DNA of 64,000 nucleotides from Glycera tridactyla (Eukaryota). The number at the start of each line of letters is the position of its first letter. Position 1 is the first letter of the stretch. A program made the translations under genes and the position numbers. The notes under the pieces were generated by a model. That model did not search any database. It was not told the DNA's origin and worked only from the letters and a program-made list of their open reading frames with translations. The stretch is taken from contig OZ286472.1 of the NCBI GenBank assembly GCA_965644265.1, forward strand, positions 44,950,001 to 45,014,000, read 5' to 3'. This document shows, in pieces, positions 1 through 64,000 of this stretch.

Positions 1-287
1 CCACTTACTGCGAGGGATTTTACTTTAAGGTTGTCAAAGAACATACTGAGTTCATCCTCGATGTCTAATCTGTTGATGTATGACATTAGATTGACCGCGT
101 GAGAGTCGCCGATAATTAACAGTTTAGGAGGGCCATACCTGCGAACAATTTCTATCGGTTGTTCTAGCCGATCTCTGCCGGGCGGTTGTACTCGTTCCTT
201 AGCCAGACGTTCGTCTTCTGAGTCAATCACCCGCGTAGTTGCTCTCACTCTGGTCACAGGGCGCCGGTAAATTGGGAGAAGACTCAT
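1..287 (-). CDS. 5' part of an SGNH/GDSL-hydrolase (esterase-like) ORF that runs off the window
   Basis: My translation from the ATG at 287-285 gives 95 codons with no stop: MSLLPIYRRPVTRVRATTRVIDSEDERLAKERVQPPGRDRLEQPIEIVRRYGPPKLLIIGDSHAVNLMSYINRLDIEDELSMFFDNLKVKSLAVS(G). LLIIGDSH (GDS at 110-102) fits SGNH block I and SLAVSG fits block II. The ATG overlaps the ORF1 TGA (286-284). Confidence 0.7.
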   Translation of the reverse strand, partial: MSLLPIYRRPVTRVRATTRVIDSEDERLAKERVQPPGRDRLEQPIEIVRRYGPPKLLIIGDSHAVNLMSYINRLDIEDELSMFFDNLKVKSLAVS

Positions 288-3250
288 CGCGAGTAATGAC
301 CACCACGTCCTCCACGTGATGAAGAAAGGTTCCCTTGTATAGGTCCTTGCGACGGTCTTTTGCGTGGGTCTTCAAATGAGCGCCTACTATTCCAATGTTG
401 ATAGGATTGTTGTTCACCGCTCGAATGTTGGCTGCCAGTAGTTGCAGTATCACGTGATCGATCACTCGCGTCACCATGGCCCTGCCAGGTGACTCTATCG
501 GAGTCCCTGCTCTGTGCGGCGGAAGGGTGGCGGACGTATGTAGCCACCAGTGTGTTCCGATAGCTCTCGCGCGTGCCCTCACGGCTGCAGTCGCGTCGTC
601 CACCACTTTTCCCGCGTCTGCCATCGTACATGCTTTCCCTCCTCTCCCTGCTTTGTGCGCGGTTTCTGTAATCTGTCTGGCCAGGATGCTGTTGTTGTAG
701 TTGTTGTTGTTGTTGTTGCTGACGTTGCTGATTTTGCTGTTTTTGTTTGTTATGGTTACCTGTTTGCCTCTGTTGTTGATGATCATGTTGTTGTTGTTGT
801 GGCCGTTGTTGTTGGTTGCTGCCTTGCTGTTGAAGTCGCTGCATATGTTGTGGTGGATCCAGACTGGCCTGATGCATATGTCCGGGGTGTTTTTGTTGTT
901 CCTCCTGATGTTGAACATGCAAGGTGGTCGCATGCTCACTCTGTTGATTTTGTGTCGCGTTGCGTTCGTGTTGCTGTTGTTCTCGTTGTGGTACTATGGG
1001 TTGTGCTTGCCCATCAGTGCTTCTGTTATCCCGGTGTCTGTTATACGCTACTTCATTAATTTGTCTGAGCTCATCCGGGTCGGTTAGTACTGCTGGTTTC
1101 GAATCTGGACTAGTCTGTGCCCACACCAGGCCGTCATATGTCCATACTTTGGATATGATGTTATGTTTCCTTGCTTGTCTGGCTTCATAGTAGACCCGAT
1201 TATTTTTCGTCGTCAGGAATTCTTTAAAGAACAGGCTTGACCCCCGCAATTGGCCCTTGCATTTCATCAAGTGCCTTTTAAGTTGTGTGTCCCTGAATTT
1301 AACAAGTATGGGTCTGATGCCTTGGTCATCTGCCTTCCCAAAGTATGTGCACTTTATCAAGTCCTGGGGTGTAATATCTAACTTGAGTCTCTCACGTAGC
1401 TCGTAGCCAACATTATCAAAGAGACTGAAATTCATGTTGATTTCCAGGCCTTCAATAATTAGCATGTTCATACGATCTGACAACTCTAGATTTTCAATGC
1501 GGGTTAGGATGCTAGGCGTAGTCTCCTGGCCCGTTTTATGTCCAGCTGCTGGCTGCTCGATGTTGGTCATCCCTGCTGGGGTGCTACTCAAGCGTTCTAG
1601 GTTGCTCCTGAGCATGTTGGTGATTTTGATATTTTCGTGTAACTCCTTATTCACTTTTCTTAATTGATTGGATAGATTCAGAATTTCTACACTCACTTCA
1701 TTCATGATGTCCTGCCGTATCTTTTTATGAAGGCTTTTTTCGATTTGGGCTGTCAGTTCTATCTCCAATCCAGGGCGAATGTCATTGGTGACCTCGTCCT
1801 TGAGTTTGTCCTTGACTGTGCTAGGGAGATTATTCCAAGTGATTTCTGGTGGTTCATTAGTCCGTGTATAGCTCGTTAACAGTAGATCTACATCATCACC
1901 CCATTCTTCGGGCGTTCTTCCAGGCTTGTCTTGTTTTTTGTTAGTACCATTATCAGCTTGTCCGGAAGTGATCTGTTCAATGCTCTCCAAATCCATCTCC
2001 AGCTCCATTTCCATATCCATCTTTGCTTCTGCATCACTGTCTTCACTCACTTCACTTCCATCCTCATCATCACTACCACTCTCACTAGGGCCAGAGGACG
2101 AGTGTTCGCCGCTCACCTCTTCATTAATATTCTCTGTCAGGCCATTACTCCTGCCCATATTTTTGCGGCCCTTTTTAGAGAAGACGCCCGACTGGGCTGG
2201 TAGGTCATCTGGAGATGACATGTTCCGGCGGCGTTTAGGCTTTTTGTTCCTACTAGGTAGTTTTGGAGCAATTAGAGGCTCTGAGGTAACCGTAGCCGTC
2301 ATCGCGGGATTATTGGCTAAATTTTTTGAGACGATTGAGTCTACTTCCTGCTTCATTCTATCATCGATAGCTTCCTTTCCCCCTCGACCTGCAGCCGGTC
2401 TCTCTTCCTGAATCTCTACATGAGGTCGTTCTTGTGCTCCATCCAGACTTGCAATTTGTTCAGTCTCTGATCCGGTGATCGTAGTATCACCTGTCAACGC
2501 AATGCTACCACCACTGGCCGTGCTGTTTGGTGGATCTGGTGCGGTCAATCCGGATGATGTGTGAGAGTGAGACATATCGTTAAGATCACTCAACAGGTTT
2601 TTAGCGGGGTTTTGTATAACCGAGTCACCTTCAGAGTCACTAAAACTCTCCCCAGCCCTGTCGGACAAATTCGCGTCTCTGTTGAATGCCTGACTCAGTG
2701 TACCCCTGACTGTGACATTAATTGCATTAGAGATAGCCTTGTTTGCCTTCATTGTTTGTGGCGAGTCCGCGACAGTAGCACTCGGCAAAGGGGCAGCGGC
2801 AGTATTTGCGGTTAAAGCAGTGGTTGGATGGTTTGGGCCTGGTTTGCGTTTAGACTGTGAATGGGGCGGAGGGGGAGGTGGGGGCGGCGTAAGCGGGTGT
2901 CTTAGCAGCGATTGTTTATAACGTCTACTCGGCGCGCCGACGGGTCCCCCACCCATGTCCGAGCTTGTACCATCGGCGCCGCTTGCTATAGAACGTGGCG
3001 ACTCACCTGGTGCTTCACCTGGGCTCGAGTCAACTGGTCGCTGGTTCGAAACCCCCTCCGTGACGTCAGTCGTTTGAACATGGCCACCCTCATTATCGTC
3101 CTTCTCAGCCCCCGGTTTACCTGTCTTTGCACGGCTCCACATCTTTACCAAGATGTTCTCGGGTCTCGTCTTCGGCACGCCTGGGTCGTCAGGATGTTCA
3201 TACATACGATCACCATTACGTTTTCCACCTAGGCTTCCTCTGGACGGCAT
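284..3250 (-). CDS. Non-LTR retrotransposon ORF1-like protein (988 aa; coiled coil plus L1/Tnp22-type RRM and CTD, low-complexity termini)
   Basis: Uninterrupted ATG-to-TGA ORF. A coiled-coil-like stretch (IEKSLHKKIRQDIMNEV...LRSNLERL) is followed by RIENLELSDRMNMLIIEGL, RPILVKFRD, LFFKEFLT and KVWTYDGLVWA, the motif order of L1/CR1-type ORF1 proteins. Gln-rich and RG-rich tail. Confidence 0.85.
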   Translation of the reverse strand: MPSRGSLGGKRNGDRMYEHPDDPGVPKTRPENILVKMWSRAKTGKPGAEKDDNEGGHVQTTDVTEGVSNQRPVDSSPGEAPGESPRSIASGADGTSSDMGGGPVGAPSRRYKQSLLRHPLTPPPPPPPPHSQSKRKPGPNHPTTALTANTAAAPLPSATVADSPQTMKANKAISNAINVTVRGTLSQAFNRDANLSDRAGESFSDSEGDSVIQNPAKNLLSDLNDMSHSHTSSGLTAPDPPNSTASGGSIALTGDTTITGSETEQIASLDGAQERPHVEIQEERPAAGRGGKEAIDDRMKQEVDSIVSKNLANNPAMTATVTSEPLIAPKLPSRNKKPKRRRNMSSPDDLPAQSGVFSKKGRKNMGRSNGLTENINEEVSGEHSSSGPSESGSDDEDGSEVSEDSDAEAKMDMEMELEMDLESIEQITSGQADNGTNKKQDKPGRTPEEWGDDVDLLLTSYTRTNEPPEITWNNLPSTVKDKLKDEVTNDIRPGLEIELTAQIEKSLHKKIRQDIMNEVSVEILNLSNQLRKVNKELHENIKITNMLRSNLERLSSTPAGMTNIEQPAAGHKTGQETTPSILTRIENLELSDRMNMLIIEGLEINMNFSLFDNVGYELRERLKLDITPQDLIKCTYFGKADDQGIRPILVKFRDTQLKRHLMKCKGQLRGSSLFFKEFLTTKNNRVYYEARQARKHNIISKVWTYDGLVWAQTSPDSKPAVLTDPDELRQINEVAYNRHRDNRSTDGQAQPIVPQREQQQHERNATQNQQSEHATTLHVQHQEEQQKHPGHMHQASLDPPQHMQRLQQQGSNQQQRPQQQQHDHQQQRQTGNHNKQKQQNQQRQQQQQQQLQQQHPGQTDYRNRAQSRERRESMYDGRRGKSGGRRDCSREGTRESYRNTLVATYVRHPSAAQSRDSDRVTWQGHGDASDRSRDTATTGSQHSSGEQQSYQHWNSRRSFEDPRKRPSQGPIQGNLSSSRGGRGGHYSR

Positions 3251-3331
3251 TACGACCGGTTTTTTGACACCTCGCGCGAATGCGTTACTCCTCCTTCATG
3301 TCCGTAGCATCGTGGCTGACACACGAATATC

Positions 3332-3334
<3 letters not shown>

Positions 3335-3375
<41 letters not shown>
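3335..3375. repeat. (TG)n microsatellite
   Basis: Direct reading of the sequence. Confidence 0.95.
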
Positions 3376-3379
<4 letters not shown>

Positions 3380-4029
3380 CGCGCGTATGTGTATCTGATG
3401 GGAGGAACAATCGATGCATGACCTAGCATGAGCCGATGCCTGTGATCCCAGACTAGATTGTGACCAATGATACGTTGCTTATATGAATGACTACCAGCTG
3501 TTCACATAGTATGTACGTATTTGTCCAGTAGTGCAATGATGCTGGCTCTAATGTGGCAGGTAGCCAAGCACGCCACGAAAGGTTGACATCGTTGGTTGAT
3601 GACATGCAGGATGATTTTCAGCCTGCCTACCTACGTACCTGCCATGATTCTGCCTGCCTGACAGCCTGCCTGACAGCCTGCCTGCCTACCGAACCAATAC
3701 AGCAAGCAGTCAACTGCCCCGCCTACCTACTTCGGGCTTATTGTTCGGGCATCAGTATAGGGGTATTATGCCTCATATTCCATCACATATATTTGATTCA
3801 TTCTGAGGTATAGAAGAGATTGGAATGTTTGAGACAGCCAGGTCCCAAAACTCTATTGCGTAAACCCCACAGAAACACTTCTTCTGGCTTGCCTTTCATT
3901 GATATGTAATTCACAATGCTTCTACTGTCCTTAACTGTGTCATGTGACACCTCTCCGAGTAATAAGTAACTATATCCTGGAGAGCTTCATTGTGACTCGT
4001 TGATCTCGCCACTCCCTGCTCTCTCAACC

Positions 4030-4250
4030 GTTGTATGCTTTGGTGTGTGTTGGGGGGGGGGGGGGGGTTGGAGTGGGCGTGGGTGGTTGGTTGTGTTTGG
4101 GCATTTGTTGAGTGGGGATGAGGAGTGTGCACGAACGTGTGGGGTTTTGGGTATGGGAGTGGACACGAGAGGAGGGTGTGTGTGCCAGTGTGTATGGAGA
4201 TGGGGTGAGGGGGTTGAGTAGGGGTGAGGGGGTGGAGTGGAGGTGAAAGT
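4030..4250 (+). repeat. G-rich low-complexity tract with poly-G (potential G-quadruplex)
   Basis: Long G run from 4051 and many GGG/GGGG runs separated by short spacers. Confidence 0.7.
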
Positions 4251-5071
4251 TGATTGAATTTCTGATGAATCAGTTCGCAGCTGTATATCAAGACAATCGT
4301 CACCGAGTATATGTTCCAAGAATATACATGATAAATATCTTAGATAGCCTCTCAATCTTTACTGAGTGAATTACTACCCCAAAACCAATGTCATTCAAAC
4401 AGTATGATTTGAAAATTGATAACTAGTGCCCATCCACGTATATTAGTGTTTCCTCGGTGCAGTCATAAATTTGCCTATGGATATTAGTTGGATCGAATCG
4501 GTTTTTCGAGGCCTGATCACGAACATATCAGCGCTACCCTGCGCTAGGCACATATTGCTTCAGACTGATGAGCAGACAGTTTGAGATGAGCGGCATCTTT
4601 CTCAGGGTTCAGTATCTTTCAACTCGAGCCCGAGAAATATATCGCTAGATGTCACGCTCTATGTGACCGACTCTGACACTAGATGACGGGAGTGCATCGA
4701 TCTACCGGTGAAGCCGATTCGCATAAGAGTATGGTTATTGGGGGCGGAACAGTGTTCGATTGTGTGTATTCTGTATATTTTATTACAACTGTCTGCCCGC
4801 CTGTCTGTCTGTCTCTGTTTCTTCTCCCTATCACTGTCTGCCTCTCTGCGTGTCTGTCTGCCTCTCTGTCCCTCCTCGGTCTCTCCCCCTCTTTCTCTCT
4901 CAGTCTGCCCACTCGCCCATCCACCCATCCACTTACACAACGTCTACCCGGGAAAGCTCCTGTGTAGGAGCAATTGTGTCATGTATATTGTATGCATATG
5001 AGACGGACGAAAATAAGGAATTATCTCATCGAATCAAATTAAATCCATCATCCATCCATTTCACCCCTCTA

Positions 5072-5157
5072 TCTTGAATGATCCCTCCCATGCCAATTGC
5101 CTGGGCGTCCCGATATAGCCCATGTTTCGCTAACGGGACGTAAAACAATCAATCAAC
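5072..5157 (+). mobile_element. SINE-like family, 3' fragment
   Basis: TCTTGAATGATCCCTCCCATGCCAATTGCCTGGGCGTCCCGATATAGC...CGTAAAACAATCAATC is shared with 13152-13280, 26340-26513 and (inverted) 31515-31640. It ends in a short-repeat tail. Confidence 0.6.
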
Positions 5158-7059
5158 TATACAACCATCGAACCAATCCCTTCAGCAAGCTTATCTCGTT
5201 TGCGTGGTTGCATATCTGCAGATGGATCTTGTGTGACTCGGAAATGCACAAGTAGATGATAAAATGTCAATTGTTTTTGTTTCATTCTAGCGAAAAAGTG
5301 CAGACACTTGGTACAGGCAGACAGAATCGATGCTAGGCCAGGTGCTTTTATCTGTCTGTCCGATGGACAGGTCCATAAGCTCTAGTCAAGTCTAATATCA
5401 AAAGCAGGGGGTAGGGGAAATGACAGGGAGGGCAGGTGAAAAAAAATGTAGAGCCTATTAAGATAGAGTTGTTTGGATGACTAGTTCGCTATAATAGTTG
5501 GTAAACTGCGAGAGAAACATGGCAGATGCTGAATGGACGCGTGTTGGATAGAGACGGCGTTTCTTCCGATGAATGCACTATAATGTGAATACTATTATAG
5601 TGTATCATGGTGGAAGAATGTTGTCGGAATAATTCAAGGGCGTAATGCTGACATTGAAACCAGGTCGGTATGACGTCGTAATCAAGTCAGGCGGGAAACC
5701 TCCAACCGCCCGCTGTCGCGTGTTTTGTGTCTCCAGGCACAAACTCGTCATCGTCAACAAACTTCAGATATACACCAGTTCATTCTGTTCCTTAGGCGAT
5801 TTTAGAGGAACCAGATACACCCAGGTATGACGCGAGCCACAAATGCAGTTTCCATACATTTGAGCTCATATTCGCTGAGTTATATTACCAGGATGAATTC
5901 ATGGTTGGGGTAATTATGTGAAATACCATGGGATATACACGGAAACCGTCAAACTCCGCATCATGTTTATCTTCCCAGCACCCTTACTATATTTAGCTGA
6001 CCTCACTATGGTATTTTAGGTCATCTTATCCTGCCCCGAAAACAAGGGAGCCGTTTCAGAGAAAAAAATCGGACATGCCGCGATGTGATATTCCATCATG
6101 TTCATGCTCTATTTGTCACAAACAAATCGTCAATGAAGCTGAGGGTTTATCACTGGACACTTTGGTTATGTGTTCTCCGAACCTGATGCATTCCCTCATT
6201 ACTCTGACCTTATTTCAGGTCTTTGATTGTTTGTTTTTCTGTGGTTTACGGCATGTATCAACCCAGAAATGTACATATTCCATGCGTTTTTGGTCAGTGA
6301 AAACTAGATGTTCTGTTCCCCTGCAGGCATCACTTACACGAACCCTGAACATGTGGGGGAACAGGACAGGTTGTCAAGTGGAAGAAGCTGACAGTTCAGA
6401 CACCCCTCTACCTACTCAACATAGATGTATTATCCCCATCGATGGAATATCTGATTATTTGAGCAACTGGAAGCTGACACCCGATCCTGATAGCAATGTT
6501 TCCTTTTTGAGCAAAGTGCAGCTCTTGAAAAAAAGGATAAGCATGTGTTCAATTACTCATTGTCAACTTCAAACCAGCTTTACTGAGTGAAATGACATCA
6601 CATGACCTGGTAAACCTCGTCACAACTCTAGTAAGCCAGACATGGTGTGCCTGGTACCCGATTTTCACAAACTGATATAATCTGCTACAGGCTAGCTAAG
6701 ACTGACGCCATTTCACTGAAGACATACGAAGTGCTTGGAGGGATTGAAAAGAGGTGACAAAAAAGAAACCAGGTGACTGTCCCCGTTAATGCAGATTGAT
6801 ATCCACTCCAAAATGTAAATAAACGCAGAATACACGACGTAGGCAATGTAATGACACCTGGCATAGTCATAGAAGTGAGCAATCATGAAAAGATAGAGAT
6901 GGGCTAGAGGCGCCCATGAGCATGGGAGGGGTCATCCGAAAATTCTTCTGGGTCGAAGGGGAGGGGCGAATACATGGGAAAATTGAATTAGTCGGGAGTA
7001 ATGTCTCGTCTCTTTAATCCAGGAAGGATATTTTCGACAAATGGGCAGATTGATGAACG

Positions 7060-7154
7060 GACGGACGGACAGACAGATAGACATACAGACATACATAAAT
7101 CCAGACAGACATCCAGACAGACATCCAGACATCCAGACATCCAGACAGACATCC

Positions 7155-7226
<72 letters not shown>
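7060..7226. repeat. (GACA)n and related tetranucleotide microsatellite
   Basis: Direct reading; explains the spurious ORFs 6932-7337. Confidence 0.95.
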
Positions 7227-7229
<3 letters not shown>

Positions 7230-9435
7230 GATAGCATACCTGACTCCAATATCCACATCAGTTCCGTGTTCGGCTGTAAATGTTCAGTATGGTACAATGA
7301 CAACTCTCCTTATAGAAAAATTGTAACATCCTATTAACTCCTACCATGCAAACTATACGAATGTGCATCACAATGGATATACCAATGATACATTTGAATC
7401 GCTGCCACGCCACACCAGAACTTCCAACATAAAAATAAGAGTTGTTTCAGAATTATCTGAAACGTTTTTGACATACATGCACCTCACCGAGTCTTAAATG
7501 CATCTTAGAGTGATTTGGTCATAGAGCAGATTAACCAGCCCGTGATTCGATGGACGCATGCTCTCTCCCCTCCCGTCTTTCTCCTATTCATCTCTCCCTC
7601 TGTCAACCGACTTATTCTTTCTCCATTTTCAAGAGTGAGAGAAATATGGATATGACAGGTTTGGAAGAGGGGGTGGGTGGGGAAGGGAAAGGGTGATAGA
7701 AATAAGAGAAAGTTATATAGCAGGGGCATATAAGTGAGAGAGGGGAGGGGGGGGGAGGTGAAAAGGGGTACCACCTAACAGACAGATTGATACACGCGCT
7801 TACTGAAAATCATTGGTGGGAAAGGACGCATCATGAGGTTCCAGTCATTCTGTTCTCATCACACTGGAATTCAATGACTTGAGCGTACTGGACAGTACTA
7901 CGCACAACCCATGATATTTAGGTACAGAAGAACTGAATCCAGATATTTCCGTATTTTTGACATTGCGGGTGATGGTTCGAGATGGGACAATGCACACGTT
8001 GCATATATTTTCGTGGAGGGAGCCATTCAAGGCACTGAGCCATTTTTGCGCCCTTCTACCTACATTTGCATTAGCAGATAGAGCAGATGATTGTTTTTTC
8101 ATCACACTCAACAGAGGTCAAAGATCCTACGATATGTGCCCCGCCCCAATTTGCAATCCACTGACAGGACACGAACTCCGTGTTGCTCTGTGGAAAGGCC
8201 GAGACCTGTGCAAGGTGTTGCCATCTGACCTTCATAGGTGTCAATAACAGAGTCCACTATCTTCAGCTGTTGACCGAAGGCTTTTTTATCTTCCCTCTAG
8301 TGTTCAGTCTGCTTTTCCTCATGTATGAACAAATCCTTCTCAGTTTTCTCACACTTTCTCGGATAAACTTGATCAATCACGTGTCAGTCAATTGTGATGA
8401 AGTGATGGAGAAACTCAGCGCTCACCGCCCCATGCAGTGAGAACCAGAAATGCTAACGATTGTCTAGCAGTATTTTCAACCTTCACACTACAGAAGCGTG
8501 CCGCATGTGAAATATACCCACAGCTGAACGTCGAAATCGATCAAATGAGCAAGTTTCTATTGTTCCCTGTGTACATAATCGATACAGAGTCGACATATTT
8601 GACTCGTCACTTAGCAATACCTGAACGATCATGGAACAGGGTAACGTAATCTGTTTACCCCCAGTTGGCATCTTCAATGAGGTGATCCTCGACCCCGCAA
8701 TGATATGATAATGCTACGAAGGTGCGCGCACATCGGTGATACCTTTTTCTGAGAAAAGTATAATATACCATATGACATTTTCAGGTTCATCAGGTTGATG
8801 TTGGTAGAGGTGTGTCTGAACTGTCAGCTACTTCCACCTGGCAATTTCTCAGGTTCTCCCATCCCTCGTGTTCAGGGTTCGGTTTAAGTGATGCCTGCAG
8901 GGGACCGGATTTCATAGATGAGGATCACATGACAGACATGACCATCTTGGGATGATATATGTCGTTGATACTCAACCATTTCAAACCGACAGTTCCTTTC
9001 CAGACCGAACAAGGCCATCATTATGACTGCCTTCCTTTCAAGTAGTTCAATCATCTCGCTCGCACCTACTCCAATATCTAGATCACTCGTATTAAATAAA
9101 CCCGACCCCAGAATGAGACTGTGGAGGTTGTTCCCGACCACGAATGACCCACCGATTATCCACCCCATTTCGCTTTGAAGTAAAGCGCCAGTGCCTGCCG
9201 AATCATGTAATTTGATCGCAATAATACAAATATGTACTCGCTAACGCAAATAATTGTTTACTGGGTTATGTACCCCACCATAACACTCCTATTTTCTCAT
9301 CGCAGTTGTTTATTCCGAAAATATTTTCGGTTGGTTGAAATGTCCACGACAGATACATAACGACGGACGGACGTTCCAACTCAACCCAGTGAAGGCGCTC
9401 GGAACCACCACCACCACTACCATTACTACCACCAC

Positions 9436-9501
<66 letters not shown>
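9436..9501. repeat. (CAT)n microsatellite
   Basis: Direct reading; explains the poly-Met and poly-Ile ORFs. Confidence 0.95.
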
Positions 9502-11120
9502 GGCGTATGGTTTGCGATTGAGTGCCTCAAATGGCCCATTTATGGCTGCCGGTTCCCAGGCCATTTATGGCTTGTCATAATTCAGCCTCAATTGAGCCAT
9601 TCAGTAAGCTGAAACACCATCTCCTGACTGCCAAGAAAAGCACTGGTTCAGTTGCCCTGGCACATGGTGCTGGTCATTCATTCATTTAGGCGGTTGGGTC
9701 TGCATCACTAGATTGCATGAATATATATCAACAACAGGAGAGAAGTTCTCAAGACACATCAAGCACAACAGTAGGTATCACGGACCTTGGAGCAAATTAT
9801 TCATGTCTAGAGTTGAATGTTATGTACATGTCTGTGATAACTGACTATTAATTGTTTTGTACAATTGCCTCATAATGGCTGAATTTGTGTCGAATCCTGA
9901 GTGATAGTAGGTGATGTATTGACCATTTGGTCCCAAATTGCAAGCCATTTCAGAAACAATTTCAGAAATGGGCATGACAACAAAATGGCTTTCCATAAAT
10001 GGCATGCAATGGGCCTATTCAAGTACTGGTCATGGCTAATCGTGATAGCCCAGTAAGGTAGCTATGTGCAAACATCATGGCTCAATATATTCTGGAAGTT
10101 CAGGGTTTCGGTTTTCTCCCCACAGGAAAGCAGACTGCTACTCGTTTCCAATCGTCATGAGGATGAATATGCTTTTACAGGCAACTCTCATGGCGTATTT
10201 GTTAAGAATGAGGCATCTATCATACCTGTCTCGCACAAAGAAAAAAAGTGTGATATAGAATCTACAATGTCGTGCACGCTGCAACGCTTGTCCTGTTTAC
10301 ACATGTGAGCTACATTATACCATAATCCTATTTGACTAGCATATTTACTCTCTGTGTTGAGCGTTGATCATACTAATAGCAATAATTGACTTCTGCTGAG
10401 GTATATGAACACATCTGATGGATGAATAGAATGTTGGTAGCGCTGCCAGTGATTGCACTTAGTCCCACCCTCGTTTGCCTGACAAACACCAAGCATGGAA
10501 AAGAAAAACCAATAAAAAGACCGGGTGCAATGTGATCACAATAATTTTGCTTGAATCCACAGTTGATAGTTTAGACTAGAGCGAATAGGGTCGGTACAGG
10601 TAGGTGGATAGGCAACTCTCGGTGAATCGGCAATAAACACCTGATTTCTTTACATGCATGTTATGCTGCCATGGAACTTCACTAGCATCCTAGGAGAATC
10701 ATTGAAATCCGAGGACATCCGCACGATTTACCATATGGAAGCCGGTGTATTCAACAAGATTTACGATGGACATTCTCATGTAAAAACTGCACCCACACTC
10801 CAGAACGGATGAGTGAAATTACGCGTTTTCATCACTTATCACCGCTATTCAACTTGTGATGACACGAGATACAGTGATAATTGAATAGTGTCTCGCCGCA
10901 GTTCGTTCTCACCCTTTGGCTATCATGCCCGGGCGATAGGTATTGCGTAACGCTGTTGAGTGCCGGATGATGAAATTGTAGAGATGCATCATATGGTTCT
11001 AGCGAGCACCACGATAGATTCATGGCAGGCGGGATGCCATGACCCATTTATAGCAAGCATGCCACATATATTCGACGCCAGAGACCACACACGTACGAGC
11101 AGAACATGATGGTAGCTTAC

Positions 11121-11150
11121 CTTCTTGCGACCTTTTGATCTGCCCGGCAT
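11121..11150 (-). CDS. Candidate first coding exon (MPGRSKGRKK) of a minus-strand gene continuing leftwards
   Basis: atcATG at 11150, then 10 codons, then a near-consensus donor AAG|GTAAGC at 11121/11120 (phase 0). It lies just downstream of a CpG-rich promoter-like segment. No downstream exon identified. Confidence 0.4.
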
Positions 11151-11319
11151 GATGGCGGTGGATGGTGGATGGATCTTGGTCACAGGTGTTCTAGGAGGAC
11201 TAGCCCTTGTGTCGGAGCATCCCGGATAGCGATGGTTATCCGGAACCAGGTGGTGTTTGGTCACCACTCCCGCGCTGGGCGATGGCGGCAGATAGCTTCG
11301 GAAAACATCGCGAAAGAAT

Positions 11320-11590
11320 AGATCTAGCACGGAAGTCCTTGTAACTATGCCAACGCGACCTACTAGATAGGTATATAGGCAGCCGGCGCAGGTTTATTGT
11401 ACTGAAATGTGCTGGTTCTATCGTTCGCTGTGCCCGTAATACCCCCGAATTTACTTCCGATCGCCGAAGGAATTTCATCGATGAAGTGAAATGATTCGTG
11501 TGAAATGTTGCCGATCGCCGATTGATTGGCCAACACAGTACACATTTCCGACAGATGGCGGTTGTAGAATGGCGGGAATCTGTTCTGTTG
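11320..11590. promoter_or_regulatory. CpG-rich promoter-like island, possibly bidirectional
   Basis: ETS-type CGGAAGT (about 11330) and ACTTCCG (about 11453); CCGATCGCCGA twice (11457, 11511); palindrome TTCATCGATGAA (11474-11485); ATTGG/CCAAT box (about 11525); two YY1-like ATGGCGG (about 11555, 11569). Confidence 0.45.
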
Positions 11591-12449
11591 TATGAATAAA
11601 TCTTCTCATTGTTATGCCATTTAACTTATAGATCACTCCTGCCATCTTCAATACAAGATAGGACCAAGTGTCCAGGAGAATATCATGGAAACGAAATCGT
11701 TAAAGTGAGCCGTGACAAGAGTAAGCACGTCACTTTCGCTTTGTTTCGCCTAGTCCTTCAGGTCGGCACATTGGAAATTCACCATACCGACTCATCCTTG
11801 AAAGTCATGGTCAGAATCCAGGTCGTTGGAGACCCTGGTATTTTCCAATTATTCAAAACAAAACCCACCTCCTACTGTAGAAAGCATCCAGTCTATTTGC
11901 GTATATCATTTGGCAGCCCATTTGGAGCCGAAAAACACAAAGATGATAGATGCACCCATAAAATCTACCTCACAAATTTTTAAGGTGGTTGTTGGTGGAT
12001 AGAGTAACTATACCTCAGTTATCATATTACTAGCGGCATCTTCTCTTTTATTCTCAAAAATTATTACCATGTACAGCGAAAAGAAATCGTCTTTCACGCG
12101 CATCGCAAGATTAACCCATCTCATGTGAGAGACGGACACTGCTACCAACTAAATGTCAGCAAAGACATGTCATCCCAATCTAATGCTTACTTTTTTAGAA
12201 ATCTATGGTGGCATTCACTTAACAGCCTTTCGGGTTCCCCGTCATCATGTGTTTAGGATTCGTGAGAGTGATGTCTGCAGTGGAAAGAGCATCAAGCTTT
12301 CATTGACCAGAATCACACGCCATACATATTCCTCTGGGTTGATACATGCCGTTAAACGAAAAAAAAAAATCAATCGATCGCATATGGTGGGATAATCATA
12401 TTATTAGGTGGCAAAGAAATATTTAATTGTGACTTCCCCATGAGAGCCT

Positions 12450-14560
12450 ACATAAAGTTTCAATTCAATTCAAAAAGAAGTCTGATACCAGTTACAATAA
12501 TGATTCATCACCATCCTGAACTTGGATATATGTTGATGGGAGAGGCGTGTCATTTCGGCAGCTAAGCGACATAGACAACGGAGAAATTATCAGAAGGTGA
12601 TCAAAATCAAATTGACTCTTCATCTACCACCCATGTGGATTCCGTAATTATGTCTTCATTAATTGTTGGAGAATCCGCCCAACCCGCCCCAGCCGAATGC
12701 AGACATATTGCTGTAAGAGACATGGCGAGATTTGCCAGTGGCTGGTAGAATTCCCAATGAAAGGTGTGTATTGGACCAGTATGTTTGGGATAGTAGATTT
12801 CGATGTTGAGTATATCACCACATTCCCATGCATGGTATTTGGTCTCTTCCTGTGAGCCAAGAAATAAAGGAGAAAGACTGTAGGTGAACCGAATGAATGT
12901 GCCGTGGAAAACGAAAACAGGGACTCCTCGTGAAATAATGTGCATCATGATGCATCTGCGAGGTTTTGACTGTCGTTAAGAATATCAGCATGTTGGATAT
13001 AAAGCATGTGTATCTGAATGGTATCTGTGATATTGGTTGGCCCAGAGTTCGAATAGGGGAGTTTTCAAATAGTTGGTCGTTGCAGAAAGCCGAGGAGGTG
13101 TGTCGACGCATCCACTTTGCCTGATTGCGGTCCAGGCATCCCCATTTGAATAACAGGAATGACTCCTTGAGTGTCTGTGAAATTCATAAATTTTCACCTT
13201 CCGATGGGGACGCGGGGGGGGGGGAGAATTATCTCACCCATGTCCATTGCAAGGGCGTCACAGTTAAACCACAACTAACACACCGACCATCCCCATTTGA
13301 ACTAGTAGATGGATCAACTGCCGGGGGACTGGAAAATGTCTCACTTTCTAAATTGGAGTAGGCTTATCTATCCATCACTGTGTATACAGGTGAGTGATAC
13401 ATTGGTAATTAAGCACAGGTCCTTGACTTCTCCATATACATCTCACCTGTGAAGACAGCCATGAGAAGAACTTTTTCAGTAACCATTTCATGTCAAGCAG
13501 GTAAAAGGATTGCTATGAGCAGTAATTGGAAATGGCCCTGTTCTGTACTACATCCGGAAACCTTATCACTATTGAACTTCAGGAATCTACAGGGGGCATG
13601 ATGAAGTATTATCACAATACGTGGTATTGAGCAGGAATTTGCCCAAAGATTTCGATATCTTGAGGAATATGTCCATGGCGAAATTTCACTGATTTATATC
13701 AAGATGAGCCCTTCAGAATAGAGGGCAGGGACAATATTCTTTCAATCGCCTAACTGTCATTTGATGGAAAAGAGTCTAGGATTCGACGTGGTTTGCGAGA
13801 GGGCAACACGATATTGTTGTTCATGTTGAGGTAGTCTGGTCATTGGCACGAAAGGGTCGTTTTCATGCACTGTATGCTTCCGCACAAATATCTTTTGTGT
13901 GAGCAGGGTTTCATTACCTCCCATTCAACCATTTGCTTAGAGCAACTAATAAATATGTCCAAGTCAACCATATCTCACAATGCATATAATACAGAAATTT
14001 CGGGTAAACATCATGGAGATTTTCGAAATCTCAAGAAAACTACTTATCACTGCTTCGAATCCATGCAATTTGATCTTTCCCTGCCCGTGAGAAAACATGA
14101 TCAGTTCGATCAGAATTGGGATATCCCAGGACGATGTGCCCCTTTCCATGTTCTGAATCTGTTATTGTCCTGTATATAATTAAATCTCCTGCTATGATAA
14201 GTTTATGTAGGGGTCAGGATCCAATACCTGTAATGGATACATGAATCTATCTCCCTCTTCCGCACATTATGATACTTTCATACATATCCCTAGCTCATAT
14301 TGTGTTTCCAAATGGAATACTTCCTATAGCACCACTTTTAGAAACCTGAAATGAATCCAACACTCGCCCATATAGATGTACAATAACCTCTTCGGGAAAT
14401 AGATATTTTGTTTCTGATAATGACTTCGACGTGTTCTGTCCCTGAGCAGTATGGCCAGGTGATGATGATCTTAATCGTAATTCTTTGAGACTAGGTCATA
14501 CTCAGGTGAATGGTTTCACGAATGATCATCCCAATCAATAATGCACCTAGGTACCCAACA
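12450..14560 (-). mobile_element. Heavily decayed, internally deleted L1/Tx1-like LINE ORF2 relic
   Basis: Broken frames give KLIIAGDL and DRTDHVF (APE-like, about 14060-14190), VEWEVMK, and SPLFLGSQEETKYHAWEC (resembles the C-terminal C..C...ET..HLFW.C zinc motif, about 12820-12880). (TTGAA)n-like tail near 12460. No RT core found. Confidence 0.35.
13152..13280 (+). mobile_element. SINE-like family copy
   Basis: CCTTGAGTGTCTGTGAAATTCATAAAT...GGGCGTCACAGTTAAAC matches 26340-26513. Confidence 0.6.
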
Positions 14561-17500
14561 AACTCTGTCCATATGTCTGTGGTAAGCTAGAACTTTCATT
14601 CCTTTTTTCATACCGAGACGTTCAGAGTTGTCTGTTCGAGATCACATTGTGATCATTCATTCACGGTGGTGCTTGCTAATGGGGTGAGCACATAAACATA
14701 AGTGTATAAGGATTCCATTTTTTTAGCGCATTTTTCATCTGTTATTGGTTCATGAACAGATGAATTGTTGTTCTGGGCGACAGATCGTATGAGGTCGAAC
14801 ACAATGGGCGGTCTGTCACTGAAAAATAAATCTAGTCCCAAGGACCTTTTTTCTGTTTGGTGTAAACTTGTGTATTCTTTCAATCCATTATTACCTCGGA
14901 CTGGCTGTCCCAAAAAACTACTCGGGCAGAATGATCAGTTGGTGAGATTGGTTCTTATGAGGATCATAAAGACTACTCTGACGTGTGAGGTATCACGCTC
15001 CAAAAGGATTGTATTACAAAGATTGTCTTTGTTACGGATGTTCGTTGTAACAAACTGCCCCTACTCTGACTGGTATTCATACATGGAATATGATAATTAG
15101 GCTCAGTTGTGTTGGAGAACTTTGTTGGCATAATTGAAAGATTCTCAGCAAATTCTTCCCCACGAAACTACCCCTCGTGCGTGCAACACCTATAAAATCA
15201 AATCGAACTATACATGACTGCTACATGCATTGCTTTGAATGGTAGAATATAATGAATGACGATGTCTTCACAGCTCCATTGGCTTTCCGAGTCTATGCTA
15301 TTTGTGTTTGATATTCGCCCGAGAAAAAGACATCACTGCATCATCAGACAACTTTCTTCATTCCGCCTAAGAATGGTGTATGGACAGACAGACCCCCCCC
15401 CCCCCCATCCTTCCCATATCAGCAGTTACGACTAGCTCAGCTAGCTAAATGCTTGACCATACAAATGTATTGGTTTGGGCTCTCTGTGAAGAAAGCATTT
15501 CAAGCATCTCAATATGATGTGGCCCAAGCTATCATTACAGACACAAAGTCAACTTGGCCCTTCCACACTTCAGATCGGAATATGATTCACTCGACATTGT
15601 CTATGAAAGTCAAGTTTGATCGTTCAAAAAGTGGCCTTTATAGGCAGGTGGCCTTTGTAGAGAGGTTATTTACTGTTGAATATACCATACCCTGCCCGTG
15701 AGAAACCATTGGTAATTAAGCACAGGTCCTTGACTTCTCCATATACATCTCACCTGTGAAGACAGCCATGAGAAGAACTTTTTCAGTAACCATTTCATGT
15801 CAAGCAGGTAAAAGGATTGCTATGAGCAGTAATTGGAAATGGCCCTGTTCTGTACTACATCCGGAAACCTTATCACTATTGAACTTCAGGAATCTACAGG
15901 GGGCATGATGAAGTATTATCACAATACGTGGTATTGAGCAGGAATTTGCCCAAAGATTTCGATATCTTGAGGAATATGTCCATGGCGAAATTTCACTGAT
16001 TTATATCAAGATGAGCCCTTCAGAATAGAGGGCAGGGACAATATTCTTTCAATCGCCTAACTGTCATTTGATGGAAAAGAGTCTAGGATTCGACGTGGTT
16101 TGCGAGAGGGCAACACGATATTGGTGTTCATGTTGAGGTAGTCTGGTCATTGGCACGAAAGGGTCGTTTTCATGCACTGTATGCTTCCGCACAAATATCT
16201 TTTGTGTGAGCAGGGTTTCATTACCTCCCATTCAACCATTTGCTTAGAGCAACTAATAAATATGTCCAAGTCAACCATATCTCACAATGCATATAATACA
16301 GAAATTTCGGGTAAACATCATGGAGATTTTCGAAATCTCAAGAAAACTACTTATCACTGCTTCGAATCCATGCAATTTGATCTTTCCCTGCCCGTGAGAA
16401 AACATGATCAGTTCGATCAGAATTGGGATATCCCAGGACGATGTGCCCCTTTCCATGTTCTGAATCTGTTATTGTCCTGTATATAATTAAATCTCTTGCT
16501 ATGATAAGTTTATGTAGGGGTCAGGATCCAATACCTGTAATGGATACATGAATCTATCTCCCTCTTCCGCACATTATGATACTTTCATACATATCCCTAG
16601 CTCATATTGTGTTTCCAAATGGAATACTTCCTATAGCACCACTTTTAGAAACCTGAAATGAATCCAACACTCGCCCATATAGATGTACAATAACCTCTTC
16701 GGGAAATAGATATTTTGTTTCTGATAATGACTTCGACGTGTTCTGTCCCTGAGCAGTATGGCCAGGTGATGATGATCTTAATCGTAATTCTTTGAGACTA
16801 GGTCATACTCAGGTGAATGGTTTCACGAATGATCATCCCAATCAATAATGCACCTAGGTACCCAACAAACTCTGTCCATATGTCTGTGGTAAGCTAGAAC
16901 TTTCATTCCTTTTTTCATACCGAGACGTTCAGAGTTGTCTGTTCGAGATCACATTGTGATCATTCATTCACGGTGGTGCTTGCTAATGGGGTGAGCACAT
17001 AAACATAAGTGTATAAGGATTCCAGTTTTATAGCGCATTTTTCATCTGTTATTGGTTCATGAACAGATGAATTGTTGTTCTGGGCGACAGATCGTATGAG
17101 GTCGAACACAATGGGCGGTCTGTCACTGAAAAATAAATCTAGTCCCAAGGACCTTTTTTCTGTTTGGTGTAAACTTGTGTATTCTTTCAATCCATTATTA
17201 CCTCGGACTGGCTGTCCCAAAAAACTACTCGGGCAGAATGATCAGTTGGTGAGATTGGTTCTTATGAGGATCATAAAGACTACTCTGACGTGTGAGGTAT
17301 CACGCTCCAAAAGGATTGTATTACAAAGATTGTCTTTGTTACGGATGTTCGTTGTAACAAACTGCCCCTACTCTGACTGGTATTCATACATGGAATATGA
17401 TAATTAGGCTCAGTTGTGTTGGAGAACTTTGTTGGCATAATTGAAAGATTCTCAGCAAATTCTTCCCCACGAAACTACCCCTCGTGCGTGCAACACCTAT

Positions 17501-20305
17501 AAAATCAAATCGAACTATACATGACTGCTACATGCATTGCTTTGAATGGTAGAATATAATGAATGACGATGTCTTCACAGCTCCATTGGCTTTCCGAGTC
17601 TATGCTATTTGTGTTTGATATTCGCCCGAGAAAAAGACATCACTGCATCATCAGACAACTTTCTTCATTCCGCCTAAGAATGGTGTATGGACAGACAGAC
17701 CCCCCCCCCCCCCCCCATCCTTCCCATATCAGCAGTTACGACTAGCTCAGCTAGCTAAATGCTTGACCATACAAATGTATTGGTTTGGGCTCTCTGTGAA
17801 GAAAGCATTTCAAGCATCTCAATATGATGTGGCCCAAGCTATCATTACAGACACAAAGTCAACTTGGCCCTTCCACACTTCAGATCGGAATATGATTCAC
17901 TCGACATTGTCTATGAAAGTCAAGTTTGATCGTTCAAAAAGTGGCCTTTATAGGCAGGTGGCCTTTGTAGAGAGGTTATTTACTGTTGAATATACCATAC
18001 CCTGCCCGTGAGAAACCATTGGTAATTAAGCACAGGTCCTTGACTTCTCCATATACATCTCACCTGTGAAGACAGCCATGAGAAGAACTTTTTCAGTAAC
18101 CATTTCATGTCAAGCAGGTAAAAGGATTGCTATGAGCAGTAATTGGAAATGGCCCTGTTCTGTACTACATCCGGAAACCTTATCACTATTGAACTTCAGG
18201 AATCTACAGGGGGCATGATGAAGTATTATCACAATACGTGGTATTGAGCAGGAATTTGCCCAAAGATTTCGATATCTTGAGGAATATGTCCATGGCGAAA
18301 TTTCACTGATTTATATCAAGATGAGCCCTTCAGAATAGAGGGCAGGGACAATATTCTTTCAATCGCCTAACTGTCATTTGATGGAAAAGAGTCTAGGATT
18401 CGACGTGGTTTGCGAGAGGGCAACACGATATTGGTGTTCATGTTGAGGTAGTCTGGTCATTGGCACGAAAGGGTCGTTTTCATGCACTGTATGCTTCCGC
18501 ACAAATATCTTTTGTGTGAGCAGGGTTTCATTACCTCCCATTCAACCATTTGCTTAGAGCAACTAATAAATATGTCCAAGTCAACCATATCTCACAATGC
18601 ATATAATACAGAAATTTCGGGTAAACATCATGGAGATTTTCGAAATCTCAAGAAAACTACTTATCACTGCTTCGAATCCATGCAATTTGATCTTTCCCTG
18701 CCCGTGAGAAAACATGATCAGTTCGATCAGAATTGGGATATCCCAGGACGATGTGCCCCTTTCCATGTTCTGAATCTGTTATTGTCCTGTATATAATTAA
18801 ATCTCTTGCTATGATAAGTTTATGTAGGGGTCAGGATCCAATACCTGTAATGGATACATGAATCTATCTCCCTCTTCCGCACATTATGATACTTTCATAC
18901 ATATCCCTAGCTCATATTGTGTTTCCAAATGGAATACTTCCTATAGCACCACTTTTAGAAACCTGAAATGAATCCAACACTCGCCCATATAGATGTACAA
19001 TAACCTCTTCGGGAAATAGATATTTTGTTTCTGATAATGACTTCGACGTGTTCTGTCCCTGAGCAGTATGGCCAGGTGATGATGATCTTAATCGTAATTC
19101 TTTGAGACTAGGTCATACTCAGGTGAATGGTTTCACGAATGATCATCCCAATCAATAATGCACCTAGGTACCCAACAAACTCTGTCCATATGTCTGTGGT
19201 AAGCTAGAACTTTCATTCCTTTTTTCATACCGAGACGTTCAGAGTTGTCTGTTCGAGATCACATTGTGATCATTCATTCACGGTGGTGCTTGCTAATGGG
19301 GTGAGCACATAAACATAAGTGTATAAGGATTCCAGTTTTATAGCGCATTTTTCATCTGTTATTGGTTCATGAACAGATGAATTGTTGTTCTGGGCGACAG
19401 ATCGTATGAGGTCGAACACAATGGGCGGTCTGTCACTGAAAAATAAATCTAGTCCCAAGGACCTTTTTTCTGTTTGGTGTAAACTTGTGTATTCTTTCAA
19501 TCCATTATTACCTCGGACTGGCTGTCCCAAAAAACTACTCGGGCAGAATGATCAGTTGGTGAGATTGGTTCTTATGAGGATCATAAAGACTACTCTGACG
19601 TGTGAGGTATCACGCTCCAAAAGGATTGTATTACAAAGATTGTCTTTGTTACGGATGTTCGTTGTAACAAACTGCCCCTACTCTGACTGGTATTCATACA
19701 TGGAATATGATAATTAGGCTCAGTTGTGTTGGAGAACTTTGTTGGCATAATTGAAAGATTCTCAGCAAATTCTTCCCCACGAAACTACCCCTCGTGCGTG
19801 CAACACCTATAAAATCAAATCGAACTATACATGACTGCTACATGCATTGCTTTGAATGGTAGAATATAATGAATGACGATGTCTTCACAGCTCCATTGGC
19901 TTTCCGAGTCTATGCTATTTGTGTTTGATATTCGCCCGAGAAAAAGACATCACTGCATCATCAGACAACTTTCTTCATTCCGCCTAAGAATGGTGTATGG
20001 ACAGACAGACCCCCCCCCCCCCCATCCTTCCCATATCAGCAGTTACGACTAGCTCAGCTAGCTAAATGCTTGACCATACAAATGTATTGGTTTGGGCTCT
20101 CTGTGAAGAAAGCATTTCAAGCATCTCAATATGATGTGGCCCAAGCTATCATTACAGACACAAAGTCAACTTGGCCCTTCCACACTTCAGATCGGAATAT
20201 GATTCACTCGACATTGTCTATGAAAGTCAAGTTTGATCGTTCAAAAAGTGGCCTTTATAGGCAGGTGGCCTTTGTAGAGAGGTTATTTACTGTTGAATAT
20301 ACCAT
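13400..20305. repeat. Tandem triplication of a 2.29-kb segment
   Basis: Units 13400-15688, 15707-17998 and 18017-20305 are near identical and separated by the same 18-nt insert (15689-15706, 17999-18016). Identical ORFs recur three times in the ORF track. Confidence 0.97.
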
Positions 20306-20350
20306 CGCGGTCGTAGCTTTGGGTGGTCTTTATAGGTAGGTGGTCTCCCA
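20205..20350 (-). mobile_element. pogo/Tc1-like MITE, degenerate; truncated copies end tandem units 1 and 2
   Basis: Reverse-complement similarity to the MITE at 33972-34141 (AAAAGTGGCCTTTATAGGCAGGTGG...GGGTGGTCTTTATAG). Confidence 0.7.
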
Positions 20351-22913
20351 AACAAGCTGGGATGGGCGGATGTTCGATCGATTGATTGCGGTCTATGGGC
20401 ATACATCAACCCATTTCATTTGTTTATCGCGTGATTCAGATCCAGTGCCCCGGGAAGGAGAAAATGTTCCCAAAACAGCACATTCCTCGGAATGCGGAAA
20501 CGATGAAGCCCAGGGACAGTTAAACAGAAACTCTCGTGGGTGGAAGTCGTGATTGGCTCCGTCTGAACTTCATGCACATTCAATGAGCTGTAAGACTTGA
20601 GAGCAACCCAGTCTTCACGTTGATGTTGTTCACCAAACCACATATATCCTTCCGAGTGACATCTCGTGCCTCTGCTGCGAACTTCAAACTGGCACTCAGC
20701 CACAGTCCTACAACACTCGCCCACCACCACCAAAGCTCTAATCTTCAGGCACGCATACACGTATGGTAATGTCACATATGTCCGAACGGCCTCGCGAAGT
20801 TTCAACCAATCATTGTTGGAGTTTGAAAGGCAAATTCCCATCTCCAAAAGACTTCAATAATATGGTGCACGCTGGTATTTATCATTCATTGACTAGGATG
20901 AATAAAACTCGTTCATCACGAAATCAATGGACACGACACGTGGACATTATATGTGATATGCGATATAGGTGAATTATACATGCTATTCTGACTGCCTGTC
21001 TACATGGTGTACACTTGTCAATTCAGATGTGAGCCGCGCATGCTAACTCACTAGGATGTTCTGCATTCGTATGTCGTATCCACGTGTCATCATTACATAG
21101 ACTTCAACAATTAGGCACTATAATCCTGTGTTTGACCTATCAAATAGAAGTTCAACCTTTATAGCAATCTTGAATAAAGAGGTCCTTCCCAAATGTCTAA
21201 TGAAAATAGAACAGTTTCAATAAGTTGAGTCTGGCAAATGACACGGCAGGGGTTTTACAGATCTCATCCCCTGAAATATGCTCACAGCGTGCGTGCAGCC
21301 CAGGTGTTAAAGGGCAGCAATCGACGAAGAATTCTTAAGAAATATTAACACTCACGTATTTTGTGATTCTATCCATAGTATTCAAGCCCGATAAGAGAGG
21401 TGTATCGACAAGATAGAGCCAGGCTAGTGGGACAGTGATGATCATACTGATCACTGACCTCTCAGGCCAGCTGTGAGTGAGTAGTCGCCATCGCCATTCG
21501 AAACCGCACAGACACAATGTCTAGCGGAATATAGCAGGTCATATTGGCTGGTGAATGCCGGTAGCACACACTGCCTAGCAAATGCTGGCACACACACGCA
21601 CACAAACGCATGTAGGTACACACGAACACATACGTTCACCCACATACATGATTTCATGTGATGTAGAACATAGCTACACCAACAAAATGTAAGCGTGTTT
21701 GGTCATACTAAGGCGAATGTTTATCATATATGATCAGATATAGGGTGAACCAATGCGCTCGATGTATCGGATCATAAAGAATAAGTTAACCACGATTTGA
21801 TGATATAGAATGGTACATCTCACATGCGCACAACAAACCCCGTATTTGACTTGTAATCTACAGTGCAATAAAAATATGGATTGGTAACCAAAACCTGCGT
21901 TTTCTGCTGCAAGCCCTCCATTCCAGTGTCTGATAGCTTCTCGAGTTGCTATCCATATGAGATCCATTTAATCTTATTGAAGCAAGCAGTATATCACGGA
22001 CAGCGGTGGTAATTAATCCGCATATTCTATCCTCCGCGAGCATCTCTGGACCATCAAGTATACCTGGATGAGAAGTGCATGACTACAAAATCCTGCCGAG
22101 CAATGCATAACGCCACAGAAAGGCAATTGGCTGAATCGAGCACAAATATTACACTTAGATATTACACATGTAAGCCCATTTGCTCAGTGTGATATAGAGA
22201 AAGTGTGTCCAAACCGACAGCCACTTTCACTTGATAACGTTTCCCATCATGCTGGGCCTAGGATCTGTAAGGGCGACGCTGGCAGAGGGTCGTGACCGCC
22301 TCCGAAAAACCTGATATACACAATGGCATGTGATGAAACAGGTCGTTCGAACCCCCATCACTTAACCAACCAGCCAAGTGATGAAAATCTAGTAAATATA
22401 TATTGCAGTAGTGTAAAGTACGATGCATGCTACTACATTACCTTTGACGACCCTGAATTATCCGTTGGTTGAAGAAAGATGAATATACATAAGAGTGTGA
22501 TTAGGAGGGTGAACAATAGGATGACGACCATGGTAGCAGCAAATCCGCAAAACCTGACAAGATGTCATTTGATTCTCTCATAAGAAAACTCATCTCTTGG
22601 CAACACATGTAATATGTCATACAAGCTGCTGTCTGAGAAACATTTCACTATAATCCAGATACACAAGAAATCATACTGGCCGACCTCACTTGTTTTAAGC
22701 CATAGCAGGTGAGAGCACCAATGTCACCGGTGGATTCACCTGTTACCTAGTTTGACGGTCTCCTGGCACCTATTCGTTATATAGATGGTCCTAGTTGGCG
22801 AAACTCCATTCGCGATGATATAATAAAAGATGTTGAGCCTCAACAATGAGGAGTGAGCCAACGTAGCGTGTGATCACAGGAATGATAACGATATGCAAGC
22901 GTGAAGACAGATA

Positions 22914-23091
22914 TAGCCGAACCTCCCCCAAAGACCACCTCTCTATAAAGACCACCTCTCTATTAAGGACACCCTAACTTGCAAAAGTGGTAGTATTCTT
23001 AATAGTAAATGACCTCTCTATAAAGACTACCTCCCTATAAAGGTCGCTTTTTGATGCGACCGAAGGCGGTCTTTATAGAGAGGTTCGACTG
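22914..23091 (+). mobile_element. pogo/Tc1-like MITE
   Basis: Ends (c)AG(t)CGAACCT...AGGTTCGACTG with internal AAAGACCACCT subrepeats; same family as 33972-34141. Confidence 0.8.
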
Positions 23092-23979
23092 TTCTCTCAA
23101 ATCCGCCCATTCGAGAACCACTCATACTCACTGATTCGACTGTGAACAGGTTATTCGATTATGCATCTAATATCATTCTGCCATCGTGAATGTATTTGAA
23201 TATTATCATCATTGCTATATGTTCTGCCTTCAGTGTTGTTGTCTTTGTCGTCTTCATTGTGACCCTCCTGTCACCACTAACGTATACATTGCTGTCCTTT
23301 CTTCTGTTGGGTTAATAAGTCCGAGATTTCACGGATATCATATATCCAGTTTACATACAGCTTCGTGTTCATTTGACAATCAAAGAAAGGTTGGCAGCAT
23401 TCACAGGAATGCGACACGATAAATGGAATTCACCAGAAAGTTTGGTGTCGGGGCTGGCTATTCATGCCCGGAGGTAGATGTGCTCTGTGTCTGACAGGTG
23501 TGCTTCATCAAGATTCCGTATGGAGTGATGCTATGCGTTGATGATGTCATGGTATTTTATCACAACTCGAATATCATAAAGGGTCGCACGATGAATTAGA
23601 AGATGTTGCTCCATCTAAAAAATACAGCCCCCCCCCCTCCAAAAAAAAAACCCCAGAGCAGTCCCATCTAGACATTTGGACGCAATTCATTGGAATGTGG
23701 GCGTATATGCGATAGCTGGTTAAAGGTGATACATGACTGGTGTACGAGAGGCTGTGATGTACGATGGGCGGCATCTTTCAAGCAAATGGTTCCATCTGTA
23801 ATGTCTGAGCCTTGCAGATAAAGATGGAAATTCCACAATCATGATCCAAGTATGATATGTCTATTTAGGCGGATATTTGGTGGTCAGCGAAATCATGGTG
23901 GGCGAAATTTCTTGTGAAAGCTTGAGAGTCAGTTCTCCTTACAGACCGACAGGTAGCTAGGTATTGGACGGCAGTAAAC

Positions 23980-24340
23980 AAACATGCATGCAGGCGGACC
24001 AACAGACACACGCACGCGCACGGGCGCACACATGCACACACACATACACACACATACACACACACACACACACACACATAGACGAGAAACAGGCAGATAG
24101 ACCGACAAGCAGCCCGACAGACAGGTAGGCAGAAAGAAGGAGAACACAAAAAGGCAGACAGACAGGCAGGAAGACGGACAGACGGATATAAACAGACAGA
24201 CCTACAGATAGACTGACAAGCAGCCTGACAGACAGGTAGGCAGAAAGAAAGAAAGACAGGTAGATAGACAGACAGGTAGTTGGACATACTGCCTGACAAA
24301 CAGACAGACAGTAAGACAGACACATAGACAGACAAACATA
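23980..24340. repeat. Compound (CA)n/(GACA)n degenerate microsatellite
   Basis: Direct reading. Confidence 0.9.
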
Positions 24341-26339
24341 CCTTCTCGAAAGCGTGGACATTCGCATCCAATAGTTACTACACTTGATCCCGTGATAAAC
24401 GACTACGTAACCACAAGTGGTGAATGTGGGGCCTCTATATCACCGACCAGAGGTTTGACTGACAAAACAATGCACCATGTGATCCACCATCACAAGCTGA
24501 TATTCCGTCAACAACAATGACCTGCGTTCCTTCCTCTGTTTCTCTCAGGAGAAATACAAATTGGAATATGTAAACATTTGTGCTGTCGATACACAGCAGC
24601 TTATCCTAGCGGATGTATTATCCTGCCGAAGTATCTTCACTGTGATAACTCGAGAGAGGATCATGTCCCGAGCATGCACTTTCTATTCTCCAGATGGCAT
24701 ATTGAAACTGGTCTGACATTGGTTCCAATACAGATAGCAGACTGCTGCAAAATCAATCAATTCCAGAGGGAAGTGTGTCCATTTGGAACGTTCACGAAAT
24801 TTATGCTCGATGCTTCTGCAGACAAGGATGTTCAGACTTCGGAGCAGAGGCTCGCCCCCTTCCTGTTTCAAACTATCTCAAAATGGAAACGGGCTAATTC
24901 TTCCCAAGATTGCAGATACGAAATAAAGTCATTATAGCACACTTCACTGATTGATTTGACCTCACTTAACATCGAGGTACTAATTAAGAGTAAGCAGGTG
25001 AGTGTGGAGTGAATATATGATCGGACTATTTTTCTGCTACTTCGGATCAATTGTTGAAAGTTTCCCAATAATAGTATAGTATCAAAGTAGTTAAAAGACA
25101 ACTTCGATAATGCATAATCTTGGAAGCAAGAACAATATATCTGCAACTAGTGTGGATTTCTTTGCAAAGCTGAAGCCTTACCTATTGCGATATCCAGTCC
25201 ACGTATTGAATGACTAGTGTCACCGGGACCAGTGAGCGTCTGTACTACTCGGAGGGTTGTCCTGGATAGGCTGCTGGAGGCTTACATGAATGCATGTATA
25301 TACAAATTCCGGGCACAATTATGACGACGACATGATTTGTGTATGTGTTCCAGACACCAGCGCACCACGATATACATATACTAACCGTACCAATGATTTA
25401 TTGTGATTCCTTGGCGGGAATGAGTTTGACACACCCCCTCTAATTTATTGGTACAACGTTTGGCATCATTCTTTCCCATCATCTGTTTAAACGACGTATC
25501 GAGCTAGGATATATATATATACATTCTGTCCTCAATTAGGTGCTTAGATAGCAAATTCTGAATATCAACACTATAGATTTTCCTTTCAAACTCATTATCT
25601 CATGAAGATGATGCTGGCCAATATACCTGTCCGTGAAACATATATGGCAGCATGTGCACCAGTCTGTATTCCTGTTTTCTGGCTCGCATGCGGAGCTAAA
25701 TGTTAGTCTTTGTAATCGCGCAGTTGGTCCAGCCGTTCGGCCAGCTGGCTGGCTGGCCATCCGTCCAGCGTGAAGGTCTGATGTTGAGGTTTTGGTTAAA
25801 GTTTTTCTTTGAAGCCTCACTCGGCTAATAATGCACCTACATTCTTGAAATCTGGTATACATATGCATCAGTAGTTGGACGACAACACGGAAGCATTCTT
25901 TTCTATAATGAATCTCATATAGTTGGGACATTTTGAGGGAAAAAAAGACTTTTTATTTGTGAATTTGGAAATTTATGAGACAGCTGAACCCATTCATCTA
26001 GTCTGAGGTGCATAAAACCACAAGGAAATGTACACCATTTCCCCGACTGTCCATTCATTGTTGGGGAAGGCTCTCCTGGTAACTAACAATGCTTCTGTTG
26101 TTCCTGGCTGTGATGTAATAGTCAAATCAGTCTCATGCACTAATTTGCTACCTCAGGCACAGTACGAATAGATGTTCACTTTCTTCTACATACAAAAGTA
26201 TGCATGTTCAATTTTTTGCTCCCTTCAGTACAGTATAGATACATGGACCTCATTTCCTTTTCTCATACATGCGACCTAGTGGAAGCTATGTGAATGAATC
26301 TCATGTTCACATGGTAACAACACGATCAACATTTTCAAT

Positions 26340-26513
26340 AACAGAAATGATACCTTGAGTGTCTGTGAATTTCATAAATGTTCGCCTTCTGTTGGGGATC
26401 CAGAAGGAGGAGTCTTGAATGATCCCACCCATGCCCATTTCATGGGCGTCACAATATAGCCCTGATGGAGCTGACGTGACGTTAAACCCCTAACAAAACA
26501 AACAGAACAAAAC
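26340..26513 (+). mobile_element. SINE-like family copy (longest in window)
   Basis: Overlaps both the 13152 and 5072 fragments; ends CACAATATAGC...GACGTTAAACCCCTAACAAAACAAAC. Confidence 0.65.
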
Positions 26514-26534
26514 TCATACATGCACATGTTTGGT

Positions 26535-26870
26535 TGAGGGGTTGGGATCACGTTGGGGGGAGAGGGGAAGGGTGGGGTGGGGCATGGGGATGGGTTGGAT
26601 GGGGTGGGGGCGGGGGAGTTAGGGACCAGGGATGGCAGAGGCTGGGAACGGGGGAGTGGATGAAGGGGGGTGGGTGGTTGGATGTGGGATGGGTGAGGGT
26701 CGGGGCTGGGGGACGGGGCCTGGGGATTGGTGGTGGTGGAGGAAGAACAGGTTTTGGGCCGGGAGTGGATGAAGTGGGATGGGTGGGTGGAAGGGGGCAT
26801 GGGTGGTGGTTGCCCGGGGATGGGTGGTGGTAGGGGGATTGGTGGGCTTGGTCTGGGGGGGGGGGGGGGC
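26535..26870 (+). repeat. G-rich low-complexity tract (potential G-quadruplex) next to an assembly gap
   Basis: Dense GGG runs ending in a long poly-G; the Pro-rich ORFs on the minus strand are by-products. Confidence 0.75.
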
Positions 26871-26921
26871 GTAACTCCAGATGTGTCCCCTTTCGACGAG
26901 CGACGTGCATTTGAGCCTCTT

Positions 26922-27167
26922 NNNNNNNNNNNNNNNNNNNNNNNNNNNNNNNNNNNNNNNNNNNNNNNNNNNNNNNNNNNNNNNNNNNNNNNNNNNNNNN
27001 NNNNNNNNNNNNNNNNNNNNNNNNNNNNNNNNNNNNNNNNNNNNNNNNNNNNNNNNNNNNNNNNNNNNNNNNNNNNNNNNNNNNNNNNNNNNNNNNNNNN
27101 NNNNNNNNNNNNNNNNNNNNNNNNNNNNNNNNNNNNNNNNNNNNNNNNNNNNNNNNNNNNNNNNNNN
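26922..27167. other. Assembly gap (N run)
   Basis: 246 N. Confidence 1.
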
Positions 27168-27400
27168 GCTAATTTAAAGATAAGATAAGATAAGATAAGA
27201 ATCTTTTTATTGCATAAGAAATGACATTTACAATTGACCTCGAGAGGTCGTATAAAGCACTTATGCATTCATGGTCGCAAAAGACAATACAATTCCATAC
27301 ATAACAATTATTTAAAGAAACATTGCTTTTGGGTTTGAGCATTTTATGTACAGGAATGATCGTGATAATTATGTGGGCGCATGTACTCGCGAACCCATTC
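27168..27400 (-). mobile_element. Probable 3' end of a LINE
   Basis: The minus strand reads CAATAAAAAGATTCTTATCTTATCTTATC, an AATAAA followed by a (TTATC)n tail typical of CR1/L2/RTE-type 3' ends. Confidence 0.45.
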
Positions 27401-27433
27401 ACATGTGTTCTAATTCAATGCATCTGAGATGAG

Positions 27434-27610
27434 GATTATTCTGAATAATATACACACATTCACACACTCACGTACATATATACTTCGACATCATACACAG
27501 GCATACCTTAATTGATTATTCTAAATAATATACACACATTCACACACTCGCATTCACATACTCACTTACACATATATTTCGACATCATACGCAGGCATAC
27601 CTTAAATGAT
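27434..27610. repeat. Two-copy degenerate direct repeat (about 80-95 bp)
   Basis: GATTATTCT(G/A)AATAATATACACACATTCACACACTC...TTCGACATCATAC(A/G)CAGGCATACCTTAA occurs twice. Confidence 0.85.
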
Positions 27611-27812
27611 TACGTATATCTCACTTATAACAGGGTACAGTTACACATGTTCCTATATCATACTGAGAATCACACTCCTGTTTTCGTATATCACAATCAT
27701 ATGATGCTTTGTGATAGCAATATTTGTAAGATACATGCGGGGATTTATATGACGTAAATCGAGGGAAAAAAACAACAAAAAAACAATTTGTCTCCCCGTG
27801 TGTGTGAGTGTA

Positions 27813-27871
<59 letters not shown>

Positions 27872-30800
27872 CTAAATGGACAGGATGTTGTGGCCGATTT
27901 TTCCCCCCAAACCGATGAATCATCTCACCCACTCGATCATGATAACCTTATTTCGAAACATATGGTATCGACGACGGACGCTCGTGATTACGAGACAAAA
28001 TAGTCTAGGGAGATTACCACGCTGAACTAATAAATAGGTTGTATTTGCTTCACTGATGTAATAAACGGCATGCATATCAATGATATGCAAACATGAGCAC
28101 GTCATTTACAAGATAATCACAGCCTGTGATCAGTGAGAGATATTTTGGAGTGTTTTTCTACCCTCCACGGTTTGACTGATTTTTCACCTTGAGACTGAAC
28201 TTGTAAGAGGTAGTACCTGTGGTCACATATGGCATGTGTGAAAATCTCATTTATCAACAAAAGCACCGAAGCATTTCTATCAGTTCTACTCTTGAGATGA
28301 TAACAATCTCTGGTGAGTAGATAGGCATCCTGCCCACAATGTGTGAATCTTGGGCAGAGTATGAAAGGCAATCTACCAGTTGCCTACCAGTATTCAACCC
28401 TCTTACTGATCATCGTCGAATACTTATGCAACTATCTATTGCCAAAGCCTGTACTCTTCTCTGTTCAGTATAGCGAAGACTTTGAAGCCCCAATTCCTGC
28501 TCATTGATCAATAGGGTTGCATCATATGTTTGTTGAGATGAGCTTTATTGGTTTATTAACGCATTATCTGCCAATGATTGAGAAATGAATTATTCAATTG
28601 GATAAATGACCGAAGGGGATAAATGAAAAGTGTATATGAATATCAAAGTATATAACTAACGCATACTATCCACTTCGAAATAGAAAGTTATATAAGAAAA
28701 AATGCATTATTCGAGGCTGTGGTCTGATTGATAAATGATAGATCCATTGCACTTGGGATACTAAAAATATTTACAGTACCTCCAAAGATTCACCAAGTTG
28801 TGTACGCCTGGAATTCCTGCGACGACAAGTATGCAATGGTATATCGAAAACAATGCTGATCAATAGTTCAAGACATTGAAGACACATGACTTGCGGGAGA
28901 TAGCGAAGGTAGGATGCATCCGATTGATGCTGCAGGATGAAAGATGGATATGGAGATAGAAAGAGGAGCATGTTCCGGCCAACAGTGGTGCCTCTGAGAA
29001 ATGCCAGTCCCCACGAATATATCAGCGCTGTGAGATATACCCGAACCCCCTCCCACTCACTGTGAAGGTCAGGTCAGTGTTAGCACTGGTTCGTCTCATA
29101 TTATTGCATCCAACCGGTGTGTTTATTTACTCCAATATTTTCACATACTACAGCCTCGAAGGCAATACCTTGATGCCAATCACTCAGGACAGAGCCGATT
29201 TGCGAAATGCTTGGAAAGGTGTTGCATTTACCAGGAGATCATTGCATCGGAAATTCTGTCATTTTCATTCATCATACATCTGAATATTAGATTTGCCAAA
29301 AACAAAATATCGTGCCATCATTGATTCACGTTATTGAAAATAATCGAAATTGGGCCTGAATCACCGAACGAGTATGCGTGCTATGTGAAATAGCATTCGG
29401 TTATACTGGCAAATGTAAATACATGTGTTGGGCAATCATGGAGCATCTAACTACATGGGAAGGCTTACTTGTATCAAATATTCTCATAATACCACTACCG
29501 ACTTCAACGAAAAAAATGACAGTGTCAACAATCAGTGTAAACCGAGTGTCTGAATAATAACCCTGAAGATGATAATCAGGATTTGCCATATTCACCAAAC
29601 TGTGACACTTCTATCAGCCGTTGTCTCATTGTATTCTGCGTGGAAGTATTCTTGTCAGCAACCCGAAGCAGCTCACTCAGAAATCTTGATATCAAGATCA
29701 GAAGTTATGATCGCTATCTCAATCAGTGTGATCTCCTGTCATGAAACTTATTCTTAGTGCCTTGACTGATTCTCATGATATCTCAGGCCGAGAGCAGGAG
29801 GCCTGTTTGTATTCACAATTGGTTGTTTGTATTGACCATGAGGCACATATCAGCTTTGCGCGTACCAAAATATGGTAGGAATGGTAGAATCCCTCTCATG
29901 GACATTGTATGAAAATCGAAACAAGTCGGACCAAAAACCAAAGAATGAGATCATAAATTCTCCTTTTGGTGTGAATGTATGATACGGAATTCAATGGAGA
30001 ATACGAGTGTCTGTCCGGGTGCAATGGGTTAGTGTATTTGTGTTCATGCGGAAGTAGGATTGAAAATGATTGCGATCTTTCCAGGAAATACCGACCAGAA
30101 CAGACAAATACCCGGAAAAATTCCGTCTGGCTATGCCGGAGGCCTCATTTAAGGAGCCACCTCGGGCAAACACATTATATTCTTTGAAATACCTCTAAAT
30201 TTGTCTGATGAAACAATATTGACCTATGGTGATCAGGATCACACAGGAAATTTGAAGCAAATTCAACCGATTCTGAATGTCATGACATTCGTGAACGGTA
30301 CCTTATCCTGTCCGTGATGTGTCACTGTGTAAATTTGCGATTACGTGTAGATTTTAAGCCCTAGTTGCATTCGGCAAATAATGATGAATCAGTGGCAAGG
30401 AATCTGGAAAGGAGGGCATGTCCTCGAAGTGAAGAGGACAGAGGAATATGAGGAAGACTGTGATGGAGAACTTCATCTTACGTAGTAGCTGGCTGGAGTC
30501 AATGCTGGGCGGCATTTTCTGAAAGTGATTGCTATACATTCGTTGTCCTATTTGGCTGTCCACCCAATCGGGACAGAACGGTAATACGACATGAGCTCTA
30601 TGTCAGGTGGTACATGTCGGTTTCTTTGTGTTCGAAACTGCGATCCTCGATGTTGTTTACCTGGTGATCGGTGTTGCCAAAACATGCGGCCCCAAAAAAT
30701 AAGCAATATTCAGTTCCTTTTTCACATTTTGTGACATATTTGTCATTCTACTGCACAGTTTGACCCATACCATAACAGAAAGAGAAACAAGACAGCTTAA

Positions 30801-31514
30801 CCTGCCCGAGGCACATAGAACAGACATTGCTTCAATGACAGTAACAACATGTTAGCTGCGAAGAAAAGTCATAACGCTTCGTGAACAAGAAATTTGTCGT
30901 GGCCTGACACAGAAGGCAAGGTAATAAATAATGAAACTGCTATTCCGTGGCCAGTTTTGTTGGCCGTAGAAGACTACAGCAAGTCACTACTTCTGCTTCT
31001 GAATCAGCTACCCCACCCCCCCCCCCCCCACACACACACAAATACTCATCATCACCACCATCATTCACCGCCGTCGTTGTCGACGATGTCATCGGCACCA
31101 CCACCACCATTAACAACAACAACAACGACAACAACACCAGCACCGCCACCACCATCACCGCCATCACAACCATCTCCATCGTCGTCGTCAGTGCCTATAT
31201 ATATGATATACCTAAGCAAAACAAAACACGCTCATATATATGATATACCTGAGCAAAACAAAACACGCTCATATAGAATTGTTCAATGCAAAGGTCATCG
31301 CGGGCAGGGGGTTAAATCGTTGGTTTGAAACATTTTTCTGAGAAGTCCGTAGGTGGAAATACGGCGGGCAATGGACAAAGTCAAACAGTGCACGCGGGTG
31401 AAGTTGATTGATCTGCCACGTTAGCATCTCTCATTTCATGACGTTCAAGGTATTGTGCCGTCAAATCTAGGTGAAAACCTAGATGTGTGTGTCCAAACAT
31501 TCAGTAGGGGAAGT

Positions 31515-31640
31515 AGTTGTTAAATGACACTTCCTCCGCTATATTGTGCTGCCCATGCAATGGTCATGGGTGGGATCATTCAAGACTCCTACCAGGTATC
31601 GACGGAAGGTTGAAATTCATGAAATTCACAGACACTCGAT
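31515..31640 (-). mobile_element. SINE-like family copy (inverted)
   Basis: CATGGGTGGGATCATTCAAGACTCCT...GAAATTCACAGACACTC is the reverse complement of 26355-26440. Confidence 0.65.
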
Positions 31641-32769
31641 ATTTGTATGAGAAGGCTTCTTTGTGGTCAGACTATCCTAGCCAAGTTCAGCATGTACTAC
31701 TTGGATTGAAATACACTCAGTCCGCTTGATACATGTATCCGTATTTCCCTTGTCCAACCAACGGGGATAGCCCAGGAATATTCTTTAATAAAAAATGAAA
31801 CACTTCAGCTAGATTCCCTGGTCGAAACTCACAATGTTCGGTGATTGTTTGGATCGAAACACCAAAGCTCATGATATATTCAGCGTGCTATCAGCTCAGC
31901 CCAGCATATCAACGAATCCTGAGCAAGGGACACTATGACAGCAGCGTCGACTATTAAGGTCCAAGGGACAATACCAAGGTCGCAGTGCGTCACTGTCTGA
32001 GCCAAACTCCCTTCCCCATCGAAAGAGGTCTAGTTCGATTGAATCGGTCAAACTAACACTCACATGGCCCGATTTAATAGTTCTGTCCATGGGATCTTCA
32101 AATCAGCCAGTCTAAGCCAGAGGAATCAGTTGATAAAAGGACAGTAGACTCTTCAAGAAAAATGTTCGTAGCCAATCTTCGTGATATGTGAGAAATATAC
32201 ATATCAAATTCCGATGATACTTATTCCTAGATGATTGACTGTCAATCGGGCGTGGGATACACTTCATAAATGATGGTTTGTTTCAGTCTGTGAATTGTTG
32301 AGTTGCTGCGACGTACGAGTAAGTCGCGAGTGCGCTTTTCCGCTTGGCTCAACCATGCCAGAGACACGCTTGATAACCCAGGGCTTGATGTATTGTTCGA
32401 TGCGTAGTTGATAGAGAACGAGGATGATGTGGGAATTTGGATATCGTGAACTGCGTCTTTCAGAACTACGCTGACGTGCTGAATAACCTACCAACACGAT
32501 AGATTTGGGCGCATGTATTGCCGCCCAGGTGTATCCTGAATCGAACTACATTCGGAAGAGATGGTATTGTGAACCATTCACATTTTGCCAACTTGTTATC
32601 AAAGCAACCATTGAAATGCGTTGAGCAACGGAGCTACATACAAAGCTTGCTGCTTTCTTTCGTGCGAAAATGCGAATGTATGGTGTTGGAATTTTGTATC
32701 TTCGGTAAATTCACCCTTCTGGTCAACTGCATTGATCAACATGCAGACATAATGGGCACGGTGGGCTGG

Positions 32770-33050
32770 GTGCTCGACAGTCACCCTCACTGTCTATAGT
32801 CTAGTACCCAACCACACCTGGATAGAGTAAACTGGTAGAGTAAGAAAGTGCCGTTTAGTTATCTCCATACATTCACTGAAATACTCCCCACTTCTCAATC
32901 GCATTAATTGGTGGGTACCCATAATGGACCCGGTGTGCTGAGCGCTCGACAATCACCCTCACTGTCTTAGTCAAGTACCTATCCACACATGGATAGTGTG
33001 AACTGGCGAAGTAAGAGGGGGCCATTCAGTTATATCCATAGTAGGAGGCC
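32770..33050. repeat. Two-copy direct repeat, about 173-bp period, SINE-core-like
   Basis: GCTCGACA(G/A)TCACCCTCACTGTCT...AGTACC...CCACAC...TGGATAG...AACTGG at about 32772 and 32943. Confidence 0.75.
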
Positions 33051-33462
33051 TAGTCTATGGAAATAAAAATTCGTTCAAATCTGAGTGATAGTGCAGGCCC
33101 CGTCAAGCGGGCCAACTATGGTGGCCAATTAATTACTCTCACATGACCATAGAACGAAGTGAACTATGAGTTCGGCACCCAGGCTGATATTCAGGATGCC
33201 ACATACTATTGCCATTGGTCTATTTCCTCTCATGAATGATGCAAGCAAATAAAACACGAAATTACGTCTCTAATTTTGCGTCTTATTGGCAATCGTTATG
33301 GAAATGAATGATAACGTTTGGCGAAGTAGCGCACGGGAGTCGAGAGTCGATCAAAATAGGCATTGAGTGGATATTAACGCGTAACGCACGATATATGAGG
33401 TAACAAGTGATCGACTCCGAGTATGGATTATTGACTCATGGACCCCGGATTATGGTATAAGC

Positions 33463-33753
33463 GTGCAGGACATGGACTGTTAGATATGCGACTTCTCACT
33501 GATGTGCAGGACATGCACTGTTAGATATGCGACTTCTCACTGATGCGCAGGACATGCACTGTTAGATATGCGACTTCTCACTGATGCGCAGGACATGCAC
33601 TGTTAGATATGCGACTTCTCACTGATGCGCAGGACATGCACTGTTAGATATGCGACTTCTCACTGATGCGCAGGACATGCACTGTTAGATATGCGACTTC
33701 TCACTGATGCGCAGGACATGCACTGTTAGATATGCGACTTCTCACTGATGTGC
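33463..33753. repeat. 41-bp minisatellite, about 7 copies
   Basis: Unit GCAGGACATGCACTGTTAGATATGCGACTTCTCACTGATGC; starts at 33481, 33522, 33563; no spacers. Confidence 0.97.
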
Positions 33754-33971
33754 GTTGTCTGACCAGCAGGGTGGCTCACACACCGGCCTCAGACACCGCT
33801 CATGATAGAGAAATCTTAACCCGTGCTTCTTTCGAAGATGCGATGACTCAAGGTGAAATATTAACTGAGTAGTATCGGGGAGCGGCATGCTATTTGAGTG
33901 GGTAATAGTAGGGCTGCATGAAACACAGGTGCAGGAAAGAGTGGTTAAACTTCGATAATTCAATTGATATA

Positions 33972-34141
33972 CAGTCGAACCTGCTCTAAAGACCACCTCT
34001 CTATAAAGACCACCTGACTATAAAGACCACCCTGAGCTGAGACCGTGGTAGTATTTTCAATAGTAAAGGATCAAAACCACCTGCCTATAAAGGCCACTTT
34101 TCAATGCGATCAAGGGTGGTCTTCATAGACAGGTTCGACTG
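33972..34141 (+). mobile_element. pogo/Tc1-like MITE with TA target duplication
   Basis: TA|CAGTCGAACCTG...CAGGTTCGACTG|TA; perfect 12-bp TIR that extends imperfectly to about 26 bp. Confidence 0.9.
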
Positions 34142-34921
34142 TAAATGTGTTTTCCCTTTGAAAGAAACTGTAATTGTCCACTTCATATTTTCTATTGTCC
34201 AGTTTCTAAAGTGGCTAAAATACCCGAAGTCCTTGCATACATGGAAAAAAAAAATACAAGATGAATCCGGAGGACTTGAATTCGAAGGCATTTCATCGGG
34301 AGGAAACTATATTCGACGACTTCATATTTTTTGAGTTTCACTTCCCACAAAAGTTGCATACATGGAGGAAACAATGATCCAAAATGAATTAGGAGAAATG
34401 CCAATTCGAGAGCATTTTGACAATTCATTTGATATACATATGTATTTCTTTTTAGAAAAAAACCTCATTAGCTCGCTTTGTATATTTCCAGTCTAGAGTG
34501 TCCAAACTTTCCACGGTCGTTGCATACAAGTGAGGATGAATGATACGAGACAAATCCAGAGAATTCCGATCCGAAGGCATTCTTTTAAATGTCATCTGAC
34601 ATACACATATGTTTCCTTGAAAGAAGAGCATATTTGATCGCTTCATTCTTTTCTACACAACAAGTACCACACGAATCACCGTGCAAGAAAGAACCCCACC
34701 AGTGGACTAAAAGGTGCGTCTTTTTTCCAGTATCCATACTCGAACATGCGACACCGCTGGTGTGAAGATTCTGCCTTGCAGCCGTCGGCGGCTGGGATAC
34801 ACATCACCTGGATCCAGGCACCTTCATGAAGTTACAAATGGCTTCATCAATTAAATTCTAATTATGAGTATACATACACCTCATTTCCCCTGCAAGTCCG
34901 ACTTCCTCAAAAGTGCATGTG

Positions 34922-35096
34922 CAATCATACCTGCCCGAGAGACCAACTCTCTATAAAGTCTACCTGCCCATGAAGGCCTCACTGAGCTGCGACCATGATA
35001 GTATTTCCACCAGAAAATGACCGCTCTATGAAGACCACCTACCTGAAAAGTCACTTCAGTGCGACCGAAGGTGGCCTTCATAGGAAGGTCTGACTG
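34922..35096 (+). mobile_element. pogo/Tc1-like MITE, diverged
   Basis: Same internal motifs as 33972-34141; ends GGTCTGACTG|TA. Confidence 0.75.
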
Positions 35097-35114
35097 TAAA
35101 TCACGTTCAGTCAG

Positions 35115-35900
35115 ATTCATCTATATTCCTACAGAATGACTAGTGATTTGAAATGCCAATTTTCGTGATCGACAATGATATCTTTTGCTTGCACGATGAG
35201 TGATTCTCTGAAACATGGACCGTATTCCGGTATTTCGAACTGGCAAATATCGGTCATGGGGGTCATAGTTGTTCAGGTCATCTATGTCAGGTGCAGAATC
35301 TTGATCGAGAAATATTAGACTGAATGAGTCAAGCATCATCCTTGACCTGGGGTGAACAGCCGACTTTCCCACGGATGCTGACCAGTGTGGGAACATTGAG
35401 TATAAAAGTCGCGACACAATGGGATCCCATTACGCATGACTGGACCCAGACCATGGATGTGTCCACCTGGTAACCGCTTATATCTGTCCAATCGATATTG
35501 AGATACTACTCCGTGGATGCTCTCCCAATGAGCGCAGTAATCCACGTATATACTCTTACTATGCGCACAGCAGCTGCTCCATCAACGATGATGACTTCAA
35601 CCTGCTTCAAGATCGGCGATTTACCTGTTCGCCCGTGAAAGAACTACTGTTGTTCTTCACAAAGAAAAGGGAATTGTCCCCGGCAGCGGTGCCTCCGTCT
35701 GTCAGCCTTTTCAGTGTTTCAGTCCGATGTGACCCGAGAAAGTACAAAGGACGTCAGACCCGATCAAACAAAATCCAGAATACTCATGACATTTGTTCTG
35801 AAATACTCCCAACTAAGTCCGATTCAATGAATGTGGCTACGATACATATATGCAACCTCTTGATACTACGAAGTCAGCTTTCAAACTTCCTTCGACTACG
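35115..35900 (-). mobile_element. Decayed Academ-like DNA transposase fragment (PIN/XPG-like nuclease region)
   Basis: Collinear motifs across frameshifts: SLKADFVVSRGCIYVS, LFFVKNN, GKSPIL, VIIVDGAAAV, LNIDW(D)RY with a 1-nt loss, and an (ADT)R-SMF-like stretch. The order matches my recollection of AcademX-type proteins. Confidence 0.45.
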
Positions 35901-38009
35901 TTGTAAGCGGTGAATATAACTGACCGCCTGCGCTGATGTGCCATTTTGGTGTATACATACATCATATCATGAAAAAAATCCTCTTTTGCAAGAGGAATCA
36001 TTGTGCCAAGTACAGGATCGCACCATGGGAAGTTTCTGGAGTGATCTTTCGAGAAGCCAACCTGATCAGAGAAGCAGTTATACATATTGCGTAAAATGCA
36101 ATGAGCAAAAACAAACTAGCCAGGTGTGAGAAAGCTCATTAAGAAAATACCATGCATGGATCCTACCTTGTGTAATATTACAGGACGTGAGAAGGTAAAG
36201 CCCCGTGGTCCGGTGTTCGCTAGTGTGAGTATCAGGTTCGGAAGTGCTTAGTAGTCGAGTGCACCAAGTAGCCAGTAGTTTGCATGCTGCCTGGTCACGC
36301 TCCGTTGACTCCTTATAAGTTGGCAGGATCTTTCTGCTCATTTGACTCATACTGAAGCCCCGCCTCCCGAGCCACAAAACACATGGTTATTGTTTCCTGA
36401 CTTCTCAACCATGTGGGAGAAATGGTTCTGGGTTAAATGGGTTGGTATATCTGCATGCAAGTGAATGCCTTGTATTAAATGCACCCGGTTACTTCAAAAG
36501 GAGGAATTTCTGACAATAAACATAAAAAGGGTTATAAATGTCTAATGAAATATTAGATAAGTGATCGCGCTAAGGCAGTGGAGACTCAGAAGTATAGACG
36601 CACAAAGGACTGACAGTAAAATGTTGTTTCGATTCACAGAATATACATTACGATTCAAACCTTCAACTGTCCTTACATCTCTAGCCGACCAGCGAAGGGT
36701 TTTATTGTTTTATCATGATCGTACAGTTTCAGGTGAAACACAGTTTCAGGTGGAGAAATTGCACGAGTTCTCCCTTGTAAGGTGTCGAGACTATATTTCA
36801 ACTTGAATAGGGACAGAATGGCCACGTTTTTCTCCATCTTTTTGCTGCTTGTCAAACACACACTCACTAGTCGGATGGTGTCCCAGGATTAGGCATATTG
36901 AAATATGACATTTTCATGTTGTTATGCACAGACTGTGTGTCTATTGACTGGCATTCAGTTAGTGACTCGGCAATCTGTGTCAGATATTCAGCGAATGTCA
37001 GTCAATCTGACCATACGTACACAAGCAATAATATGTAAACACCCAGTCTGGAGGGTCAGAATCGGTGTGAAGTTACGACACAGTCATACTATTTGTAGTC
37101 ATAAAGGAAGGTATAAGTTGCATTGAGGGTCATATTAGTCATATTCAGTTCCTGTTGCCAAGTTATATAGTAGCAACGTCAATACATCATAGGAAGCCAG
37201 CCAAGATTGATGTTAAACGACGTCAAATAAGAAAAGACCCATTCTCATACCTATTTGCAAGTATATATAAGATCATATATATATATATATATACAACGGA
37301 TGGGCGGACAGACAGACAGACAGACAGACAGAAGGCAGGCTAGGAGACAGACAGAAAGAGAACCATCTGTCACATGAGTGGACAGGCAGAAAGGCAATAC
37401 AAAGACGCAAGACATTTATGTAGACATCGTCCTGAATACCCAGAGACATACGGAGGCAGTGAAAGTGAAAGAGAAACGGGAAGATAGGGAGATCCGTTAC
37501 TGTTTGCCACATCCGAACATTTCATAGCCATCGACATTGTCCAATCAAGGCCATGGTACTGAGGGTGACAGATAACACCAGGCAGTGTCACTTCCTGAGA
37601 ATTTACAATGATCGAGTCCGTGAATATGTAATGCCCTGGATACTCGAGAACTCGCACATCAAAAAAAGTATGAAAGTGGGAGTAATTACCTCAGCTAGAA
37701 AGAAAGGTGTCCGTTAATTTCACACCAGCCGAATTTATGAGGTTACGCATGATGATAATGACTCATATGGGGCATGTCACGCGTGAACACTGTCTAGATC
37801 CTCGTTACCACCGGCTCAAGGCGAGTAAAATCCAAATTATGTCTTCGAAAAGAGAGACGTGGGGTGGATGAATGAAATGAATACCGTCCTATATGATTTA
37901 GTGCCTTTGTGAAGATAGAGCATGTGAGAGATGGAGGGGCGGAGAGTAAGCGAGAGAGAGTGGGTAGTCAGACAGACGGACAGGCAGACAGACTGGCAGA
38001 GACAAACAA

Positions 38010-38850
38010 ACGATACAGTGGCATTCGTCTGTATTGAAATCCTATATCAGTTTCCACTCGCGGCAACATTTTTCCAGCATCATCCTGTCTCAAACCAGGA
38101 GGCAACATCATTCTCAGTCTATGGCTTCAGTTGGACTCAATCTTGGTCTGATTCCATGTCGGCGGTTTGTGAATGGTTCAAGGGGAAGAAAGCGCCTGCT
38201 GACGTCATCCTCTATGGTTCTGCACCATGCACCTTCCTCTGCTTGAACACCAGAGAATCGCCAGTCTGACCAACATATTGTTTTCGACACACATTGCATT
38301 TGATGCAATGTATCGTGTTTCATGCAATAGATTAGGTTTCTCCTCTGGTATGTAACATTTTCCTTTGCTTAGTTCTCTGACTGATGAATATACACTTGAG
38401 TTACCTTGTTTCATTCAGGAGTGGGGGAGTCTTACATTCCAGGTTGCAGCATCCATACATGTTTTTGCTTCGTGTGAACCCATCTCTCACAAGTGAACTC
38501 ACTGTGATCCTGCTTTCACCTGGAGTCTTTTTTGTTTGTTCGACTGTTCGCTCTCAGCCCAGTGCAAACCTGAACGTTTTGATCTTCCAAGTGCTTACTT
38601 CTTTGGTGACAGGTCTAATCCTGAAAGGCACAACCCTCTGCCTGTGATTGAATTTTGAAGCCTCCCCACTTGTGCTTGCAGGTGCGCATATGCTGAGGAT
38701 GAGTACCAGTGTAGCCATTTTCGCCTGATGTCATGTTCTCTTCATGTGGTCTGAGACGATTAGTGTAGTGTATGGGTTCACAATCCATATGGGTGGACTT
38801 CCTCACACTTGTCCCGATCTTCAAGCCCACGACTAGCTGCAGCAACAGCT
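38010..38850 (-). mobile_element. Decayed Penelope-like element (RT thumb, Cys linker, GIY-YIG endonuclease)
   Basis: KIGTSVRKSTHMDCEPIHYTN (resembles TSVYRKPTHTDQYLHY), GCCNLECKTPPLLNET (Cys linker) and IHCIKCNVCRKQYVGQTGDSL (GIY-YIG), in the correct order but with stops and frameshifts. Confidence 0.7.
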
Positions 38851-40956
38851 CTTTCACAATAGGGTAAAGTTTGAAGACACTGCCATTACACCCCCTCCCT
38901 CCCACAATCTCTTCTAACTGATCATTTCAGGGTATCCCAATTCATCAATGTGATTCTAAGTAGGTCCTCGCTCCCTGAACGGGAATCCGTGATGATGATT
39001 AAGTTTCATTTGTCGTTGCGTTCTCATATAGCTTTCACCCAGTCAACCCCATTAAGGAGGGTTTCCTTGCTCATATTGAACGATATTGTGTGGGGGAAAA
39101 ACCTCCTTATAAAATGTTGGATCAATTACACTGAGCAAAACCATTGGTGTTGGTACACATTCTCCATTTTTGGAGATGCCGTCTGCAGGGCGGATGGTGC
39201 GGGCTGAACCGAGTGTAAGTTTGTGTGGCTGCCTGTTGGCTTGAATTACCAGACTGTCAACAGGTAGCCATTCCCATTCCTGTGAACCTTAGTTAGATAC
39301 AGTCTACTTCATCTTTTTTAGTTTCGGAAATATCAAGGAATACATTCCTTGAGTCATTTATGAAATTATGTGACTTGTTGTCATGGCAAAAGATCTGCTG
39401 CACTCAAGCTACTTGATCCACATGGCTATCACAGAAATTCATAAGATCTAAGCTTTCCGACAATATATAGTTTGCCTGCCCCCCCCCCCATGGTACCGAT
39501 AGCTGAATTTTTATGGTTTGGTTGGTTCAATGGTTCGTTAGTGTTGAATGATATGCATTGATCCCTCGGATTTAGAAAGGCGTGTGTTCCATATCCACTT
39601 GAGCTAAATGTTCTGTCCCCGCCCCGCAAGAATCACGGCGGAGACTCGGGACACAGGAACATAGGGATGGCGATAAGTGTCAAGTGTCTGTCATTTCGAA
39701 ACATGCCCCTACCTTCATTGCATTACACCAATGATCCCACCTTTGACATATCTCAAACATTTACTGGTTGACTGACTGACGCAATGTCTTTGAACGAGGC
39801 ATAGAACTTGAAACAAAGAGTTGGATCAGATTGGTCCCGGCTACATCATATTCAGCTTTATTTTGCTTGAATTGAGTCCAAAAGAAATGATGCCAAACTG
39901 AACATGGTGTCAGATTGGATGGGTAGCCACTCGATCTACCCTTTCCTTATTCATCGAATGCGACCTTCGTGCGATCTGCGCGTCTTTCATACCGTCCATC
40001 GCAGAGAATCACGATCTACCTAACTTTCCCTGACACACTGTGGATTCGTCATGCCGAATCATTCTTTTCTCACGCCTTCCCGGTACCAGCTAGTTTGCAA
40101 GATGGGCTAGAGGCTGGATCGGTGGGTCGGTAAAGTAGGTGGAGTAGGATAAATCGACAAAGGTGGGTGATTGTGCAGCATGACTGTATTGGTTGCGCAG
40201 AGTGGATAAGAAGGCAAAGTGGACACTTGCGGGTGGTTCTAAATGTGGTGACGGAGAGAGGTCCATCCACTTTGATTCTCTTTCACTTTTGATATGAGCA
40301 TAGGTGCTTAGACATGGGGAATGCTGTGTTTGTGAGGGGGACAGGTATGGTATGAAAATTGATAGATGCGTCTCAACATTGAGCAAGTGCTAAAACTCAC
40401 ATGATGAAAACAACAGCGATACCCGTGTACGCTAAACATATATGCTGAAATTTGAAGAAAAAAAAAAAAATCAAGAATTCTCCCCATTATGGTCTGCAAA
40501 CAGTTTCCTATACAGCAGAATTGGATTATACATTGCTGAAATCAAGTGTATCTGAACCGGGAAGAATGTTTTCAAAGAATGTTTCAATCAGCAACATCTA
40601 AGGCTTCCCAGAGACAGGGGTGGGTGCTTCAGTTACTCATCATCCCTATGCATGAGTCCTGTGAATACAGTAGGTCAGTGGTTGGTGAATCGGTCAACTG
40701 ATTGGTCTGAACATAAATCTGAACCTGGCATACAAATTGCCCGGCGCCAGTCATAACAGCTCGGGCAGAATATGGGTCAGATTAGGCATTACATGGCTAA
40801 ATTTATGCGCCGAAAACATAGATGAATTGCAGCTCTGGCAGCTCACCCCATGTTTATATATGTATGTCAATGACATTTTCCACCAAAAACCACGCAACCA
40901 CGGTTCTGGGTCGTAAGGTTGCTTGCTATGAACGATAATTGGAACTTTGATGAAAA

Positions 40957-41260
40957 ATGATCCAGACAGATGACATTTCTAATATAGAGATAGATGCAAT
41001 TATTAGGGAACAAGAACAAGTTGAATACAGCATATCTGGTGGTGCAATACTCCTTGAATTCATGATCGAAAGAAATATTTTGGCAGATCATCCAAGTCCA
41101 CGATCAGCTAAGTTCAATCCCAATCTAGCTGCCCATTGACGTTCTGGTAGAATTCATCATAAGAATCCCTGTTACCATGAGACTAATAAAGACGACAAGT
41201 GATGGTCAGTGATTGACTCATCGGCGGGAGGGATCAGAAGATTGCTGAGAGACATCAACT
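40957..41260 (+). mobile_element. Possible decayed integrase-core (DDE) transposase fragment
   Basis: DISNIEIDAIIRE...SGGAILLEFMIERNI...FNPNLAAH*...YHETNKDDK*WSVIDSSAGGIRRLL loosely parallels the ISDxELD...G..M..G.L..RGI...WH.D.NHKL..W..VIHGGIDG.SRLI pattern of metazoan integrase-like transposases. Confidence 0.3.
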
Positions 41261-41493
41261 ACTGATTTATACCACAGATGTGACAATATCAGTGGAATAT
41301 AGGGGTGTTGAATATAACTTGCAGAATCCAAAGGCAGGGGGGCGTGGCACACAGCTACGTCACAATCGAAAGTCACGTGACTTGCTATTGTCGGCCGGCG
41401 AAGTGCTGGCACGCGTCAGGTAAACAAGCCGAACGTTTGTCTGCTGGCACTGGTGTGTTCGCCTTCACGCAGGCCTTCAAACACACTCACAAA

Positions 41494-41540
<47 letters not shown>

Positions 41541-41741
41541 CTAGTCAACCAGTCAACAGATCAACGACAACGGCGACAATGATGATTTGATGACGACGAT
41601 GATGATAGAATGATCGGGGAGGCCGGGGGGAGCATGGCCCATGGCCATGGGAGCGGGTCACGGGTGCACGGCAGGTAAACAAACCGCGTTCCCAACTGTT
41701 CCCTGCCCCAGCAACTGAACGCAGACACATACAAATATGCG

Positions 41742-41788
<47 letters not shown>

Positions 41789-41947
41789 GGGAGATCTGAA
41801 GTACGGGAACAAGATAGCAAAAGAGATGGTAGCGCGCACGCCAAGTGCACGTGTGCCGACGTGCATCTCGATGCGCTCCATGTTCCGAGCGACAAGAACT
41901 CCTTCAGTTGACACACTGGACCATTCACATATTTTTGTTGGGTATCT

Positions 41948-42120
41948 GTGATATAAAAGTAAGAAACCACGCCCGTGGAATATGCAAGTGATATCCAACT
42001 CGGTGGGAGTCACGGTGGGAGTTCACTCGGCCTTCGGCCTCGTGAACTCCCGCCGTGACTCCCACCTCGTTGTATATAACTTGCATATTCCAAGGGCGTG
42101 GTTTCTTACTATAATGTCAC
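41948..42120. mobile_element. Foldback (hairpin) MITE
   Basis: Arms AGTAAGAAACCACGCCC.TGGAATATGCAAGT...GGTGGGAGTCACGG.GGGAGTTCAC and their reverse complement surround a central TCGGCCTTCGGCCTC. Confidence 0.85.
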
Positions 42121-42257
42121 TTCAAAGGCAGCCTTGGATTGTTATACAGATGTTTGATGTCTGACTCAACGAACTACCACATTTTATGTTGGGAAACTCG
42201 GCAACCAATTGAGAGATGAAAACCGGGAATGAAATTGCTTGGTGCATGCTTTATTGT

Positions 42258-43939
42258 TATCGTGGTATCTCAATAACGAGCTGCCTATCCAAGCTTTTCA
42301 ACAGTATCATAAATGACTGTATCCTCAATGTCTGCTTTGTTGATTCTGGGAAGGCGTTTGACAAAGTTTGGAGGCCTGGTCTACTATTCAAGAGCATGCA
42401 CTCCAATACCATCAGTCAGCCAGGGACTTGGACCAAAATTTCCAACAGGGAGATAACCTTAGTCCAACTTTACCTATTTACCATTTATATTAACGACTTT
42501 CACGGAACCCTTAACGCATCCTGCTCATCTCCCAACCACCTTGAAACACATGTCCCATGTCTTCTATTTGCTGATGACTTATTGTTACTTTCAACCATGT
42601 CCGAAGGCCTTCAGAACCCCCTGAACAAACATGATCAGTCCAGTGAGAAAGGGTGACTGACTGTCAGCCACAAGAGATCTCATACTTTAGTTTTCACAAA
42701 AAGCAATAAACAAGAACAACCAAAGTTCCTATATGCCGATGAGCCTCTCGATTCATGTACTGAGTACAACTATCTTGTTATTGAAATTAACTGAAGAGGT
42801 ACATTCACACATGTCATTACCACTCTTGGACAAAAAGCACTACAAAAATCTACCTGTCTCTACAGCTCTTAGATTGTTCCATTGCTTGGCCAAACCTATC
42901 CTGACCTACAATGCCGACATATGGCTGATGGATCCAGGCAAAAATAGAGAGGCTGGCAAATCAAGAGCCCAAAAGTCTGCCAAAGACTTTGACACCCTCG
43001 GTAGTGTGGAATCGACTGTATTTGAATGAATTCATTCATGCTACATCAAAACAGTCCTTGGTGTCAAAAAAACAACCAGCAGCAATGCTACCAAGCTTGA
43101 AGTTGGCGAACTGCCCCTCAAATATAATATCAATCTACAGAGTGTGAAAAACTGGCACAGGATTCTAGGTTTAGATGACACCCTGGTGCATGAAGCTCTG
43201 CGCTGTCAATCCAGATGCACAAAAGTGAGACCCACTCCTGGGCATCCTATATCTAGAACATCCTGAACCTGTCTGACACAGGCCTAAAAGTTGACAATAT
43301 GTCTGCCAGCAATCAGCCTCTCCCCGTTTGCTTGATCAAATCAAATCTAGCTAGGTAACATGGCTCAATTGGACTGAACTCTCTCAACTCCCCTACTGGT
43401 AGAAAACCCAGCCAAGGCAATGAGCTCCGCACTTATGCCAAATTCAAGAATAGCTGTACCTTTGAGCCCTACCTAAACCATGTCAAGAGTTTTTCTAAAG
43501 CTCTGCCATCACAAAATTACGCTCAAGTGCCCACATATTAGAGATTGAGAGAGGCAGATTCACAAAAGTGCCAACCAACCAGAGATTTTGTCCCCTCTGT
43601 CTCAGTGGTGTTGGTGATGAAACCCACTTCCTTCTAGACTGCAATCACCTCTTACATAACCGTCGTCCTCCCCTCAGAACCTGCTCGATGAATTTCCCCA
43701 AATTTGATCATCCACCACCCCTCAACCAATTCACATCAATCATCGAAGCAGACATCAAGCCTGTTGCTCTTGCTTTGGGCCATTTTTGCTCAACAAGCTC
43801 TGAAAAGCTTAGAGCAGACACTGACTCCAAGGGTGAGACATAATATCACGCAGAGAATATCTTGCACAAACATGCACAAAACGTACAATAACATCACTCA
43901 TAAACTCATGCAACTACGCTTGTCATGTGCATGTGCAAT
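42258..43939 (+). mobile_element. 5'-truncated, degenerate CR1/L2-group LINE (RT domain to C-terminal zinc motif)
   Basis: YRGISITSCLSKLFNSII, CFVDSGKAFDKVWRPGLLFK, LFTIYINDF, CLLFADDLLLLS...GLQ, then RFCPLCLSGVGDETHFLLDC; stops, frameshifts and internal deletions. Confidence 0.9.
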
Positions 43940-44290
43940 AACTCGTCCCTTGGCGATTAGAAGGGCCTAAGCGACATTTTCGTGAAAAATGAGTTTTTAT
44001 CAGAAAACAGGAGTAGAAGGGAAGGCGCATATCATATGTGAGAATGGAATTGCTATCATTAGTATTTTTTATTTTATGAGGGGGGTCCCAAGGTTCTATG
44101 TGCAGAGGTGTGGAAACTGTTGGCAATTAGAAGGGCCTAAACGCCACTCTGTGGAATTTAGAAGGTGCTAAGCGCCACTCGTGTACCTGAATACCAGATG
44201 ACAATAGATAATCGCCAGCGTCACGCATGAGTGATCACGGCGTTGGTGGTGTAGATGGTGACGATAACATCAACTACGGCGGCAGTGACG

Positions 44291-44457
44291 NNNNNNNNNN
44301 NNNNNNNNNNNNNNNNNNNNNNNNNNNNNNNNNNNNNNNNNNNNNNNNNNNNNNNNNNNNNNNNNNNNNNNNNNNNNNNNNNNNNNNNNNNNNNNNNNNN
44401 NNNNNNNNNNNNNNNNNNNNNNNNNNNNNNNNNNNNNNNNNNNNNNNNNNNNNNNNN
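44291..44457. other. Assembly gap (N run)
   Basis: 167 N. Confidence 1.
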
Positions 44458-44664
44458 CCCCTCTCACCCACCCTAGGCATGCCTGAGTCCTCAAGTTAGG
44501 AAGTGGGCATATGTCGAATCTTACTAGTTTTTTTTTTCGAATTACTTGATAATTATTACTTCTAATGTGACCATTACTTTTGATGAGGAGGACGACGATG
44601 ACGACGACGACAACAGTGACAACTAATGATGATGAAGATAGGGACAGGTCTCTCGTTGGAGGTA

Positions 44665-44745
44665 CGGTCAAACCTCCCTATAACGATCACCCTTGGTCAC
44701 ACGCCAGAGTGGTCCTTATTGGGAGGTTGCCACTATAGAGAGGTT
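44665..44745 (+). mobile_element. Short pogo/Tc1-like MITE derivative
   Basis: TA|CGGTCAAACCTCCCTATAACGATCACC...ATAGAGAGGTT. Confidence 0.5.
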
Positions 44746-45127
44746 CTGATGAAAGATACATTCACAGACGTCTATGATCGGCGAGTGACAGCTGATGAGT
44801 GTCTCTGAGCACAGAAGTATCCAGTCTCGTAATTATCAATAAAAGTCAATGCTTGTCAGTTGTGTTCACTTGTGATACAACCAAATTTAACGTAATATCA
44901 ACATGATCGTCAGCAATGTGATAAATTCGTTCATCTGTCGTGAAGAAAGAAACCGTGGCCGCCATTACAGTAAACATCAAATAGAAGAATGAATAGCCGG
45001 ATGAGCAAACAAAACTCGCATTATTCGCATTTCTTTCGGATTTGAAGTCATAATTAAGGGTTCTAGAAGGTGACCTTTGACGCTATGATGATGATTTGAA
45101 GAAAAATGAAAGAATTTCGTTTGAAGG

Positions 45128-45224
<97 letters not shown>
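45128..45224. repeat. (GATGAC)n microsatellite
   Basis: Direct reading. Confidence 0.95.
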
Positions 45225-45225
<1 letters not shown>

Positions 45226-46605
45226 GAAGTTGCGACAGAAACCGGGGAATGTCAATTATAGTGAGTATGAATCGATGCGGCGGGGTGCCCCCCCCCCCCA
45301 TCTCTCTCTCCTCTGATATAAGTTACTAACCCCTTTCATGCGTAGCGTGTGGCCCGCACTCATCGATGATGAGTTGTGCGTACATTGTCTATGTGCACTG
45401 AACCGTGCGACACAGGGCAAACTGTAATCACCCCTCCCCCCGTACTCGCCCTCGTCTTAACATGCTCATCATGTTGTATCCCCTCGCCTCTATCTCTCCC
45501 CCTCTCTGATCTCTTTTCATTCCTCTTTCTCTCTCTTTGTCTGTCTCTTACTCTCCCCTTTACCTTTGCTGTGATGATGAAGTGTTTCAGGTACTAACAG
45601 AACGTTTGATTCGGGGGCCTAGGAAGATCAAAGATTCAAATATAGAAATCCATCGTCTCTGACCGTATTTCTCCCATTTACAAATGGGGCAACCCACGAT
45701 CACTTTACGAAAGACATTTACCATCATTAAACATTAGTACATAAGAATTTCGAGAGATAATGTGCCAGAAGATATATATTTTTCAGAGTTAGAAGGGTCT
45801 AAGTGCCAAATCAGAAGGAGCTAAGCGACATCAGTATCAGAATCTGGTGGCGATTAGAAAGGGCTAAGCGCCATTGGGGCTCTATTATCGAGAATAAGTA
45901 AAGTGGACAACTGTATCACTCATCACAGTTACCAATTGGGTAGATGAATACATCTGACCCGGATAATTAGGAAAATTCATGAAAGATGTCGAATTACATA
46001 TGCCCTTCTGAGACTGAAATTTCATGAATATGGTCAGGATTAGAAGGGTCTAAGCGCCAAATGGTGAGTAATTTCCAATTTATCATATAAATCTAGATAT
46101 TCCAGGCCACAGCTGATAGATTATGATGTTCTACATGTCCCATGTCAATTAGAAGGGAGGTTGATAGTTATCAAGGGAGATATGACCGAAAGCATGTTTT
46201 TTGCGATTTACTTGAAATCACCGTGATGGCGCTCAGCCCCTTCTAATCGCCAAGGGACGAACTGTGAAAGTGTTGAGTCTGAAAATCGAATCTGAACCCC
46301 TGTTTAACTCATGACTATGTATGTGCTTGACTGTATATTGTTGAATTTGTATTTTGAATATATTATGACTGCCTACTGGTTTGGATAGTTAAGATTTGTA
46401 GTTACTTTATTTCATACATCAGTGCCTATGTCATGTATACTTGATATTGCAAAATAAAGTCTTCTTGGGTCTGAATTTGAATTTGTTATGACACAAATGA
46501 ATGTGACTGTAAAGTTATGAATTTGCGGCCAACTTTCGGTCATCCGTGAAATGTTTGTCACCATCCTTGTTTCAGTATCTTCGTCGTCGTTGCCACTGCA
46601 GCATC

Positions 46606-46860
<255 letters not shown>

Positions 46861-47224
46861 CAACAGCATCACCTTCCATACACGGTGCGATCGCTACATG
46901 TGTTCAGTGAAGCATGTGAGCCTTGACAAACTGTACTCGCCTCCATGCCCCCCCCCCCCTCCCCACTCTCTCCTTCAATCCTTCGGCGGTGAGACAAAAG
47001 CAATCGTCGCCCCCTCTCTCTCTTTCTTTCATTTTCCTTTCTTTCTCTCCCTCCCCAGACTACCTTTTCCTATGGCGAGGAATTGATTGAGGTGCTGGAA
47101 TTGGAAACAGTTCCTCAGAACGCCGAACCTGGGAATTTATTGCCCCAATTGTCGAATAAATCAACTGAAAATCACCTCACAAAAGTCCTTTTTCATCAAG
47201 AAACTGTAGTTCGCTAGACTTTGA

Positions 47225-47690
47225 GAAATAGTGCTCCACAGGATGTGTCTATTTCAGAGTCAGAAAGGCCTAAGCGTCGAATTAGAAAGAGCTACGCGAC
47301 ACCAGTTTGGTGATCTTGTGGTGATCAGAAGGGGCTAAGCGCCATCGAGGTTACTCCATCAAAAATATGTGATGTGGATATCCTGTACGTGTCATTCTGG
47401 ACGCCAAGTCGATAGATGAATACGTCTGATCCAGAAAATTCGCATAATTCATGAAATATCTCGTATGACATCTGAAACTGAAACGTTCCGAATTTCATCA
47501 GGATTAGAAGGCTCTAAGCGCCGATTGATGCATATTTGTCTATTTTTCATATAAATCCGGATATTTCAGTCACCATCTGAAAGATTATGATGTTCTACAT
47601 GTCCCATGTCAATCAAAAGAGGTCAGTCATCTGGGGAGATATGAGCGCAAACATGTTTATCGCGATCTACTCGAAAACACTACGATGACG
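47225..47690 (+). mobile_element. Diverged partial copy of the right half of the 43944-46259 element
   Basis: Collinear with 45780-46240, including the shared block AGATTATGATGTTCTACATGTCCCATGTCAAT and the TTAGAAGG..CTAAGCGCC motifs. Confidence 0.8.
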
Positions 47691-48369
47691 CCCGATGACA
47701 TATCCAAGACCTTTTATTTATATAGTAATCAGAAGCGCACCCAAAATAGTGGGAGTGAGGATACCTATTGGTATTCACGGTGGCCCATAAGTGCCATTCA
47801 AAATATAGTTTCAACCTCAATCGTACTACACATTTGCACCGCAGTGGAAACATACCACCGCGGTGGAAACCGTTCAAACATTATCACACCTACTGCCGCT
47901 TATATGGCGCCACTGGGTGCCAAAGTGAATCACAAGGAGTCAGAGATTGGGAGAGAAAGTGAGAGTGTGAGAGGGAGAGACAGACAGAAAGAGATACAGA
48001 GAGGGGAAAAGAGGGAGACGGGCATAGACGGGATTGCCAGTATACACGATGTTAAACCGCGCAAAAGTCATGAAATAAATAAACACGAGATGGCGCTTCT
48101 CGCGGTAGCACTCTTTCCCAGTCCAACTGAACCACAGGTTTCACATCAAAAGTTTGTTAGATGTATAGATGAAAACATTAATGAAGAAGCCATGGCTGTG
48201 CTTGGGAACAGATGTGAACAACATCATCAGGACGTTCCTATCGAGCTCCCCATGCTTCATTGATTCACATAACCTCCCTGAGAGAGAAAGAGGGAGAGAA
48301 AGAGAGAGAGAGAGAGGGAGAGAGAGGGAGGGGGAGACAGAGAGGCCCATTGTCTTCTCCGCTGCCGCT

Positions 48370-48890
48370 GCAAGGAGATGCTGAGTATACATCATTCATC
48401 AGAGTGACCCAAATGACCTGTTAGGTTGGTTGGTAGGGCTAGAATTTGAGTGTCTGGCCGGGAAATAGGCTACTCCTACATAAGGTCAACTACCCGTATA
48501 AGACCCTGACTGCTGGCCTTATGTGGGAGTTGTTCAATCACAGGCAAACCAAGTGATGCAAGGAGATGCTGAGCATACAGCATTCACCAGAGTGACCCGG
48601 GTGACCTGGTGGGTTGGTTGGTAAGGCTAGAAGTTGAGTGTCTGGCCTGGAAATAGGCTACTCCTACATAAGGTCAACTACCCGTATAAGACCCTGACTG
48701 CTGGCCTTATGTGGGAGTTGGTCGATCACAGGCAAACCAAGTGATGCAAGGGCATCTTGAGCATACATAATTCATCAGAGTGACCGAAATGACCTGTTAG
48801 GTTGGTTGGTAGGGCTAAAAGTTGAGTGTCTGGCCTGGAAATAGGCTACTCCCACATAGGGCCAACTACCCGAATGATACCCTGACAGTC
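48370..48890. repeat. 188-bp tandem repeat, about 2.8 copies
   Basis: GCAAGG(AG/GC)AT starts at 48370, 48558 and 48746; degenerate sub-motifs (ACTACCC...ATAAGACCCTGAC) continue to about 49050. Confidence 0.93.
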
Positions 48891-51800
48891 AAGGTCTTTT
48901 AAGGGTAGCGATGCCAATGTGGGGAGTGCTTCCAGATAATAATTACTAACCAAATGGGACCCTGACTTTCAGGGTCCCATGTGGGAAGTGGCCTTATGTG
49001 GGCAGCGCTTCCAGTTAAGGTTTACTACCCATATAAGACCCTGACACACGTTCCATGCAGCGTGATCGGCAGGTGGCTGAACTGCTCATGAAATTATTCT
49101 GATGATATTGAGCATAACCTCCCAGAGAGAAATAGAGAAAAGAGAGAGGGGAGGGAGAGAGAGGGGAGAGAGAGGGAGATAGAGGGAGGGAGGAAGGGGA
49201 GGGAGGGAGAAAGAGGGAGCTATTTGGAGGCTGTTAGTTTATCGAAGTGAAATTCTGCTTATTTGTTCAAGTTTATTCTTCATTGTAAGTCCCGCATGTT
49301 TCATAAATTGGGTCCATGATGGTATAAATGATATAAACAAATGGACTGAATTTCACTCAGATAGGTGGCCTCGAGAATTATTCCGCCAATCTCAATTTCC
49401 AAATAGAAAAATTAAAATAAAGATATCAAACAAGCAAATCATATCCAACAGTATTTTAATGAATCTGTCACCATGATTCTATATACAGAGGACTTTGCAT
49501 AGACATACAAACAAGATAAAAACAGCCACCTCTAGGGGGAACTCTCTGGAGCCTTATACACGAACATGCATACAGGAAAAATCACAGTATTCTTTCAAGC
49601 AACGAAGCTTCTGAATGGATTGCTTAGAAGTCAATAAAACGTCGACGTTATCACTACTCCATGACTTCAGTCCTGTTCTGACCTGGTTTACTGTTGAGAC
49701 TCAATACGCCAACTACGAGACAGAATCTAGTCGAACGAGGGAATTTCATGCTTGAGTGACTTTTAGGCAACAGAGAATACCCTTGAATGATTTTCTAATG
49801 GAATCAAGGGAACACTAGTGCTATATCAACGAAGATTCACAATAATTCGTGTCATACACCGAGGTGAATGTATCAACTTCCCAAAGGCAAGTACGGGGAA
49901 GATGTGGTTTGATAAAGGACAAATGTCGCCGAGTAAATATATTGAAAGGGCAATCCATCATATAGTAGTCTGAAACAGCCATCATGTATTCTCTGACGGT
50001 TGGTAGACAGAGAGTGTGTCATCAACTGGCTACACACAGAAACCGAGCGGCGAATCATACGCATACGGGCAAGTGACTGGAAAGAGGCAATCACTCATTC
50101 TACATTCCAAGTTGATAAAGACATGCGAGAGTGTACATCTACAGTTGCTGACCGGCATGGCTAGAATGTGAGGTACAAAAAGATAGGATGAGTTTTCAGA
50201 AAATCTTAACTTGAGGTACGAAAATGGATACTATCTGCTATAACAATGTGGTATATATTATACCCTGGTATTGTGCGTCCCAGTGAGGACCCACGTAAAA
50301 ACAATAGTGTTATGTTGAAGAGTAACGACTGTGTCACATGGGGTCGTGTCATTTGGCACGGGTGTGTTCAACAGATTGCTGCACATTTGATAGATATCAT
50401 TCAGAATCCGATCGCAAGGATAAAAGGCACAGCTCTCAGTATTGTGGATTTATACATTCAACTTTCCACAATAAATATGAAGTAGTTTATCCAAACTCAC
50501 CGAAGTACGATATATGTATATAAGGGCAGCCAACAACAAGATTAATGCTTACGGTCAAGGCAGCATGAACATCCACGTAACAGGTGAGATTGTTTTTTAC
50601 AGGCCCATCCACGTTCCAGCTCTATACTGAACTGAGTTGATTTCATACCGGTGAAGTAGTGATTTTTCAGAGAGTGATAATATATCATCAGGTGACTGTC
50701 CGATACTATATCATATGGCACATTGACATCGCAAAGAGAGTACAAGACGTGCAAAGATCAGATACCTCTTGATGAAGGGTATTCTTCGAAGCTGGATTAA
50801 TAGATTTAGTGAAGTCACTAGTGGGTCCATCAAGATGAACTGCTGAAGACTCTTTAAATGTTCACAATAATAGGTCCTATTTCTCTCTAGCTAAATTAGA
50901 ATAAGATCGTTAGAGAGAGTGAAATGTATAGGTCTTGACCTAATGTCAAGTGCTTATTTTATTTCCTGTGACATAGTATCAGGTAAACATCATTCTTTCA
51001 TTTTGAATACCAATTAGTTGACCTGATAACCAACTAATCATGTGAGATGAATGTGATGATGCCTCCATGGGTGTGACTTATCAACAGGTGTAAGAATAAC
51101 TTCTGAATCGAGTGAAGAGTACAATGAACAGGACGGGTTGAGAATATTGTAGGGGATATGAATCTGAGATGATAAATATCAGGATGTAATAACGGCTAAT
51201 GACTTCGATGCCACACCACTAGCAACGATGCTCTATGAAGATTCTACACAATCACTAGTTTGCTCACAACAACATTTATTCCTAAATAATGTAGACAAAA
51301 ACATAAAGAAATGATATCACGAAAAACGATATAGATGCACATCTAAATAGCTTTGACAAAATTACAATGGATCTGAAACCATTAATATACTATTAACAGA
51401 AGAAGTGTCAATTTTGTCGCAGATTTTAATAAACGGCAGTCGCGGTTAGTTGTGACCTTATGAAATGGAGGGAAGCACTATGTGGAGATATATACACAAC
51501 ATATGATATACATAGCTTGATGCATACGATCGTATAAAATCAAAACGAAAAGAAACAAAATGCTAGATGGGGAGTGAACGACTCACAGAAAAACAGCAAC
51601 ATACAATGAGACATAAACAGGTTGCAATGACGTAGTAGAAAAATGTAGCACCAATTAAATAATCTAATGTATTAGTTTATTCTCTGCTACCAAAGCGAAC
51701 GTGCAGTGACATATTTACAGTTGCTATAAAACATGGAAGTGCATTATTACCATCATTTTGATGGTGCGAGATACTCAACTACCTGTCCCAAATTGTCCAG

Positions 51801-53513
51801 GCCTTGTAAAAAAATAACCCGCCTAATTGATGGTCTCTGATTATCGTTATGTACAGCAGTAGACATTCAACTGCCATCCATGGCTTGGCCTGATGAATGG
51901 CAGGTATGCCCTTTTTTACATGTACAACCTGGATTGTGATCATTATGATAGGACTATCCACAGGCAACACCCAACCTCTTCATTGATCTCATGAAACGTG
52001 CAGTTTCCACGGTGTATTCGATGATCCACGCATTTTCTCGCTGTGCCATTGGCGTCATCCTATCAATTCACAAGATAAAGAAACTGTCAGGGAGAGAATG
52101 GACTATGCTCGTACACGTGCAATGGCTCATTGCAGCCTGACTTATATGACTCGCGCACGAGCAAAACCCTCAATAGTTGCCATTTCGATGAATTGAGGCC
52201 GTTGAGTGAACCAGGTCATGAATCCTAAACCTACTTTGCACATGCACATAAATGCTCACCGCTAGGACAGCATTAATATCCACTTGTTATCACCTACTCC
52301 GATAACTTCGCTGGTTATCTTCGGACAATCTGACGTGTGATTCAGATGTGATTTGTTGTTTAGTTTCACATATATTCCTTGGGGTGGAATGTAGTTGTGT
52401 GCGGACATAAGGTACCAGAACCCATCATCATCATTAGGATCTCATTTGATGGATACAACATAAGGATGCGAAACCGCAACTTTCGTCGATGGAGGTCGGG
52501 AAGATTGACCACAATCAATGTATCGATGTCAACAGTAAACACTAGATACTAAAGAGTTTTCATTACTAAGATCTCGACCAAAAGCCGGAGACAGGATTAT
52601 CTAAACATGATATTCATCTTCTTCAGATCTTTTCCTGGTGAGTTGAATTCCCATGATCATATCATCAAATACAAAGTATGAGCAAACTAGTGAGACTTGA
52701 TCAGTGGTGGTGTGAGATGTACTTGGATACCATACCGTCTCGAGGAGCGCGGTAGAAGCAGCCAATACAGCAAACAAGCAAACCAGAATATATCTGTAAT
52801 TTTGAAATGACCTGCTTCAGTCGACCAGTAGTCTTACAATGTCATACTGGCCTCACAGTGTGAGGTGCCCTGGGAAGAGAATGATGAATAGACAGCTTAG
52901 ATGAGACAAGATAGTGTGCATGTGGTGTCGATGATAAAAAACCTTAAGCCCACACATCACACACAGCAACAGTGCTTAGACGGCGCTACGTCAGCCACCG
53001 GTATTCACATGACATCTTCATTTGCAGCGAAGTTTGCAAAAACCATCATAGCAAGTAGTGAATGATATTCACTGGCCACTATCAACAGTCCTCTCGATCA
53101 TGACCAGAGGCACACGGGCAGATTACAACCCTGAAACCCCATGTCTGAGAAAATCTGGTCAAATCAACGGAATTTCTTCAACCATGATAAGCAAAGCTAA
53201 TCAATTACAGTGGATCTCCGCCTTGAGGGAACATATGAGAAAGTGTTTCGATGACACTGCATTCAGTAGTTAGATGTCCATAGCTGCCATTTGTAAGAAT
53301 TGTCGCCTTCGACTATATTCATGATGAACATTCGTCTGGTGACTCTCGAGAACCTGTCAAGCAAGTCAATATACCAGCTGCTTCCCACATTCAAGCGAGA
53401 ACCAGCGTCTAGTACGTGGACATTTGAAGGACATGGCATCGCCGTCGAAACCCTGATACTATCTGTATTGTGTGTGCAGACATTCAGAAGATGGAGTGAA
53501 ATATGAGGGAACA

Positions 53514-54227
53514 CTAATGGGTTAACCCAGCTGCCTGGCGGAAAGCACTCAGGACCCCTAATGGCTTCAGCACATTCTTTTTTATCTTCTCCATACGCTC
53601 TATAACAACACGATTCTCAGCATCAATGTCCAAACCTGACGCATCCTCAATCTCCTTTGCTTTGAGAAAGCCTCTGCGGATAGCCTCCACAACATATATC
53701 TGCTCACCGGTCACGTTGTTTATATAAGTCCCTGTTTCCTTATCAATGAGGCCCCTTTTAACAGCTTCATAGAATGGCACTTTCTTTTTCAGTCTCTGAT
53801 CAACAACGGCATTTACAGCGTATATTTTCGTATCAAAATCCGGTAAAACAGGCTCAGGCTCGTATTCGACCAGCACCCAGCCATGTTGGATAGCGTCATC
53901 TAGTGGGAATTTCTCCCCTGTGAGTGAGTTTGTAAATTGAGCCTCCTCCTCGTTAATGAGTCCTTTCTCTCGAGCTTCCTCAGGTGATAGTTGTTCACCC
54001 GTACGTGGGTCGACGACACCCGTGATGTGATAATGTCGGCTGTCCATACTTGTTTTAATGGTGATCAGGCCAATCGCTTTCAATTCCTCTCTCGTTTTGG
54101 TCGTCGTTGTTTGCTCGACAAGGATCTTGCCAGTATTCATGGCTTCCGGAATCGGGATAGCCTCACCAGTGACGAGGTTCACGTAGGTACCATGTTCCTG
54201 ATCAACAATTCCTTCGGAGATAGCAGC
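53514..54227 (-). CDS. Terminal exon encoding plectin (plakin) repeats
   Basis: Acceptor TTTTTATTTGTCCGCAG|GCT, phase 0. AAISEGIVDQEHGTYVNLVTGEAIPIPEAM..., GVVDPRTGEQLSPEEAREKGLIN... and AVVDQRLKKKVPFYEAVKRGLIDKETGTYINNVTGEQI... are plectin-repeat motifs. Stop at 53516-53514. Confidence 0.92.
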   Translation of the reverse strand, partial: AAISEGIVDQEHGTYVNLVTGEAIPIPEAMNTGKILVEQTTTTKTREELKAIGLITIKTSMDSRHYHITGVVDPRTGEQLSPEEAREKGLINEEEAQFTNSLTGEKFPLDDAIQHGWVLVEYEPEPVLPDFDTKIYAVNAVVDQRLKKKVPFYEAVKRGLIDKETGTYINNVTGEQIYVVEAIRRGFLKAKEIEDASGLDIDAENRVVIERMEKIKKNVLKPLGVLSAFRQAAGLTH

Positions 54228-54850
54228 CTGCGGACAAATAAAAACAACTATGAGGAACTATACTGAAGTTTGGCGTGGTGATATGTGATCTCCTTAGATC
54301 GTTAGATAGAGTATGGGTGATACGAGCTACGGATTGAAAGATCATCACCTAATTTCAGCGAATGCGGATTCCGATCTGATGTCTAATATACATTGTTTAG
54401 TGATTATCTGAAGTGTATGTAGCGTCGGAATACTACACTTCGATTGATAAAGATGCATGAAGTGGGGTTGGGGTCAGAATAGACACTGGTTTGGTTGTTT
54501 TGGTGAACAATCCCTCGGTTTGCCAGAAAAAAACAATTGATTCCCACGATTATCATCTGTATATTCTCTGTTATGACAGTCTCACTCCATATGCTATTTT
54601 CCATGGGGTATGAGGGTCCCACTACCAATCCCAATTCAATTTAGCCTTCGGGGTAATAAGCCGAGGGTCATGCAGTTCCATAGCAGTATAATCCATCGAG
54701 AAGCTCTGATGACTGAATAAAGTCCCTCATGGACTCCTATGGGGAATTTGACCTCCTGAATTCCGCAGTAGTGCCGCACTTCCAGTATATACTAATGAGT
54801 CTTTGATTAATTGATTTTGCAACGGATGTACATAGCATGAGACACTCTAC

Positions 54851-55082
54851 CTGTATACTGATTTCTTTGTTGGTTCTCGGATCGATGACACAGCGGATGA
54901 CGAAACGTCGGCGTTCCTCTGAGCTAGCTGACGTTATCTGGTCTGCTTCCACTGTCTCGTTCTTGTAGCCAGAGCCATACTCCGAGCAACTTTCTGTACG
55001 CTCCTTCTGTTCTGATGGCGGGATCTCTGTTATCTCCTCCCGGGTCTCCGTCTCCTCCATGGTCATCTTCATCTCGAAATAC
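54851..55082 (-). CDS. Internal exon B of the plectin-repeat gene
   Basis: Branch point CTAAC plus acceptor ...GATACAG|G TAT TTC (phase 2); donor CAG|GTAGAG (phase 0). Ends FVIRCVIDPRTNKEISIQ, which joins AAISEG to complete a plectin repeat. Confidence 0.88.
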
Positions 55083-57638
55083 CTGTATCGCAATAAACAG
55101 GAGTTAGTGACGCAGGACTACCACTTACACGAGAAGAATGAATAGCAAAAATTCATATGATGAGATAAATCTGAAAGCTGGAATAAACTTACAACGATTG
55201 TGACGTCGCAGCTAGAATCTCCAGCCTTCGACTGGATGACTCAAAACATTTATCATTATGTGAATAGCAAAAATTGTTTCAAAAGAGACTCAAAGGAAAC
55301 ATTCATAGGCACATACTTTTCCCAGAGATATACATACTTAGATGCCTTCTTTGATAAGGAAATTGTGCTTCATTTTTCCTATACACACGGCGAATTAACA
55401 ACATAATATATGTCATTCCCGTCTTACTTTTGAAAGTGAAACATTGAATAGAACTGTAGTGTTTCAACCGTGATATCAAGTGGGGATTAGGGAATTATAC
55501 TGAAGTGTCTATCATCGACAAAGCGACTGAAATTAGGTATGATATTTCAAAGAAAAAATAAGATAAGTTGCAGACATGATGATTCGAATATCCATCATAT
55601 AAGATATGAGTATCTACAACACCGACAGCCGCTCAATTATATAGAAACACTCATGTGATCTCATTGTCCATTACGTGAACACAAATCAAATCGGATTGAC
55701 ATACATCATGCAACACCCGCAAACAATTTACATACTGTCAAGCAAGGCCACACCATGGCATGCGACTCCTGCAAAACACAAACTACAGTGCGGACAGGGC
55801 CTCTTAACTATACATCGAACGACCACATTCGAAACAAAATATAAGCGACGGACAAATGAGCCTCAATTGATGAAAAATACAATCAGGGATGAAAGTTACT
55901 ATAGTGAAAAAATATCTGAAATCAGTCTCCGTCCCAAAATTTTGATTATGATCAAAATATCTGAAAATGTGGGCTATTGAAGCCAAATATCTGAATCCAG
56001 ATAATCATCTGAAAACTTCCATCCCTGTAAAATCCAGGCAGGTGAAATAATGTTTTTGGAGGAACACAGCATCATCATATTCGATAGGATCATACACTGT
56101 ACTAGACAAATGCACTAGACGAAAAAAAAGAGAAAAAACATTTCCTATACTGGATGTAAAGACATATCAATACACTAGAAGGCGAGAGTTGCAATCGAAT
56201 GATCATCAATTTTCAATTATCAAGTGTGATTTATCGTTGTTGGCCATCATTGTTCTATCCAGGAATATGCAAATATACGATCACACCAATCCAGATATCT
56301 TCCCGAGAGTACACTCAACCACCCAGGCTCCATGAACTATCAGCGTTCATACCTTCACTGTGAAATGTGATAGATAGGAACAGCAAGTGACATGACAGCT
56401 GAGAAGATTTAGATCTGTGTGATCCATCTCTTTCAATGCAAGCTCGATTTTGTAAGCTAGATTTCATATTTATGGAGTAAATGGAGGACATTGTGGATTC
56501 TACGGATGTATATTTTGGACATATTACATTGGAAGCTTGCTGAAACCCATAGGATCACGTGAGACTGATACAATAGTCATAGAGTGTCTCTCCAAGATGA
56601 CTTTCAAAGCAAAATTTCTGTTGATCAGGTTAGTATTATTTGTCCAGATTTAATTGTGACAGCCTAGAATGGTTGGCTGATGGTGGGCAAAGCAAATGGC
56701 ACAAGTTTGTATTGCCTCTGATGGAGCTATGGTCAAGACGACTGACAAGCCGTTAATGCAAACAGGACACTTTGAGACTTGGGGTATTTTCTCTTCTCTG
56801 CCTTCCATTTGTACTTGTATTCAGGCAAATACTCATTTGGCAGTCCCAAACTAAACGGCGTGATGGGAGAAAATGTTATATCCACGACACACATGCCAAA
56901 CACGAGACGATTATTGACCATCTGGTTGCGGTGATGTTTTTTTCACCAAAATGATTTATTCTGGGGACACAGACTGACTATTCAGTGAGAGCCACGTGAA
57001 TTCTGTTATAGATATGACAGTGCCAGGAATGCAATCCATATCGATAAGCTCTTTTCATTCACAAACAAGTTTTCATGAAGTTTTGTCCATAAACATATTC
57101 ATCAGTTGTACCAGCTTGGATTACAGAAGTGCGTGGGAGCTTCCAAGACCCTCTTGCTGCCCAAGAACCCATCAGTGACTTGTCTGATGAGCCCTCCTTC
57201 ATTCACAGTGCTTGGAATGAGCAGGATGTGCCCAAGAATGTATCACTTCGATTGCAAGATTGTATATGATATCAGAATTTATGATTAGCTTATGATGCGA
57301 TGTCATGTAAGGTAACAATGTCTCAAATCACTCCCATATGTAACCATCATTATGTGATATGGTATTTCTGGTACCCAATGTGATTTGTCGGCCTTGCAAG
57401 CTTTCTCCGATCATCTCCATAGTTAGGGTAAAGAGATGATTATCACAACTATAGTTGATAGTACCTAAATTCATTAGCCGATATTCTTACTGACATTCGT
57501 CAGTCCACTGTCTGACAAAATGTCTTTCAATGTATGCACCACACAGCAACACGGCATGATTTGTATTAATGACATCAGTAGGAACAAACAATAATATAGT
57601 ATTAGAACACACATTGAAAATGTTAGCTGGTTACTTGC

Positions 57639-59127
57639 TCACTTCTTGCAAGCTTGGTTAATAGAAAACCGGGCACATTGCTCAACAATGTAAATAGCAT
57701 ACTCTGAAGATGATCCTTCTTCTTTCTGGACGGTATCTCCGGATGCTGAGCATGAGATCATTTCACCTTCACCAGCTGATCCCTCCATCTCCTGCCCACC
57801 AATCCGTCGCCAACTTTCACCATAGCCAGATGATGAATAATCCTCTATAAGTTCTCCTTGTTGTTGTAGTTGTTGCTGTTGCATTTCTTGTTGACTTTTA
57901 GTGTAAATCACACCTTCGCCATATGATGAATATCCTTCAGAGTACTGATTTTGTTCCTCTTGCTGTTCCGTCTGCTGTTGTCGCATCCCCTGTGAATAAA
58001 TAACGCCTTCACCATATGAAGAATAATCTTCAGAGTATTGGTTTTGTTCCTGTTGCTGTTCTGTCTGTTGTTGTCGCACCCCCTGTGAATAGATAACGCC
58101 TTCACCATATGGAGAGTAATCTTCAGAATATTGATTCTGTTCTTGTGTCTGTTGCTGCTGCTGTTGCCCTTGAGTGTATATGACCCCCTCACCATAAGAA
58201 GAATAGTCCTCAATCAGTTCACCTTGTTGCTGTTTCGTTTGTTCTTTCTTCCCTTGAGTGTGAATAACACCTTCCCCATACGACGAATAATCTTCGATCA
58301 GTTCGCCAGATACATTTTGTTGTGACTCTTGTTGTTGCTGTTGGCCCTGAGTGTAAATTACACCTTCCCCATACGATGAGTAATCCTCTATCAATTCACC
58401 GGGTTGCTTTTGCTGTTGTTGTTGCTGCCGCTCTTGCTCTCTCTGAACCTTAGAATAAATGACACCCTCGCCATATGAGGAGTAGTCTTCGGTTAATTCT
58501 CCAGGTTGCTTTTGTTGCTCTTCTGTAGTGTGTGTGCCTTGTGTATATATGACTCCTTCACCATATGAGGAGTAGTCTTCGGTTAATTCTCCAGGTTGCT
58601 TTTGTTGCTCTTCTGTAGTGCGTGTGCCTTGTGTATATATGACTCCTTCACCATATGAGGAGTAGTCTTCGGTTAATTCTCCAGGTTGCTTTTGTTGCTC
58701 TTCTGTAGTGCGTGTGCCTTGTGTATATATGACTCCTTCACCATATGAGGAGTGATCTTCTTCTATTTGTTGTTGTCCAGGGGTGCGACCGTAGACAACC
58801 CCCTCTCCTGTCGAGTAATATTCTTCCACAAGTTTGCCAGGTCCTCGTCCAGCTACAGGGCCTACCGATTTCCTTTCACCTTGCTCTTCGGACGAGTACT
58901 CAACGCCATATCCTGAGGAAGAATACTCCTCGATCAGCCTATCACCGAAACCCTGTTTCTTCTGTCTACCATCTACAACATCTGTCGTAGTTGTAATGAT
59001 TTCTGTAACTTCGTCTCTCTTTTCCTTCTCAATGGCCTCACGATCAGGAGGTGCAGGGAGAGGGAGTATCTTGGTGATCTCCTCTCGTATTTCAGTCTCG
59101 ATCATGTGCATGCGCAGCTCCAAGTAT
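57639..59127 (-). CDS. Large exon A with ten YGEGVI(Y/H) Tyr/Gln-rich repeats (alternative terminal or internal exon)
   Basis: Acceptor TTAATTCACCAG|A TAC TTG (phase 2); about 495 open codons. It ends at TGA 57641-57639, which overlaps a possible phase-2 donor AA|GTGAGC. Confidence 0.85.
58480..58750 (-). repeat. 90-bp coding tandem repeat (30 aa, three near-identical copies)
   Basis: CCAGGTTGCT recurs at 58501, 58591 and 58681. Confidence 0.95.
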
Positions 59128-61229
59128 CTGGTGAATTAAGTATAAAAAATTTGTGGGTGTCCTTTGATACGATGGATCGAAAAATTATACATTGCATAAA
59201 AAAAAGACCATCATGAGAGTGGGAAAGAGAAGTACATGATAAATGCGTACCTATAATAGAAAATGTGATATATGAGGGGGGGGGGGGAAGTAATCGATGT
59301 GCCCAAGATCTACTGAGACAGAGTGAACCATCCACTTGAAAAAATATCATATGTATACCAATGACAACGAGAAGGTTTTCACGATAGGTTGTTTACCCAT
59401 TAGAGAGATGGCTTTCATATTCTCGAAAGCCTGCCCAAGAATTGAAACACTGACACAATTGTCCTTAACATACCATGATCTATCATCCATATTTATCTCC
59501 ATGAATCGTTTTAGTTATATTATCTAGCAGCCTGCAAGGAGCAGGCCTCAACTTTTTGAAATATCAGGACCTTTCATACCACATACCATCGGAACACCAT
59601 GCCTGTACATATTTAGGTGTTATGGGAATGACCTAACAAGTATTTCAGAATGTGGTCCTGTGCTTCCCCTATCATACTTGTATCACAACGAAAAGACCCT
59701 CAGCTGACATGCTGAGATTACGATAATGTACTACTATCTCAATATATCTGTATTCCCACCCTGGGTCATACTGCAAAAATTGAGTATCAGCCAACCATCT
59801 TCACAGGATATCGAACAGGGAATACCTACGTTGCAGAAAACATGTCGTATAGCTAATGGTACATGAGGAAGTCCATAAACATTCATAAGAAAGACTTCAT
59901 TAATATTCATCAAAAACTGACTAGATGGCATTCATAATCATTTGATATATGTCACAATTTTCTAGGACACGATATCAGCTACAGGGAATCTTCCGAACAT
60001 CTAGTGAGATTCGATGAACAGAAAATGATGTATATTTCAACATTACCTACAGGAGACACATCACGACAATTAGACACAACATCGATAGCGTGCATATTTG
60101 TTCCTAGAAAAAGGTCATTGTAATTTTAGGCTATTCGCTGAAATATGGTACTGCTTTCGTATCTCCATAGTCAGATACGAACGAAACAGGAAATGATCGA
60201 TTTATTGGTGAGGTATAGACATGCAGTTGAAAGGTTTCACCGAATACTCACTGTTCCCAACTGGGTGCACCATAAATGAAATGCAGATTACCCATCAAAC
60301 ATATCGATTCACTTATTTCTAATTGTCACACTTCTTGGCGGAATGAAGCCCGTTGGGCCATGGGATATTCAAGACAAAAAAGCACCTGGATAGTTTCTGC
60401 GGTGGTCAGCCTAGGTATGTCAATCTGATGAATATGATCTCAGGAATGAAGCATCTGATGTTGTAGTGAGTTGGGGGGGGGGGGGGGTCTTCTCGGTATT
60501 CCATGATTACGGATTGGTGAACAGTGCTCCGGCCCGGGTGGGTGACAGATATACCATTCATCCAATACAGGACAGCACCACATGCAAGGAGCATCTCTGG
60601 CTAGAGGTAATTGAGCGTGACCTCAATCCACTAAAACTTTGCCGGAGCTCTGTATCGCTGGAAAACGTCCCGCATGAGTGCTCAAACTATGCAGGCAACC
60701 CCATCTTCTGGTGTGCATTGTCCCCGAGTATCCGGGAAAGCTACAAACGTGTACACAGTTGCCAAGAAATGGAATCAGTGAAGAGGCCCAACTTGGTCAG
60801 GATATTGGATATTCAGTTCTCTATCACGGAGTGGATTTGTTTATTGCTCGATCGGGAAATAATATTCAAGTCAACAAATATTACTATCCATGTTTGGGTT
60901 CAGGGCACACTTTCCGGCTGTGAATTTGGGACCAATGCTGGTCCACTTGAATTACCCCTTATGCTATAGACACGTGAATGAGACACAACCACACTCATCG
61001 TAGCTGTTGCTTCTTTGTGAAAAATAAGGAAATAATCTACATTAGCACCTGTTTAACACAGAAAGTATCATATCCAGGATCAAGTGTACAAGTATGTTCA
61101 TTTTCAATTTTCTCCGAAACCTGGAATAGATCCGACGTCTGATATATCAAAGAATGGTGGCTGATCTATTTCCACTTGGATTACTGGGTGATATTAGCCA
61201 TTTGGATTTTATCGTGTTGATATTCTCAC

Positions 61230-61345
61230 CTGACTATTCGTCCCTTTCGATAGGGTACGATCTGTTCCCAGTGATCAACTATACGGATGGGACGAGATGT
61301 CTTCTCCATGTTACGTTGGAATAAGTGCAGCTGCTTCGAGAACAT
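61230..61345 (-). CDS. Internal exon of the same gene (MFSKQLHLFQRNMEKTSRPIRIVDHWEQIVPYRKGRIV)
   Basis: Acceptor CTGTCTTTTTCTCAG|, donor CAG|GTGAGA; 116 nt, phase 0 to phase 2. The terminal AG completes Arg with either exon A (A) or exon B (G). Not in the ORF track. Confidence 0.82.
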
Positions 61346-61492
61346 CTGAGAAAAAGACAGGAATCCATTAGCATTTGATACAAATGCTGTATTCATCAAC
61401 CAGATATGTGAGATAAAGATATATCTTCGTATTTGTGCTGTTTGGGATTCATGCGAGGAGAATAATTATTGGTGGCGTCCAAACTCTGGCCT

Positions 61493-61922
61493 GCATGGGA
61501 GCCTTGATTGTTTCACAGTAATCAGGGAAGGTCATGGGAGCCTTGATTGTTTCACAGTAATCAGGGAAGGTCATGGGAGCCTTGATTATTTCACAGTAAT
61601 CAGGGAAGGTCATGGGAGCCTTGATTGTTTCACAGTGATCAGGGGATGTCATGGGAGCCTTGATTGTTTCACAGTAATCAGGGAAGGTCATGGGAGCCTT
61701 GATTGTTTCACAGTAATCAGGGAAGGTCATGGGAGCCTTGATTATTTCACAGTAATCAGGGAAGGTCATGGGAGGCTTGGTTGTTTCACAGTAATCATGG
61801 AATGTCATGGGAGCCTTGATTGTTCCACAGTCATCAGGGAAGGTCATTGGAGGCTTGGTTGTTTCACAGTAATCATGGAATGTCATGGGAGCTTTGATTG
61901 GTTCACAGTTATCATGGAAGGT
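61493..61922. repeat. 39-bp intronic minisatellite, about 11 copies
   Basis: Unit CATGGGAGCCTTGATTGTTTCACAGTAATCAGGGAAGGT, with variant units at the right end. Confidence 0.95.
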
Positions 61923-62070
61923 AATTACTGCATGTCAAAGAGTCAGATTCCCTTAGCACTGGCGGGAACCTGATCTCGAGGTGAGAAAGGTATTTATTCT
62001 CTTCTCATTCGGATAGGGAGCTATTGGTATTCCCTGGTGAATATATCGTATAGGTCAACCATTTGATATA

Positions 62071-62245
62071 CAGTCAAACCTGTATTCAGCAACCACCCTT
62101 AGGACAGTGAAAAGTGGTTGCTTAAGACAGGTGGTTGTTTAATACAGGTCAATCATAGTGAGAAATACTCTGGAGGGATTTTCAAAAGTGGTTGCTTAAG
62201 GCAGGTGGTTGCTTAATACAGATGCCTTTATATTAGGTTCAACTG
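62071..62245 (+). mobile_element. pogo/Tc1-like MITE (second subfamily) with TA target duplication
   Basis: TA|CAGTCAAACCT...AGGTTCAACTG|TA; internal GGTTGCTTAA subrepeats. Confidence 0.85.
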
Positions 62246-62428
62246 TATTCCCTTTGGCGTAGACGTGTTTTCCATGTCTCACTTTCCATCAGGGATCCAG
62301 GAATGGCGTTTTGGATTATCTTACCCATGCCCATTGAATGATGGTCTGGATATGGTCCACTGGTGATCGAAAAAGCGAACCAATCAAACAACAAACGATG
62401 ATATGATAACCAGTAAGAAGTGACATAC

Positions 62429-62487
62429 CTGATAGCAGAGTACAGTCTTGTCCAGTGACGCAATGATGTCCACGAGGTCCCCAACCT
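62429..62487 (-). CDS. Internal exon of the same gene (xVGDLVDIIASLDKTVLCYQ)
   Basis: Acceptor ATTTCTTCCAATGCAG|, donor CAG|GTATGT; 59 nt, phase 1 to phase 0, in frame with the 61345 exon. Not in the ORF track. Confidence 0.78.
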
Positions 62488-64000
62488 CTGCATTGGAAGA
62501 AATAATATGCCATGAGATCATGCAAAGATATTCAAAACAAGAGTAATGCTGTCAAATAATTTGAAAAAGGATCTGGCTATCTATAAATCACCTTATATCG
62601 ATGCTGCCTCTACTTAATATATGCTGCAAATGCAACAACTACGTCTTGTTGCCTATGACTAGCATAATCTCAAGTATGTCTGGCAAAAGGGGAACAATTT
62701 CCGAGTGCACAACAATATTTGTAGTCAGTATTCAAGTCAAACTTATTGTACTCAGGCCTTGTTGTCTTTGCCACGACAGGATTTATCAAGGTGTTCCCCT
62801 GTCCACCAGATATGATGCAAATACAAGCTTGCAGAGGCGCAAAATTGTCATGTGTAGCATCTCATTACTAGGATATAGACATCATTTCCCGAGGCTTTGC
62901 TGTAGTTCAGATCGAATGTAGGACGAAAAACAACATACATTTATCGAGAACTACTGGATCACTGCATAATCATTGATAAATGTGGTGCTGAGTTCTATAA
63001 CATGGAGTGGTTATGTTTAATGTTCGATCGAGGGAAAAAGACCGTCCCAGTCACAAGGTGAATATGAGAAATCAAGACCAGGCTACATGCTCTGAAAAGA
63101 AAATATAGCTCTCACAGTTTCTGCTATGTCAACACTCAGCATCACTTCTACTTTTTATCCTGATATATCATAGCCATGACCTGATAGACAATTGACACTT
63201 TCACTGTGTTAAACACAGCAAGACAATGCAGTGAACCACACAGTATGTCACGACAAGGAAGGTGCTGACATGAAGCAAAACGATCTCATGATGATGAATA
63301 TAGTCTTATTCTGGATTGATCGTCAGTGGCATTTCCTAGTGAAATATCGTGAGGCATTAAGAAGGATGCAGCGTATTGCCAGTGCACAGCCAGACTGGAA
63401 GAAAGGTCAGTGAGGGTAGCCGAGATGCCATAAAACTCATTATGTATCCATTAACCGCCCCCACTGATAGCTAACAGCTGTTGTCAACTAGTAAGTCACG
63501 GTGACTTCAAGATCTTTCCTCGCCCTGGAGTTGGATAATCAGGAATACAATGTCTTGTGGGCAATTCATTTGATCCATGACCCCAGATTTTTAATTTTTT
63601 TCTGAGATAACTTCATAGCAAAACCCACCATGAACATTTGAACTCTCAGAGATATATACATGAAAACTGTGTGATTTCTCAATGGTGGTTTTCATTAGGC
63701 AACAAATTTTCATAAAAAAATCAGATGTTTCTGGATTCATTGATCACCATGTCCGAGGTATAAGCCTTTTCAACCATCACCTGGTTATTGGACAGAAAAC
63801 TGAGACAAAAAGTGTCAAAAATCCACAAATTATGAAAAGAGAACAAATCTCATTTTGTCAAATTTTGCCATTGGATCATATCATCATAAATGGGAATAAC
63901 AACCATGACATATCATTTTTCATCCATCAGCCAATACTACATATGATAATTGTGAAGCACACAAAAAATTGGGATCGAGAATTGTGTTTTTCTTATTCGA

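Follow-up and report, generated by a model that had tools for sequence, protein, structure and literature searches.

Exon A of a small rod-less plakin gene in Glycera tridactyla is, with a probability of roughly 70%, a frame-preserving cassette exon of 1425 nt that originated from a duplication. It inserts 475 Tyr/Gln/Glu/Gly-rich residues, a segment that is probably disordered, between the N-terminal module and the single C-terminal plakin repeat domain. The assignment as a cassette follows from the junctions in transcript contigs, the donor at 57703, the intronic position of the exon's own stop and a direct joint of exon X to exon B. The gene lies on the minus strand of the window, i.e. the whole 64,000-nt stretch of DNA that was analysed (contig OZ286472.1, positions 44,950,001 to 45,014,000), and its features are listed in table 1. 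The window ends at coordinate 64000, before the N-terminal exons are reached. Runs of N are present at 26922-27167 and 44291-44457.

Table 1. Coordinates of the plakin gene and associated features in the window
Feature	Position	Strand	Basis
Exon W (predicted, upstream), 59 nt, ends ..VGDLVDIIASLDKTVLCYQ	62429..62487	-	AG acceptor and GT donor visible
Exon X, 116 nt, MFSKQLHLFQRNMEKTSRPIRIVDHWEQIVPYRKGRIV plus AG of the Arg codon	61230..61345	-	sequence; loose contig ends
X-A intron	59128..61229	-	X donor and A acceptor; junction contigs in X2, X3, X5
Exon A as used, 1425 nt (475 codons), phase 2 at both ends	57703..59127	-	junction contigs
Motif copy 1, YLELRMHMIETEIREEITKILP	59061..59126	-	start of exon A
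13 units E(D/E)YSSYGEGVIY with Gln-rich spacers between	57792..58931	-	inside exon A
Exon A 'tail' of the sequence-only reading, stop 57641-57639, GT at 57642	57639..57702	-	intronic in all contigs seen
A-B intron, 2620 nt	55083..57702	-	contig joint 'skips 2620', four runs
Exon B, 232 nt: motif copy 2 YFEMKMTMEETETREEITEIPP, short acidic/Ser linker, start of plakin repeat domain	54851..55082	-	joints on both sides
Exon C, plakin repeat domain to stop TAG 53516-53514	53514..54227	-	Pfam Plectin; joint 54851 to 54227

Splice junctions and isoforms

The evidence on splicing comes from spliced contigs of four public runs (X1, X2, X3 and X5) belonging to two studies. These runs are guessed to be RNA; their contigs are without introns and their joints are canonical, but the contigs are silent on isoform ratios, tissues and transcript ends. 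Each of the four runs joins exon A to exon B (57703 to 55082), with CT..AC on the plus strand, i.e. GT..AG on the minus strand, and the joint of exon B to exon C (54851 to 54227) is likewise present in every run. The predicted junction 61230-59127, from exon X to exon A, was found in three runs (X2, X3 and X5), where the loose contig end at 59130 is the end of exon X, and inclusion junctions are present on both sides of exon A. The predicted junction 61230-55082, which skips exon A, was found directly in X3 only, where a loose end of 27 nt at 55085 reproduces the terminal sequence of exon X. Altogether, the last 27-30 nt of exon X appear as loose ends joined to A in three runs and to B in one, and these contig joints agree with the claim of the sequence-only reading that A and B are both spliced to one X donor. 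In X1 and X3 the contig of exon B is interrupted precisely at 55082, the pattern expected of a branch, which implies the X-to-B joint in X1 as well. Only the A-containing path is present in X2 and X5, and an X5 contig reaches 1088 nt upstream of exon A. Because exon A is symmetric, skipping it is harmless to the frame: 1425 nt is a multiple of three, and X-A-B-C and X-B-C are both open to one common stop. The translation of exon A is itself open throughout.

The skipping junction expected of a cassette exon is thinly supported, one run being shown. Exon A might instead be constitutive, with X-A-B-C as the sole real mRNA and X-to-B as splicing noise or an assembly artefact. This we regard as unlikely. 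It would account for the contigs of X2 and X5, which run continuously and unbranched from A through B to C, and for the appearance of X-to-B as a single loose end of 27 nt. However, that loose end agrees with the end of exon X in every letter and lies directly against the B acceptor, and the stop of the B contig at 55082 in X1 and X3 is the pattern of a second predecessor. In addition, the A-to-B junction contig enters B by 26+4 nt only in these two runs, and the exon is symmetric. X-A-B-C is probably not the only form, X-B-C being present in at least one run, and exon A is spliced, being joined to B in four of four.

The donor used by exon A (GA/GTATGC, the slash marking the exon boundary) is 60 nt upstream of 57643, where the sequence-only reading had placed the 3' end of the exon; the junction 57643-55082 that it expected is replaced by 57703 to 55082 in 4/4 runs. 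The stop at 57641-57639, overlapping a GT at 57642, is present in the DNA as described. Contig cover over 57530-57698 is absent from all four runs, a result in which rare forms can be missed, and the depth of bin 57530-57718 is in each run exactly the contribution of 57699-57718 alone. As 57530-57698 is uncovered, the stop of exon A is intronic in all contigs seen. It is very improbable, by comparison with the cassette, that A serves as an alternative terminal exon whose transcript continues beyond 57703, through the stop at 57641 to downstream polyadenylation, and yields a Tyr/Gln tail without plectin repeats. The A-B intron, which also contains a dispersed repeat at about 55829-56017, has an AATAAA near 56960, and the frame is open for 20 more codons to the stop, but depth over 57530-57698 is zero in the four runs. 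Bins 56207-57151 also have zero depth (4/4 runs), bins 57152-57529 reach at most 1.1 (X3 only) against 50-140 in exons, and all contigs that reach the end of A go on into B. Among the three products that had been predicted, X-A-B-C (four runs) and X-B-C (at least one run) are recovered, and X-A-stop is not, with zero depth over 57702-57639 in four runs. The proposed switch between two C-termini is not supported, and both forms seen share the plectin-repeat tail.

Tandem exon duplication classically yields mutually exclusive exons, and the common acceptor phase and homologous start of A and B would suit such a pair; this reading is refuted by the presence of both on one contig, via 57703 to 55082, in 4/4 runs. 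A 180-nt 'skip' at 58470-58651 was rejected as splicing, because 60 letters are ambiguous and the strand does not fit an intron; we read it as the 90-nt array having collapsed or differing in copy number.

The duplicated motif at the start of exons A and B

Exon A opens with RYLELRMHMIETEIREEIT and exon B with RYFEMKMTMEETETREEIT, clearly related peptides. The resemblance, pointed out in the sequence-only reading, has a BLOSUM62 local score of 70, a value reached by none of 2000 shuffles (30-36, sd 5.6). At the DNA level, similarity starts exactly at the acceptor CAG and covers approximately 63 nt with approximately 65% identity. Over 22 codons the copies in A and B have a pS of 0.83 and a pN of 0.23, indicating that they are old and both constrained. 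The donor of exon X at 61230 (AG/GTGAG) is phase 2, and both acceptors are phase 2 and complete one Arg codon from it, as had been proposed: cag/A at 59127 gives AGA, followed by YLELRMHMIETEIREEITKILP, and cag/G at 55082 gives AGG, followed by YFEMKMTMEETETREEITEIPP. In the AlphaFold model of one homologue (P0048) the motif is a low-confidence strand only (pLDDT 40-54).

The similarity does not extend further. The later EY(S/G)SGY-like strings exist (EEYSSSGYG in A, SEYGSGY in B), and the likeness claimed for them is at chance level: the shuffle mean is 24, and the scores of 27-28 are equalled or exceeded by 20-27% of shuffles. Homology of the middle and end of exon A to the rest of B was also rejected, as the similarity is not above chance. 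Exon A is a Tyr/Gln/Gly-rich repeat with no heptad coiled coil, and the DNA under its 13 units consists of tandem arrays of 90-93 nt.

Homologues and proposed origin of exon A

Exon C matches Pfam Plectin PF00681 with an E value of 1.5e-22 (79.5 bits, cut-off 20.5) and desmoplakin 5dzz with 2.2e-6 (30.8 bits), and has 750 relatives in the representative library. Judged from its translation, the gene is a plakin by the criterion of a plectin-repeat domain (PF00681); the central coiled-coil rod, another criterion, is lacking in the window and in the homologues. The repeat domain may bind intermediate filaments, as plakin repeat domains do elsewhere (PMC4782060, PMC3352950).

The homologues from Capitella (CAPTEDRAFT_213826), Owenia (CAH1781428), Lineus (LOC135494697) and Mya (LOC128220597), all uncharacterised lophotrochozoan proteins, are small rod-less plakins of about 650-1000 aa with SH3_10 and one plakin repeat domain; spectrin rod, GAR and CH domains are absent in those seen. 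Homologues aligning through W, X, B and C match SH3_10 (PF17902) with E values of 1e-10 to 3e-21, spectrin matches being weak, and from these we infer the N-terminal plakin-type module and the full architecture of the window gene. Exon W, predicted from sequence alone, is matched by homologue P0033 (tblastn) and aligns with the homologues' 'VASLDKAVLCYQ', and exon X has a counterpart of 116 nt and equal phase at a related locus (L001). An array of 11 units of 39 nt at 61494-61922 has one open frame. It was rejected as a coding exon and treated as an intronic minisatellite, because its Pfam hits are artefacts of the repetition and it lies outside the alignments with homologues.

Like the window gene, the four proteins have a helix, the motif, a short linker and the plakin repeat domain, and the W-X helix is followed by the motif within ~25 residues and by the repeat domain within ~75 residues. 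Identity over exon C is 41-47% in the Owenia, Lineus and Mya proteins, and the Capitella gene shares the intron directly before the motif. Unlike the window gene, all four have the motif once and lack an A-like exon. Each of 13 homologues, and each of the loci L001, L002 and L003, has one copy of the motif, and two copies occur in the window only; alignments with homologues cover B and C and leave out A. The site of exon A is occupied by a 549-nt microsatellite intron at L001 and by a 370-nt intron in Capitella. In Owenia a long linker lies within an exon, whereas in the window it is a separate exon; P0054 (Owenia) and P0056 have long repeat linkers at the equivalent place, within their B-like exon, and the linker varies in the family. 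The linker is unchanged between the isoforms of the Lineus and Owenia pairs, which are distinguished by their N-terminus or by a 12-residue micro-exon. Among proteins of 261-830 aa, word-index searches gave no match to exon A, whether the query was the whole exon or residues 1-135, chosen to keep out poly-Gln words; Gln-rich words probably overwhelmed the whole-exon search. Searching with a family profile returned 12 proteins, none from the species of the window. An old partial exon duplication (motif twice here, once elsewhere) therefore survives from the idea that exon duplication created an isoform switch; the C-terminal switch is not supported.

The gene has a conserved intron right before the conserved motif RY[FY]E.K.T..ETxEE. 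In the origin that we propose, the 5' end of motif exon B, with its acceptor and phase, was duplicated into that intron long ago, and the duplicate was enlarged by internal tandem amplification into the 1425-nt exon A. Splicing in the contigs leads from the X donor (61230) to A (59127), from the A donor (57703) to B (55082) and from B to C, with some transcripts going from X to B directly. Both proteins share the single terminal plakin repeat domain and differ by a 475-residue segment with its own motif copy; as A begins with this copy, the motif stands after X and before the repeat domain in both isoforms. Exon A would determine how long the spacer is that separates the filament-binding domain from the plakin-type N-terminal module, and what character it has, and the choice between inclusion and skipping may have a regulatory use.

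Other Tyr-rich low-complexity domains self-associate. It is conceivable, if quite unlikely, that the duplicated motif is a docking element and that the optional 13-unit SYG/Gln-rich spacer, insertable and removable because a motif copy is kept at the start of A, self-associates and tunes the grip on filaments. If true, the spacer would tune the distance from the anchor, or the collectivity, of the intermediate filament grip, and the arrangement would be an evolutionary recipe for optional linker expansion.

Comparison with known systems

Exons that arose by tandem duplication and are used alternatively form a general class, reportedly described by Kondrashov & Koonin in 2001 and by Letunic, Copley & Bork in 2002. 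Exon A resembles this class in its adjacent copy, equal acceptor phase, homologous sequence and alternative use. Unlike members of the class, only its first ~20 codons are recognisably duplicated, it is about sixfold larger through internal repeats, and it stands in series with its parent B as a cassette, not mutually exclusive with it. As an optional duplicated exon, which lengthens the middle of the protein, it represents splicing variation of an ordinary type. It provides a clear case of a partially duplicated exon, repeat-expanded and serving as an optional spacer, and it corrects the gene model (A donor at 57703, A stop intronic, plectin tail in both isoforms) in a group of small rod-less plakins of annelids, molluscs and nemerteans so far named only 'uncharacterised'. 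The value lies in annotation and in a case of linker evolution; long-standing questions are untouched.

Envoplakin consists of a plakin domain, a rod and one intermediate-filament-binding plakin repeat domain (PMC4782060). The window gene likewise has one C-terminal plakin repeat domain, and the upstream SH3 of its homologues is of the desmoplakin type. Unlike in envoplakin, a short acidic linker and a conserved strand-like motif replace the coiled-coil rod, and sequence similarity is confined to the plectin repeats, as in the match to desmoplakin given above.

Splicing choice in plakin-type genes is known from the spectraplakin isoforms (C. elegans VAB-10A/B, Drosophila Shot, BPAG1/MACF1); VAB-10A terminates in a plakin repeat domain, and the 3' region of VAB-10B differs (PMC3352950). 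Unlike the spectraplakins, the family described here is small and, in the homologues seen, without spectrin rod, GAR and CH. As in the spectraplakins, splicing determines the neighbour of the plakin repeats, but the window gene has no alternative 3' region: the repeat domain is present in both isoforms, and it is the low-complexity spacer that is optional.

A family of small plakins

The domain encoded by exon C is of the plakin repeat type, with matches to Pfam Plectin (E 1.5e-22) and to desmoplakin 5dzz (E 2.2e-6). In an exhaustive search of representatives with this exon, the giant plakins matched, and so did a separate group of proteins 240-1000 residues long whose one match, at 40-64% identity, lies at the C-terminus. 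Among the members of this group, those with names are uncharacterised proteins from Owenia fusiformis, Lineus longissimus, Mya arenaria and Capitella teleta; members of full length have an SH3 domain of the desmoplakin type (PF17902) and weak spectrin matches upstream, and lack a rod. When the homologues are aligned, the predicted exon W and exon X match the helix preceding the conserved peptide RY(F/Y)E.K.T..ETxEE (the motif), and exon B corresponds to the motif together with a short acidic/Ser linker and the repeat domain's first strand. In the AlphaFold model of one homologue (P0048), the W-X helix and the repeat domain are both predicted with confidence; the motif is a low-confidence strand only (pLDDT 40-54).

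Regarding other forms in this family, two transcript contigs of another species in Logan (P0158 and P0159) have products opening with about 20 residues that resemble a translated, pyrimidine-tract-like intron and directly precede RYFELKLT; the rest of P0159 is identical to the full-length P0154. Such starts may come from a retained intron or from an internal promoter that yields a form with the repeat domain only. In the related genomic locus L001, another gene for a single plakin repeat domain (11801-12562, minus strand) lies tail-to-tail with the first at a distance of about 1.4 kb; in the window, tblastn detected no neighbour of this kind. Elsewhere in the window, a 2.3-kb unit is repeated in tandem at about 13100-20300 (at least three copies, 99-100% identity, spacing 2307 and 2310), with the same small ORFs in every copy. 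An uninterrupted open frame of 1,003 codons (287-3295, minus strand), for which a Pfam search gave nothing above threshold, probably belongs to another gene as a large exon; it lies 50 kb downstream of the plakin gene.

Exon boundaries and spliced transcripts

Exon boundaries in the small plakin gene (a slash marks the splice site)
Feature	Position	Strand	Detail
Exon W (predicted)	62487-62429	minus	alignment with homologues
Exon X	61345-61230, 116 nt	minus	ends ...GTCAG/GTGAG, two leftover codon bases
Exon A acceptor	59127	minus	cag/A; completes AGA (Arg), then YLELRMHMIETEIREEITKILP
Exon B acceptor	55082	minus	cag/G; completes AGG (Arg), then YFEMKMTMEETETREEITEIPP

The sequence-only reading proposed a common X donor for exons A and B, and this holds; both acceptors complete an Arg codon. 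The intron between W and X contains a 39-nt unit repeated 11 times (61494-61922, 91% matches) and open in one frame (PMTFPDYCETIKA...); homologues do not align there, and the Pfam matches to it resemble artefacts of the repeat.

Contigs were taken from four runs not recorded as RNA: X1-X3 belong to one study and X5 to a second, and the four carry two organism labels. In each run 20-24% of the words of 53517-59127 occur, and the contigs were aligned to 53750-59400. Because introns are missing and the joints are canonical, these contigs derive from spliced RNA. The B-to-C joint (54851 to 54227) and the A-to-B joint (57703 to 55082) occur in all four runs. The donor used by exon A (57703, TCAGA/GTATGC) lies 60 nt upstream of the 57643 donor that had been proposed, and is also phase 2 (GA + G gives Glu, followed by YFEMKM...); exon A as used has 1,425 nt, or 475 codons. 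In X2, X3 and X5 the X-to-A joint is marked by a loose end at 59130 whose letters are the reverse complement of the end of exon X; in X3 the same letters stand at 55085, joining X to B and skipping A. The exon B contig of X1 and X3 ends precisely at 55082, and the contig across the A-to-B junction extends just 26+4 letters into B, which is the behaviour of de Bruijn-graph assembly where two predecessors converge; one contig spans A through B into C in X2 and X5. Inclusion of exon A is certain, and evidence for its occasional skipping is thin.

The bin 57530-57718 has depths of 6.9, 8.3, 10.9 and 15.0, exactly the contribution of 57699-57718 alone at each run's contig depth, so that 57530-57698 has zero coverage in every run. 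Bins 56207-57151 have zero depth in all four runs, and bins 57152-57529 a depth of about 1 in X3 only. Given this gap and the 57703 donor, the stop of A (57641-57639) and the AATAAA near 56960 are intronic in every contig seen. Among the three products predicted earlier, X-A-B-C (828 residues, counted from X) and X-B-C (353 residues) exist, both open to the same stop (53516-53514), and X-A-stop is not seen in these contigs; the proposed switch between plectin and Tyr/Gln tails lacks support. Within the A-B intron, a short dispersed repeat (55829-56017) reaches a summed contig depth of 700-800, with 19-29 distinct contigs in each of X1-X3 and 6 in X5; it is probably a multicopy mobile-element fragment that is transcribed.

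Content and origin of exon A

Exon A opens with a copy of the motif and continues with a Lys/Glu-rich stretch and then 13 units of E(D/E)YSSYGEGVIY, with Gln-rich spacers between them. In composition its product is 16.5% Q, 15% E, 12% G, 10% S and 8% Y. Its DNA forms 90-93-nt tandem arrays; in one array the copies are 96% identical. Transcript contigs differ from the window by a 9-nt insertion at 57858, adding Gln-rich residues, and by 180 nt fewer (two 90-nt units) within the 90-nt array at 58470-58651, differences that may reflect true polymorphism in repeat length or a collapse during assembly. No relatives of exon A emerged from word searches, within the limits of word matching.

The expected kinship of the two exon starts is confirmed by a BLOSUM62 local score of 70, compared with 30-36 for shuffles (sd 5.6; 0 of 2,000 as high). 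A second resemblance claimed further on is present as strings (EEYSSSGYG in A, SEYGSGY in B), with similarity within chance. At the DNA level, similarity starts precisely at the acceptor CAG and continues for about 63 nt at about 65% identity. Over the first 22 codons, a small sample, pS is 0.83 (synonymous differences saturated) and pN 0.23, which points to an old duplication with both copies retained at the protein level.

Homologues align to exon B and not to A. The motif is single in all 13 homologues where the pattern was found and in each of three related genomic loci, whereas in the window it is double, at both exon starts. L001 (64% identity over a 144-residue called product covering the second half of exon C) has an X-like exon also of 116 nt, ending CAG/GT in the same phase, and its intron before the motif exon is a 549-nt microsatellite without A. 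Capitella has an intron of about 370 nt at the same place, with B and C forming one exon. It follows that the intron is old and that A was inserted into it in one lineage.

Exon A is best read as a cassette exon that separates the N-terminal module from the filament-binding domain by an added spacer of low complexity. In the small-plakin family, the linker following the motif is a site of expansion: several hundred residues of repeats lie at this point in Owenia P0054 and in the ENA protein P0056. Their expansion lies inside the exon, whereas that of the window occupies a separate exon and is therefore optional. The alternative use of a duplicated exon is a known type of event, found here in an unstudied family of small plakins. 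The true alternative-3'-end case among plakins is VAB-10A/B (PMC3352950), from which the window locus differs in the present data.
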